Origin: Octopus bimaculoides
Taxonomy: Eukaryota
DNA: 64,000 nucleotides
Reading direction: 5' to 3'
Assembly (NCBI RefSeq): GCF_001194135.2
Contig: NC_068988.1
Location: forward strand, 13,597,459-13,661,458
Below, piece by piece: positions 1-64,000 of the stretch (positions within the stretch are counted from its first letter, which is position 1; each line of letters opens with the position of its first letter). The notes under the pieces were generated by a model. It was not told where the DNA came from. It saw only the letters and a list, made by a program, of their open reading frames with translations, and did not search any database. Made by a program: the position numbers and the translations under genes.

Positions 1-1169
1 ATCAGTAATTACAGACTGCTAGTATTCTTTTAACCAGTAATCTAATATCTGCAACATTGATTTATCTAACAAATCTCTATGCCGTATTTCATAAATATAA
101 AATGACTCCTTAAGCCAGAGTGAAGATAATTTGGGGAAAATGGTTTTGAATAATAGGGTTTATTAAATTAACAAGGCTTCTCTTTTCACAGATTGGAGAA
201 AACAAGGGCATCTACTGATAAATATTTGATTCAAATGGTTATGAAATAAAAGTAAAAAAAGATATTTCATACAGCAAAATTTTGTCAAAATATATATCAG
301 GTTAATACAGAATAAAACAAATTCTAGTTTTATACTTTAGCTAAAGATTCTGGTTCTACATCATATTTTTCATCTATAAAATATGATTAATTGGAATCTA
401 ACAAAATAAGTGAAACTAAAACTTACTATACATATAATCAGAAAGATTGATGGTAGTTGAAATTTAATGTTCACAAGAGCAGAAAAGTCTTAATTTGATA
501 TCAAATTCATACACTACATTTCAGTCCACTTCAGGGATAATATTTTTACATTCCTTTGAGCAATTATTGACCTTACTGTTGTAATTTACAGGGCAGAGTT
601 ACACAGAACAACTTTCAATAAATTAGGATCACTCATGCAAATGAAAGGATAAAATTCTCAGATAATGCAGCAGATATTTGTGCCTTACAAATAAGTTGTC
701 TGGGTCAGCAGTTCTTAGACTGACAGATACCAAGACCCACCCATCAAAATACTGAAATTCTTAAATATTAGAATTTTTTGATTCTATCCTTTCTTTAAGG
801 AGAGGACAAAATAGAATTTGCATCCATATAATTCTTCTTTCTTTTGCCAAGGTATTGGGCAAATTTGAAAAGTTGGAAACCATCTTAAAATGGTGGTCTG
901 TTTGCCCCTTTTAAATCCTCACAAGCCTTCTCCAATTGGAAACATTAGTTTAGATGACATTGTTTAGCATTTCAATAGCCCTATTGGTGCAGAAGGGTTT
1001 TGGCTGTTATAAACACCTGATTATGCTCTCCTGAGGAAAACAGATATTTTAATTTAGGCTGTTGGCATATATAGAAATTTCAATTTTTTGTGCTTTATAT
1101 GGGTATTAAGCCTAAATATGCTTACTGGAGCCTGGTAAAACGTACTTGTGTTAATACAATGGATAATAA

Positions 1170-1260
1170 AAAGGTAGATGACATCTACCTCTTCTCCACT
1201 GGCTCTTTCCCAGGCTCATAAGTATAAACAGCTTCTATTTTCTTCTTGGCATAGCTCTAA
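1170..1260 (-). mobile_element. Short decayed CR1/L2-like reverse transcriptase fragment
   Basis: Minus strand reads SCLYL*AWERASGEEVDVIYL, resembling the RT motif 'RSC.TNL...W....G..VDVIYLDF'. Confidence 0.4.
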
Positions 1261-1605
1261 TATGTAAGCAGTTCTCAAAGCCAATGAAGGAACTAAAACA
1301 AATATACTTGACTATTTTGTTAAAAATATCAACAATTTTGTTTAAAAATATTTCAATAATTACCCTTCATCTTCTAGGAAAAAAAAAAAGAAAGATTAAA
1401 AGCTATAAGTGAATAAATATTGGAAAAAGAAAAAAAGGAATTATAAAGAAACTGGTGAAAATTGTTTTATTCGAAAGGAATTTAATAAAGCTTGTAAATT
1501 ATGAAAAGACAAAATATATCCCAATCTAAACAATTAGTATGTGATAAGATGAAGAAAGATACGAAACAAATTAAAACAAAAATAATAAAGGAAGAGTATT
1601 TATGA

Positions 1606-1609
<4 letters not shown>

Positions 1610-1642
<33 letters not shown>
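1610..1642. repeat. (TA)n microsatellite
   Basis: Direct reading. Confidence 0.95.
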
Positions 1643-1646
<4 letters not shown>

Positions 1647-1739
1647 CTGATTGGCTGTTGACTCATTAATATTCTAGCAGTTGTGTATCTTCGTTTAAAT
1701 ATTGGTCTTATAATCAAGAAATGATGATGGGTTAGACTG

Positions 1740-2800
1740 GTTTCTAGCTATCACGCTATTAGTTACTTACATATCATGCTTACATGCATCTTTACATCTC
1801 AGCTGCAGGGAGCCTTTGTCCCTTCATCCAGATATCAGTTCACCACAGAACAGGTGTTTTAGAATGCAACCATCACTCATGTGATGACCATATATATTAT
1901 AACACATAGAGCTTGCAGAGTTAAGAGAATTTACTATCATTAGCACTGGAAAATGACTATAGAGGGGCTGTTCACCCTGGCAAGTACAGTAATGGGGCAG
2001 ATCCTGACCTGCTATTTGATCTCAGGGAATTTTTGCCAACATTTCATATGAAATATTTGAAGATTGTGCTTTTGTGAAGAGTATCTCACCATTGTACAGA
2101 AGTGCATTGGCAATAGTTCTTATACACATTGAATTTTGTAGATGCTTTGAGCTACTGATTACTTATCTTCCCGTATTTTCATAGGTTCTGAGAGATGTGG
2201 CTTTGCCAATGCACTTGATGATTTCTGCTTTTAGGGCGAGGTTACCTGTAACAGCGGAGCCAAAATATAGAAACTTGTGGACCACGTCCAGTTCCTCACT
2301 TCAATCTTAATGATGGAGTTCCATGACCCTTGTTTTGGGTCTTGAAACTGATTGTGAGAACAGTCTCAAGAAGTGACTGATCACATTAGTTTTGATCTTT
2401 ATTCTGGCTATATTGAAGAGCCAGGCATCAGACCTTGAGTACAGATGGAGATCATTGGCTGAGGAATTGAATGCAGGCTTCAGGAGCAGAGCAAAGGAAT
2501 TATCAAAAAGTGGTGGGCAGGGTCATATCTTTGCTTTACTCCACACTTCACTTGCTTAGGTGGGCAATTAATGAGTAGTAAAATATTAAACAAGCCATCT
2601 CTACTTATGAAGTAAATGGATTAAAGACTCAGTACAGTGAATGATTCTACCCTCAACACTTTTCTTGAAGCTGGTGCAGTAAAAATATCATGTCTACATA
2701 AGTAGACCTCTTTTTGGTACAGAAATCACATTGTGATGTAGATGTACTCTGTCTGTAAGTTTCTAAAACCTTTGCAAAACTATTTGAGCAAAGAGTACTG
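1740..2800 (-). mobile_element. Decayed RTE-clade LINE (RT and C-terminal region)
   Basis: Minus-strand peptides SQCDFCTKKRSTYVDMIFLLHQLQEKC, LFNIARIKIKT, VVHKFLYFGS..AEIIKCIGKA and LFCGELISG..QLRCKDACKHDM match RTE ORF motifs in the correct order; many stops and frameshifts. Confidence 0.8.
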
Positions 2801-3989
2801 ACTATAACAAGAGGTATGATTGTAATTGTGGCAATTATTTTCTTCACTTTTGTTCTTTTGTACAGTATGACAATTTTCTTGTAATTATTGCAAAAATATA
2901 TTTGCAACAATGTAATTACATCTAAATAATAAAGACATATTGAAAATAGCACTTCAAAAAGGCAACAACATATTCTTACATAGGCATGAAATCAGCAATT
3001 TGAGTAAAGAAAAATGTAAGGTTATGTTGTTCATTCTTTTCCCAAGTGTATCAAGAACTCAGCTCACTAGGAACTTACCTCTGAGTATAAGAAATGTGAC
3101 ATGAAAATTGAACTGAGTTGTGCAAAGTAGAGAGTCAGTAGTGCTAATAAACATTTAACTATAAGCTAAAGCATAGAATATTTATTAAGGGATTGAGAAA
3201 GTTTTAATTTAAAAGCTTAAATAACAATATAGTATCAAATGTTTTTGAAGAAAAAAAAATGGAAAAATATTGCAATGTATATAATGAAAATAGATTCAGG
3301 TAAGCTGTTAGTGAGTCCCAATTAGGGTCATTTCATTTATATTATTAAAGCTCAGGAGAAAAGCATGAACATTACACAATCACATTTCTTCTATTCAATA
3401 AATTAAATACTGTAACTAGGAAAACAGGGTAATATAATTGACTATATAAATATTCAAGGCCAGAATCCAAACAAAAGTTCATAGGGATGATTTTAATTAT
3501 TATAATTTGCAAATAGATGATACCAGCTGACAGGATAAGTACTATATAATGATACCAGAGAGTATTAATATTTGTAATAGAGGCTGATTATGAAGTATAT
3601 AGGAAGAATGAAGAGGTCTGACCCAGCAATTTTAGACCTCACAGTAGAGATTATGCATGATTGAAAAGAATGGCTATGTACTATACAGCATATATCTTCA
3701 GCTTATAGGAGTATGAAAAAATATAGGTATTAAAACAACAATGATCATAATGATGAGACTTGCAACTGGTCAGGAGATATTTAACAAGCGCTGATGGAAA
3801 ACAGTTGGGTCTATAAAAAAGTGATCAACAAGAAAATATCTATCAAGGAGATATGGTGTAAAAAAAATGTTGGCGTTGCATACATAAAAATGCTTATATA
3901 TGATGATGATGATGTTTTTAAGTGGAGCCTTAAATTGGATATTCTCAAATGTAGAAATGTTAGTGCAAAAGTAATCAAGGAATGAACAA

Positions 3990-5000
3990 CTATCACACAA
4001 ATCCAGTTTCGTTTTATGCCAGAATATAAAACAATAAATCATATATTTCATCTGTGCCAATTATTAGGGAAATATTTAGAAAGCAAAATGCACATACATT
4101 TCACAACTGAAAAATGTATTTGCTTAGGTTTCAAAACAATATTACAAATAAAAGAAATCAAGTAGAAGATAGAAAGTAAAGTTGTAAATGAATGCAAAAG
4201 AATATGACAAATAGTGTAAAATTAAGTGGTAACAAGGAATTTGGTATAAATCACAAAACAATCTAATTTTATATTAAAAAAAAAAAAAAAAATTTTTTGC
4301 AGGTTTTAAAACCTGATAACAAGCTTCAGATAGAGAGGAGATAATTCTGAGTTACATAAGAAGTTTGAAACACGTATATGATAAATTTAAGGCATAAGAT
4401 TGATGGGATTAATAATTTTAGGTGGTGATGTATGCTAGAAAGTGATATAAAGCTTTCACAACAAGATAGACTAATGTGTAAGTAAGAATTTAATATTATA
4501 TAAGCAGCGGAAATGGTTACATCATTTCATGCAACAAAGTATCAACATTTTCCCTGTTTCAAAAGAAGTGATAAAACAGCACAAAACAAAACAAAAGGTC
4601 CAAGTTTAGAGAACTTCAGTTATGATGATAATTCAACCAAAATTAATGGACACATTGTGAAAATTTTATAATATTAGTGTAAGGGACAGTGATATTATAA
4701 CACATAGAGCTTGCAGAGCTAAGAGAATTTTTGGCTTCACAAAGAATGGATGGATACAATCTGTATGTTATAATGAAGTAATGGCATTAGGTGCTGCTAG
4801 CAAGAGTGAATATTCAGATATATGATCAAATTATAAATGTATATGATGAAAGATTATCTAGAAATATAGGAAACAGTTTAGTATGGTTTTGCCTAGCCTA
4901 TTACAAATGGAAAAAGTGTTGGGGTTCACAAGAGAAATGAAAAATATTAGGTCAACATATCTCCAATGTAGTAAAGCATCTAATTATGTATATAATATAT
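3990..5000 (+). mobile_element. Highly decayed RTE-like LINE fragment
   Basis: IQFRFMPEYKTINHIFHLCQLLGKYL resembles RTE 'QFGFMPGRST.DAIF..RQL.EKY'; an ELQYDDN string near 4610-4632 resembles the YADD region. Confidence 0.5.
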
Positions 5001-5313
5001 ATACTGATAAAATCGATTCTTTGTATAGACTTAAAAACAATGTTTGTGAACAGCTGGAATCAGCTGATGCCAATAAATTACTGGTATTCATTGATCCTGA
5101 AAGGATGGAAAGTAAAATCAAGTTAAGAGTGAATGAGTTTAAAACTAAACACATCTTAGCCAGTGATCTAAAGCATATTTATCACCCTAATAACAATAAC
5201 TCCAGTAATAACCATTTTTTGAAGGCAAATGTCTGAGGGATAAAATTAAAAAAGAATGGAACAAATTAACAATATATTAACCATAATTTTTTTTAATCAT
5301 TTCTAATCAATGA

Positions 5314-5510
5314 CATCATCATCATCATCATTTAACATCCATGTTCCATACTGGCATGGGTTGAATGGTTTGACAGGATCTGATGTGCCCAAGGACTGCC
5401 TTGAGCTCTAATGTCTGCTTTGGCATGGTTTTTAAGGTTGGACGCCCTTCCTATTGCCAACCACTTCACAGTGTGTATCACACTATCATACTGGATGCCA
5501 TTGATCACTA
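5314..5510 (-). mobile_element. RTE-type 3' tail repeat (…CCATGCCAGCATGG…(GAT)n family)
   Basis: Reverse complement ends aacccatgccagtatggaacatggatgttaaatgatgatgatg; homologous to the copies at 11385, 48440, 50225 and 62340. Confidence 0.75.
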
Positions 5511-5649
5511 CTCTGGGAGAAAAATTTCTATAGAATGAACCACAATGAATTGGAGATCTATGTCAAGTCTTTGTTAGAGGTGTACCTTCAACTGTTTTTG
5601 CATGTAACATTTTACTGTAGGCACAAAGCTACAAAATTATGGGTGTCAA

Positions 5650-6125
5650 GTAAGGAAGTAGTCAATGAAATTGACCTTCATATATTACTGGTACTTTATT
5701 GACTGTTGAAATTTGAACTCGGAATGTGAAGGGATAACTAAATATTACAAGGCATTTTGTCCAAAGCTACTATTTCTACTATTTTTCTATTAATAATTAT
5801 TTCAAATTTTAGCACATAGCCAGCAATTTTAGGGGGAGATTTGTCAATTACATTGACCCTGGTGCTCAGTTGGATGAAAGGATGAAAGGCAAAATCAACC
5901 TCAGAGGGCCTAATAATAATCTCTGATGTAGGCACTGGTGCTCAAATTTCCAAAAGGAGCACAGTTATAAATCTAAACCAGTACTTGACTGGTACTTTAT
6001 TTTATTGACCCAGAAGGATGAAAGTATAATCAACCTCAGCAGAATCTGAGTTTAGAATGTAAAAGGATGTAGCAAAATACCATGATGCACTTTTCTGATG
6101 CTCTAACAATTCTGCCAACCCAACA
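5650..6125 (-). mobile_element. Cluster of about three degenerate partial copies of tRNA-derived SINE family A
   Basis: Repeated ggatgaaaggcaaaatcaacctc / ctggtactttatt..ttgacc segments homologous to the intact copy at 58196-58423. Confidence 0.6.
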
Positions 6126-9100
6126 TCTTGCTATAATGAATAATGCAAAGAAATAACAAAGCACAATGAATTTCATAGTGAGACATATTTGACATGATTA
6201 TGGAGAAACACTGGATAAAGTAGTAGTAATAGTAAGGCAGCTACAATTAAGATTATGTAAAAGTCATAATAGACAAGAAAAAAAGACATTCTAATAAATG
6301 AAATGAGGTTAGGTGAAGAGATAAATATTAAAATTGATACAACAATGGTATAAAAAGAAGCCATTGAGTAAACTTGATTGGACTGTATTATTATTAGATT
6401 CTTAATCTCTTCTGAAAGAACTTTAGTGGATATGAGCCATGTACTTTTGTTTGGTAATAAAATATTACCATATTGTCCCGTTCATTACATATGAACAATA
6501 TGTGTGTAACTGTAGTTTTTGTCATTCTTTCAACTGTATTCAAAATCTTCATTGTTAGATAAAAAAAAAACAAATTGTTACATACTTGAACATAAAAAAG
6601 TGAGAAGAATATGTTAACTTCTGCTGTGCAGCATACATTTTTAAAGATATATCTAATAATTAATGTTGGAATAACGTGCTATATATCTGTTATTACATAT
6701 ATTTCTCAACTTATAACAATAATGTACATTTATCAATGTATAATAATAATGTTTATTCATTAACATATAATAATGGCAAATGACTTTTTTTTAATCCAAT
6801 AGTTAAATGCCAAAGTAAAGAAAGAAATAAAGTTAATTTCAATTAATTCAAATGATTCCCTTCCTTAGAGTCACGAAATAGTTGAAAAGATAACAAAATG
6901 ATGTTGGCAAATGATAAAATTGATATATTACATAAATAGCTATTATGAAAATACTATATGTTAACTGGTGAGGAAGAAACCAGAAACAAATAGAAAAAAA
7001 TTCAATCTAAAATGCCATAAAATTGCCAAAACAGGAACATAGAGAATAAATACAGCAAATAGCAAAATATTTCATTAATAGAAAAAGTGATATAAGGATA
7101 TTTGAAACAGATCAATTTTTTTCTCTTTTTATTTTTTGCATCTATCAGTAACAAGTTGTTCATAGGCAGTGAAGTTTTCAGAATGAAGAAATGATATAAA
7201 ATCATCATTATCATCACAATCATTCAGCTAATCAAATATATTTCCCTGGTTACGTGAAATTTTTTTAATTCCATCTAAAAGTACAATAAAAGACACCTAA
7301 CCCTGTACATGAAATAAAATACACATTCACACATGTAATACTTATATTGTCAGTAGTACTCAAGGTTTGATGTGGTCAATTCATCAGAGACCAATGTACT
7401 TCAAGTAATATAACAACTCATTTGTAAGCCTGATTACATGAGCCATTATCTCATTATTATTTTTGCCAGCCATCATGACTATGTTGCTCACTTCTCAGAG
7501 GCTCTGTTATGCAGCCACAATCATGCAATACAACTTATTTCAATAATATCAGTAGCTAAGAGTGGGCCAAAAGTCATGTGCAGATTAATGAAGGCAAAGC
7601 TGTATTTTATACTTCTATCTAACCAGTTATCCACACATTTATAATCAATAAAATATATTACTAACATAACCAGGAAACTATTAATTTTATTAGAGAATAA
7701 GAAATGGAAAGTTGTGACACTTATTCATTTCCCCACAGCATTAACAATAAAAGCACAGTGGTTCTCATTATAAACAGAAGCTTAATAGAAATAGCTAAAC
7801 TATATATTTACGTGTAATTGCTGAAATATTTATGACATCGAAAATGAACATTCTGTAACATTTCCAATAGCATGCATTTAACACTACCCTAATGCATTTA
7901 TGTAAAAATATGATAAATTAGCATCACATATGAAAAGCAAAAATGCAATAAAGTGAGATAATGCCTTGCAGCAGAATAACAAACTGAACTAGATAATTAA
8001 TTGGTTATACAACTCTAGACTACATTGATTGAGTAGGTTACAGGGTCTTTAGTGGTATTCTCCCACCAGCTCATTGATAGATTTGCACTCCTAACTCCTA
8101 CATTTACGGATTATCACACCTATTCATACTTTTCCTTTTCCCACCTTTCAACTGATCTCTTTTCCTATCTTTATTCATTTCACGTTTCTGTTTTTTATTT
8201 TGTGTCACATTACTCCCCATTTTTAAACTATTTTTTCTTCCCCCCCCCCCCCCACCTACTACTATTCTACAGAAAGGTTCATTACAATAGCACAAACTAA
8301 TGTTTGGAATTTTAGCAAAATACATACAAGCAAAGTTATAAATCAGTCTACTGGTTAGTGAATGTACAAGGTCACCAATCTACAGTGTTCTGTTATTCCT
8401 TACCCCTTGTCAAAGAATATTAATGGGATGGGTCTTCAAGCAGAGACTAAGTGCCAGATAATTAGGGATCTGCAACTGGATGCAACTCCAACAGATAATC
8501 TTCTATTCTCCAATCTTAGAATTAATGAAATTTTCTCCGAGCTTTCTTGCTAATACCAGCTATTTTAGATTTGTAACAGTGCTTGGAATCTAAAACATAA
8601 TTCTGATATCCAATACTGTAACATGTCATAGTGATGTGTGGTTTTGAATTTTAACCCCACACAAGTCATAATTAATTTTAACCTTTAATTACATTGGAGT
8701 TAATCAAATATATTTAAATACTAACATAAAGGATTGAAAATCACACTAAAGCCAAATGAAATTTAGCAGCTGTTCTTGATGTTTAATGAAACTGTTAAAT
8801 GTATTATAGATATGTTCACAGATGAATAGAGTAATCAATCAACAACAGCAAAATACGAATCTAAAGGTTAAAGGCTTATAGTCAACATTATAAAATTGCT
8901 TATAAATGGTTTCCAAATCAATTATCAAGATAAATGCTAGCTACACAATAAGATACTATATCAAATGGAATAACACACTGGGTAAAAAGCAGCTGATTTG
9001 TGGATGTATGTATAGAGTTATATATCAATATTGTTTCACACATTATGTCAGCATATTAGCATTATTGTTAGGTGGTCGATACATCATGCTTGCAATGTCT

Positions 9101-9884
9101 TCATATTCCAATATTACAAAGTCTAAATTAAATGACCTTAGAGTTAATTAAAGCTACAAATCTGGCAAGATTTCAGTGATGTGAGTGTTGCTAAGTATTG
9201 CTAGCATAAAATTCTCATTCAGAACAAAAAAAAGTCTATAAATTTATAAAAATCACTTAATGTTGAACCTTCAAAGTTTAATTTAGGGGAGATTCACTGG
9301 GTTTTAGTTCAACTGGAAAATTGAAATGACAAGGAAATGTGCATTCACATACTTTTATGTAGTAAATAGCTATCTCTGAACCCTATCATCATCTTTCCAT
9401 CATTGATACATCTACTGTATTTCTTCATGCTATTTGTCAAGCCATTTGGATTTCAAAAAACAACTTCCAAATGATTAGAAAAAAGTAAACAAAAATAAGA
9501 TAAAATAAAACAATGATAATTAAACATTGTATGTAGGAATTCACCATTTAAGGAAAGTGAGTAAATTAAATGGAGATTGCAAAGAGGCTGTAAAGTTATG
9601 TAGCAAACAATTCTTTTGAACTTACAAGTGAGAGATCAATAGTCCAGCACCTTAAACCTACAGCTATTGAAAAGCAGTTCATTTCATCAATTATATCTAT
9701 TTTCTCAGTTGAAAAGATATGTTTTATCTAAATTGATATTATATTCAATATCTAAATCTATATATTAGGTAAATTCAATATTTTTGTAATATAGCTAAAA
9801 CATATTTTAGAAACAAATATCAAATTAATGAAAATATGCTTAAAAACAAAACACTTTTTTTCTACTTAAATGGAAAAATGATGT

Positions 9885-9887
9885 TGT

Positions 9888-9924
<37 letters not shown>
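9885..9924. repeat. (TG)n microsatellite
   Basis: Direct reading. Confidence 0.95.
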
Positions 9925-9928
<4 letters not shown>

Positions 9929-10129
9929 ACAAATAAATGATATATTATGATGTAGTCTGGTGAATAGTAAGGAAATTACGTGTATGCTTGTGAGAGCCAT
10001 ACAAGTCATATATAGAAATACTGCCAACAAGGTATGAATTAATAATGGATTCAGCAAGGAATTTAGCATACCTTTACATATCCACAAGGGTTTGATTCTC
10101 AAACCTTTCCTGTTTATTGTAGTTCTCTA

Positions 10130-10720
10130 GGAAATAACAATAGAGTTTAAGACAAGCCATTTGTAAGAGTTCCTTAGCAATGATCTAGTTCTTATAGCTA
10201 CTGAAGATTTAGAAAAGAAATTCCAAATGAGGAAGTAAAATCTAGAATGAAGAGGCATCGAAGTAAACTTAGCAAAGATAAAAATTTTAATAAACAAGAA
10301 AGAGAAGACTCTACTGTCATTTATAAAAATGGCCATGTTCAATATGGAGAAAAGGAGTAAAAATCCACATGGTGTACCATAGATACATGCTCTGGAGGTG
10401 TAACATTGGTATACATGAACAATGGAAAACAAATGAGCTAAGGAATTAGATGTAGTATGCTACAGAGAAGACTGAGCTAGGACAGGCATACAATACTTAT
10501 GGAGGATGAAATTAAGTAAAGAAGTGCCAAGCAATCTAAATGGAAGGAACCTGTAGAAGACTGAGGAAGGTATGGTGATAAAGTAGTGAAAACTGATCTC
10601 AGGAAACTGAACCTCATAAGGAGTTGTGGTAAGTAGTGAGGTGCTCTGTTTGAGAAGATCCATCTAGTCCAAGCAATCATGAAAAAAATGATCATAAAAA
10701 TGGTGATGATAGTGATAAGC
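10130..10720 (+). mobile_element. 5'-truncated decayed RTE LINE in sense orientation
   Basis: EITIEFKTSHL*EFLSNDLVLIA..EDLEKKFQ matches RTE 'AIT.EFKTG.PWELLYADDLVLIA'; ends in an ATG/GAT-rich tail near 10700. Confidence 0.7.
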
Positions 10721-10779
10721 CATATGCATGCTAATCTTGTAATTAACAGTTTAAGAACACTTCCCTATTTTTCTTTCAG

Positions 10780-10951
10780 ATTGCATTTGGAATAGCAATG
10801 TCATTACCTGTTGATGACAGCATACGATTTGGTTTACTTTCCACAACTTGTGTACCAGGAGGTGGTTTGGGACTAAGTATCACGTCTGTCACAGAAGGGG
10901 AGATGAGCCTCAGCATAAGTATGAATGTCATCAGTATGGTAGCAATGTTGG
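10780..10951 (+). CDS. SLC10-family (sodium/bile acid symporter-like) transporter, internal coding exon (phase 0 to phase 1)
   Basis: Acceptor ttttctttcag ends at 10779 and donor G|gtaagt starts at 10952. The 172 nt translate without stops as IAFGIAMSLPVDDSIRFGLLSTTCVPGGGLGLSITSVTEGEMSLSISMNVISMVAML+G, containing the SLC10 C-x-P-G-G and G-[DE]-M-x-L-S motifs. Too short or ATG-less to appear in the ORF track. Confidence 0.92.
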
Positions 10952-11384
10952 GTAAGTATTACTAAACATAAATACATATAGCTTATCATAATATAAAGTT
11001 CCAATATAAACTAAATATAAATTTCACCAAAAAATTAAACAAATCACCATATATATATAGAAAATGTAAGATCTTACATTTGATCTCCCAGAATGAATAA
11101 TTTATGTTTATTCTCATTGGAAACTACAATTTATAAAGCCCCACCCCACATCCATTCCCCAGTTCTGATTCTCCCACACATTCCTTGAGGATCCATCCAA
11201 TTACCTCATCACCACTATTTTTTCCCAGCTCCACCCAATCATCTCCACTTCTAAATTCTGAGTAGCCAAGTAGCTCCTTTACAGCAAGAAACCTGTTCCC
11301 CTTTGGCCCCTTCCCTTATACTTTAATCCCTCATTTCCTAGTATAAAGCCACCTCTCTTTGGGTTTGTAATCTTGCAAGCTGCA

Positions 11385-11578
11385 TGATGTCCTCACTATG
11401 TTGGTGGCATTAAAAATAAAAGCACTTAGTATATGTTGTAAAGTGGTTGGCATTATGAAGGGTATCTAGCCATAGAAACTATGCTAAAGGAGATAATGAA
11501 GCATGATGCAGTCCTTTGACCCATCAAACTGTTTAACTCATGTCAGCATGGAAAATGGACATTAAATGATGGATGCTA
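11385..11578 (+). mobile_element. RTE-type 3' tail repeat
   Basis: gtaaagtggttggcattatgaagggtatc ... catgtcagcatggaaaatggacattaaatgatg, homologous to other copies in the window. Confidence 0.7.
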
Positions 11579-14511
11579 TATTGAGCATGACACCCCAATT
11601 CATACATTTGTTTCAAACAGAAAATTACAAAGAGCTTTGAATTTAAATGTTATCATAAAAAACTTTTCCCTAAATGAACAAAAATTTATAGAAATGAAGA
11701 AAATGTATTAAGTAGGAAAGGCAAACCTAGTTTATTACCAGTTTAACACCACCAACTGGGCCCTTTGGATGTCTTTAACAGAGTTGATACTGTTGTAAGC
11801 ATTTGGACCAAGTCTACAGTCTAAGGATAAATGTGTTGCATTTATCTTTAGAAAGATGGATCAATTGTTATTGCCAGAAATTGATAAAAGAATGAAGTTT
11901 AACTGGAAATATAATGAGATAAATAAAATTCAATATGAAAGATATCAAATTAAGTGCAAAAGAATAAGATTCTTTTAATGTAAACACAGATGTTTTAATT
12001 GCCAATAATTGTGTAATGTTGACTCTTCATTTACATATTAGTCAGTATTTGTTAAAAATAATTTATTTCTTTGATTCACTAGTGTTTTATAAAGATCTAA
12101 TAGATATTTGATTAAAATACTGAACTTATGATTGCCATAACATACTTCAGACAGTTATAGTCAATATAGCTCAGGCAACAAAGAGCATAACTACTTCTCC
12201 AAAGAAAAAAGAAAATACAAAAAAAAAAAGCAAAAAAAAACATGGCATATGTTCAAATCTAACATAAGAATTTTGTTGAGTTTGGAAACAAAATTTTCTG
12301 TGCGCATATCTTGTTTTAGTGACTGGTGATATCACATTGGTGTGAAAGCAATTAAGTGACAGAGAATACTCAGTACTGTTAAAAAGAGCAGAGTAAAAGT
12401 TTTTCAGAGCTGAGTCTGTAAGAATCATTACCCAGAAGTTTTTATTCTCAATCCTCAGGTGATTGGTCTTTTGGTGCTTGAAAATTTTTTTTTTTATATA
12501 TAACACATCAGTTGGATCCATTTGGACCATGCTGAAGACTCAGTTATACACTTATACATGGAACCAGAAATTCTTACCAAGTGTAAACAAGTGTAAGAAT
12601 CTATAAAAATTTGAAGAATGAGGTGACCTATTGAAATGATTTTTGATAAATTTGTATGAAAAGTTCTCTTGAAGGAGCCTGTAGTGAACTATTGAATACA
12701 CACAAATGTAGAAAATGCATACATTTGTACATGTGTATATGCCCATGTGTGTCTAAGGTGAATCTCTTTGAGTCAGTAGATTAATTTTTTTTAATGAAAA
12801 CTTATTCTACTACTGATATGTAAAACAATTATATGATATATAAACATTATTGGAATTAAATATTACTATTCTTGCATAAATACTCATATTTTAAAATGTA
12901 ACAGTTAACAGAGATGAACCAAAGTATATTACTGATGTTTTTTATCTATGGATCCCAGTTTCACGAAAGGCAATTCTAGCAGAATTGGAACTCAAGATAT
13001 TAAGCTGTCTAGCTCAGCTCTCTTCTATTTGTGTTCTCATTACAGAAATAAACTACATTAAAATCAGATAATAGTTTTGAGGAAAATATTTATGAATAAA
13101 CATGTTTTGACAAAATAAGACACTTAAAAATTGATAATTTAGGAGTCTTACAACTGCAAGACTTTAAACTGTTAAACTCAATATTATCTTATTAACACTT
13201 ATATGACAATTTAGCTGGTCTTTTTACTAGAAAGAGGGGCTGAATATACATATATTCTCTCCATTGAAATTTAGGTATAGCATTTTAACCAAATAACAAC
13301 CTTATTCTTTTAATAACTTTGAAAAAAATACTTGTTTTCTTTAGTGTAGAGACATCAGTGGGCTTTAAAATCTACGGAAATATTGACAAAAATTTATTTT
13401 TATTCTAAAATAGGGAAAGGAAAAATGGTTGGAAAATGAAACTCAATGAAAAATGGGAGGAAATTTAAACATTTCTATAATGGTAACTGAAATATTTAAT
13501 GAAGTAGCTAAACCATGTTAAAACATGTACTTGAAGGGAATCTATTAAAAAAAAAAATCATTTTATTCTATCCTATTCCTCTATGTAACAGAAAAATTCA
13601 GCTAATTTTTTCCTATGTATAATTGGAACAAATAAAGCAATAAAAGGCAATGTATATATATATTAAAAAAAAGTACAGATAGTATAATTTCCAAAAGTTA
13701 CACAAAGTAAATGTTTTAAAAAGATCAATAGCTTCCATTTTGATTTTAAATATGACAACATAAAAAAGTAAAGAATGCTTGGAATTTCTCTCTTTATCTC
13801 ATTCAATATGAACATGTGTATAAGCGCATGCATACTTAGATACATTTCTTACATCTGTTAAGTAATTGAAAACTGACGATGATGACGATAATAATACTGA
13901 TGCTACTAATAATAATGTTGAAACCAAATGAAACCATATATTAGTTTATATAGCAACCAAATGAAAGAAAATAAATTTACAGCTGTTAAGCCACAAAAAT
14001 GGGAAGGCAACAGTGAAAGGCATATTCTTTGATTTCTACATTAAAATTATTCCAAGTTTATATCATGGGGTACACAAACAGCTGTGGATTGCTAAAAAAA
14101 TGAAACATTGACATGTTTTGATGAGAATAGAATATTAATGTTTTCTGCCCTTGCATTTTCCCATATGAAGTCATCTGAATTAGCAGCAGATGGAACATTC
14201 TGGAGATTGCAATTTTCTAACCCCTGCTTTTTAAGACATATCAATGTAAGGTATCCTATCTAAAACTAAATAGTTAATACAAATAAAGGCAGAAAAGATC
14301 TACAAGTTGTAATAATTTAGTTCAAATGAATTCATTGGACACATACAGGTGAAGAGCAGTTAAAACAAATTTGTTATTGGATGAAATTCAACATACACAC
14401 AACATCTATTTTATATAAATATGAAATGCTTGCAAAGTTTTTCTTGTATCTCATCAAAAGAAACGTCATCATGTGTGCCACACTGTGCAAATAAAACAAG
14501 TTTACAGTAAT

Positions 14512-14735
14512 TTAACCCTTTCATTACCAATCCAACTGAAACCGGCACTGGATCTGAGTACAAATGTCTTGTTTTCATAAGTTCTGAATTAAAATCTTCT
14601 ACCAAACCTTAGTCACAATTTATGTTCCTAACACTAGCTAAATGATAACTAAGTTATTTTACTAAATTCTTTGTTATATCTAAAGTAATTGAAAGAAACA
14701 CAGAGCATCTCAAAATACAGTAATGAAAGGGTTAA
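14512..14735. mobile_element. piggyBac-type MITE, family E (intronic)
   Basis: Perfect 16-bp inverted ends TTAA-CCCTTTCATTAC (14512-14527) and GTAATGAAAGGG-TTAA (14720-14735). The interior is homologous in reverse to 50577-51020 (shared aagttattttactaaatt core). Confidence 0.85.
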
Positions 14736-15689
14736 ATAGAATAAACAGAGTGAGGTGTCCACAACATTACTGGTTAATGGTATTTTCTCCATTTAATATT
14801 TCTATAATTCACAAATTCTATGCCCCACTGTATTCAATTTAGTTAACTATAGATGTTACACCATGTCACAGATGGAAAACATGATAATTTTTCACACATA
14901 TATATAATATTTCACATTAACCAAGCAATTCTCTTACCACTACTTCAGCAAGTGTGGTAAAGTCTATGCTTTACTAAGGAGGTTTAATAAAAAGGAAATA
15001 CATCTGTAGTTGTCTTTGTATGTGCCAAAATGGTATTAGTTATTGAGCCAGTGTTGTCTTTTCCTTAGTGCATGAATATTCTAATTAGACTTAGAACTTT
15101 GATGCTCATTTTATTAAAAATGTTAAAATTAACTTAACTATCATCTGTGTAACTGCTAGGTCATTCAGTAGACTACTTTTCTGTGTTAAAAAAAAAACTT
15201 AACCTTTCATCCATCTAGCATTGATATAATAAATAACAGAAGCATGGAGAGAGAATTAGATAATAAAAGAAATTTTTACTATTTAATATAAAGAGTTGAT
15301 GGATTATCATTAAATGTTCAATTAATTTATTGTCACAAATGTACTGGATCACACTTCCTCCAACAACAACAAAAACATACTGATAAGCATAATTTCAATT
15401 ATATTCTACTTAATATGTTTTAAGGTGATAATTGTTTTGCTCGATACATGCAAGAGGATTATAGCAATATATTTTTTTAATAAATTCCTATTTGTAAGGT
15501 TCATAATCATCTCGAAACATAATCATTACTTATCTTAGGCAAGTATAAAATCAAGTTATATCATTTAATCAGATGTTAGGTATACAGTTCTAAAAAAAAA
15601 CAAAAAAAACAGAGAAATAGAAATAAAAGAAAACCACCAAACGGTCAATTATGAGACTTATGCACTGTCTGAGGCAATGAAAGAACTTT

Positions 15690-15845
15690 TATGCAGTTGC
15701 TCAACCTAACAGAAATAGCAGCAAAATCATCCTCAGATTTTACTCACCATCTTGAAAAAGGACAGGATGGTCTTTATTGGAAAGCTTTTGATCATAAATT
15801 TGCTTAACAAGGATGGTGTGAGGCTAAATAACAACAATAACATCA
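15690..15845. mobile_element. Short interspersed repeat family F fragment
   Basis: agaaatagcagcaaaatc..cctca ... ggaa.gcttttgatcata ... ggctaaataacaacaa, shared with copies near 30060, 49175 and 63370. Confidence 0.55.
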
Positions 15846-18169
15846 AGCTAATTTGTCACCTTGTAGCAAATTTTGGTCAATTCTGCAAAGAATAGTTTCC
15901 TATGAAAATAACAGGAATCGAAATTTGTCTCCCGAGTAGAATCCATTCACTTCAGTCAGGCTTTCCAATGCAAATAGACCCTATTTTTGATTGAGGGGAC
16001 CAGCTTCTATAAGCAGGTAGATAACTTATTTGACTGTGAATGTTTCACTTTGATTAATCACAATTTCAATAAATATTGAGACAGAAAGAATTAATAAAAA
16101 GCAGAATTTATGAAGAAATTGATGAAACAACAAAGACACATCTATTCATGTATATTTATAGTGACTAAGAATACAAGTAACATAAAATATAACTGATATT
16201 CACATATTTCATATGATGAAAATGATATTCATATGATGAGAATGAAATAGTATATCATAATTTAAAAGCAAGTGAAAATTATTATGTATATAAAACCCAA
16301 TTTTCAAATGGTAGAGTAATAAAGAAGCACTAGGAAGTGGAGGAAATTAAAGAGATTAATGCACAAGACAAAAGAAATGGACACTGCCACTAAACAATAT
16401 GGTATGTGTATGCTGACAGGTAAATGGCAGTGAAAAATGTAGCTTTCTGGTTTGTTGAGAATTATGAGCAGTTTTTCAAAAAAAAGAAAAATGATTGAAG
16501 ATGATGATGGTGAGGATACTAATTCGCTATTAACTCTTAAAATTATTTACAATTTTATTTAACTTTAATGCAATGCTACTTTTATATGGCATAAATTCTA
16601 ATACACTATCATATATAAGTTTATAATACATTTTGTCCATACTTTTTGAAAATTAAATATTAAAGGAGCACATTATTCATGAGAACTAAATGTTATCCAT
16701 TTTTCTAGTTAATACATGGTCTTATTCTGGATGATGTAATTGGAAAGAAAATTATATTGTTCAAGCTAAGTGATGTGCAATGAAAATTTTAAATCATCAT
16801 AATGTTGTTTCATTATTTTATGACAGTAATAATACATTAAATGTTCTTTATATTTCATAAGTATTCCCACATCAAAAATTGTAGTGATCATGGATCTTTC
16901 CAGTTTTACTAACACACACACACAAATGATTAACAAGTAAAATGTAAAACTAAAACAGAAGCAATAAAAGTATGAAATGCATTTTGTTTCTGTCTATACA
17001 CTGCTACATATCAGCCTAAGTATAATTACTGCTATAAGAACATATACTTAGAATATTGTGTTTCAATAAGCTGCTATAATAGAAATCATTAAAAATATAT
17101 ACAATGTGTATAAAAATATCTCTTTTTATACTATTAAATGATTTTTGCTTTATATGCTAAACGAAATACATTGCATAGTTGAAAACAAAATTGTCAGATC
17201 TTGAATGCCTGATGTTCAAAGCATAAGAATCCAACAAACATTTTATAAAAAAAAAAAAAAATCATAGTAAAAAAATTAGAGGGTTTTGAGAAATCCATTC
17301 TTAAATGTTTGTTCTTTTGTTACAACACATAGAACATTGCGTTTTCTCTTGTTTATGTATATCATCAAAACCAAATATAACAGAAACATCATGTGATTTC
17401 CACAATGTTGCCTTTATGGTAGGTATACTTTTATGGTCTATTACACTGATAAAGTTCAAAGGTCACCTTCAAAATTATTTTATTTTGTTTTGAATTTGTC
17501 AACTTCCCAATATATTTTATACAGTAGTTATGATAAATCAGATAAACTCTTTTTCCATAAATTATAATACTTTAATGAGTCACTGCATCTTATAGATAGG
17601 GTATATTTTTCTGGGATTTCATTGTTCATAATTTCGGTGCACATAATACATGAGTATGTATTATAAATGAATAAAGTAATTTAAACCTATTAAGAAAAAA
17701 AAAAGTGGCTTCTCTTGTAGTTCAAATATTCTGAACTAGTTTAAAAGGAATACATACTTTATCAATATTGATATTTAGGCTATACTGTTTATCAGCAAAT
17801 AAGAGTTGATTCACTAACTTCTTACATTTCAAATTTAAAAAATGAAATTTAGTTTATTATGAGTGCATAAACAATACTCATACTAATTCGAATTTTAAAA
17901 AGCTATAGATTACAATATATTATGATTGCTTTTATACAAAATTCTTGTGTATATATTTATTTATAATTATATTGGGATAAATTCTCACACCTAAAACAGG
18001 TGTGAGAAACTTATCCCAAAAGGACCATAGAAATTTATCAACTTTTAATTTTATTTTCTTTACTGAGATTTTAACCAGAAAAATTATTATTATAACTGGT
18101 TTGTTGAAAACAGAATCTGTAATCCATAGGTACAAACTAAGATGGCTTAAAAAAGAAATTTACTACAGA

Positions 18170-18790
18170 CTCATTCACACAACATTTTTATGTATAACTA
18201 AAAACCACATGTATGCTAATTGCTGTAACCTAAGATTGGTTATGTCTCCCACACTCATTAACCTACTCACTCTTACTTCTAACAATACACATTTCAATGC
18301 AGATGACTACTACTCTTCATTTCTTCTTAATCTTCTACATCACATCTGGAGCAGGACTGAAAAGAGAAACCTCAAAACCTACTTTGATAGCAACATTTCA
18401 ATCTATATTTCCACACCAACACCAAGACAACTGTTGCAAACATGAAAGACAAAGTTTCTATCATATAACTGAAGTTTCCAAAATTGTTACAAAAGTTATA
18501 CTTTACAATCTCTGATGCCGACCTTATATGTATAATGTAACAGTACAACTCTGTTGTATTCTTTCACCACAACTTTCTCTCACTCTTTATTCCTGTTTCT
18601 GTTGTACCTGTATTTCAAAGGGCCTTGTCACACTCTATGTCATGCTGAATCTCTCTGAGAACGTTAACGGTACACATGTCTGTGGAGTGCTCAGCCACTT
18701 GCACGTTAATTTCACGAGCTGGCTGTTCTGTTGATCGGATTAACTGGAACCCTCATCATAGTAACTGACGGAGTGCCACGATAGACAACA
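18170..18790 (+). mobile_element. Decayed CR1/L2-like LINE 3' fragment (source of ORF 18002..18445)
   Basis: VMSPTL...NNTHFNADD resembles RT 'GSVLSPTLF...YADD'. The 3' segment ccttgtcacact...cacttgcacgttaat recurs inverted at 40686-40775. Confidence 0.65.
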
Positions 18791-18859
18791 TGCCCCCATC
18801 AAAAGCCATTCAATTAATTAGAAAAGATTCGTTAATAAAGATGCTACAAACATTGGCTT

Positions 18860-19150
18860 ACAGATACTTTTTTTTTGCCTCTCTGACTCTTGTACCACTA
18901 TTACAAACCTCCAGCTCTGATAAATTAGCTATCCCTTCACCCAAGCCAATCTGACATAGCTCCTCATGTTATTGTCTCACCTTCCAGAACCAACACTAAA
19001 CACTTTTCCTAATTATTTCTCACACAAGTGCATTCATCTAGAATAACCTTGCCACACACATTTTTCATGATCATGTCAACCTTTAAATGTTCAAGCTGAA
19101 CATTAATCACATCAATCAAGTTTGAGATGACCTGCAAATATTACAACACT
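18860..19150 (-). mobile_element. Probable decayed RTE C-terminal fragment
   Basis: Purine-rich minus strand resembling the RTE 'GRPRKTW.EVV..DL' region; weak. Confidence 0.35.
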
Positions 19151-19610
19151 TATCCTCCACTGACTAAATACTGAGAGGTAAATAACAAAATACCAGTGAA
19201 CTTAGTTGTAAATTGATTCAGGAATATCCATTTTGGCATAGAGACCATAGTGGTATTTCTGTTTGAGTGCTGCTCTGCCACCTATGTACAGCATTTTGGT
19301 GAAACCAATATGAGACAGACAAGGGTGTGAACATGGTTGATTACAGGTGTAAGAAGTTATAAAGATGTAATATTTTTTAATAGATTAATATATGTTTGCA
19401 TTTTTTAATCTTCAAGTTTCATTGTTAACTTTACTAATAATAGGTTTTTTTCTTCAAAAATTATAATTTTATTAAGAAATATTTTTGTGAACTTTTCATT
19501 TATAATCTTGCTTTAAATATAATTAACTTATAGTTATTATTGAATTAAAACCATGATTTACTAAAAAATAAAATAAAAGCTTACAGTTTTCATTCTATAA
19601 CAACAAACAA

Positions 19611-19637
19611 TACTAACATAACTTCTGTTTCTTACAG
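19611..19637 (+). promoter_or_regulatory. Branch point (TACTAAC) plus pyrimidine tract and 3' splice site
   Basis: Perfect TACTAAC at 19611-19617, followed by acttctgtttcttacag. Confidence 0.8.
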
Positions 19638-20344
19638 GGACAGCTCCTCTTTGGATATTTGTACTAGGACAGTACTTTTTACATTTAGACGCACACAAAA
19701 CCATTCCTATTTACCACATTGAAGTGTGGTTGGTGTCAGTCTTCGTTGCCTATACAGGAGGGATATTAACAAAGTATTTAAAACCAAATGTGGCAGAAGC
19801 AATATTGAACTGGATAATCAAACCATTGCTATTACTTATGTGTATTTTATTTATCACCCTTGGTGTCTACATTAATATGTATGTATGGAACATATTGGAC
19901 ATGTATATTATATTAGGATGTACTCTATTACCAGTAACGGGTTGGGTTCTCGGATTTTTTCTAGGCTTGATATTCCGTCAAGATGGGCCAATTTTAGAAG
20001 CTCTCTCTCTCGAAACCTCAAGCTTTAACAATCTGATAACAGTAGCAGCTTTACGTTTTTCTCTCTCAAGCAGACCTGGGGATTTGTCATCAACTGTACC
20101 GTTTCTTGTTATTTTTACAACTCCTGGTATTTACATAGTATTATCCCTAATCAAATCTTTACGGCTTTGCATCATTAACTATTTACAAGAACGAAGACAA
20201 AAACAAGTTAATCGACAGTTTAGCATTGTTTCAGGAATAATTAACCAGGCAAATATTACAGCATTATCAGCTCCTTTATTTATATCTGATATCTTGGATG
20301 ATGAAGACAGTTCTGATAATAAAGAAAAAGTGACAGTTTTATGA
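19638..20344 (+). CDS. SLC10-family transporter, terminal coding exon (C-terminal TM helices and cytoplasmic tail, stop TGA)
   Basis: Acceptor ttctgtttcttacag ends at 19637. The phase-1 join to the 10951 donor gives ...AMLG-TAPLWIFVLG..., matching SLC10 'ALG-M-x-P-L'. The frame continues into the supplied ORF 19724..20344, with hydrophobic helices and ALSLETSSFN at the SLC10 'ETGxQN' position. The two exons total 879 nt = 292 aa plus stop. Confidence 0.93.
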
Positions 20345-23300
20345 AGTTTTCTTAAGGTCTTTTTAAGAGAAGAGAAATAAATCTGCAACACTAAGAAACA
20401 TGCATTGGAATGAGACTTTGATGATTTAGAGTATCAATTATACCAGCCTACAATGGCAATGGTGCCAAACATAGGATTAAGTGCCAACAATGTAAATCTG
20501 GCAAGAGGTAATTTGATTCAAATGAAGAAAGAACCTTACTACAATCCAATTACTGGTACTCCAATTGACAGTTTCTTGGTTCACATGTTAATGGTGGTAA
20601 AAATAGCAGCAATGTGTTGCTGAAGTTATGAGAATGTCAAATATTTTTTAGTCTTTATAACAATAATACAATCACTAACAGTCTATTATACTGGATGGTT
20701 ATAAAGACAGTTATATAGAGAAAATAATTCTGTATAACGAAATATAAAAAATTGAATATGTTCCTTAACTGATTTGAGCTTATATTTAGGTATGAATATA
20801 AAGTGAAATAGAAAGTAACTTATACTTTTAAATTTATGATTATGTTTTTAACTTCAATAACTGAAAAAAACATCAACAAATAATATTAAAGTAGATTTGA
20901 TTTCCATTCGAAACATACATCGTTGGAGAAAAGTCATTTATACATTCATTGTATAAATCATGAATATTTTTATAAATTTTGCTGCTTAAATTTTTAAAAA
21001 TTCTTTCCCATCAGCTTTGCAATTAGACATTAGCATTCTAAATAGGAACTTTTTTTTGAAGCAAACAAATTTCAAACTGAAAGTTAATGACAGAGGCAAA
21101 TGTGGTGGTGTTTTGAAAAGTACTTTTTGTGTGTGGAATGATACGCACAAAGATGAGTGCTGTTAATGCTTTACAACTCATTTTATGTAGTATTTGCTCT
21201 TTGAAATATAATGAATGTATAAATTGATAACAGACAAGTAGCTAAACATGTACATTAGAAAAACATGTACATTAGAATACACACCGAAGGGGAAGAGTAG
21301 CAGCCACTTCCCAATACAATAACCTTTTATTTATGTTGTCAGTCTCATCTTGTAAGGATGAGAATTTGTTTATATAATCCTTGCCTAGAATACAGGTAAA
21401 ACCATTTGATAACTTTCAGTCTCAAGACATGACAATGTCAAACATAATTAATATTGATCTATAATTATCTTCATTTTAGCTGTAAATACAAAGAGTAATA
21501 GGGATTGAAGTAGATTACTAGACTGTAGGCAGCAAATGTATATAACAAGTAGAATGGTAAAGTTTGTAAATTGTGTTTTTGTAATAAGGTAAAATTCAGA
21601 ATTTGACAAAACTAATTGGCAAAACTTAATCCAAAAAACTTTGCAGATGAATAATTTCAGTGAGCTGCTTTGCAATGGGAATCGAAAAATTTAGTATTTT
21701 AGACACTCATACAGTGGGAGAGAAAATAAAGAAGCCCAATACCAATTGTGAATGATAAATGAAAGAAATAACAATGGATTGATACAATAGTGTGGAAGAG
21801 AAAGAGCAAATGTGAGTAGTGTGGGAGGTGGTGTATACACACTTCTACCTCCCTTTGCAAGACATTTTTTTTTTGTCTTTATAATTCTGACAACTCACTG
21901 TTTTAAACATGCTTCATTTTCTCAAATCTAATTCTTTAATTCTGACTGCTAACTCATTCCCTTTTTCTTCTCTCCCTTTAAAAAAATTTTTTTTTTTTAC
22001 ATGTTCCATTGCCTCTGCTACTTTCTATCTCACCTGAACTAGACCTCAATATCTCCCACTTCAACTGACCTTACTTTTGTTACAAACTTTGACCACCTGT
22101 TCCTGCACACTTTACTTCTTCTCATGACATCCAGCTTCCACATCACATATTGGCTCTCTCTTCCTGTCTCTCCATTTCCAGTGTCTACATTATTCATTCC
22201 ATTTCTTATTTGTGATTTTGTGACCATGGGATTAAGGCTTCATTATTCTCTCAATATTAAAAAAAGGGCAAATATTTTTCACTCCGCACAGCAAATCAAC
22301 TCACTGAAATTTATTTTACTTTTTACAAACCCTTTTGTGTTATCATAACCCTACAAAAATATATGACACAAATTGTGTTTTATTGATTATATAGTTTTAA
22401 TCTTTTTAATCAAATAGATATTTTCTAAAAGATAATAATAGAAATATTAACAGAATGCAATATTTTGTGGAGCATTATCATAGATTGTGTAAATATTGTT
22501 GAACAAAAAAAAAAAAATGTCAGCTTTATTTCAATTTAAGACATTTAGAGGATTTTGTAAATCCAAAATAATTTCCTCAATAATTAATTACTCTGATCCA
22601 CTTAACATTTTGCTGCTCATTATAAACACACTATTTGCATGATTTTGTTAATTAAAATGTTTAGATATTTATCATGAAATATAAAAAAAAAACTAAAAAA
22701 AATAAAAAAGCCAAAAACAAACTGAACATTGGTAAACCAGTTTCCACCAATTTGTTTTAAAATCAGACTAATTTAAATTACAGTTCAAGGTAAGTGCAGA
22801 ACAAAACAGTTTACTTTGTCAAATCGAATAATTTGCCTTGTATCCCAACATTTTTTAAGTTGGAGAAAACTTAAATTATCAAGTACATTTACAAATAAAA
22901 CACTTAGATTTTTTTTCTAGATTTCAAAATATATTCTCTATTAAACAGTTTCTAAGCTGTTGCTGCATAGTAATGTTTGTATTTAATATGAGGCTATTTT
23001 TTTAAAGTGAGTTCTGGTATATTCTTAATGTAAAATGCAATTTAAAGAATTATAGCCAGATTTTCACAAAGATAAAAAATATATAATTAAAATTAATTAT
23101 ATATTGTTGAGGTCAAATACAATGAAAATATTGGTCAGAAAATGTATTCATTTGTTCAATTAGAAGTTATCTGAAAGGCGCTTGTCACTATGTTAAAAAA
23201 AACCCGGAAAACTTGAAATGCTGTAGAAGTGATAAATTGAGCAGTTGGATTCTATTACATGAAGTAAGTAGTTGCTCATTCAAGTAAATTTCACATTATT

Positions 23301-24473
23301 TTAAACAAAGAAAAAAAAATGATGGAGAACAGATTTTTACCTCATCTTGAAGCCCCAAATGATGTTAGGGGCAGGTGCTAGAACTAATTAACAACTAAAT
23401 AACATTTCCAGGGAGTAGCTAATATTCAAGCTGCCTTTGTACCTTTGCCCTACAGACAAATACCAATGAAACATCTCTATACACAAGTACATATATATAC
23501 ATTTAGGTGCACATATAGATACTTGTGCAGAGAGGTTACATACATTTGTTTGTAGACATGAATTGAGATATATTTTTTATGTGACAACACATTACTTTGT
23601 GTGATTCTATGTGTGCATATGATTATAGATAAGGTGGGAGGTATTTACTAATGAATGCTAAATAAAATATGTAGTATCTGATGAAAATGGCATATTGATC
23701 ATAAGAGACACATGGTTTAATGAGTAAGTAATTTTCAAGAAATTCTGAAAGGTTAAAACTTCTGACAAATCTATGGCTATCATCAGGGATTACATTTACT
23801 ACCAGAAACCAATAAATTAAAGTAACACATATCGAAAACAGATATCTCCATAAGTTTCCAGTTAAGGTAAGAAAACCAGATTTTTATAAAAATGTTTTCT
23901 TGATCATATTCTATTTCTTCCACATTATCAGAGATTTTATTTTAATTTATTTTGCCTTATTTGGCATTTCTCTTCCAGATTGTCTTTAAACATTTTGTTA
24001 TTCCTTCTGATACTAACTGGAAACTTGTGTTATTTTTATTTTGTCATGTTTTTTTTAAAAATAAATTTGTTAGACAACTGTTAACTAAATGGAGGGAGAA
24101 AAAAAAACAAAAACAAAAAAACAACCTATTTTTTCATACTACAAAATGTGTTCAATTTTGTACGATTGTTAATTTGAAGTAAAATATTCCCTTGTTTATA
24201 TGTTTTGAAAAAAATTATCAATAAACAAAAGCTGAAAAGATAACCTCTATAAAGTCCTTTGCTCATTTTACAACATACATAATCAGGCAGTGATTAAAAT
24301 CTATTCATATTACTTGTAAAGGTGATTTTATATTAATTCATGCAGAATGATTTGAAGTATCCATATAGATTTTCAGCTTAGAGGTGTGTATGTCAACAAA
24401 AGTTGCAAATATAATTTGATTCCTCTCTAAGCTGTTGAAATTTGTTTAGTGTTGTTGTACAGTAAGTTACAGA

Positions 24474-24476
<3 letters not shown>

Positions 24477-24521
<45 letters not shown>
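24477..24521. repeat. (TA)n microsatellite
   Basis: Direct reading. Confidence 0.95.
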
Positions 24522-24525
<4 letters not shown>

Positions 24526-27500
24526 TTTAATTAAAAGCAACAACTTCCACTAATTTACAAATTAAGAGACAACAAATATGTCTTTGTTTCAAATATAAAC
24601 TTATATAATATAGGAGACAAGATGTACTTTTGGCATTCCATAATGAAAAGAAAAGGAAATGTTGCAATAGGTTGGTATGCCAAGATTAATTTGTAAAATT
24701 TTAATTACGACAAGAAACTGAGAGCGCAAAATACTTTTCTTAAAATGAACTTATATGTTCTTGACTTTTAAGTAAATAATAGAAATAATTGATTTCAAAA
24801 TTAATAAGATTAACTTCTTAAAATGCTTATGTGAAATAAAAAGGTAAAATATGTATCATAAACTATTTAAATTATTTCAATGAGAACAAAATATATATTT
24901 CTGCTATTGTTAGTTTTGAATTTCCATAAAGCCAAAATAAATTTTGAAGTAGTTTTTCTGATGAAGTAATACAGTCTTTAAACAATAAACCTCACAGTAT
25001 TTTATAGCTTATCCAAGAATCAGTTCTTTCCATAGCAAGAATTCTTTATAATTTCCATTTTTAAAACATATATATTCACAAAAAATTTTAAAATGCAACT
25101 AATTATTAACATGAAAATCACAAACAGTTCTACACAAGCATAGAAATTAAACTATTTATTGTAAATATAAAGTGATTATTGTTATGGAAACCACCCTCAA
25201 AAATATATCTCTAATTGCTATTTTCCCAAATGTCTTAAAATGTTTACATATGTATATATGAAATAACAAGATGGATTTGAGATAGGAGAGACACAGTATA
25301 TATATGATTGATGAAATATTTTTGGAAAATCAAAGTAAAACATTTTGGGGTGTATACACAAATCTTTAAAATATGAAATATTGTCTATTATGTAAATGGC
25401 TTAACCAAAGGAAGCAGAACTGCATCTATAACCCTTTTCAGACCCTGGTGGAAGGAGGTTTTCCTCAGACCAGGCCTAAACACTAGTAACATGATGAACT
25501 CCACTAAAAGCAACACCCAAAGCCCAGGTGATTGTTCTAAACCAGCTGATTATACACATTAGAGTTTAGATGCTCCCAATAGAAATAAAACTGTAACTAA
25601 AACCCAAATGCCTTTATTTTTACTTTTTCACTTCAGTCTAAAGTTAATTCAAATGTAACCATTTATTGCTGTATGGCCAACTGGTACTTCTTAAGATATA
25701 TGAAAAATTAAATCAAAAACGATAGGACTGAAGCTTTCAGACTTTCAAAAACAGTAGGACTCAGGACTGAAGCCTTCAGACTATGTACTCAACTGAGTAA
25801 ACTAACTTTAGGTTTTTTTTAAAGCAATCTAAAGATGGTTTGGAAATATATGTTATTTAGAGATGATATGTAAAAGCATTAAAGAAAACTATAAAAAATT
25901 ATCTGTTTTCTAGTGAGGTTTTGGTATTAAAATGTCATTTTTTTTTATTCAGTCCAACATATTAATTTTAATATAAAAAAAAAAAAAAAAAAAAAAATCA
26001 ATATTCATTCAACTCTGATTTTCTATTTTAAAAAAATCAAATAGTGATTTAAGATTGGCTATAAGTTACATCATAAATATTTTTGGAACACACTTCTTTT
26101 TTTTATTTTATGAGTTTTTGAAGAAACATTTGTTACACCTTACATGGATTATCAGCAGAAATGATTGATTTATTCTGAGATAATGATAGAATGCTTCTGA
26201 CCTTTGCCTAAACCATTTTAAATCATGATCTTGCTTTTCTTAGATATAATCAGTCAGATTTTCATCTTTAAAGTTATAAAGATTTCCAATTTGATGCATT
26301 TCTTTTTATATATAATTGTAGAATAAATATAAAATAAACATGTAAAATTAAATGAAAATTCAATGCCAATTTTCATTCGTAGATTATTTCTTGTCTTAAA
26401 AAAAATAGATTGCAAATTTTGAAATTTCACTAAATATTTATTGTTATTGCTTTACATTGACTAGATTTAGTATTGGATTAAATATTGGTACTAGTTAAAT
26501 CTTGATATTTAATCTGCTGGTGTTGAGTTACAGAAATATTTAAATCAAAGTTTTCTAAAGCTTGTTTCTCAGTCAGTCCTTATATAGTTAGTTTGCTTTC
26601 AGGTAAAGTCAATTTAGCTTTTAAGTCACAATATAGCAAATCCAACAAAATATTTCATCTTATTAAATATTTTGTTTTTATAAGTATCAAAAGTAATAGA
26701 GTAAATATCTTTGAAATTAATGATTTAAGATTCCAATAAATGAAATTTGATAATTACCATTCAACGCTTTCATGTTTTAAGAAATGATTTTTTATAAACA
26801 AGATATTTTAACTCTTCTATAGCAAAACTAGTTTATGAGATCCACAATATCACTACTTTCAATAATTCTTTTAGTAAATAAACCAGAAAAAACTACAGAA
26901 TTAAGAAAAATATACTTGTTTTCTTTTATTTATTTTGTGTGTGTGTGTGTGTATGTGTAATTTCTGGAAATTAAATCAGAAATTAAAGAGGAAAAAATTG
27001 GAAATTGAGATAAAATGTCATTAAATATGCATAATTTTGAAAATGTTCAGAAATTCTATTTGGGACATTTTAAATTGAGGATATATTTTGGAAATGTATC
27101 ACAATAGTTCTCAGTTGGCAAATTATGAAAAAAAAAAAATGTGATTGTGGTGAAATGATTTTATCAACTACCTATATTCATCATCATTATCTTCATCATC
27201 ATTATTACCATTGTTGTCATTATCATAACACTTCTTTGCATATATGTTGATCTATGTTTTATTTTCATGTACAAATTTTCAGATTAAATAAATTATTGAA
27301 ATTACCATTCCTTGATATCTTTTTTCAATTTGCTTTCAATTCACTTTTGTTGATGACTTCAGTTCAACTCTACTAAAGATATGATTTATTTGATTACTCT
27401 ACATGACTTAAGAATATGTTTCACACTCATTTTTTCCATGAATATATGGATGGTGTACTTTTAACAACTTTAGCTATTTATACACTAGTGTGGCAATACT

Positions 27501-29417
27501 TCCTTTGTTTTACTTCTGGCCTGTTCGTAAACTGGGCAGACTGAAGCAGAGTTGCACAAGAATCTAGCACATTTCAATAAAGGTATATTAATGTAAAAAC
27601 ATTGAATAGATTTAAATTTATACCATCTAATAAAGATTTATTCTTTATGGAGAATGAGATTGGTGAGCGGTTAAATGAAAGACAAAAAAAATATTAGAAA
27701 ACCTCTAAAGATATTTCATTACTGTGTTCAGATAATCTTATTACAATTATAAAGCTGCTATACAACAACCTAAACAGCAACAAAAGTATGTTTAGAACTA
27801 AATTAAGCATCAGGACATTGAAAAAAATAAACATAATCAAAAAGATAAAATGATGTCTCTTTTTATTTGATGTGAATAGAGAATGCTTGAAATAATAATT
27901 ATGGTTTTAATACTTTATACTCATTATTTCATAATGATACCATTTAAATTTTCAGATAGAAGACATCTATCACATAGTAATATTAAGCTTTGAAATATTT
28001 GTGAAATTGCATTTGCTAAGACAACCATTACAAAGTAGCAAAATAATCTTTATGCATTAGAATATTTGAAAAATTCTTATTTGTAATATTTGTTGGAGTT
28101 ATGATTAATTATCTGAAGGTTTCCAACAGCTTTTTCAATTGTTGCCATTTAAAAAGAAACTTAAGATATGTAGAATGAGTAGTCAATAATAACATAATAT
28201 AAAATCTGAAAAATATATTGATTCATTTAAATTTATTCCTAAAGCTAACTCCCTAAGCTAATTACCTAATTAGCAATGGTTGTTACATCAGATTAACCAA
28301 GTTTCTTATTGGCAACCAAGCTACCAAGCTATAATTCTGATGTTTGAAATCAGCAGAGAATATCATAATAGTGAAATACATTTTCTTAAGGCAATTCTAA
28401 CACTGTACTTGTTAGATATATATCACTTTTGCTGTTTAATTATACAAATATATGTTTAGCATATTCTGTAAGCTGGTATGTAAAACAATATCTCTCTTGT
28501 TAACAGAAAAATGAAATAAAATAAAGTGTGGCAGTATTTCTTAGAAATAATAATTGGGAAACTTTTACCAGGAAAACTAGTCACTTAATGAGTCTCTCTA
28601 AGCAACAAATTTCAAATTAAATATGTATAAATCAAAACTGCCTTTCAGAAATCCCAGAAATATTATAAATCACTGCTATGTAATATATTTAGTGTATGTA
28701 AATATGAATAGGGGAATGCCTGAATATATTTAGATATGAATAATTGCATGAATAAACAATAAAAAAAAAGAAATCATTAATGTCTATTATGTAGACAAAC
28801 AGGAATTTATGGCAGCTCTAGAAATGCACAATACAGACACAATTTATATATCTCAACTCATTTTCTGTTTTTAGAAGAAACATGGCTACAAATTTTCCTT
28901 CTGTGCATCAACAATTCACATCCAATTAATCTGCAACCCATAATTCATGAACTCGTATCATACAGTAGCTAATTCATTGTATCAAGAAGCATAACATTCA
29001 TGTTTATTGGCTACAAAATTGATACTAGGCCTTTAAAGATGTTACCTGTGTTAGACAATTATTTTCTCTTGTGGAGTCAAGAGAACTTATACCTCATCTG
29101 TTTAACTTATCAGAAGATATGGTTAAGAATTGGTTGTTAAAATCCAGAATTCTCTTTTAACAGGTTCTGAATATTTAGACTAATATTTTAACAAAATCCC
29201 CAAATGTTTATTTAGAAGTAATAGTTTATCACCCATCAATAGTTTTCCTATAATTTCAGAAATATAGAAATTTTAATCAAGGATAAATTCAACAATTTAT
29301 GACTGACTTCCACATTGTATGTGCCTTTCTTATGGGCAGAATCAGCACACAAAGAGTATGAAGCAAACAACTCTTCTTTATAAACATGTTTTTCAGTCAT
29401 TTTCTGATGAACAAAGC

Positions 29418-29570
29418 TGCAGTTTCCATCTACCAAATTCAGTCAGAAGTCTGTGGTTGGCCTAGGGCTATAGTAAAAAAACATTTGCCCAAGGTACCAT
29501 GCAGACGGACTGAACATGGAACCATGTGGTTGGTAAGCAAACTTCTCAACCATACAGTCATTGTTGCACC
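29418..29570 (-). mobile_element. CORE-type SINE family B, tRNA head plus core
   Basis: Reverse complement contains an A-box-like gactgtatgg, B-box ggttccatgttcagtcc and core ..ccttgggcaaatgt..; homologous to 33400-33552. Confidence 0.75.
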
Positions 29571-30018
29571 TAATATATGTGTGTGTGTTTATATTAGTTA
29601 TTAAATCAAGTAATGTGTCCCACTATGTCTCAAAGTTAGCAGTTCATCAAGCAGAGATCTATAAAATAAATGCCAGATTGAAATACGTATTGAGGTCAGT
29701 GTGATCAATTAAATTTTCAAAGGTGATACCCCATCATGGAAACAGATAAAAGATCAAACCCAGTAAAATAATGTTTAAAGACTTAATGGCTTCAAATTTA
29801 AGGTAAAGGATTACTAATCACAAGTCAAGGAGTTCAAAGCTTCGTATTGAACTTCCACTCTATACGGTAACAGTATATGTACATCTCAGTCTACTTGACT
29901 TCCAAAAATTAACAATTGTAATTTGAAGTTGAATGGTTAGCAGTAAGAAAGATGTCCAGATTTCTTAAAAATTTATTGTGCAAAATATTCTGAGAAAAAG
30001 TAGTTTTTTCACCACAAC

Positions 30019-30021
<3 letters not shown>

Positions 30022-30052
<31 letters not shown>
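30022..30052. repeat. (CA)n microsatellite
   Basis: Direct reading. Confidence 0.95.
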
Positions 30053-30053
<1 letters not shown>

Positions 30054-30059
30054 GTATGC

Positions 30060-30200
30060 CTGTGGTAACTCGAGCTACTACAAATAGCAGCCAAATCTCC
30101 AACACACAGATTTACAGTATTTTGGGAAGAAAAAAAAAACTATGCCATGGGTCTGCTTCATCAGAGGCAGCTCTGGGCTAAACAAAACACAAACATACTT
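30060..30200. mobile_element. Repeat family F fragment
   Basis: ctacaaatagcagccaaatctcc ... ctgggctaaacaaaac, homologous to the 15690 and 49175 copies. Confidence 0.5.
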
Positions 30201-33123
30201 TACATTAAAAGATTATCTACTAAATAATACTAATAAAGTTGACAGTATATCTGAAGTTTCATTCTCTGGTAAAACTCCATGTATTTTAAACATTTTCTCA
30301 TTATACCCTATGTAAGACATATTGGTCAAGCAGAGTTGCCCCACTTAGCTAAAGACCTCAAAATTGTGCAACCTGACCTTGTTTTCGAGGTTATTTTTAT
30401 AGTAAAAAAGAGTTATTGTGCAAAAAACATACTTTATTTGGTAGCCAAAAGATTACTGAATCTTTTGATATCTCATATGTCAAATTCAGCAACTCAGTTT
30501 TTGAATGCAAAAAGAATATACACATGCACTCATGAGCATGCGCGCACATGCACACACACAAACTCTGTTTTATATATTAAGATGTACAAAGAATATTCAT
30601 AAATAAACACAGCTAGTTCAAATTTAAACAGAATATTTTTAGATGTAGTTCTTATGGTCAAGTTTGAAATAAAATTGTAATGCACTTAATGTAAATTTTG
30701 AGTATATTTCGTTTATTTCTTCATTTTAGGTTTAAAAACCCTAACTGGAAATTATCTGAAATAGATCTGAGAATATTTATATACCACAAGTCTAAGAGAA
30801 GGACTTCACATTTTTTTGAGCAGCCTGTCTATTCTGAACATCTAATTACTATAGATACTGATGTAGTAGTAATATCAACTGTACTCATATAACAGTTATT
30901 AGAAATTAGTTTCTTTTATAACCTAACATGTGTGAAACAGTTTCTTTTTTTGTTTTGCGTGTTATACAGTTTCCATAGTGAACATACGAGTTGGGGTAGA
31001 TGGGAGATTAATGTTGGTGAATTCTTTTGTACTGGTGTAGGTTAATAAGTAAGTGGAATGACTAGGTATGAGAAAGCAATAAACATGCTTCTGGGATGGG
31101 AATGAGAGAATAATTATAACAGATGGAAAGGTGTGTTGAAGGAAGATGACCACTATCAAACTTTAAACGAGTAAAAGAGGATGAACTAATAGTAGACAAA
31201 CCAGAAGGAAGGAGGTACAATATAATACTGGAGTAAGAGCTGAGAATTTTGTAGAAAAAGTCTGTTAATCAGATGGTTTGATTTTTCTAGGATGTAGTCT
31301 AACATTTTAGCCACTGGAGCACAGAAACATTCTAGAAATGAAAAACAGTATTTCATGACAGAACATACCATTATTTTAAACCAAGGCAGTTTACAGCTCT
31401 GTTTCTAAATTATATGGGCTACTTAATGACCAAGATATTAAATTTCCTATTCAAAATGTATATGAAATTATATTTATTTCTATTTTGGGGACATATAAAG
31501 AGAATAAGCAGCTTAAATGTCATTGTTCAAAAACTTGATTTTCCTCTTCTAGCTCTGGAGTTGTCCAATACATAAGACTTCTCAGATATGAACAGAAATT
31601 ACAAATTATTCTTAAACAAAAGGAACTTAACCCAATATCAAAACTAGGATATAAGTCAAATGTTTTAGTGAGAATAAGTAACTTTAAATTTATTAGTACA
31701 ATGTGTTGTAGGTATTTCTGCAGGGAATCTGTTCTTTGAAAGTTGTACTTGAACAGATGAAATAACTAATCATTCGAAGATTTTATCTGCAGAATGGTCA
31801 AATGTAATAGTCAATATCAAACTGAACGAGGAATTATCCATTTGGCAAATAATAAATACTAAAGAATAGTCACATCCAAAATTTGTTCTATATAAGTTTG
31901 GTGAGTGTAGCAGTAGCCTAAGCCACATGCAACAAAAATTGTGACATTAATAGATGCTGATATGACAGCACAGTGCATATAAGAATGGGTAATATTATTA
32001 CAAAAAACAAAGAAATTTTAATTTTAATCAAAATGTAAATGAAATATTTTAGCCTGTAACCATTGTGAAGGAACAATGGAAACAAGTAAAAAAAAGGGTC
32101 AGTTAAAATAAAAATTCGTTTGGATTATCATGTCATCATAACTATCTTCTAGATTAGTGTTTTACATCCCATACAAAGAGTAAAATGTGTTGGAAAGATC
32201 ATACGTAACAACTTTAAAGATATAGATGCATATCATTCTGAAAAGATATGCATCAGTCATTTTAAGGTATTCTAATTCAAGAATTCTTTGATCTATTTCC
32301 ACAAAGATTACAACCATTCATAACCTTAGCAGCAAAATCAATATTTTCTGTAAACTATCACTGATGCCATTTTCTCTTAGGTTGGCCTTAGAATAACCTC
32401 TGAAATGTAAAATTACTTCCAAAAAATTATTTTGGGACTTTCTACAGGTATTTTTTGGTCTGGGGGCCTTCTAAGCTAAAAATAAAACATTGGAAAACTT
32501 CAAATTAGTGACAGTGTATTAAGTAAAAGTAAAGGGTATCAGCATTTGGTAAACAGGAAAAAGCATGCATCAAGATTTTCAGAGACATATTTAAATGATC
32601 TGAAGCATTTCCATTTTATTCTATTCAGCTTTTTTTTAATGAACCAGGTACATGATGTGATTACATAACACTAAAACCACTTCTCTAGGGCAGACATTTC
32701 TATATAGAAGCTATTATCTCACTATAAAATAGTGAAATTCCTCTAGAACTATAATTACACGATTTTATAGTTCTAGACATGAATCAAACTGAAACAATTC
32801 TTTTTTGTCTTGTCTGTCAGTCCATTTTTGGTAAAGTTTCAGAAAAGTGACTTTAACAAAGTTAAAGTATGTAACACAAGCTTTATTGTCCACAGCTTTT
32901 GGCTTATAGAGGGAGTACTTAAAGTCAATAACAAAATAATTTACTGATGTTACTTTTCTTGCAAGAACAACTTGCTTTATCACAAAAAACTACAAAATCA
33001 CAGGAAACATCAAATCTTTTTCAGCTCCTTGAAAACCTGGTTGAACAAATGGCTGCTCTAGCTGGAGTTTTGAGATATAATTCAAAGGATTTTTTTTCAA
33101 GGAAACCTGGACTCTCTTTTACC

Positions 33124-33330
33124 CTTTTATTTGTTTCAGTCATTTGACTGTGGCCATGCTGGAGCACCACCTTTAGTCGAACAAATCGACCTAAGGACTT
33201 ATTCTTTGTAAGCCTAGTATTTATTCTATTGGTCTCTTTTGCTGAACTGCTAAGTTATGGGGGACATTAACACACTAACATCGGTTGCCAAGCAATGGTG
33301 GGGCAGACAAACACATACACACAAATACAT

Positions 33331-33389
<59 letters not shown>

Positions 33390-33552
33390 CACGACAGGCT
33401 TCTTTCAGTTTCCGTCTACCAAATCCACTAAAAAGGCTTTGGTCAGCCCAAGGCTATGGTAGAATACACTTTCCCAAGGTGCCACGCAGTGGGACTGAAC
33501 GCGGAACCATGTGGTTGGGAAATAAGCTTCTTACCACACAGACACTCCTGTA
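33124..33552 (-). mobile_element. Full-length CORE-type SINE family B (tail type 1, internal (TG)n)
   Basis: Minus strand: tRNA-like head with B box ggttccgcgttcagtccc, MIR/CORE-like gcaccttgggaaagtgt, (CA)n, then a 3' module ending ccagcatggccacagtcaaatgactgaaacaaataaaag. Resembles octopus OR-type tRNA SINEs. Confidence 0.85.
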
Positions 33553-33773
33553 CCATTTAAATTTTTTAAATATTTTCCAAGTAAGAAAAACCTAAGTTTA
33601 CCAAGTATTACTTCAAAGTGTGATTATGAAACACTGGAATTTATCATCCACTTCTATCATAACTAAACATAATTACTTTTACTTTGAATATTCATCTGGT
33701 TTCTCAGTTATTTTACACAACCAACATTTCAAAAGCTGACAAGACATGTTCATCTTAGCCATGGTTTTCTGTT

Positions 33774-33996
33774 TTAACCCTTTAACATTCAGATTACTCT
33801 CAAGTATAATTGCTTATTTATTCACATTGTTTTGAATCATGCATTATGTTGTAGCTTCAAAATAATGATGATGTGATTGCTTATTTCAAGAATGACATTG
33901 TAGGGTAGGTATGAAAAGCTGGATTTGGCTGGTTTGAATGTAAAACAGGTAGAATATTTAGGCTGGATATGGCTGGATTAAATGCTAAAGAGTTAA
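33774..33996. mobile_element. piggyBac-type MITE, family D
   Basis: Ends TTAACCCTTTAACATT and AATGCTAAAGAGTTAA; interior homologous to the 45174, 50729 and 53827 copies. Confidence 0.85.
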
Positions 33997-35149
33997 ATAT
34001 ACTCATATCTCTGAAATTCAGTATTACACTCACAATGTCTTCATCATACAATGTAAAACCATGGAAAACTGAGTTTATTAATATTGTCATATGATACAGT
34101 TTTTTTATTAAGTAGATGTTGAATACTTGCAGGCATTTTTTTTAATGAAAAAGAGTAACAATTGATAACATTTGGAAATGCTATCTTTTTCATTGAATTT
34201 GTAATTGAATCAGCACAACATTTTCGAACATTCTTTATCAATAGAAATAATAGTGAGTTTTAAAACGAACCAAAAACAAGCATGTATCTCTTACATGAAA
34301 AGTTGTAGTAGAAGAAAAAAAAAAGAGAGAAATTTTGGAAGTTATTTTTATATTTGTTTTAAAACACCCTTGAAGCTTTTTAGTTTTTTTTTCTTCCCAG
34401 ATCAAATCTATCAACGTTAACTCTTTATTATTGATGTTAACTGCACACTTGTAAATCATAACAAATTTTTACATTTAAGAGTCCATAACATACAGTTACA
34501 CAAATTCTCTTGTGACTAAGCATACAGAATACACTAGAGAAACTTTTCATTAAATATAACAGGGCACCCAAGAAAAGTGGGGGAGGGAAACAGTTGCACG
34601 TACGGCAACAAAATAATAAACATTATAAAAAAAGGCTAACAGAATTTTATCAATAATGGATTTAGAATATTATAAGATGAGGGAAATGACTAATAACAAA
34701 CAAAGATTTTCCAACAAACTCTGAACTAACAAAAATGAATTTGAAAACAACTAACTATTCAGTGGCATTGACCAAAATATGGAGAGAGTAAATATTTTTG
34801 CGTTGATTAATTGAGTAGCATTTTTTAGCCAAAACAAATTACACCAGTAAACAATACTAAACAAATTGAGTGGTCTCTTCATTGTTTGTAATCTCTGTAT
34901 ATATAAATACCATTATTACAAATTCTATAATGTCTATTTTCCTGTACTGGCATGGATTTGATGGATCATATATATTAATCTTCAGTCATGATATCTGTAA
35001 GGACCAACATCATGAGATCTATTCTCACCGCTTCATATTAGATCTATTTTTTCTGGTATAAATTAATATTACTAAGAAATATTACCGGTCCCTGGCACAA
35101 TGGAAAAAGAAAAACTGCCAATAGATAGTTTGAGAAGCACTGATCTACA

Positions 35150-36250
35150 TTACTGATTCTAGCCATTACAACAGATAATGCACCTAAGCAGTTCATGGAC
35201 ATCTTTCCAAGGATGCTATAAGTGATTCTACTGCTAACATGTAGTAATTTCTGTCAGTTTGCTAAAGACCCTGCTATATATTTCATATACCTTTGTCTGC
35301 ACTGCTTACATAATATTGAACCCCTAACTACTTTCCTACTTATCAATCAATCAAAGCCACTTAATATACAACAGCAGGATTCTGTGTTTATTATTGGTTA
35401 CAACTTTGGTCTTTGCTATGTCAAATTTTCAGGATTGGACTCTAGTCATTCATGCTTGCTTAACTTTCTTAGCACCAACCACACTACAGAGCACAGGCTC
35501 CTAGCAAAGGACATTTGAAGGTTGTCAGTTGGAAAGAAGAGTTACTTGGTTCTAGTAGTTAACACACCAAAAAACATGGCATTTGCTGTCTCTCGTTCTG
35601 ATATAACCATAACAATATCTTATCCAAATTGACCCTCTCTTGCACTAATTTCATTATCATTCACTGACCAACTTTCAAAATTGGTCCATCTACATACTTT
35701 TGTCAATGTTTTAATGCATTAATTAGCTCAAGGACTTTGCAGTTATCTTATGATCTGCTATCAGTTTATGGTAATATCATTAGGTATAACGCCTTACATT
35801 GACTGATTATTCATACAAACAGAAATACCAGTAGTTGCATATGTGATAAGTAATTTGGTCATTATCAATGATGGACCTGATATCCTCCCTAACTTCATTC
35901 CAGATCATACCGAAGCATAATAGTCTTAATAGATAGTCTTTCAGTTACTTCTTACTAACCCACCTATAATTCTTCATTGAACTTCTCACAGTAACATTTC
36001 TATATTATTTCTATTTTGTTACTGAGAACAAATTTACCAATATAAGACATTAATCTCCAACATCGTTTTTGCTAATAGAGTATATTCCTTGCAATTTGAA
36101 AAACTTCATGCTTTTTACTCTCTCAGTGTAGAAATTAGCAAACCTCCTACTCTGAGCCTCTTGGCATAATAGACATGCTATCAAGCTTCTTGAAACTACC
36201 CTTCGTTACCTATTTTCCTTTACCCCTCTAAGTCTACTGATTAGCTAAAT
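35150..36250 (-). mobile_element. Probable very old RTE-like LINE remnant
   Basis: Only scattered RT-like strings on the minus strand (a YADD-like ctgatagcagatcataag; MIWNEVRED); no open frame. Confidence 0.35.
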
Positions 36251-36619
36251 ACACACATTGGTATACAACAATTCTATCTATGAAAATAGAAGCATACAGA
36301 AAATAGATTTTGAAAATTACACTACATATATAAAAAAAAAAAAAAGAAACATTTATTATAAATACATTCAGTATTAATGACTATACTAAAAATTGAAGAG
36401 GTTGACACAAAAATTAATAAACCAATGTTTTCAAATAAAATCTGACCTGAGAGAGAGAGAGTTTAGGTGAGACTAGCTGGTCACTTGGCACAAAAGAAGA
36501 AAAACTAAATATAAATATTACTTTTATAGTGATTGAAAACATCATCTTAGGAATGAATCCAACTTGGTTACTGAAAATAGAATGGGTAATGAAGCAAACA
36601 ATATAATTTAAATGCTTTA

Positions 36620-36850
36620 TCTCTTTCTCTCCCTCTCTCTCTTTCTAAATGACCTCCCCATCTCTAACTCGCTCTAAATGGTCTCTCTTTCTCTCACAAC
36701 CTCTCTCTACCTTCCCCTAAATGATCTCTCTCCCTCTCCTCTCCCTCTAAATGATCTCTCTCCCTCTCCCCTCCCTCTGATCTCTCTCCCTCTCCCCTTC
36801 CTCTGATCTCTCTCCCTCTCCCCCCATCTCTCTCTCTCTAAATAACCTCT
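36620..36850. repeat. Pyrimidine-rich minisatellite (units like TAAATGATCTCTCTCCCTCTCCCCTCCCTC)
   Basis: At least four recognisable (taaa)tgatctctctccctctcc units in an almost purine-free plus strand. Confidence 0.85.
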
Positions 36851-37099
36851 CAGTTTTTCCTTTAGATTGCACAGAAGTTGAACGTACCCTTATATTCTAA
36901 CCTGCCAATTAGTGTAGTGTTATTGAGGGTGATATGCTGAAATACTTGGGCACTTGGTAGATAATATCCCAAAGCATGTCTTTCAGGACCCAACAAAATT
37001 AAATGTTGCCACTTTTGCTTGGTCCTGAAGACTTGATTTCAAGTCTTTTTAAACATTCATCAGTGAAAGAATATCATCTTCTGATGAAGGAGAGAGCTT

Positions 37100-37285
37100 A
37101 ATAGCTTATTGCATTGACCAGACTACTGAAAGTTGTCATACATCTCTGGCCACAATGTGGTTCCTCACATTGCTTTAGTTTTGAATGATGTCAAGAGCAA
37201 AATGTACTCCTGGTCTGGGAATTAAAATAGCAATCTTACAATCACGAGTACAACACCCTAACCACTAGGCCGTACACCTTCAGTA
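37100..37285 (-). mobile_element. tRNA-headed SINE, family C-like head
   Basis: Reverse complement starts gaaggtgtacggcctagtggttagggtgttgtactcgtgattgtaag, homologous to the head of the 57146 element. Confidence 0.65.
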
Positions 37286-37415
37286 GCTCATAGATTGTTG
37301 AAGTATATAGAACAAGACTCAGATGAACTGGTCAGTCTGATTTGCATTACAATGCATACACTAAAAATATAAAGCACCACACAGCACAGATGAATTAATA
37401 TACACACAAGTGTGG

Positions 37416-37419
<4 letters not shown>

Positions 37420-37451
<32 letters not shown>
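37420..37451. repeat. (GA)n microsatellite
   Basis: Direct reading. Confidence 0.95.
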
Positions 37452-37453
<2 letters not shown>

Positions 37454-38415
37454 TGGAAGATAGACTGGAAAAGGTGAACTGAGGGAATATGAACTACAAT
37501 TTGTTTAAATCTAACTGTCCATTGTATACAAGAAAGGAAATATATTTTGCCAAAATATTTTGAGTAATGTAATTTACATTAGGAAAAAGGAAAAGTTCAT
37601 CTTTGTTTTTATTCACTATCTATAAAAACTACAAATCTATTTAAACACACATACAATGCCTACTATATATATATATATATATATATAAGACTGTCAATGG
37701 AACAATACGATAAAAATAAAATACACATAGGAACAAACATCAAGTGGATATTATTTTAGACAGTCTAAGTTTATATTCCACTCAAGGAGTATTATGATGC
37801 TGGGTCTCTGAGCAAGGCACTTAAGTTTATAAGCCCTACTTTATATACCCTAATAGGACAGGCTTATTGATTATTTCACTATTCAAGGAGTTAATCACAA
37901 TCAAATTTTAAATGCCTTTTTTTTGTTTTGTTTTTATTTTGTGCTATTTTAATCATTTTGTCTACTGTAGTATGTATGAAAGGTGACAGTAGGTGAAGAA
38001 GTGCCAAGTAGAAGAAACTTACAGAAGAGGAAGATGTAAGAAAATGTGGTGAAAGCTAATTTTGGTATGTTGAACCTCATGAAGGAGATGACAAAAAAAA
38101 TGCAATGAGTGGTGAGACACTGTATGGGAAAGACTCCTCTAACCCATACATACATATAAAAAAAATAAAGGAAAAACAGGAGTAAAATTATGATGGTGTT
38201 TATCTTAAACCTAAATGATAGACAATATCTTGTTAATATTTCAAAATCTAAAGAAATATAAACAAAATGATAAAATAGATTATCTGATTGTATATTAATA
38301 ATAATAATAAAACAATAAAATAATAATAATAAAACAAGTTAGTCTGCTAGCTGTGAACAGCTGACACTTTCCATCATACCCAGCAAAATAAGCAGAGTTT
38401 TCATCAAATAATATT

Positions 38416-38630
38416 AATCCTTTTCACTGTAGGTATAAGGCCTGAAATATTGGAGGAGGGGGCTAGTTAATTTCATCAACCCCAGTACTTAACTGGTATT
38501 TATTTCATGGACCCCAAAAGTATGAAAGGCAAAATCAACCTTGGAGGAACCTGAGCTAAGAACGTAAAACCAAAAGAAATGCTGCTAAGCATTTTCTCTG
38601 GTGCTAACAATTCTCCCAACTCACCATCTT
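38416..38630 (-). mobile_element. SINE family A copy, followed by (AAT)n
   Basis: Homologous along its length to 58196-58423. Confidence 0.8.
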
Positions 38631-38631
38631 C

Positions 38632-38675
<44 letters not shown>

Positions 38676-40685
38676 AAATATATTGGAGATGGAAATAAAA
38701 TAGTCATCACAATTTTCAGACAAAATTTATATACATGGTGATGCTAGACCTGATCAACAGGTGGTGAAAAGTTTGAAATGCATTGAAAACATGGAAAATT
38801 AGGAGTCATACAGGTAGATAACAGGAGTGAGATAATTTGCACTTAATGACTCTAATGGAAAAGATTATTGTACATTATTATTATTATTATTAGAAAAAGT
38901 ATGTTGAGGAAAAAAAAAAGATTATGATGATTTAGAAGATTCTAACAGAACTAACATGTTTAAGTAAATAAATTATACACAGAATAGGATTTTTCATGAC
39001 TAGCATTCCAGAATATGTATATGAGATTATATACTGAAGATGTCGGTGTTGATTGATGCAAGAAAAAAGTAAAAAAACAAACAAAAAAACACTACATAGC
39101 AGGTGAAAAATATGTGGTTAAAAGTAATAACTTATGATAATTCAAAACTGTCAATTCCAGGGGTATAGTTTATTTGACACTGACAAAGAGTGATAAATAT
39201 CTTGTAAAGGCAAATTCCATTTCATGATGCTGCTAAATATTGGATCAATATAAATAATAAAGGTAATAAAGTGATAAAAGCTAGGGAGAGATATCTATTA
39301 ACTGTTATTCATCTGAATATTTAAAGCTTTAATTGTAACATTCAAGATACAAATAAGCTAATAAAATTACTTTCATTGCAGGGAGGCTCTAATGGTAAAT
39401 TTTTGGTTATTTACCAATGTTTTTTAACCATATATTTTTTTTAGCTGTTTAAATATCTGTGTACAGTGCACTGAAGAAAGTAACACAATAACCATCCAGG
39501 GAATTAGATTTAAAAAAAACATAGGAAAATACAGAAATCCTTAAACAAAATTTATTCGGTGTTCAATAAACAGGCAACAGGCAATGAATGATAGATGAAA
39601 CTTTACAACAAAAACAACCTCATGCAGTGACATCAATAATTCACTGAACAGTGGCTTCACACTACACAGAGCACAGCTAATGGTTGGTGAACATTTAAAC
39701 AAAATGTGTCAAATACAGAGAGAATATGATAGAGCCAATTTTTCAGAATGTTTCAAAATGAGTGAAGCATACGCACACAAAATGTAGACAACACAATGAA
39801 CTGCTTTTGTACAATTTGAATTGAAGAATAAAAGGTAAGATAAAACCAATTAGAAAAGTTACATTTTAACACCCTAGACTGTTCTTTCTGGTTTGGCACT
39901 TTTTCTGAGGCTCTTTTACAGGAAAAGGTTATGATGAGAAGGTTACAGCTATAAAGAGAGGATTATGAATTATAAATGTTAATAAAATGAGTGAATTGAA
40001 AAGTGCAAGTGTGTAATAATTGATCAAGTTGCTCAGAGTGACTCCATGTTTTAAATGTTGAAATTGAATCTTGAACAACAAGGCTGATGAGGGGAATTCC
40101 ATATTAGTTTTCAATTCTTTGATAATTGTTGCTGTCTATGTCTTTTAACGTATTAATAACTATAGCACACACAGTCTTAATATTCATCATAAATTAGCTT
40201 TTTGTACTGTGACACATGATCTCCCTTCTCCTCACTATCCTTCTGCCTTTCATCTTTTCACATACTCTGCTCTTATCATTGTTGTATCCATATGATTATC
40301 ACTGTTTTTTTTTTGTGAAATCCGAACAAGCCACATACTTTTTCTCCCCCAACTCCTTTCAGCTGATATTTCTGAAAGCCAATTTTCCTTTCTATTTCCT
40401 TTGCACTAGTCCTCTTGCTGATGGGTTTTTTCTAAATCATGAGATGCTATTCTCTTTGTGTTAAGTTATAAGACTTGTATTTTTCATCTTCTGCCTTCTA
40501 CCTTAGTGATTTTTGCCAGATGAATAATCTTGTGTTTTAATGGACCAAAATTACTATTACTCCTATGGTAATATGGCCAACGAAGAGTATTTTTACATCT
40601 GCTTGTTTTCTATTCCTTGTTAATAATTATTTATGTCCTTTCACTTAAATGCATATGCAAGTGTAAATGAATGTCCATTGATTTT

Positions 40686-40775
40686 TAATTAGCATGTGAG
40701 TAGCTGAGAATTCCACAGACATGTGCTTTCTTTATGTAATACTCAAGCAGAATGAGCGTAACACTGTGACAAGGT
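40686..40775 (-). mobile_element. CR1/L2-like 3' end fragment
   Basis: Reverse-complement homologue of about 18620-18710 (gtgagtagctgagaattccacagacatgtg...gtgtgacaagg). Confidence 0.6.
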
Positions 40776-41098
40776 TGAGTTTTTGAATTACAAGTACAAT
40801 CCATCCAACAAGTTTCTGTCTATCTAATTTCCCTCACAAGGTTTAGGTTAGATATTTGCCCGAGATGTTGTGCAATCAGATTTCATGTGATACTTCCCAA
40901 CCGTTTTTATCATGCAACATCCAAATGTGAATGTGTGTGTGAGGTGGTACAGGTAGGAAAAGTGCCTTGCAACATTTAATAACATCTGTATTCCAAATCT
41001 TATTGAAAGCATCTCTGCCTTCCTTCGTCCCTTCAATGTCAATTCTTTTATACCTTTGAAGGTGGTGACCAATGCAGCCACAGTCTAATAGCTGAAAT

Positions 41099-41126
41099 CT
41101 CTCTCTCTCTCTCTCTCTCACTCTCA

Positions 41127-41160
<34 letters not shown>
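41099..41160. repeat. Compound (CT)n(CA)n microsatellite
   Basis: Direct reading. Confidence 0.95.
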
Positions 41161-41161
<1 letters not shown>

Positions 41162-42117
41162 CACAGCTATTTATGCTTATTAATCAACAGGACAGGAGCT
41201 ACGTCTTTCTCTCATGGGTTCAAAAATGAGATCTTGGAACTCTCACTACAGCTCTTAGTTTATTTAATGCATCCAGTACTCAGCCATTGTTAGAATCTTC
41301 TAACATGTTATTCAATAATAATTTCCTTGATACATGAATTGTATAGGGATGCCTTTCAAGCTGTTCAAAACCTGCTGCTCCTGTAGTTTCCTTATGCTAA
41401 TTTGTATATATTATATAAGATATGGTACTATATCTTTATATGATCCATTTATGTAGCCATATTTACATTATTTTTGAATCAAAGGAAAAAAAAAAGTTGT
41501 ATAAGTGTTCAAAGAGGATGGAAGTTCCCTCACTGTGCTAGAACTGAGTATATTTGGTTATATGCATAAGCACTTGAGACACTGGAGTTGAGTTGACTCA
41601 TTTTTGATAGTGGGATACTTTCTGGAGTTTTCCACATTACATATGATGTAATATGCACATTTTATTCTTATTGACTAATTGAAAGAGGTTAAGAGAACTG
41701 ATTTGCATATAATTAGCAGGTTACATCATCTGAAAAAATTTAATCAGCACAGGGACAGCTAAGGTATTTAGGAGATGTCATTTAAAAAACATAATTTTTT
41801 TCCTATAAAAGGGGAAATACTTAAGGTATGCATAAAATGTATGATGCTATATAGCAGTAAAACATGGAATTGGGAGCAGGAAATTAACAAGAGTTGTCAA
41901 GAATGTATGATGTTCATTTTTGAAACAGGTTTCACAGTAAATTGAGAAAGGAAATGAGAAAAAAAATGAAATGTAATGTGGGTATGTGTGATATATATGT
42001 ATAAAATTAATATTGACAGCTGTGTGCAATATGTTACCAAAAAGGAAAGCTAAAATTGTCACTAAATATGACTAGGGTGTTAGAACACCTACATTGCAAG
42101 AAATAAGATCTAAAAAG

Positions 42118-42151
<34 letters not shown>

Positions 42152-42310
42152 ACGCATAATGATAGCTGAATAAAAAAGCAGGAGGAGCTTGCAGAAGGGG
42201 AAGACAAAGAGGGATCAAATAATGAGGTTTGATCTCAAGACACTAGCAGAACATGTAATACCAATAGGGTACACTAAAAAACAAAATAATAAATAAAAAT
42301 AATGATAATA

Positions 42311-42757
42311 ATAATCCTTACTGCTATAGACACAAGGTCTGAGATTTTCGCGGTGGGGACTAATTGATTACATTGACCCCAGTGTTTCACTGGTACTTAA
42401 TCTATTGACCCTGAAGGATGAAAGGTAAAGTCAACCTCGGCAGTATTTGGACTCAGGATGTAAAGACAGACAAAATGCTGCTAAGAATTTTTCCCAGCAT
42501 GCTAACGATTCTGCCAGCTCACCGCCTTGAAGTAATCATAATCCTTTTTGCTTATAGCACAAGGCCTGAAATTTGGGGGGAGGGGTTAAGTCGATTACAT
42601 CAACCTCAGTACTCAACTGGTACTTAATTTATCAACCCTGAAAGGACAAAAGGCAAAGTCAACCTCGGCAGAATTTGAACTCAGAACATAGTGACAGAAA
42701 AAATACCACTAAGTATTTCATCCAATGCTATAATGACTCTGCCAGCTTGCAGCCTTA
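42311..42757 (-). mobile_element. Head-to-tail pair of SINE family A copies (about 42311-42528 and 42536-42757)
   Basis: Two consecutive full-length homologues of 58196-58423, followed by (AGT)n(AAT)n. Confidence 0.85.
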
Positions 42758-43838
42758 GCAGTAGTAGTAGTAGTAGTAGTAGTAGTAATAGTAGTAGTAG
42801 TAATAATAATAATAATAATAATGCTTTATGATTTGAATTAAAATATATAATATAACTATGAAAAGGATGATAAAAAAAAAAGATGTATGTTATCCTTTAC
42901 ATTAAACCTGCCACTAAATAATCATGTTCAAATCATCCTGTAGTCATTGTACCCTAGAACTACCAGTAAATATTTTTCAACTCTTACAGCCTGCTATTTA
43001 TCAACTGAATTCTTCCTACATCAATTATGCAATCTAAGATTATAGAAATATTGCTTCTCATATTAATTAATCTTTAAAACAATTCTTTAAAATTAGCAGA
43101 AAATATAGAAACAAAACAGATTTCTCATTAACATTGGTGATTTTAGTAGGAAATTGTCATTTGTTGTTTGTGCAAATATATGTCTATGTCTGTAAATGTA
43201 TTCATAATGAATAATTATGAATGCATTATTTACATTGATTTAGGAATGTGTTTATATATTTATAATGATTGAGAATATAATTAGCTTTAAGAGTATATTT
43301 TCTATTTAATTAGGTAGGCAGTTAATTTATGGTTAAATATACTATCAATGAAATTATGTGTTAACACTTCTTACATAACAACTGAAGCTCAAATAATACA
43401 ATATTTATCATTTGTTCAAAATTATAGTAATTAATTACAGAGAGATATAGTTATAAAATGATATTTAAAGAAACAGATAAATTTGTAGGATTAAAAACAC
43501 AGACAGACAGAAAATTCAATCTCATAAGATGAATGGAAATATAACCAATAAACCTGCCAATATATTGACCTGCTAAAATTGATTAAATAAATGACAATGT
43601 TTGTGAAACAAGAATTTCTGAATCAAGAATCTCAAATATGCAACTTGAATGTTCAATTTCACCAATAAAATTCCAGAAATTTCTGAAGAAATAAAGCTTC
43701 AAAACAATGAGAGTTATTCAATACTTGAGCAAATAAATCTAATGATATTAAACATTGAAAATTATAAGATAATGAAGTGGTTGTGGATTGTTATAATTAA
43801 TCAGTAATGTGTATACAAACACACATACACCCATCCTA

Positions 43839-43880
<42 letters not shown>

Positions 43881-44058
43881 GATTTCAAATTTTGGCACAA
43901 GGCCAGCAATTTCGAGGGACCCCAATGCTCAGCTGGTACTTATTTTATTGACCTCTGTAAGGATGAAAAGCAAAGTCAACCTTGACGGAATTTGACAGAT
44001 GAAATGACACTAAGCATTTTGCCTGGTGTGCTAACAGTTTTGCCAGCTCACCATCTCT
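43881..44058 (-). mobile_element. SINE family A copy with internal deletions
   Basis: gctggtacttattttattgacc...ggatgaaaagcaaagtcaacc...gccagctcacc. Confidence 0.75.
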
Positions 44059-45173
44059 AAGCCAGCTATAATTTGATAACACTGTAACTCAGCTCCATAC
44101 AACTCAAAGTGTTGTAGGTTCATAGAGCAAGTGTATCATATTAGGTACCTACAAGCCTATGAAATATTAAATCATATGGAGCTCAATCAAACTATTATTA
44201 AATAATATACATAACTCCTACTAAATGTGTTGTGCTACTTTCGTTTATCCACTCACTGGTATATATAAGTATATAACACACATACACACACACAAATACA
44301 CATTTTAAATTACTAAAAATAAAAATGAATATTTCATTGAAGCAATGAAGCCTAATGAATTTGAACACAACAATTTAAAATAATATATTTACAACTTTTA
44401 CATATGCATTTCTATGCAGGCATGAGTTGGATAGACCTATTTCAATTCAGTATTTTGCAACTTGTTGCAGTTGTTTGTGAAGTCTATCACCCTGATACCA
44501 AACCTCACCCCACAAACTTCATCCTGTCTTCTTTAGTCTTCAACTTACATGTTCCTTCTGCTGGAATTGTTAAATACTTTTCAGTTACTATTACTGCTTA
44601 TATGCATTCCATACGAGCAGTCTCTTCCCTTGCACACTATAGCTGATAACTTTGATGATCAGTTTTACTTTCAGCAACCTAAGCATTGTCATTCATACAT
44701 GCTGACATTACACACCCAGAAGAACATGCCTTATTTTTTAATATCTTTCACATCCAGTGTCCATATCTGATAACCATGTGGTATTACACTTTTTATACAA
44801 GCATCATACAATCAAACCTTCACTTAGAGAAAGAAGCCCTGGTAATAATTTCCTGAATCCCACTTCCCCTCAAAAACTGACCCTTACTCTGGCTACTATG
44901 CTTTCATCACAACCACCTTCACTACTAATAAGGTCCTCTAGTTAACAGAAACTATCAACTAACTACTAGCAAACCATCTCAGTAATTAACAAAATTTGTG
45001 AATGGAAATATGTATATGCATTTATGAATAGATAAGCATATAACAGCATAAATGTGTTTAAGTAACAATGTATAAACATATATAAAAATAATAGTTTATT
45101 TACTAGCAAACAAATTTGTCATTTTCAATCTAAAAATAAAGTACTAATGTAAAAATGATTGTTAATCATTAAA

Positions 45174-45398
45174 TTAAGCCTTTAGCATGTAAACCGGCCA
45201 TATCCAGCAAAAAAATTTTACTTATTTTGTTAAAACTGGCCAGATCTGATCTCTCACATCTACCCTACAATATCATTCTAAACATATACAATCACGTCAT
45301 TGAAATCTCAAAGCCACAAGATAATGCATGATTAACTGAAACCAATGTGTATAAATGAGCATTACATTTGACAGACTAAACTGAATTCTAAAGATTAA
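45174..45398. mobile_element. piggyBac-type MITE, family D (opposite orientation to 33774)
   Basis: Ends TTAAGCCTTTAGCATG and AATTCTAAAGATTAA; interior is a reverse-complement homologue of 33774-33996. Confidence 0.8.
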
Positions 45399-46940
45399 AG
45401 AAGTCAAAATCAGAAAAATTCAAGTTTGCATTTAATTACATTCTCTTCAAAACCTGTTCCTTTAGAATTGTCAGTATTGAACATCTGGCTACACTTTAGC
45501 CAATCAGTTTAGATTGAACTAATCAACTTAGATGGTGCTATAAATCAAAAATTAGACAGCAAGAAGTCAACAAACTACAAATTACAAGATTTCAGTAAAT
45601 GACAATCATCATTACCGATTCTGTTTTTCCTGCTTTGTATAACTTTTTACACCTAACTTGTTGCTACAGTTATAAATCAGTCTAATACACTATTAATTAA
45701 TTAATTAAAATGAATTAAAATTATACCAATAAAAACTTAATTACAAAATCTTAAAATAAAACAAGATTAAAAATATATAAAACCACAAAAATTTGGCAAA
45801 GCATTTATTTATTCCATTTCTAATGGTGTCAAATCTTTTCAAAAATATATCAGTTAAATTGTGCTTCGATTTTAACAAGTTATGGCTCTTAAATGCTAGA
45901 AAGCACTGAATGCAGAAAATGGAATAATTCCAAATATGTAAAGAAAAATCTATAATAGATTATTTGAACTTCCCAAAAAGCTTGCATTTAGTGATAGCTG
46001 TGATACAAGATCTCAAAATGGCAACATTTAACAGGTAATCTGCTTATAGACTATTCATATTGAGAAAAGTTTAACTGTTAAAATAACAAGTGACTGTGAC
46101 TAAACTTTCTTTTCCTATGTAGCATAAAATTGTAAACGAGCCTTCAGTTACCTTTGGCTTATGAATATTGTGTCCTTGTCTATAACTCTGTATTACTAGA
46201 AATAATTTCTAATAGCTATACTATAAGAGAAAAAAGGAAAAGGTTTTACAGCCATAGTTCAGTGGATGCTGTTAATAAAGATACAAATGAGACTACTTTC
46301 ACTATTTCTTCTCCCATAACATTGAGACTTTGTGTCAATATAATAAATCCTAATAAATGAAGGTTAATGAACAACTCATTGTGATCACTTGTATAAAGTA
46401 TGACACCAGTTTAATTAATATAGACTGAAATACATTCGCCCAAAAGTGCACCTAAATGTATGTCAGTGACCTAGCTTATAACATCAACACTACATAATAT
46501 AAGATTATACTTCTTTTAATACAGTGTCAATTTTGGAAATTCCAACAATATGATTATATTTGTTTCTATACCTTTTTTTCTTTTTTCCTTTTTTGCTTTT
46601 TGTTTCAAATAAAACAGTACAAGTGAGTGGCTTAAATAACAAGATGAAAAAAAGTAACAAAAAAAAAAAACCAAATAAATGGATTAAGCAATAGGTGATT
46701 TGATCTGAAAATAGGAAAATGGATTAGAGCTAAGTGTATTTAGTTAAGTTCAATAGCATACCTTGTGTTTTACAAACAAGCAAGATAAGTAATACATTGA
46801 ACAGTGGATAGCCTTATTAAGTATAGAAATAATGATAATAGTGAGAGGAGTATGTAAAGTAAAAATGCAATAATTCAGAGCTGTTAGAAAAAAAAAAAAA
46901 GTTATAGCCAGCATATGCTGACTGAGAAACATTGCAACCT

Positions 46941-46950
46941 NNNNNNNNNN
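46941..46950. other. Assembly gap (10 N) with a duplicated 31-bp overlap
   Basis: agcatatgctgactgagaaacattgcaacct occurs identically at 46910-46940 and 46951-46981. Confidence 0.95.
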
Positions 46951-47282
46951 AGCATATGCTGACTGAGAAACATTGCAACCTTACTTCCACTATCATCATC
47001 ATCATCATCATCATCATCGTCATAGTGTGTAGCTAGTTTACTCAGTGCAATGTACAGTTTACGCTATATTTGACATTTCTGAAAATAACCATACCGAACT
47101 GAACAAATTGGTGGCATTCATTCTTTTCTCAAGGACATGAATAACACAAATAAAATTAAACAAATTCAGTTGAGAATCAAAAATGGGTCATGGATTCAGG
47201 TTATTAAGAACGTGTTTCTTACAGCATTCCATGCACAGCTTTGATGGATGTTAAATACTACGTTTTCCAATCAATTCAACAT

Positions 47283-47460
47283 ACATGTGCACGGGTATGG
47301 CTGTGTGGTTAAGAAAATTGTTTCTCAATCATGTAGTTTCTGTTTCAATACTGCACAGAAGTTTGGTCAAATATCCTCTTATGTAACCTTGGGCTGACCA
47401 ATACTTTTTAAATGGATTTGGTAGAGACAAACTCTGCAGAAGTTTGTCATACACAAGATG
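47283..47460 (+). mobile_element. SINE family B head plus core
   Basis: gtatggctgtgtggttaag ... ccttgggctgaccaata ... ggatttggtagagacaaact. Confidence 0.75.
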
Positions 47461-48439
47461 GTAACTAGACAGAGACAAACAGAAATGCAGATGTCTATCA
47501 GCACTGCATACTGCAAAGAATAAAATCATTGGCCTGATAAAGCATTATCCAGTTGTCTTTCAAAAGTCTCTGGTGATATTTGTTCTGGCTTGAGTTACAG
47601 ACACTCCCTTATCACTCACACCATCAGAAATGTAATGAACTTGTGATTGGCACATTGGAAACCTGTAATGAATGCTGCCATCATTTACCAATTATAATAT
47701 AAAAATAAAATACAGGTTGAAATTATGTTATAACTTTATATTTTAGGATATTTGCCATTTATTTGTTATTTTATAGATCTTCAGAATTTTGTTTCATACA
47801 ACATAATTGCAACGTAATATCTAGATTCAAAACTATAACAAATATTAAATAAATTATATTTTTATAACATACTTTAATGTTTCATGTGCCTGAAAAGCTG
47901 TTAATTAAGTAGCAATTTAATTAATATGATGAGAATCAAGAATTAATCACAAAATCTTATTTTCACACATCTCACAAGATTTGCATAGTCACTTTATAGT
48001 TTCAATTTTTCTTTATCCATTCATTTATTTTCCCTGAGAGAGTAATTTTAAAAACTTTTTAAAAGTGCTGAGCTAAAGCATATCAGAATTAAAAGAGTAA
48101 AAAAAAAAGAAATGTCCCTTTTATCAGTTATGATAAAATTAAAAAACTTTCTAATTTCAATCCAAAAATACAAAACATTTTATACTTGAAATTTAGAGTA
48201 GAGTGTGTGTAAGTGAGAGAGAGTGACAGGAACTTCTGGGGGCGAAATCTAGGCACTCCAACCAGAATGAAATCTGTTATGAAGTTTCTTAGAATGTTAT
48301 TCAAAGAGTTGTTTATAATGAACTGTTTCAGTAAATATTTGTACATATACACACATACACACTCTATAAAGTGACTAATGCTAAGAAAGGTATCCAGACA
48401 TAGAAATCAAGCCAAAGTAGATATTTGAGTTTAGTGCAG

Positions 48440-48530
48440 CCCTTGCTTACCATCCTGTTGAACCATCTAACCCATGCCAGCATGGAAAATGAATGTTAAA
48501 TGGTGGTGGTAGTGGTAATGATGATTATAT
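48440..48530 (+). mobile_element. RTE-type 3' tail fragment
   Basis: ccatctaacccatgccagcatggaaaatgaatgttaaatggtggtgg. Confidence 0.7.
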
Positions 48531-49174
48531 ATCAACAGATATATGTAGATGGATTGATAATTGGCCCTTAGAAGCCTTCTAAATACATATCATTAGGATC
48601 AGTGCTGTATTAATGTATGCTGATATTTTATGTTGTAAATATAAATCTATAATCTTTCTCAACACTTTATGATTTAAAGTAATGAGAAAAAAAATCTGAT
48701 CACTTAATACAGAAAATCCTGCGAAAGTATATGACCACAAGCTTATTTTGATTGTAATGCTATTGACTGAGTGAAATTTTTTAAGTGAAATACACCACAG
48801 ATTTTGGCTGTCCTTTTTTATATGAAAACACTGTAATACCTACAAATACATTAAGTAATGAAAACCAACAGAATCATTTTAAGATGAAATCCATTCTGTC
48901 ATTTCTTCTAAAATGAAATCTAATGTAAATTGCATGCTAGGCATAACCTTTCAAACAATCTCTCAGGAATTCTGGATAACCAACAAAATGTAAACTGCAT
49001 TAAAAAAAACATTGTTTTCTCTGTGCAGTCAAAGTACTTTAAACATATATAAATGCTTTATAAGAAACCTAAAAGTCTAGCAATGGGATGCTGCACATAT
49101 ATTTGAAATAGTGCATGCACCATGTTAAATCAATACAAAAGACTATGAACTATCAAAAGAAGCCTCTAAATAGT

Positions 49175-49355
49175 CAATAACTTGCTAAAAATAGTAGCCA
49201 AATTCCCTTCATAATACATTCTTAAAAATGGAAAGACATGATATAGTCATAGTATATCTGGAAAGAGAGAAAAAAAATTGGAATGGCCACAGCTGAAATG
49301 CTTTTGATCATAGATCTGTTCAATCACAACTGATCTAGAGCTACACAACACAAGA
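49175..49355. mobile_element. Repeat family F fragment
   Basis: aaatagtagccaaattccct ... gaaatgcttttgatcatag. Confidence 0.5.
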
Positions 49356-50224
49356 ATCTACTTCTAGAAATAGCCATCCTAACATTCTCTTATAATAGGT
49401 CAACATATCCTCCTCTCTTTGCTCAACTTATGATAGCAGTTATGCTAAAGTGAACTACTCCCACTACAGTTTAAACTCATGTAATGCATATAATATACCT
49501 AGAAAACAATTGGTCAAGTCTGTCATTTCCAAAACTACAGATATACGTCTTTCTTGTCCATTCTAATTATCAAATGAAAACCAAGTTAACTACACTGTCT
49601 TCACTTGGCCACACTGGATTCAGTCTATGAAAGTCTAAAATAATAATAACTGTTCTTCTTTAGGTTAACAAATAAAAATTTAATGATCGAGTTATTAATG
49701 TCATAACAAAATATTTTCATATCAAAATTTGCAAAATATTTTTGTATTCATATAAAACAGATTTTAAAATGTTTTATAGTTAGCAAAACTTAATGTTTAT
49801 ATTTTATACTAAAATATTAAGTAATAACTGTAATCTTCTTTTCCAGAGATAATTAAAGTTATAGTTCTTGTAATAAATTTATGGTTACTCATGTTAATGC
49901 ATAAAAAGTTTCAAGTTTGATTTGTTTTAATGTAAACAGTAATTCTGATAAAAAGTTTGCAATATGTGAAGATTCTTTTTAATGAGAGTTATTTCTTCAT
50001 ATTTTCCATAAATGATAAAAAGAATGTGCAAAGATAAAGAAGCTTTAGCTTGGTTTAGACAGTGGCCTGTAAACACCTCAATGTGTATCATTCAAATGTG
50101 AGCAGTCATGTAGCTCGAATATATCAAGAACCTGCTCTGCAAACCCCCTTATCTCATACTTTAACCCCTCATCTCCTATCATAAAGCTGATTCCATCCCT
50201 CCTCAGGGTTTATAGTCTTGCAAG

Positions 50225-50435
50225 CTACATTGTGACCACACTAGTGTTGGTGACATGGAAAAAGTAACCAGTACATGCAGTGAAGTGATTGGCTTTAGAA
50301 AAAGCATCTGGCCAAAGAAACCATATCAAAGCAAACACTGAAACACACTGCAGTCTTTGGAACCATCAGATCCTGTCAGACCATCCAACCCATGCCAGCA
50401 TGGAACATGGATGTTAAATGATGATGATGATAATA
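50225..50435 (+). mobile_element. RTE-type 3' tail repeat
   Basis: gtgaagtgattggc ... catccaacccatgccagcatggaacatggatgttaaatgatgatgatg. Confidence 0.75.
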
Positions 50436-50576
50436 TTAAACAAACCAAGTTTTAGCAAATTTTTCCAAACAGTGTGCCAATGTCAAGATGTGAACCTGTA
50501 AGCTTAATTTTCCATACTATGCAATAATCTTTTCATATCTTTCTTTCAATCATATAGCTATTCTTTATATCAGAGA

Positions 50577-51020
50577 TTAACCCCTTGTTACTATATTTCT
50601 GTTGGAATCATTGATTCAATTAATTTTGAAAATAATGAATTTAGTAAAATAATTTTATCATTGTTAAGCTGGCATTTGCAGCATAAATTAACATTAGATT
50701 TTGATGGAAGGTTTTCATTTTGATCACTTTAACCTTTAAGCATTTAAACTAGCTATATCTGGCTCAAACATTCTACTTGTTTTATGTTTAAACTGATTAG
50801 TTCTTACCTCTTACACCTACCCTACAGTGTCATTTTAAAAATAAATAATTACATCATCAAAATCTCCAAAACTATGAGACAATGGATGATTAATTCAAAA
50901 CAGTGTTAGTAAATATGCTTTACATTTGATAGAGTAGTTTGAATGCTAAAGGGTTAAGACAGTAAGTTTATATAATAGAACCACAGGCAGTCTCAATTAG
51001 GTTGGTATAAAGAGTGTTAA
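50577..51020. mobile_element. piggyBac-type MITE family E, interrupted by a family D MITE
   Basis: Starts TTAACCCCTTGTTAC and ends GGTATAAAGAGTGTTAA; the flanking parts are homologous to 14512-14735 in reverse. Confidence 0.75.
50729..50957. mobile_element. piggyBac-type MITE family D, nested at a TTAA
   Basis: TTAA-CCTTTAAGCATT ... AATGCTAAAGGG-TTAA; interior homologous to the 45174 and 53827 copies. Confidence 0.85.
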
Positions 51021-52489
51021 ATATGAAAACAATGATAGCAACAACATGGATTTTCAAAATATAGATTTCCAGCTAAAGTGAAACTACTTTTCTAGACTAC
51101 TTCAATAAGTAAAGCCTTTCAACAAAATTCATACAAACTTATCTAAATTTATGGGCTTTACATAATTTTGTATCTGCAGAAAATCAGTTAACTTATGACT
51201 TATGAACTTCCATATGTATTACAATATGTAACCATAGAATAAATATAAAATTTAGATGAAACAGCCCTTGCCATATCAATCAATACATAGTCAAAACAAT
51301 GGGAAGATGAAAATGAGCAGAAAATGTTATCAGTTATAAAATTAAATAAAAATAAATTTTGAATAATAATATCTTATTTTTGTTATCAAAATGTTATATT
51401 AGATGTAAATAGAAAATATTTTTGGCTCACAGAATTTCATATATCTTCTTGGTAAACAAATATTAAGAATTGAAAATAACTTCTTACCTAAAAAAAAAAG
51501 TAAAAAGAAATAAATAAAAATATTATTGATGATTAATTAGTTAAATATAAAACATCAAGATCATATCGATATCTTCAAAATGTGTGCAAAAGAGAAAACA
51601 GTTAAATGAGAAAAATTACATTGTTGATGTAAAAGATAACCTAAACAGGACATGAGAAATGATATATTGTGCATTAGGAACATAAGAGACAGAGCAAGAC
51701 CAGTAACAAGAAAAAAGAAAAAAAACAGTAACATTTTGGTTAAAAAGAAAATCAATATTTAAATACTAAGTGGAGATCATTGCAGTGTAGAGAGAGGTTC
51801 CCTGTGAGAAAATTTGCAACTTGGTTTTAGCTATTTCATAGCTATTTCACATTACAATTAATACAATTGAGAAAAGCATGAGTGACATTATGAGGCCTTG
51901 TACAAAAGTTAAAAACCAATATTTTAATATGAAATACACATTTTAATAAACCTACTGGGTATGTTTTTTACTAATATAATTTTTGTTTTCATTTGGTGGG
52001 TCTGGTGGAAAGGACAGTGCTCATAGGCTTTGCATCCCCTCTCCCTAGTCCAGTGTGATTAATACCACTAATGTCACCTAAAAACAATGCAAGTCAACAC
52101 CTGCAGGAAAGATATAAGTTGGGAGAAAATTCCTGAGGGCAGACATTCTGTTAGTGTAGGGCCTTGTGAGGCTGGATACAAAGGTGATGGGAGGAGGAGA
52201 TACAAGTGAGATGGATATGTCTTAGTAGAAGTAGCATGAGTCTAGCCAGCTCCAAGGAGCAGAGGCCACGATTATATGGTAGGAAAGGCAGACACTGAGG
52301 AGATAGTGAACCTGTGAGTAGTGGCTGGAGCATGTCTGTGAGTTATTCTATGCCAATCAGTCAGATGGACCTTTCTAGAAGTTGTCTAGGATGTTTACAT
52401 GTGCAGTAGCAGCACTAACTCATAGCAATATTCTATGGTAGGCTTCAGTTGAACTTTGAATGAATCTACCAAACAACATGATATTGCAT

Positions 52490-52900
52490 TATCTTGGTCT
52501 CTTATTATCTGTTCCATAAGGCACACTCTCTAGACATCTGGTCTTGCTACTATTTCCCTTTATCTTCCTAGGTTTTTATCTTCCATGAGTACCTTCTATT
52601 GACAGTACATAGCAGTCCTTTATCTAATACGGACAACCCATTTATGAGAAAACTGGTGAGGTTTGGCAAACTGACACCTGGACCCAGAAACAACATTTGG
52701 CTGATTGATCAGCAATTCAAGCAAGTGTCCCCTGCACACTTAGGCTGATAAGTAATGCCCAGCTTCACTCTCCACTTCCTAATGCTCATCATTTCATGGA
52801 GGTTGACATTAAACATCCAATAGGTTTGTCTCACTTTAATCAAGCTTGCACAAATTCTCCACATTCTGACAATATTTTATAACCATGAATCTCTCCTGTT
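52490..52900 (-). mobile_element. Decayed RTE C-terminal fragment
   Basis: Minus strand resembles 'VEGT.GR.KPRK.W.E.V..D' near 52500-52610. Confidence 0.45.
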
Positions 52901-53383
52901 CACTGTATCATGCTGTATATGGGAAGTCATTCAGCCTATATGACCCCCCCCTCTCTCTCTCTGACACTCACCCATGTAACAAGGAATGGCACTTAATTTA
53001 CCTGTATTCACCCCCCACTACCATCATCCAGTACTCAAAACATCCTTTCCAAACTAACAGTCAATATTCCCTCTCCCACCCTATACTACTCCTCCACCCT
53101 GTTCTGATTCTACCATTATGTTCTTTTATTTCTTTCACTCAATCATCCTGGTTTTCTGTCTGAAAGTATTTGTCATGCTAATAAATCTGAGATACATCAA
53201 GGGAAATAAAGTGTAATGTACAAAACCTACTACAGATTAATATAATAACTAAAAGTGGAAGAACATTAATCTGAGGGCAAGAAAGTGTTTAACAAATGTC
53301 AATAGTTGTAGGTTTTTGCTAATATCATACTTGCTTCATACTTCAGTTGTAAAATATCCTGTTAACAATATATCTTTTATCTT

Positions 53384-53732
53384 TTACTAGCTTCAGTCAT
53401 TAGACTGCAGCCATGCTGGGGCACCAGTTTGAAGAATTACAGTGAAACAAATCGACCCCCAGCACTTATTTTTAAGCCTGGTACTTATTCTATCAGTCTC
53501 TTTTTGTTGAACTGCTAAGTTGCAGGGATGTATGCCCCTCCTAATGCCAACCACTTTACAGAGTGTACTAGGGGGTTTTAACATGACACTGGCACATTTT
53601 CTTTCTACTATAAGGCTTTGGTCAACTTGAGACTATAGAAGAAGACTCTTGTTTAAAGTATCATGCAGTAGGACTGAACCTGGAACCATGTGGTTGAGAA
53701 ACAAGCTTCTTACCACACAGTCACACCTGCAC
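53384..53732 (-). mobile_element. SINE family B (tail type 1) with its middle replaced by an RTE-tail fragment
   Basis: Both ends are homologous to 33124-33552; about 53530-53595 matches the RTE-tail family instead (gcccctcctaatgccaaccactttacagagtgtac). Confidence 0.7.
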
Positions 53733-53743
53733 CTGTCAAAATT

Positions 53744-53745
<2 letters not shown>

Positions 53746-53790
<45 letters not shown>
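53746..53790. repeat. (CA)n microsatellite
   Basis: Direct reading. Confidence 0.95.
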
Positions 53791-53792
<2 letters not shown>

Positions 53793-53826
53793 GCTATGTT
53801 AATATGGAAAATAGCAATTATAATTA

Positions 53827-54055
53827 TTAACCCTTTAACATTTAATCTGGCCATATCTGGCCCAAATATTTTCTCTGTTTTATGTTCAAACTGGCCAGAT
53901 CCTGCCTTTCACACCTACCCTATAATCTCATTTTGAAAATATACAATCACACCATCGAAATCTCAATGCTTACAAGATGATAAATGATTAGTTGAAAACA
54001 ATCTGAATAAATAAACATTACATTTGACAGAGTAATTTGAATACTAAAGGATTAA
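53827..54055. mobile_element. piggyBac-type MITE, family D
   Basis: Ends TTAACCCTTTAACATT and AATACTAAAGGATTAA. Confidence 0.85.
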
Positions 54056-54059
54056 ATGT

Positions 54060-54124
54060 ACAACAGATAAATGGCTAGTGAGTGAATTTGGTAGATGGAT
54101 ACTGGAAGAAGCCTTTTGTATATA

Positions 54125-54161
<37 letters not shown>

Positions 54162-54390
54162 CCATATCTTGACATCACATGATGGTTGTAAACGAACCTT
54201 ACCATTATACAAGAGATTATTTTCATTTCCAGTCTTCTACAAAAAAGTGTGGTCACGGGAAATATTACTTTACTTGGAAAGAGGTGAGGGTTTGAGACCA
54301 ACAACAGCCAGTTGTAGAAAATCTGCCTCAACAAACTATGTCTAACCCATGCAAGCACATAGAAGTGAACGTTAAATGATGATGATGAAG
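54060..54390 (+). mobile_element. SINE family B, 5'-truncated, tail type 2 (RTE-like)
   Basis: Core end gtgagtgaatttggtagatgg, (TG)n, catcacatgatggttgtaaac ... ctaacccatgcaagc...gttaaatgatgatgatg. Confidence 0.75.
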
Positions 54391-55288
54391 TGATACCACT
54401 ATCAGCTAGGTAAACAATAAGATGAAGCTCACTTACAAATGATAGGATTTGAATCCATGCCAATAACATAACAGCAGGACTAATTTTCACATTAGGAAGA
54501 TGAGCAGACAAAAGATGCTATAGATATTAGACTTAGTAGATTTTATTGGCTTGGGCAGTGTGCAGCTGCATTAGAATGAAGGAAGAAAGACCTCTTTTTC
54601 TCTTCCTGTGCTTTCATTTTATTTCCAGCTAGATTTATGACAACTACTGTCTAATAATAACTCCCTCGTGTCAAAACCTAAGGAGGAGAGAGTATAGAAA
54701 TGTGAAGTAAGTGGCTTAATTGTTATAGCTTGTACCTACAATACCTATAAATACACCAAAATAAATGAATTTTCTTTCCAATTTACAAGATAGAAGAGAC
54801 AAAGATTTCCTGAGCAAATAACCTTAAGCTATTGATTGTTCATAACAGAATATTTCTAGCTATTGGTATGCAAGGTACTGATACAATCATCAAAATGACA
54901 GCTCCGATGAAATATTATCATGCGATTTTATCAATACTCTATTTTCCTTCAAATATTCAGAACTTAGAATTTCCCAATATGAGAGAGAGAGAGAGAGAGA
55001 AAGACAGACAGACAGAGATTGCATGCACAATTATTCCAAGATTAATAATTAAAAGCTTGCACCAGATTTATCTGATCTGAAAAATAATTACTACATGGTA
55101 ACAGGATGGTTAAGATTAGTAGAAGTAGTTTAAGTGTTACCCTGACTTTTTTTTTTAAGAACCAAACCACTCTTGTCAGTATATGAAAAATGGATGTAAT
55201 TCCCTGTAAAATGTCATAGTCTGTAAATGCTATTGAATCTAAAATTTTCATCTGCTACAATAATAAATTATTTTAAAATGGACAACAA

Positions 55289-55695
55289 ATGTGACTGTGT
55301 GATAAGAAGTTTGCTTTTTAAATACATGGTTTTGGGTTCAGTCCTATTGCATATCACCTTGGACAGGTGTCTTCTACGATAGGCCTGGGCCAACCAAAGC
55401 CTCATGAATGGATTTGGTAAACAGAAACTGGAGAACGCCCATTGTGTGTGTGTGTGTGTGTGTGTGTGTGCCTTTGTCTTGACACCATGTGATGGTTGTA
55501 AATGAGCATCACTGCCATACAAGTGGTGTTGTTATTTCCAGTCTTCCTTGAAAAATATGTCTGGCCACAGAGAAATATTACTTTGCCTGGAAACAGATGG
55601 CAGGATAGGCAACTGGTCATAGAAAATCTGTCTTAATAAATTCCATCTAACCCATGCCAGCATGGAACAATGGATGTTATATGATGATCATGATG
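55289..55695 (+). mobile_element. Full-length SINE family B, tail type 2 (RTE-like)
   Basis: Head gtgactgtgtgataag..gggttcagtcc, core caccttggacaggtgtc, (TG)n, tail ending aacccatgccagcatggaa..gatgatcatgatg. Confidence 0.85.
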
Positions 55696-55739
55696 AAGAT
55701 AATAGCAAGTGATATACAAATCGTAGTAAAAGTGCAGTC

Positions 55740-55885
55740 AGTTGGCAAAACTGTTAGCATATCAGAAAGAATGCCTCGTGGTATTTGTTCTGGCTGTCTC
55801 AAAGTTCAAATCCCACTGAGGCTGACATTGCTGGTTATTCTTTCAAGTTTGATAATAAAGAATCAATTAAGTGCTAGGGTTGTTT
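55740..55885 (+). mobile_element. Degenerate SINE family A copy
   Basis: gttggcaaaactgttagcat ... aagttcaaatcccactgaggctgac. Confidence 0.55.
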
Positions 55886-56989
55886 CTCTCTGTCTGTCTG
55901 TCTGGATTGGTTACATTGAAGAGGCCAGCAAAATAGTGTTCATTCACATTCTACATCATTGTGGGCTCAATAAGGAAAAAGAGCAAAAGTTGAAGCCATA
56001 AGCTTGAACTAATTGTATAGTATAATGTAATAGTAAATATTTTTATGGACTAGATTTATAGTATAATGTAATATACTAAACATTTTTATATTCGTTTTAA
56101 TATAGATGTTATTAGGCATTATAAAATTGCTGAATCTAATCAGAGAGAAAAACGAAACAACAAAATATTAAAAATTAGATAACTGATCAATTATTTTTCA
56201 TCTAAACATAATCACTGAGACAAAAGAACAAAAATATAGATAAAAATATAAATTTATCTTTAAGGTGAAAATATATAAAGCAAGAAGATAATTTACGAAT
56301 AAAAATTAATTGAATATTAAATACAGTGAATAAAAAAAGGAAAATAATAGATGCCAAACAGAAAAGTGGCAACAATATATATAAATTTTATAATAGTTGA
56401 AAAAATGAAAATAAAAAGTTAAAAAATACCTACTCTACCCTGACCCGATGGAAAAATAATCAATAAAAAACAAACTTTCGCTTCAACAAAAATATTGTTG
56501 AAACAGCTCTATTCATGATCTTTACTGCCATCAAATAATTTCTATCTGAAGTATTTCCTTTAAAGAAGTGTTACAAGTTAAATATTAAACAAAGCATGGC
56601 ACCTTGAGGTTTTCGGTAAATATTAATCTTAAGAAGTGTTTTCATATTGATGTTTTTGTAACTATCATCTTTGTCACTGTAGTTCAACTTGTTTATTTTG
56701 TATTATTTGAGGAAAGATAAATCCATATACTCAAGTTTGATGGTATAAAAATGTTGAAACGATCTTGTTGTAAAACAAAAAAATCAATAAACCAAAAACT
56801 CTCCTTCAGTACACTGTAGTATAAAAGATAATTAGCTTGGTAGACAATATCCTTCATAAGTAACAAGTTATTAATATGATCAAATAGAAAGTATTCATGA
56901 ATTATTCATGTAATTTGAATCAGTACCAAGGAGAAATGTTGTTCATTTTTAACCAGTTAAATTTAAGTTTGAATTATACTTTTTATCAT

Positions 56990-57612
56990 TTACAAGTTTC
57001 ACTCAGTGGATTGTGGCCATGCTGGGGTAGCACCAACAAGGGTTTTGTTGAACAAATTGACCCTGATATATATTTTTAAGTGTGAAACTTATTCCGTTAG
57101 TCTCTTTTGCAGAACCTCCAATTTACAGGAATGTAAACAAACCAATGTGTGGAGACGCAATGCTTAGTGGTTAGGGTGTCAGCATCATGATTGTGAAAAT
57201 GTGCTTTCGATTCCTGGAACGAGTGACGCATTGTGTTCTTGAGCAAAACACATCATTTCACATTGCTCCAGTCCACTCAGCTGGCAAAAAAGAGTAATGC
57301 TGCGATGGACTGGCGTCCTGTCCAGCTGGGGAACACATGCGCCATTGAAACCAGGAAACCGGGCCCATGATCCTGACTAGGCTTTAAAAGGGCGTAATAA
57401 AATAAAAAAACAAACCAACACTGGTTGGACACAAACACACACACATACACAGATTCCATGCAATTTCTGTCTTCTAAATTCACTCACAAGGCATTGATCA
57501 GTCTAGGGCTACAGTGGAACACACTTGTCCAAAGTGTCATGCAGTGAGACTGAACCCAAAACTACATAATTGCACAGCAAACTACTTAACCACACAGCCA
57601 TGCCTACACCCT
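56990..57612 (-). mobile_element. SINE family B (tail type 1), host of a nested insertion
   Basis: 56990-57145 and 57419-57612 are collinear with the 33124-33552 copy. Confidence 0.8.
57146..57407 (+). mobile_element. tRNA-derived SINE family C inserted with an 11-bp TSD
   Basis: A-box-like tgcttagtgg, B-box-like tttcgattcc, V-SINE-like gcgatggactggcgtcctgtccag and an A-rich tail; AAACAAACCAA at 57135-57145 and 57408-57418. Confidence 0.85.
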
Positions 57613-58195
57613 TAAAATATTTTAATGTAGATAGCAGACTATTAACACAGTAAATAACAGATGATGCCAGTAAAAAAATTAAAAACAAACATTTTGGTAA
57701 ATGAAAGTTTCTGTAAGAAATGACACAATTACAGCAAGTTTTACTGACTGAAATTATAGAGTAATTAAGTTGATTAGAATTTAAGCTAATAGTTTCAGCA
57801 TTTGTATCATTTTATCTAGTTATATTGATATCAATTTCTAACTAGAGAGAGAAAAATGTGATTTAGCCATGGTGTCTATTTGTTTACTATATGTGTGTTT
57901 ACTATAACCACATGCTCATGAATTTAATCTACATATCTATTTGGCCTAATTCTGTTTCCTACATCATTGATTGGTTGAAATTACCGAAATACGACAACTT
58001 TAACACGAAATAATTTCGTAAATAGAAACTTTTCTCAACAACGCTATGAGTAAAAGATGTTCTATATGACACATTCTACCAGTATAAGAGGTTTCAAAGT
58101 GCTGAGTTAAAGAAAATTAATTAATCGAGCTGCCCATGAAAAGGAAAAGATCTGAACTTGATAGAATATTAGTAATTTGTAGAATTCGAAGTATT

Positions 58196-58423
58196 TTCTT
58201 ATTTCTTTATTGCCCACAAGGGGCTAAACATAGAGGGGACAAACAAGGACAGACAAAGGGATTAAATCGATTACATCAACCCCAGTGCATAACTGGTACT
58301 TAATTTATCGACCCCGAAAGCATGAAAGGCAAAGTTGACCTCGGTGGAATTTGAACTCTGAATGTAACTGCAGATGAAATACCGCTAAGCATTTCGCCCG
58401 GCACGCTAATGTTTCTGCCAGCT
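58196..58423 (-). mobile_element. Best-preserved SINE family A copy (tRNA-derived)
   Basis: Minus strand: agctggcagaaacattagc (A box region), gagttcaaattcc (B box), gaggtcaactttgcctttcat.. body, A-rich tail aataaagaaataagaa; many CpGs retained. Confidence 0.9.
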
Positions 58424-58577
58424 TTGAAGTATTTTCTGGCTTATAAGATATGCATGGATGTGTACATTCATTTGGGAGACAACTGAATTCTTTCTTTTAT
58501 TGTATATCACCTGAATGAACTTACAAAGCAAGAGACTTGGAGAGGTAATGAAGTGAATTAACAGTTTTGAACAAATA

Positions 58578-59879
58578 TAAGGTTGGTCCAAAAAGAAACT
58601 GGACATTTAAAATAGTATGCCAAACAGTTGGAACAGCATGCACCCAACTGCAGTGCTATGTATAGGGAACTTTGACCTTCTGTCTAATAATAGCCATAAT
58701 CACAGTATGTTCAGTCATTGATCTACACATATACTTGAGTAAATGTATGTATGTATAGTGCACTTGATTTAACACAAGTTGAACAATGAAGGAATTTAAA
58801 GAGTAACAGTTTGAGTGAAATTCTGTTTGATATTGAAGAAAGAACTTTTACAAAGTCTTTTCTAATGTTGCAACAAGTCTATAAGGAGGATTGTTTGAGC
58901 TGTGAAATGTTATGAGTGGTATTAGCATTTCAGTTTGAGGGGAAATGTCTACCAAAGTTGATCCCAAATCTGAGCAATTTTCCAAGATAAGAGATCATCA
59001 CATTATGCTGTCATTAGTGAAAATCTTGACCCAACTGTCTATGAAGTTTTCAAAGAAGTAAATACCTGTAAAAATTCATGCCACATGATTTTAAAAGAAA
59101 AACTGAAGATTCATTGTGTGGTGTAAAAAAATGGTGTTGAACAAAAAGAGAACTGAATCACAGTCAGTCAGGATTGTTTGAATGCTGATGAAAACTTTCT
59201 AGAAAGTGTTATAACCAGTAACAAAAAGTGAGTGCATGGTTATGATGTCAAAACAAAAAGCAGTTACTGCAAGTAGATTGGATTGTCACCGTATGACAGT
59301 AATGCCTGTCAGAATCACTCAAATGTGAAGATGATATTGACTATCTTTTCTTTTTGATTGAAACAGCATTAATCATTTCGAATTTGTTTGGAGTGGGTAA
59401 GATGAACAATAAAGAGTTTTACTTGGATAACCTGAGATACTTGAGAGAGACAGTGTGAACAAAAAGACTTGAAGCATTGAGAACCAAACCAGATGCTGCA
59501 CCACAACAGCACAACTGCTCACAGGACACACTTTATTCATGACATTTTGGCAAAGTATAAGATGACTCTTGTCTCCCAGTCATTTTACTTTAAATTTGGT
59601 ACCTGTGCTCTTATTTGTTCCTGAAGTTAAAATCTATCCTGAAAGGACATCAATCTGAGATGACAGAAAAAAATAAATCAAAGAAAATTCACTTTGAGAA
59701 CTGTGCATTACTTCTGGGAAAGCATTGTAGATGGTATTCTAAAAGTGGAAAAATACACTGGAAGTAGTCTATCAAAAGTGCATGGAGGCATTTTGAAGGA
59801 AACATGTCTGATTAAATTGTAAGTAGAGCAATGAATTTGTCTTTTTTAAAAAGTTAAGTTTCTTTTTGGACAGACCTTG
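58578..59879 (+). mobile_element. Full-length decayed mariner (Tc1/mariner) transposon, about 1.3 kb
   Basis: 23-bp TIRs TAAGGTTGGTCCAAAAAGAAACT (left, preceded by TA) and CAAGGTCTGTCCAAAAAGAAACT (right, reverse complement), with 3 mismatches; transposase remnants inside. Confidence 0.9.
58810..59800 (+). pseudogene. mariner transposase pseudogene
   Basis: MLQQVYKEDCLS (58865-), VITSNKK*VHGYDVKTK (59208-; consensus ITGDETWVYGYD), MLHHNSTTAH (59493-; consensus LHHDNAPAH) and KLKSILKG; multiple stops and frameshifts. Confidence 0.85.
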
Positions 59880-59883
59880 TGTA

Positions 59884-59937
<54 letters not shown>

Positions 59938-59940
59938 TAC
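59880..59940. repeat. Compound (TA)n(CA)n microsatellite at the right end of the mariner
   Basis: Direct reading. Confidence 0.95.
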
Positions 59941-60654
59941 ACGTTATACATTTCTAATCTTGAATGATTCAAATAGAAAATTATACAAGCTCTTATATGA
60001 TACAATCCAACAAAGCCAAACATTACTCATTGAGAATTTGTTATTATAAAAACATGTAAGGAATGACAATAAATTCATCACTGTTTTAACTGCCAACTTG
60101 GTGGATTTTATGGTGCAATTGTGATTAAGAAATTACGTCAAACCTTTGAAGACTGAGTAATTATATTTGAGAAGATACATGTTCAAAATAAATGGCCAAA
60201 TGCCAGCATAGAAAAATTGGCTGCAAAACTGGTGTGTGTGTGTGTGAATAAGAGAGAGGGGGGAGGAGAGGTAGAGAAAAAAATGGGATGGAGATGCAAA
60301 TTAGAAGAACTGTTATCAATTTTAATAGAGCTTTATTTTTGACAATTATACTATTCTGTGCTATGTGAGCTCAGCAAACTAAGTGCAAACATACAATGGT
60401 CATAACTGCTTGTCTTATACAATATTTACTTTATCATCAACCCATTCAAAATTCAAGAAATTGTGAACTCTGATCAGTTTAAAGTATTTAATTATTAATA
60501 CAAGGGCTTGTTAGATCATTAATGAAACTGTAGGTGCCATAATAGATGGCATATAAAACACTCACTTAAAAAAAAAAAAATTTTAATCAACCTGGGCCCC
60601 TCATGAGAAGTTGAGCCTCACTTAATGCATTAAAAACTTTTTTCTGAATATGCA

Positions 60655-60715
60655 CTGCTGAAATTAGGGTGTGTCTAATATGCCCATGCATCTTTTATGC
60701 CATCAAATATGATAA
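60655..60715. mobile_element. Possible pogo/Tigger terminal fragment
   Basis: aaattagggtgtgtctaatatgcccatgcatcttttatgccatcaaatatg resembles Tigger subterminal 'gggtgcgtcttata..tgcgtcttata..aaatacg' repeats. Confidence 0.35.
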
Positions 60716-61924
60716 TCTAATTTCAAGAATAATTTGTTTTTGCTCTCAATGGATTAGCATTTAGGATCTTTAGAATATCATTTTAAAATAATTTCTGTTA
60801 TTTGCTAATATTTTTTCTACAAATACATCATAATTTAAAATCATAGGGGAACAGATTTTCAAGCATTATGATATTACAAATATATTATTTAGAGTACCAT
60901 TGCAAAATATATCCCAATATCTTATCTCAAACACCAGATACCACAAGCAGCCAAACACCATAGTAACATAGTAATTGATTATGACATGGAAATTGTAGTC
61001 TGTTATAGATAACATGCAAGAAACAATTTTACAGTAATTCATGAAAGAATTAGATATGACTGGCAGCATATAAGTTGTAAAAAAAACATCTGCTTCTTTG
61101 CCTGTAGCTCATATTACTTAGTATGTAGGAGGCACTCACTGCAAGACTGTATTAGGAGTAGACAGAAGCTGTTGTATATTGACAAGTACATTAGATGTTT
61201 GTTAGGGAATGGATGTATATACCTTGACTAAACTTTATAAAAAGATAGTTTAGAAGTCTACTGTATAATATTACACAATATTTATTTTATGTCAAAAGTC
61301 TGATTAAAATAAATAAGTTGTCATAAATGTTTATCTTCCAATGATTAAATATGTAATTTGTTTTTATATTTTTCCTGAGTAAAACTTTCTTAGTATTTAT
61401 GGATTTAAAATATATTTACCAGTACTATTGATTTTTTTTTTTTTTCAGTAATCACATAAAAGTAATATTTATAGGGTGGAAGGTATAGTCTATGAAACTG
61501 ACCTCCAAAACCAATAATTTTATTTTAATGACACAAGAAAAATTATTTTATTGATACAAGTCAACACTGACAAGTTATGAATTCAGAAACTAAATATTAA
61601 GTGTTATTCCATCACCTTTCGATTTCTTCCTACTCATTGAAAACTTTAACATTATCTTTCCTTTAGCGCTATGATTAAAAAAAACAGAGCCTTAAGATTT
61701 GCCAGTGGAAAACATCATGAATCTCATTTCTATCATCATTATATTTACCAACATTGTATTTAGTATTTGTCCTCTGATGATATTGATTGAGAAAGTTTAC
61801 AGTGCAGCATATATCCAATCTTCTCAATCCTGCATCATCATCTCTTCTTCAGATCAAACATTTCTGACATCATATCTTTCTTGGTTTGCTTTATGAGGAA
61901 TTGTATGTATGTATGTTGTTTTGT

Positions 61925-62105
61925 CTTAAGCCTTAGGACTCATCCTAACATTCCTCTTGAATAGGACACTGGTCCATTGCTGGTTTATTCAGTTAGAGCT
62001 GAGTGAGCTGGAGTTATGTGAGATGAAGTGCCTGGTCCAGGAATTGACACTGTAATTCAACAATTGTCAGTGCAACACCCTAATTACTAGGCCACATGTC
62101 TTCAC
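61925..62105 (-). mobile_element. tRNA-headed SINE, family C-like
   Basis: Reverse complement starts gtgaagacatgtggcctagtaattagggtgttgcac, homologous to the 37100 and 57146 heads. Confidence 0.6.
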
Positions 62106-62339
62106 TCATGGGCAATTAACCAATAATGATTCACAACACTATTTTACCTAACTTGCATCATCATTTCCCATTATGTACTCACATACCAAGTACCACTTGC
62201 ACACACATCAAATATCTTTGACATTAAGCCATTTTCTCAATTCATTTGCACTGTTATGTAAATTAACATGTTATCCCCAATGAATCACCACAGTTTGTCT
62301 CCAACTGCTACAGGCCTTCCAGACTCAAGTCTCACCGCT

Positions 62340-62480
62340 AAGCACTCTATTCATTCCTTACTAAAACTGGTAAAAGAGGCATCCAACTAATTTAGGAAAG
62401 TAGCAATGATGCATCCAACCCATGCCAGCATGGAAAGCAGATGTAAAATAATGATTATAATGATGAAGATGATGACGACG
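62340..62480 (+). mobile_element. RTE-type 3' tail fragment
   Basis: catccaacccatgccagcatggaaagcagatgtaaaataatg..gatgatgacgacg. Confidence 0.65.
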
Positions 62481-63852
62481 AGGCTGATAATGACATCTAC
62501 TGCTCTTTAAAGAATATCTCAAAAGAATTTTTAATCACTATCAGGTTTGGTAAAACTATCGGAAATGTGTAATTAATTTTCTTAAATGGCTAAAATCCTC
62601 AAGAGGTTTAGTGTGCAACATATTTTTATGGTGTTAAATTGACAAGAGATAAATCTGTACATGATACTAGTCTATTGCTTATGACATTCCCACAAGTTGT
62701 GGTCTCTGTCAGATTTGTAGGGGAGTAGAACCAGCATAGGACTCGGTAAAATTTCTGCAGGGGATTTAAACTAAATACTTAAAAGGCTGGTAGTTGAAGA
62801 TGTTATCTATTTAAACATTTCACCTTTACAGTGTTACATCATACATAAACTGAATAATTTTGTCATTTGATTTTATTCTCTCAAAATAACTTTGCTATAA
62901 ATACTTTTAAATTCTATTGTCATTTCATAGTTGATGGACGAATATCTTTCTATTTGCTAATATTTTGATTGTTGAAAGTTTATTGCATTACCAAATATTA
63001 GTTATTTGGATTTACTTGTGCCACATTCTTGGCAACATCATCTTTTAATTTCGACTAGAATTTCATTTAACTGTAATTAGACCCCAAAGCGTTGAAGTAC
63101 TATTTAATATTCTGGCATTAAAAAATTTCCAACAGCAGGCATCAACCATAATCAAGAGTTTTATTTGTTAAATGTGATTAAATGATAAAATGTTTCTCTA
63201 AGAGTTTATAAGACTGGGTTAAAACTAAGAATTCTCTAATATTATCTTTTAATCATTCTTTGGTGAAAAGCTACATCGAAAAGGGTAAATATTTTATCTC
63301 CTCGTAGGCATACTAACTTTTTATTGAGCTGGCTCGGGATTACAAATAGGCCTTTTTGTAGATGCTTGATGTGCTAGATTAGCAGGTAGTGTACTCCTAA
63401 ATGCACTATATCTCAGATAATGTACTCCTAAATACACTAGATCTTGAATAGATGAGGTAGGTATGGGTGGAATGCTTTTGATCATAGTTTAGATGGATTA
63501 GAGAAGAACAGGAGATAAAAAAAAAAGAACAACTGAGGTGACTCTTGCGAATGCAGAGCACCGTTAACCTTCTTGAATTCTATTATTTTATTTACTTGAA
63601 AACATATAGACTCATTAAAAATACAGAGAATTGCAAAATATCTGTACATAAGGAAAATAACCAGATAATTATTTCATATGTAAATAATTAAAGGCAAGTA
63701 AAGAAACAAATTGACAAAGGTTACTCTATCCTTCTGACATATGAACTCAAGCATTATTGTAATGCAAACTGCATTGCATGTCTGGAAATATTATTACCAC
63801 TCTGTTTACTGTTGAAAAATACCTGACTATTCATACTTGTTGAACGAATAAA

Positions 63853-63978
63853 GCACAAGTGTGGCAAAGAAGTTTGCTTCCCAACTACCTGGTTTTGGAT
63901 ACCTTGGATATCTGTGTGGCACTTTGAGCAAGTACCTTTTACTATAGCCTTAGGCTGACCAAAACCTTGTGAGTAAAT
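63853..63978 (+). mobile_element. SINE family B head plus core
   Basis: gtgtggcaaagaagtttgcttcccaac ... gcactttgagcaagtacc ... ggctgaccaaaaccttgtgagt. Confidence 0.7.
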
Positions 63979-64000
63979 AAAATAATAGAATTCAAGAAAG

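Follow-up and report, generated by a model that had tools for sequence, protein, structure and literature searches.

Does the SLC10 gene at this locus, in which residues that bind sodium in NTCP and ASBT are replaced, still encode a working carrier, and if so, is that carrier still driven by sodium? How the two Na+ sites contribute to the elevator cycle is under active study, and we know of no agreed substrate or coupling mechanism for A3, A4, A5, and A7, which make up half of the SLC10 family in humans. The gene lies in a window of 64,000 nucleotides from Octopus bimaculoides, the whole stretch of DNA that was analysed here.

Gene structure, constraint, and predicted fold

Positions 10780–20344 (+ strand) of the window hold the final two of the three coding exons in an octopus SLC10 gene. 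Both exons proposed by the first-pass annotation are real, but what it numbered "exon 1" and "exon 2" are the second and third coding exons. Coding exon 2 (10780–10951, +; 57 codons plus 1 base, phase 1), delimited by splice signals and reading frame, covers the SLC10 core domain from the end of TM2 through TM3a, the PGG crossover, and TM3b to the start of TM4. Its acceptor (ttttctttcag/ATTGC at 10780) and donor (TTGG/gtaagt after 10951) are canonical, and it is 98% identical by tblastn to residues 138–195 of the Octopus sinensis orthologue (P0001). It is followed by an 8.7-kb intron (10952–19637, +) with GT..AG boundaries, which is collinear with the O. sinensis locus L003 at ~93–94% identity. 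The last coding exon (19638–20344, +; 235 codons plus stop), with its acceptor at 19638 (ttcttacag/GGACAG) and a TGA stop at 20342–20344, encodes TM4–TM9 and a cytoplasmic tail of ~70 aa; the exon structure is identical in O. sinensis. The joined exons form a 292-aa open frame with zero internal stops, 99% identical to residues 138–429 of P0001, so that splice sites and frame are intact, as had been claimed. P0001 is already annotated as a "sodium/bile acid cotransporter". Coding exon 1 (137 aa, including the equivalent of Q68) lies ~9.3 kb upstream of the first base of the window, and its sequence is available only through the O. sinensis orthologue. Searches for TRAPPC13 exons on the minus strand (Pfam on concatenated ORFs, runs of perfect conservation, and tblastn with a human query) gave no conclusive match.

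The gene is under constraint. Its dN/dS against O. sinensis is 0.21, far from the value near 1 that the first-pass annotation had named as the mark of a decaying gene. Against an intronless Logan contig from a second, probably cephalopod, species, pN is 0.14 versus a saturated pS of 0.86; lacking the intron, this contig is presumably a transcript. A pseudogene is ruled out by the open frame, the dN/dS, and a pN well below pS. The 292 aa encoded in the window score 41.3 bits against Pfam SBF (PF01758), and the full-length orthologue scores 68.1 bits, both above the curated gathering cut-off of 24.3 for family membership.

An AlphaFold2 model (mean pLDDT 81.7) has a nine-helix core, most of it in blocks of 90–98, with helix breaks at 162–165 and 322–325, the latter matching E-T-S-S-F-N, so that both crossover breaks are intact. 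Foldseek matched it to human NTCP (7pqg and 9qzq; TM 0.86–0.87, rmsd 2.3–2.4 Å, probability 1.00) and to bacterial ASBTs (TM 0.62–0.77, probability 1.00). The model has the panel and core domains, the crossing discontinuous helices, and the X-motif of the NTCP/ASBT fold; it thus predicts an intact SLC10 fold that superposes on human NTCP at a TM of 0.87, and shows a well-packed, inward-facing, NTCP-like carrier. Because the NTCP architecture is kept (nine helices, panel and core, two crossing broken helices), the protein is most likely still an elevator-type carrier.

Sodium-ligand positions

The three peptides on which the first-pass annotation had built its case are all present on the plus strand at the places it gave. 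CVPGGGLGLSITSVTEGEMSLSISMN is encoded at 10849–10926. Within it, Gly-Leu (GGA CTA; 10870–10875, +) takes the positions of the NTCP Na1 ligands S105 and N106, and S-I-S-M-N (10912–10926, +) carries the retained S119 equivalent as its Ser and an Asn in place of T123. In the TM8 crossover, E-T-S-S-F-N (20012–20029, +) keeps the equivalents of E257 and N262 and has Phe in place of the Na2 ligand Q261. In TM9, P-F-L-V-I-F-T-T (20099–20122, +) matches NTCP P286..F292-Q293, with Q293 replaced by Thr. The proposed changes S105→G, N106→L, T123→N, and Q261→F relative to human NTCP were reproduced in a gap-free register by both HMMER and MAFFT: phmmer against the PDB NTCP chains aligned both motifs ungapped (E = 4e-12 to 1.8e-11), and the columns of a 43-sequence MAFFT alignment agree. 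An alternative register that would restore the ligands is excluded by this agreement and by anchor spacings equal in the octopus protein and NTCP (18 residues from PGG to the L-S pair, 5 from E257 to N262). The human NTCP, ASBT, SLC10A4, and SLC10A6 sequences were verified exactly before use, and real database sequences served for SLC10A3 and SLC10A5. Only Q293→T loses its standing as a special change, since Thr is also the rule at this position in canonical protostome SLC10s in the MAFFT alignment.

According to the published ligand lists for NTCP and ASBT (PMC9242856, PMC10298714), the Na1 side-chain set S105/N106/S119/T123/E257 reads G, L, S, N, E in the octopus protein, with only S119 and E257 identical. 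In the Na2 set Q68/E257/Q261, Q261 is replaced, E257 is kept, and Q68 is kept as Q131 of the O. sinensis orthologue. Thus, neither set is that of the Na+-coupled SLC10 symporters of the NTCP/ASBT/SOAT type, and Gly, Leu, and Phe at 105, 106, and 261 are unable to coordinate a cation. In NTCP, taurocholate uptake is abolished both by the S105A/N106A double mutation and by Q261A, with normal surface expression (PMC8773476).

A divergent Spiralian SLC10 subfamily

The first-pass annotation described an atypical SLC10 paralogue; it is indeed intact, constrained, and altered in its ligands, but the pattern is no peculiarity of this gene or of cephalopods, being the hallmark of a Spiralia-wide clade. 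This divergent subfamily, named clade X here, was found only in Spiralia among the relatives identified (molluscs, annelids, a nemertean, and flatworms), and on sequence grounds the octopus gene is one member of an old subfamily, not a lone oddity. The ligand-loss pattern is present in each of the 16 full-length members of clade X (molluscs, Owenia, Tubulanus, Schmidtea, trematodes, and a cestode): position 105 is G or A (S in one member, Biomphalaria P0038), 106 is H, L, F, or Y (16/16), 261 is F, L, M, S, or V, and 123 is always N or S except in the cestode, while E257, Q68, S119, and N262 are kept by nearly all members. The octopus protein reads G, L, N, F, E, and N at 105, 106, 123, 261, 257, and 262, respectively. 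Ser170, directly after the Na1-pair site, was found in cephalopods only. Among the clade-specific invariant positions, no compensating Lys or Arg able to replace a bound cation was seen, nor was any clade-specific charged substitution found. The conserved cytoplasmic tail (20213–20341, +) contains R-Q-F-S-I-V-S-G-I-I-N, A-L-S-A-P-L-F, and a C-terminal E-K-V-T-V-L that fits the class I PDZ-ligand pattern (T-x-L-COOH); the T-x-L terminus recurs in 47 of 54 clade X members. No paper was found on the planarian member "slc10a-6".

The substitutions are not common in canonical invertebrate SLC10s, which keep all of these residues, including paralogues that coexist with clade X in the same species (Tubulanus, Owenia, and Babylonia); the canonical ligand set is present in 111 of the 132 nearest full-length relatives. 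In distance-based trees (neighbor joining with bootstrap, three distance measures, and two gap filters), clade X is monophyletic (100%) and groups with canonical protostome SLC10s (96–100%), whereas its grouping with vertebrate A3/A5 receives 0–2%; a bipartition of A1, A2, A4, and A6 (100%) excludes the octopus protein. The NTCP5/P3 N-terminal domain (PF24690) is present in primate A5 and A3, but P0001 and the four further clade X proteins examined have no match to it at E <= 0.01. Orthology with SLC10A3/A5, which G105, an aromatic residue at 106, and automatic names would lead one to expect, is rejected on the bootstrap values and the missing domain. Kinship with SLC10A4, considered for its T-x-L end and three coding exons, has 0% bootstrap. 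For vertebrate SLC10A3/A5, a comparable loss of S105, N106, and S119 has already been published (PMC3570448); as clade X groups with canonical protostome SLC10s and not with A3/A5, its own erosion is therefore parallel, not inherited.

Transport mode and comparison with known SLC10 proteins

We consider it probable, from sequence comparison, that the octopus protein is a functional clade X carrier of the elevator type that has lost two-Na+ coupling independently of the A3/A5 ligand loss, carries a substrate other than a bile salt, and is tethered to a PDZ protein. Clade X would have arisen when a canonical protostome SLC10 with a complete ligand set was duplicated, and its ligands would have been lost independently of those of vertebrate SLC10A3/A5. 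With the classical two-Na+ coupling gone, transport may be coupled to a proton or to one cation bound at the site around the retained Glu, or may be facilitative. To our knowledge, molluscs make no bile salts, and the substrate would be of another kind. The conserved T-x-L C-terminus, a sequence pattern, may tether the carrier to a PDZ scaffold. More tentatively, clade X might be an old Spiralia-wide carrier in which Na+ coupling has disappeared altogether, PDZ-positioned and moving a non-bile-acid metabolite either with a proton through its lone Glu or as a uniporter.

It is rather unlikely, though the strongest of the competing accounts, that transport remains coupled to Na+, a single ion in place of two being bound at a remodelled site made of E320 (E257), Q131 (Q68), S182 (S119), N186 (for T123), and crossover backbone carbonyls. 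Retention of E257, Q68, S119, and an oxygen-bearing Asn at 123 would allow such a single cation site; the first three and N262 are kept nearly clade-wide, N or S at 123 retains an oxygen ligand, the retained buried Glu argues for some cation bound there, and Na2 coordination in NTCP/ASBT comes partly from the T258 and C260 positions (PMC10298714), taken as main-chain contacts. However, the NTCP mutants described above lose transport (PMC8773476), and the residues found at 105, 106, and 261 across clade X offer no consistent ligand. Outright loss of transport, leaving a regulatory or scaffolding membrane protein like other SLC10 "orphans" with no identified substrate, is improbable. In line with it, heterologous assays detected neither bile-acid nor steroid-sulfate transport by SLC10A3, A4, A5, and A7 (PMC10298714), clade X reaches only 51–68 bits against SBF versus 108–166 for canonical members, and its long conserved cytoplasmic tail has a PDZ-type end; yet the whole membrane core, including both crossover motifs, E257, and N262, is strongly constrained, the predicted model is that of a well-packed inward-facing carrier, and a later study connects SLC10A5, itself ligand-poor, with bile-acid uptake (PMC11737122). 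An artefact, whether a decaying copy or a misregistered alignment, draws on nothing beyond the unusual residues themselves and is scarcely credible, being refuted by the open frame with canonical splice sites, the constraint, the orthologous and presumably transcribed contig, the ungapped register between invariant anchors from two independent aligners, and conservation of the same residues in four phyla.

On the more tentative reading of a carrier that has given up Na+ coupling altogether, clade X would be a second natural experiment in which an SLC10 elevator works without two sodium ions, its Na1 pair having been lost independently of P3/P5. Clade X is conserved and phylogenetically independent, lacks S105/N106/Q261, and keeps E257/Q68 and the crossover, and so marks the parts of the ion site that evolution has treated as dispensable. 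Its orthologues in oyster, planarian, and octopus are accessible to experiment and would offer a tractable entry into what the "orphan" half of SLC10 does. The annotations "sodium/bile acid cotransporter" and "cotransporter 5" are probably misleading as to both ion and substrate; no established view of the family is altered.

Like NTCP and ASBT, the octopus protein has the Pfam SBF domain, a nine-helix panel/core fold with crossing broken helices, and conserved Q68, PGG, S119, E257, and N262. Unlike them, it replaces S105, N106, T123, Q261, Q264, and Q293, is only 22–24% identical to them, and stands across the deepest split of the tree from their group (A1, A2, A4, and A6); its N-terminus is extended by ~85 disordered aa, and its conserved C-tail of ~70 aa ends in T-V-L. 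SLC10A3 (P3) and SLC10A5 (P5) fall in the same tree half as the octopus clade and resemble it in the PGGG motif, a mostly Gly 105, Leu or Phe at 264, and Tyr, a bulky non-ligand residue, at 106; the loss of Q261 is shared by mammalian SLC10A5 (Q261→L), and the oyster and Biomphalaria members carry the NCBI and KEGG-style names "sodium/bile acid cotransporter 5" and "SLC10A3_5". In contrast, A3/A5 lose S119 (Ala) and keep T123, the opposite of clade X; A3 and fish and amphibian A5 retain Q261; and A3/A5 bear the NTCP5_P3_N extracellular domain, which the octopus protein lacks. SLC10A4 (P4), the synaptic-vesicle orphan, resembles clade X in its C-terminus (T-S-L in the verified human sequence) and, like the octopus gene, has three coding exons (PMC10298714), but it keeps the canonical S-N and Q ligands (PGGNLSN, ETGSQN) and groups with NTCP at 90% bootstrap.

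Nearest by both tree and distance are the canonical protostome SLC10s (insect P0032–37, Babylonia P0053, Owenia P0051/58/59, and Clonorchis CsSBAT), which share with clade X the PGGG motif, Thr at 293, and, in some, an [ST]-x-[VIL] end. CsSBAT, a canonical paralogue and the only flatworm SLC10 found with a functional study, keeps Glu441/Gln445 (PMC7746286). Unlike clade X, these proteins keep S105, N106, S119, T123, E257, and Q261 and score higher on SBF, and the invariant Trp residues and R-x-F-S-I-x-S tail motif of clade X go beyond what they have.

Gene structure, integrity and genomic setting

The three NTCP-like peptides quoted in the first-pass annotation were located by a peptide search of the window at 10849-10926, 20012-20029 and 20099-20122 on the plus strand. 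The first lies in an SLC10 exon at 10780-10951 (+), bounded by the acceptor ttttctttcag/ATTGC at 10780 and the donor TTGG/gtaagt after 10951, while the second and third lie in an exon at 19638-20344 (+), preceded by the acceptor ttcttacag and ending in TGA at 20342-20344. Phase-1 joining of these exons yields 292 codons with no internal stops, confirming the peptides, splice sites and open frame originally proposed. It matches residues 138-429 of the Octopus sinensis orthologue P0001 (429 aa; NCBI name 'sodium/bile acid cotransporter [Octopus sinensis]') at 98-99% identity, with four amino-acid differences. One of these, at 10906-10908 (+), is an AGC codon for Ser in E-G-E-M-S-L-S, two residues before the retained S119, where O. 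sinensis and NTCP (N117) have Asn. The O. sinensis gene has three coding exons and places exon 1 approximately 9.3 kb upstream of the window start; thus, residues 1-137, among them the Q68 equivalent, are encoded outside the window. SLC10 intron sequence is approximately 93-94% identical to that of O. sinensis, which places the window in a different but related Octopus species.

Compared with O. sinensis, the two exons carry 6.5 synonymous and 4.5 non-synonymous differences (dN/dS = 0.21). A 422-aa orthologue, P0002, is encoded on contigs that lack introns and presumably represent transcripts from another cephalopod, assembled from two public sequencing runs; the protein is 76% identical over the window-encoded part, with pS of 0.86 (saturated) and pN of 0.14. 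The Pfam SBF match of the octopus protein exceeds the curated threshold. AlphaFold2, run on the full-length orthologue with an alignment of 63 sequences, gave a model with nine transmembrane helices, pLDDT blocks of 90-98 across most of the membrane core, and helix breaks exactly at V-P-G-G (162-165) and S-S-F-N (322-325), the two crossover points. In Foldseek, the model matched human NTCP (7pqg and 9qzq) with TM-scores of 0.86-0.87 and rmsd of 2.3-2.4 Å, followed by bacterial ASBTs (0.62-0.77). Together, the substitution ratios, domain match and predicted fold show that the gene is not decaying and that its SLC10-fold product is intact and kept by purifying selection.

In O. sinensis, TRAPPC13 (413 aa) is annotated on the other strand and extends over the entire SLC10 locus and further, so the SLC10 gene may be nested in or interleaved with TRAPPC13; the corresponding stretch is window 1-22357 on the minus strand (O. 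sinensis locus L003, 11668-34135). A Pfam search of minus-strand ORFs of at least 42 aa over approximately the 3′ three-fifths of the window gave no match, and tblastn with a TRAPPC13 query gave only one, non-significant match (E = 0.87) at L003 30436-30501, approximately window 18645-18710. In the 44 kb past the SLC10 stop (20345-64000), there is no long ORF of obvious meaning, and the minus-strand ORFs tested had no Pfam match. Other features of the window are a run of 10 N at 46941-46950, presumably an assembly gap; (CA/TG)n-type dinucleotide microsatellites at approximately 9880-9935, 33330-33390, 54070-54110 and elsewhere, read as CVCVCV or THTHTH in ORF translations; and a 26-bp CT-rich tandem repeat at 36702-36838.

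Sodium ligands in the octopus protein and its spiralian relatives

Two octopus segments pair with NTCP without gaps in phmmer searches against PDB chains (E = 4e-12 to 1.8e-11): CVPGGGLGLSITSVTEGEMSLSISMN with C98-T123, and LSLETSSFNN with V-S-M-E257-T-G-C-Q261-N-V. A MAFFT alignment of 43 sequences, in which human NTCP is 100% identical to PDB 7zyi_A, gave identical columns. In NTCP, Na1 is bound by S105, N106, S119, T123 and E257, and Na2 by Q68, E257, T258, C260 and Q261 (PMC9242856; PMC10298714), with T258 and C260 treated here as contributing through the main chain. The octopus protein reads G, L, S, N and E for Na1 and Q, E, T, S and F for Na2 (Q from exon 1 of the orthologue), and retains the N262 equivalent; in P0001 numbering the replaced ligands are G168, L169, N186 and F324. 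The ligand replacements read from the sequence alone therefore stand, in the proposed register and in a real gene. They affect residues on which the Na+-coupled members depend for function: both the S105A/N106A double mutant and Q261A of NTCP lost taurocholate uptake with normal surface expression (PMC8773476).

With a profile built from the mollusc proteins, HMMER was run over the full set of 1.84 billion cluster representatives, and 182 proteins reached E ≤ 1e-30. Ligand columns were taken from the profile alignment of the best 150 of these 182 plus first-search matches, among which 132 sequences span all ligand sites. Canonical ligands (S, N, T/S, E, Q) occur in 111 of the 132. Another 5 depart from them through scattered changes at one or several ligand sites, and 16 show the octopus-like pattern; these come from cephalopods, gastropods, an oyster (XP_011429003), the annelid Owenia, the nemertean Tubulanus, the planarian Schmidtea ('slc10a-6'; AKN21473), several trematodes and a cestode. 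At 105 the 16 have G or A (one Biomphalaria protein has S), at 106 H, L, F or Y, at 123 N or S, and at 261 F, L or S; M and V at 261 also occur among partial last-exon sequences. Canonical paralogues are also present in Tubulanus, Owenia and Babylonia, insect SLC10s have canonical ligands, and CsSBAT, the sole functionally studied flatworm SLC10, is canonical (PMC7746286). Ligand replacement characterizes a whole spiralian SLC10 subfamily, here labelled clade X.

E257 and N262 are kept in the 16 except in two trematode proteins and the cestode. E257 is Ala in the trematodes (Trichobilharzia and P0054) and His in the cestode protein (P0070, Sparganum), in which PGG, S119 and N262 are also changed. 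The parasitic-flatworm copies without E257 may be out of transport function altogether.

Sequence conservation extends to the cytoplasmic tail (20213-20341, +), where R-Q-F-S-I-V-S-G-I-I-N, A-L-S-A-P-L-F and the C-terminal E-K-V-T-V-L are kept across molluscs, nemerteans, annelids and planarians. The clade consensus runs R-x-F-S-I-x-S-[GS]-[IL], A-L-S-A-P-L and terminal T-x-L. The T-x-L end occurs in 47 of 54 clade X members, and any [ST]-x-[LVI] end in 22 of 116 canonical relatives. By pattern only, T-x-L fits a class I PDZ ligand, and R-x-x-S could be a kinase site. Human SLC10A4 has a similar T-S-L end but is unrelated by tree.

Candidate coupling mechanisms

The octopus protein retains the fold, the crossover and the central Glu, and three side-chain ligands have become residues unable to coordinate a cation. 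Among clade X-specific substitutions, no Lys or Arg able to mimic a bound ion was found. We infer that two-Na+ coupling was lost, and somewhat favor a carrier without it, in which the retained E320, Q131, S182 and N186 (P0001 numbering) could support a proton or single cation; a facilitative carrier would also be compatible. Molluscs are not known to synthesize bile salts, which makes a different small amphipathic anion or metabolite the probable substrate.

The same retained residues could instead form a remodelled single-Na+ site, which we consider unlikely given the altered Na1 pair and Q261. A non-transporting orphan is less probable still for an octopus protein that keeps E257 and an NTCP-like fold. 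Artefact or decay is scarcely credible for an intact gene under purifying selection. The earlier suggestion of an atypical, possibly Na+-independent paralogue is reasonable but unproven.

Relation to vertebrate SLC10A3/A5 and other subfamilies

The gene itself is already annotated and its erosion has a published vertebrate parallel; no paper was found on the spiralian SLC10 subfamily as such. Saeki et al. (PMC3570448) reported that the S105 and S119 equivalents are not conserved in SLC10A5, or in SLC10A3 and SLC10A5. In the database sequences used here, vertebrate SLC10A3/A5 resemble clade X in having Gly at 105 (most members) and a non-Asn residue, Tyr, at 106. Unlike the octopus protein, they have Ala at 119 and keep T123, and their NTCP5_P3_N domain (PF24690) is absent from P0001 and the four other clade X proteins searched (E ≤ 0.01). 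Among the A3/A5 sequences sampled, Q261 is lost only in mammalian SLC10A5: SLC10A3 retains Gln throughout, whereas SLC10A5 (P0191-P0310) has Gln in shark, lungfish and newt and Leu in platypus, mouse and primate, suggesting that this Na2 ligand was lost stepwise within SLC10A5.

Neighbor-joining trees over 307-362 aligned columns, with human ASBT, SLC10A4 and SLC10A6 included as verified exact sequences, gave 100% bootstrap support each to clade X, A3 + A5, and {A1, A2, A4, A6}. Clade X joined canonical protostome SLC10s at 96-100%, and X + A3 + A5 received at most 2%. These values were stable under Kimura, Poisson and p-distances and two gap filters, all trees being distance-based. The most economical reading of these distance trees starts from an SLC10 with all its ligands in the protostome ancestor, on the P3/P5 (SLC10A3/SLC10A5) side of the family. 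Duplication in the spiralian lineage would then have produced a copy from which the Na1 pair and Q261 disappeared, and the erosion in vertebrate P3/P5, at residues that overlap in part with these, would be independent.
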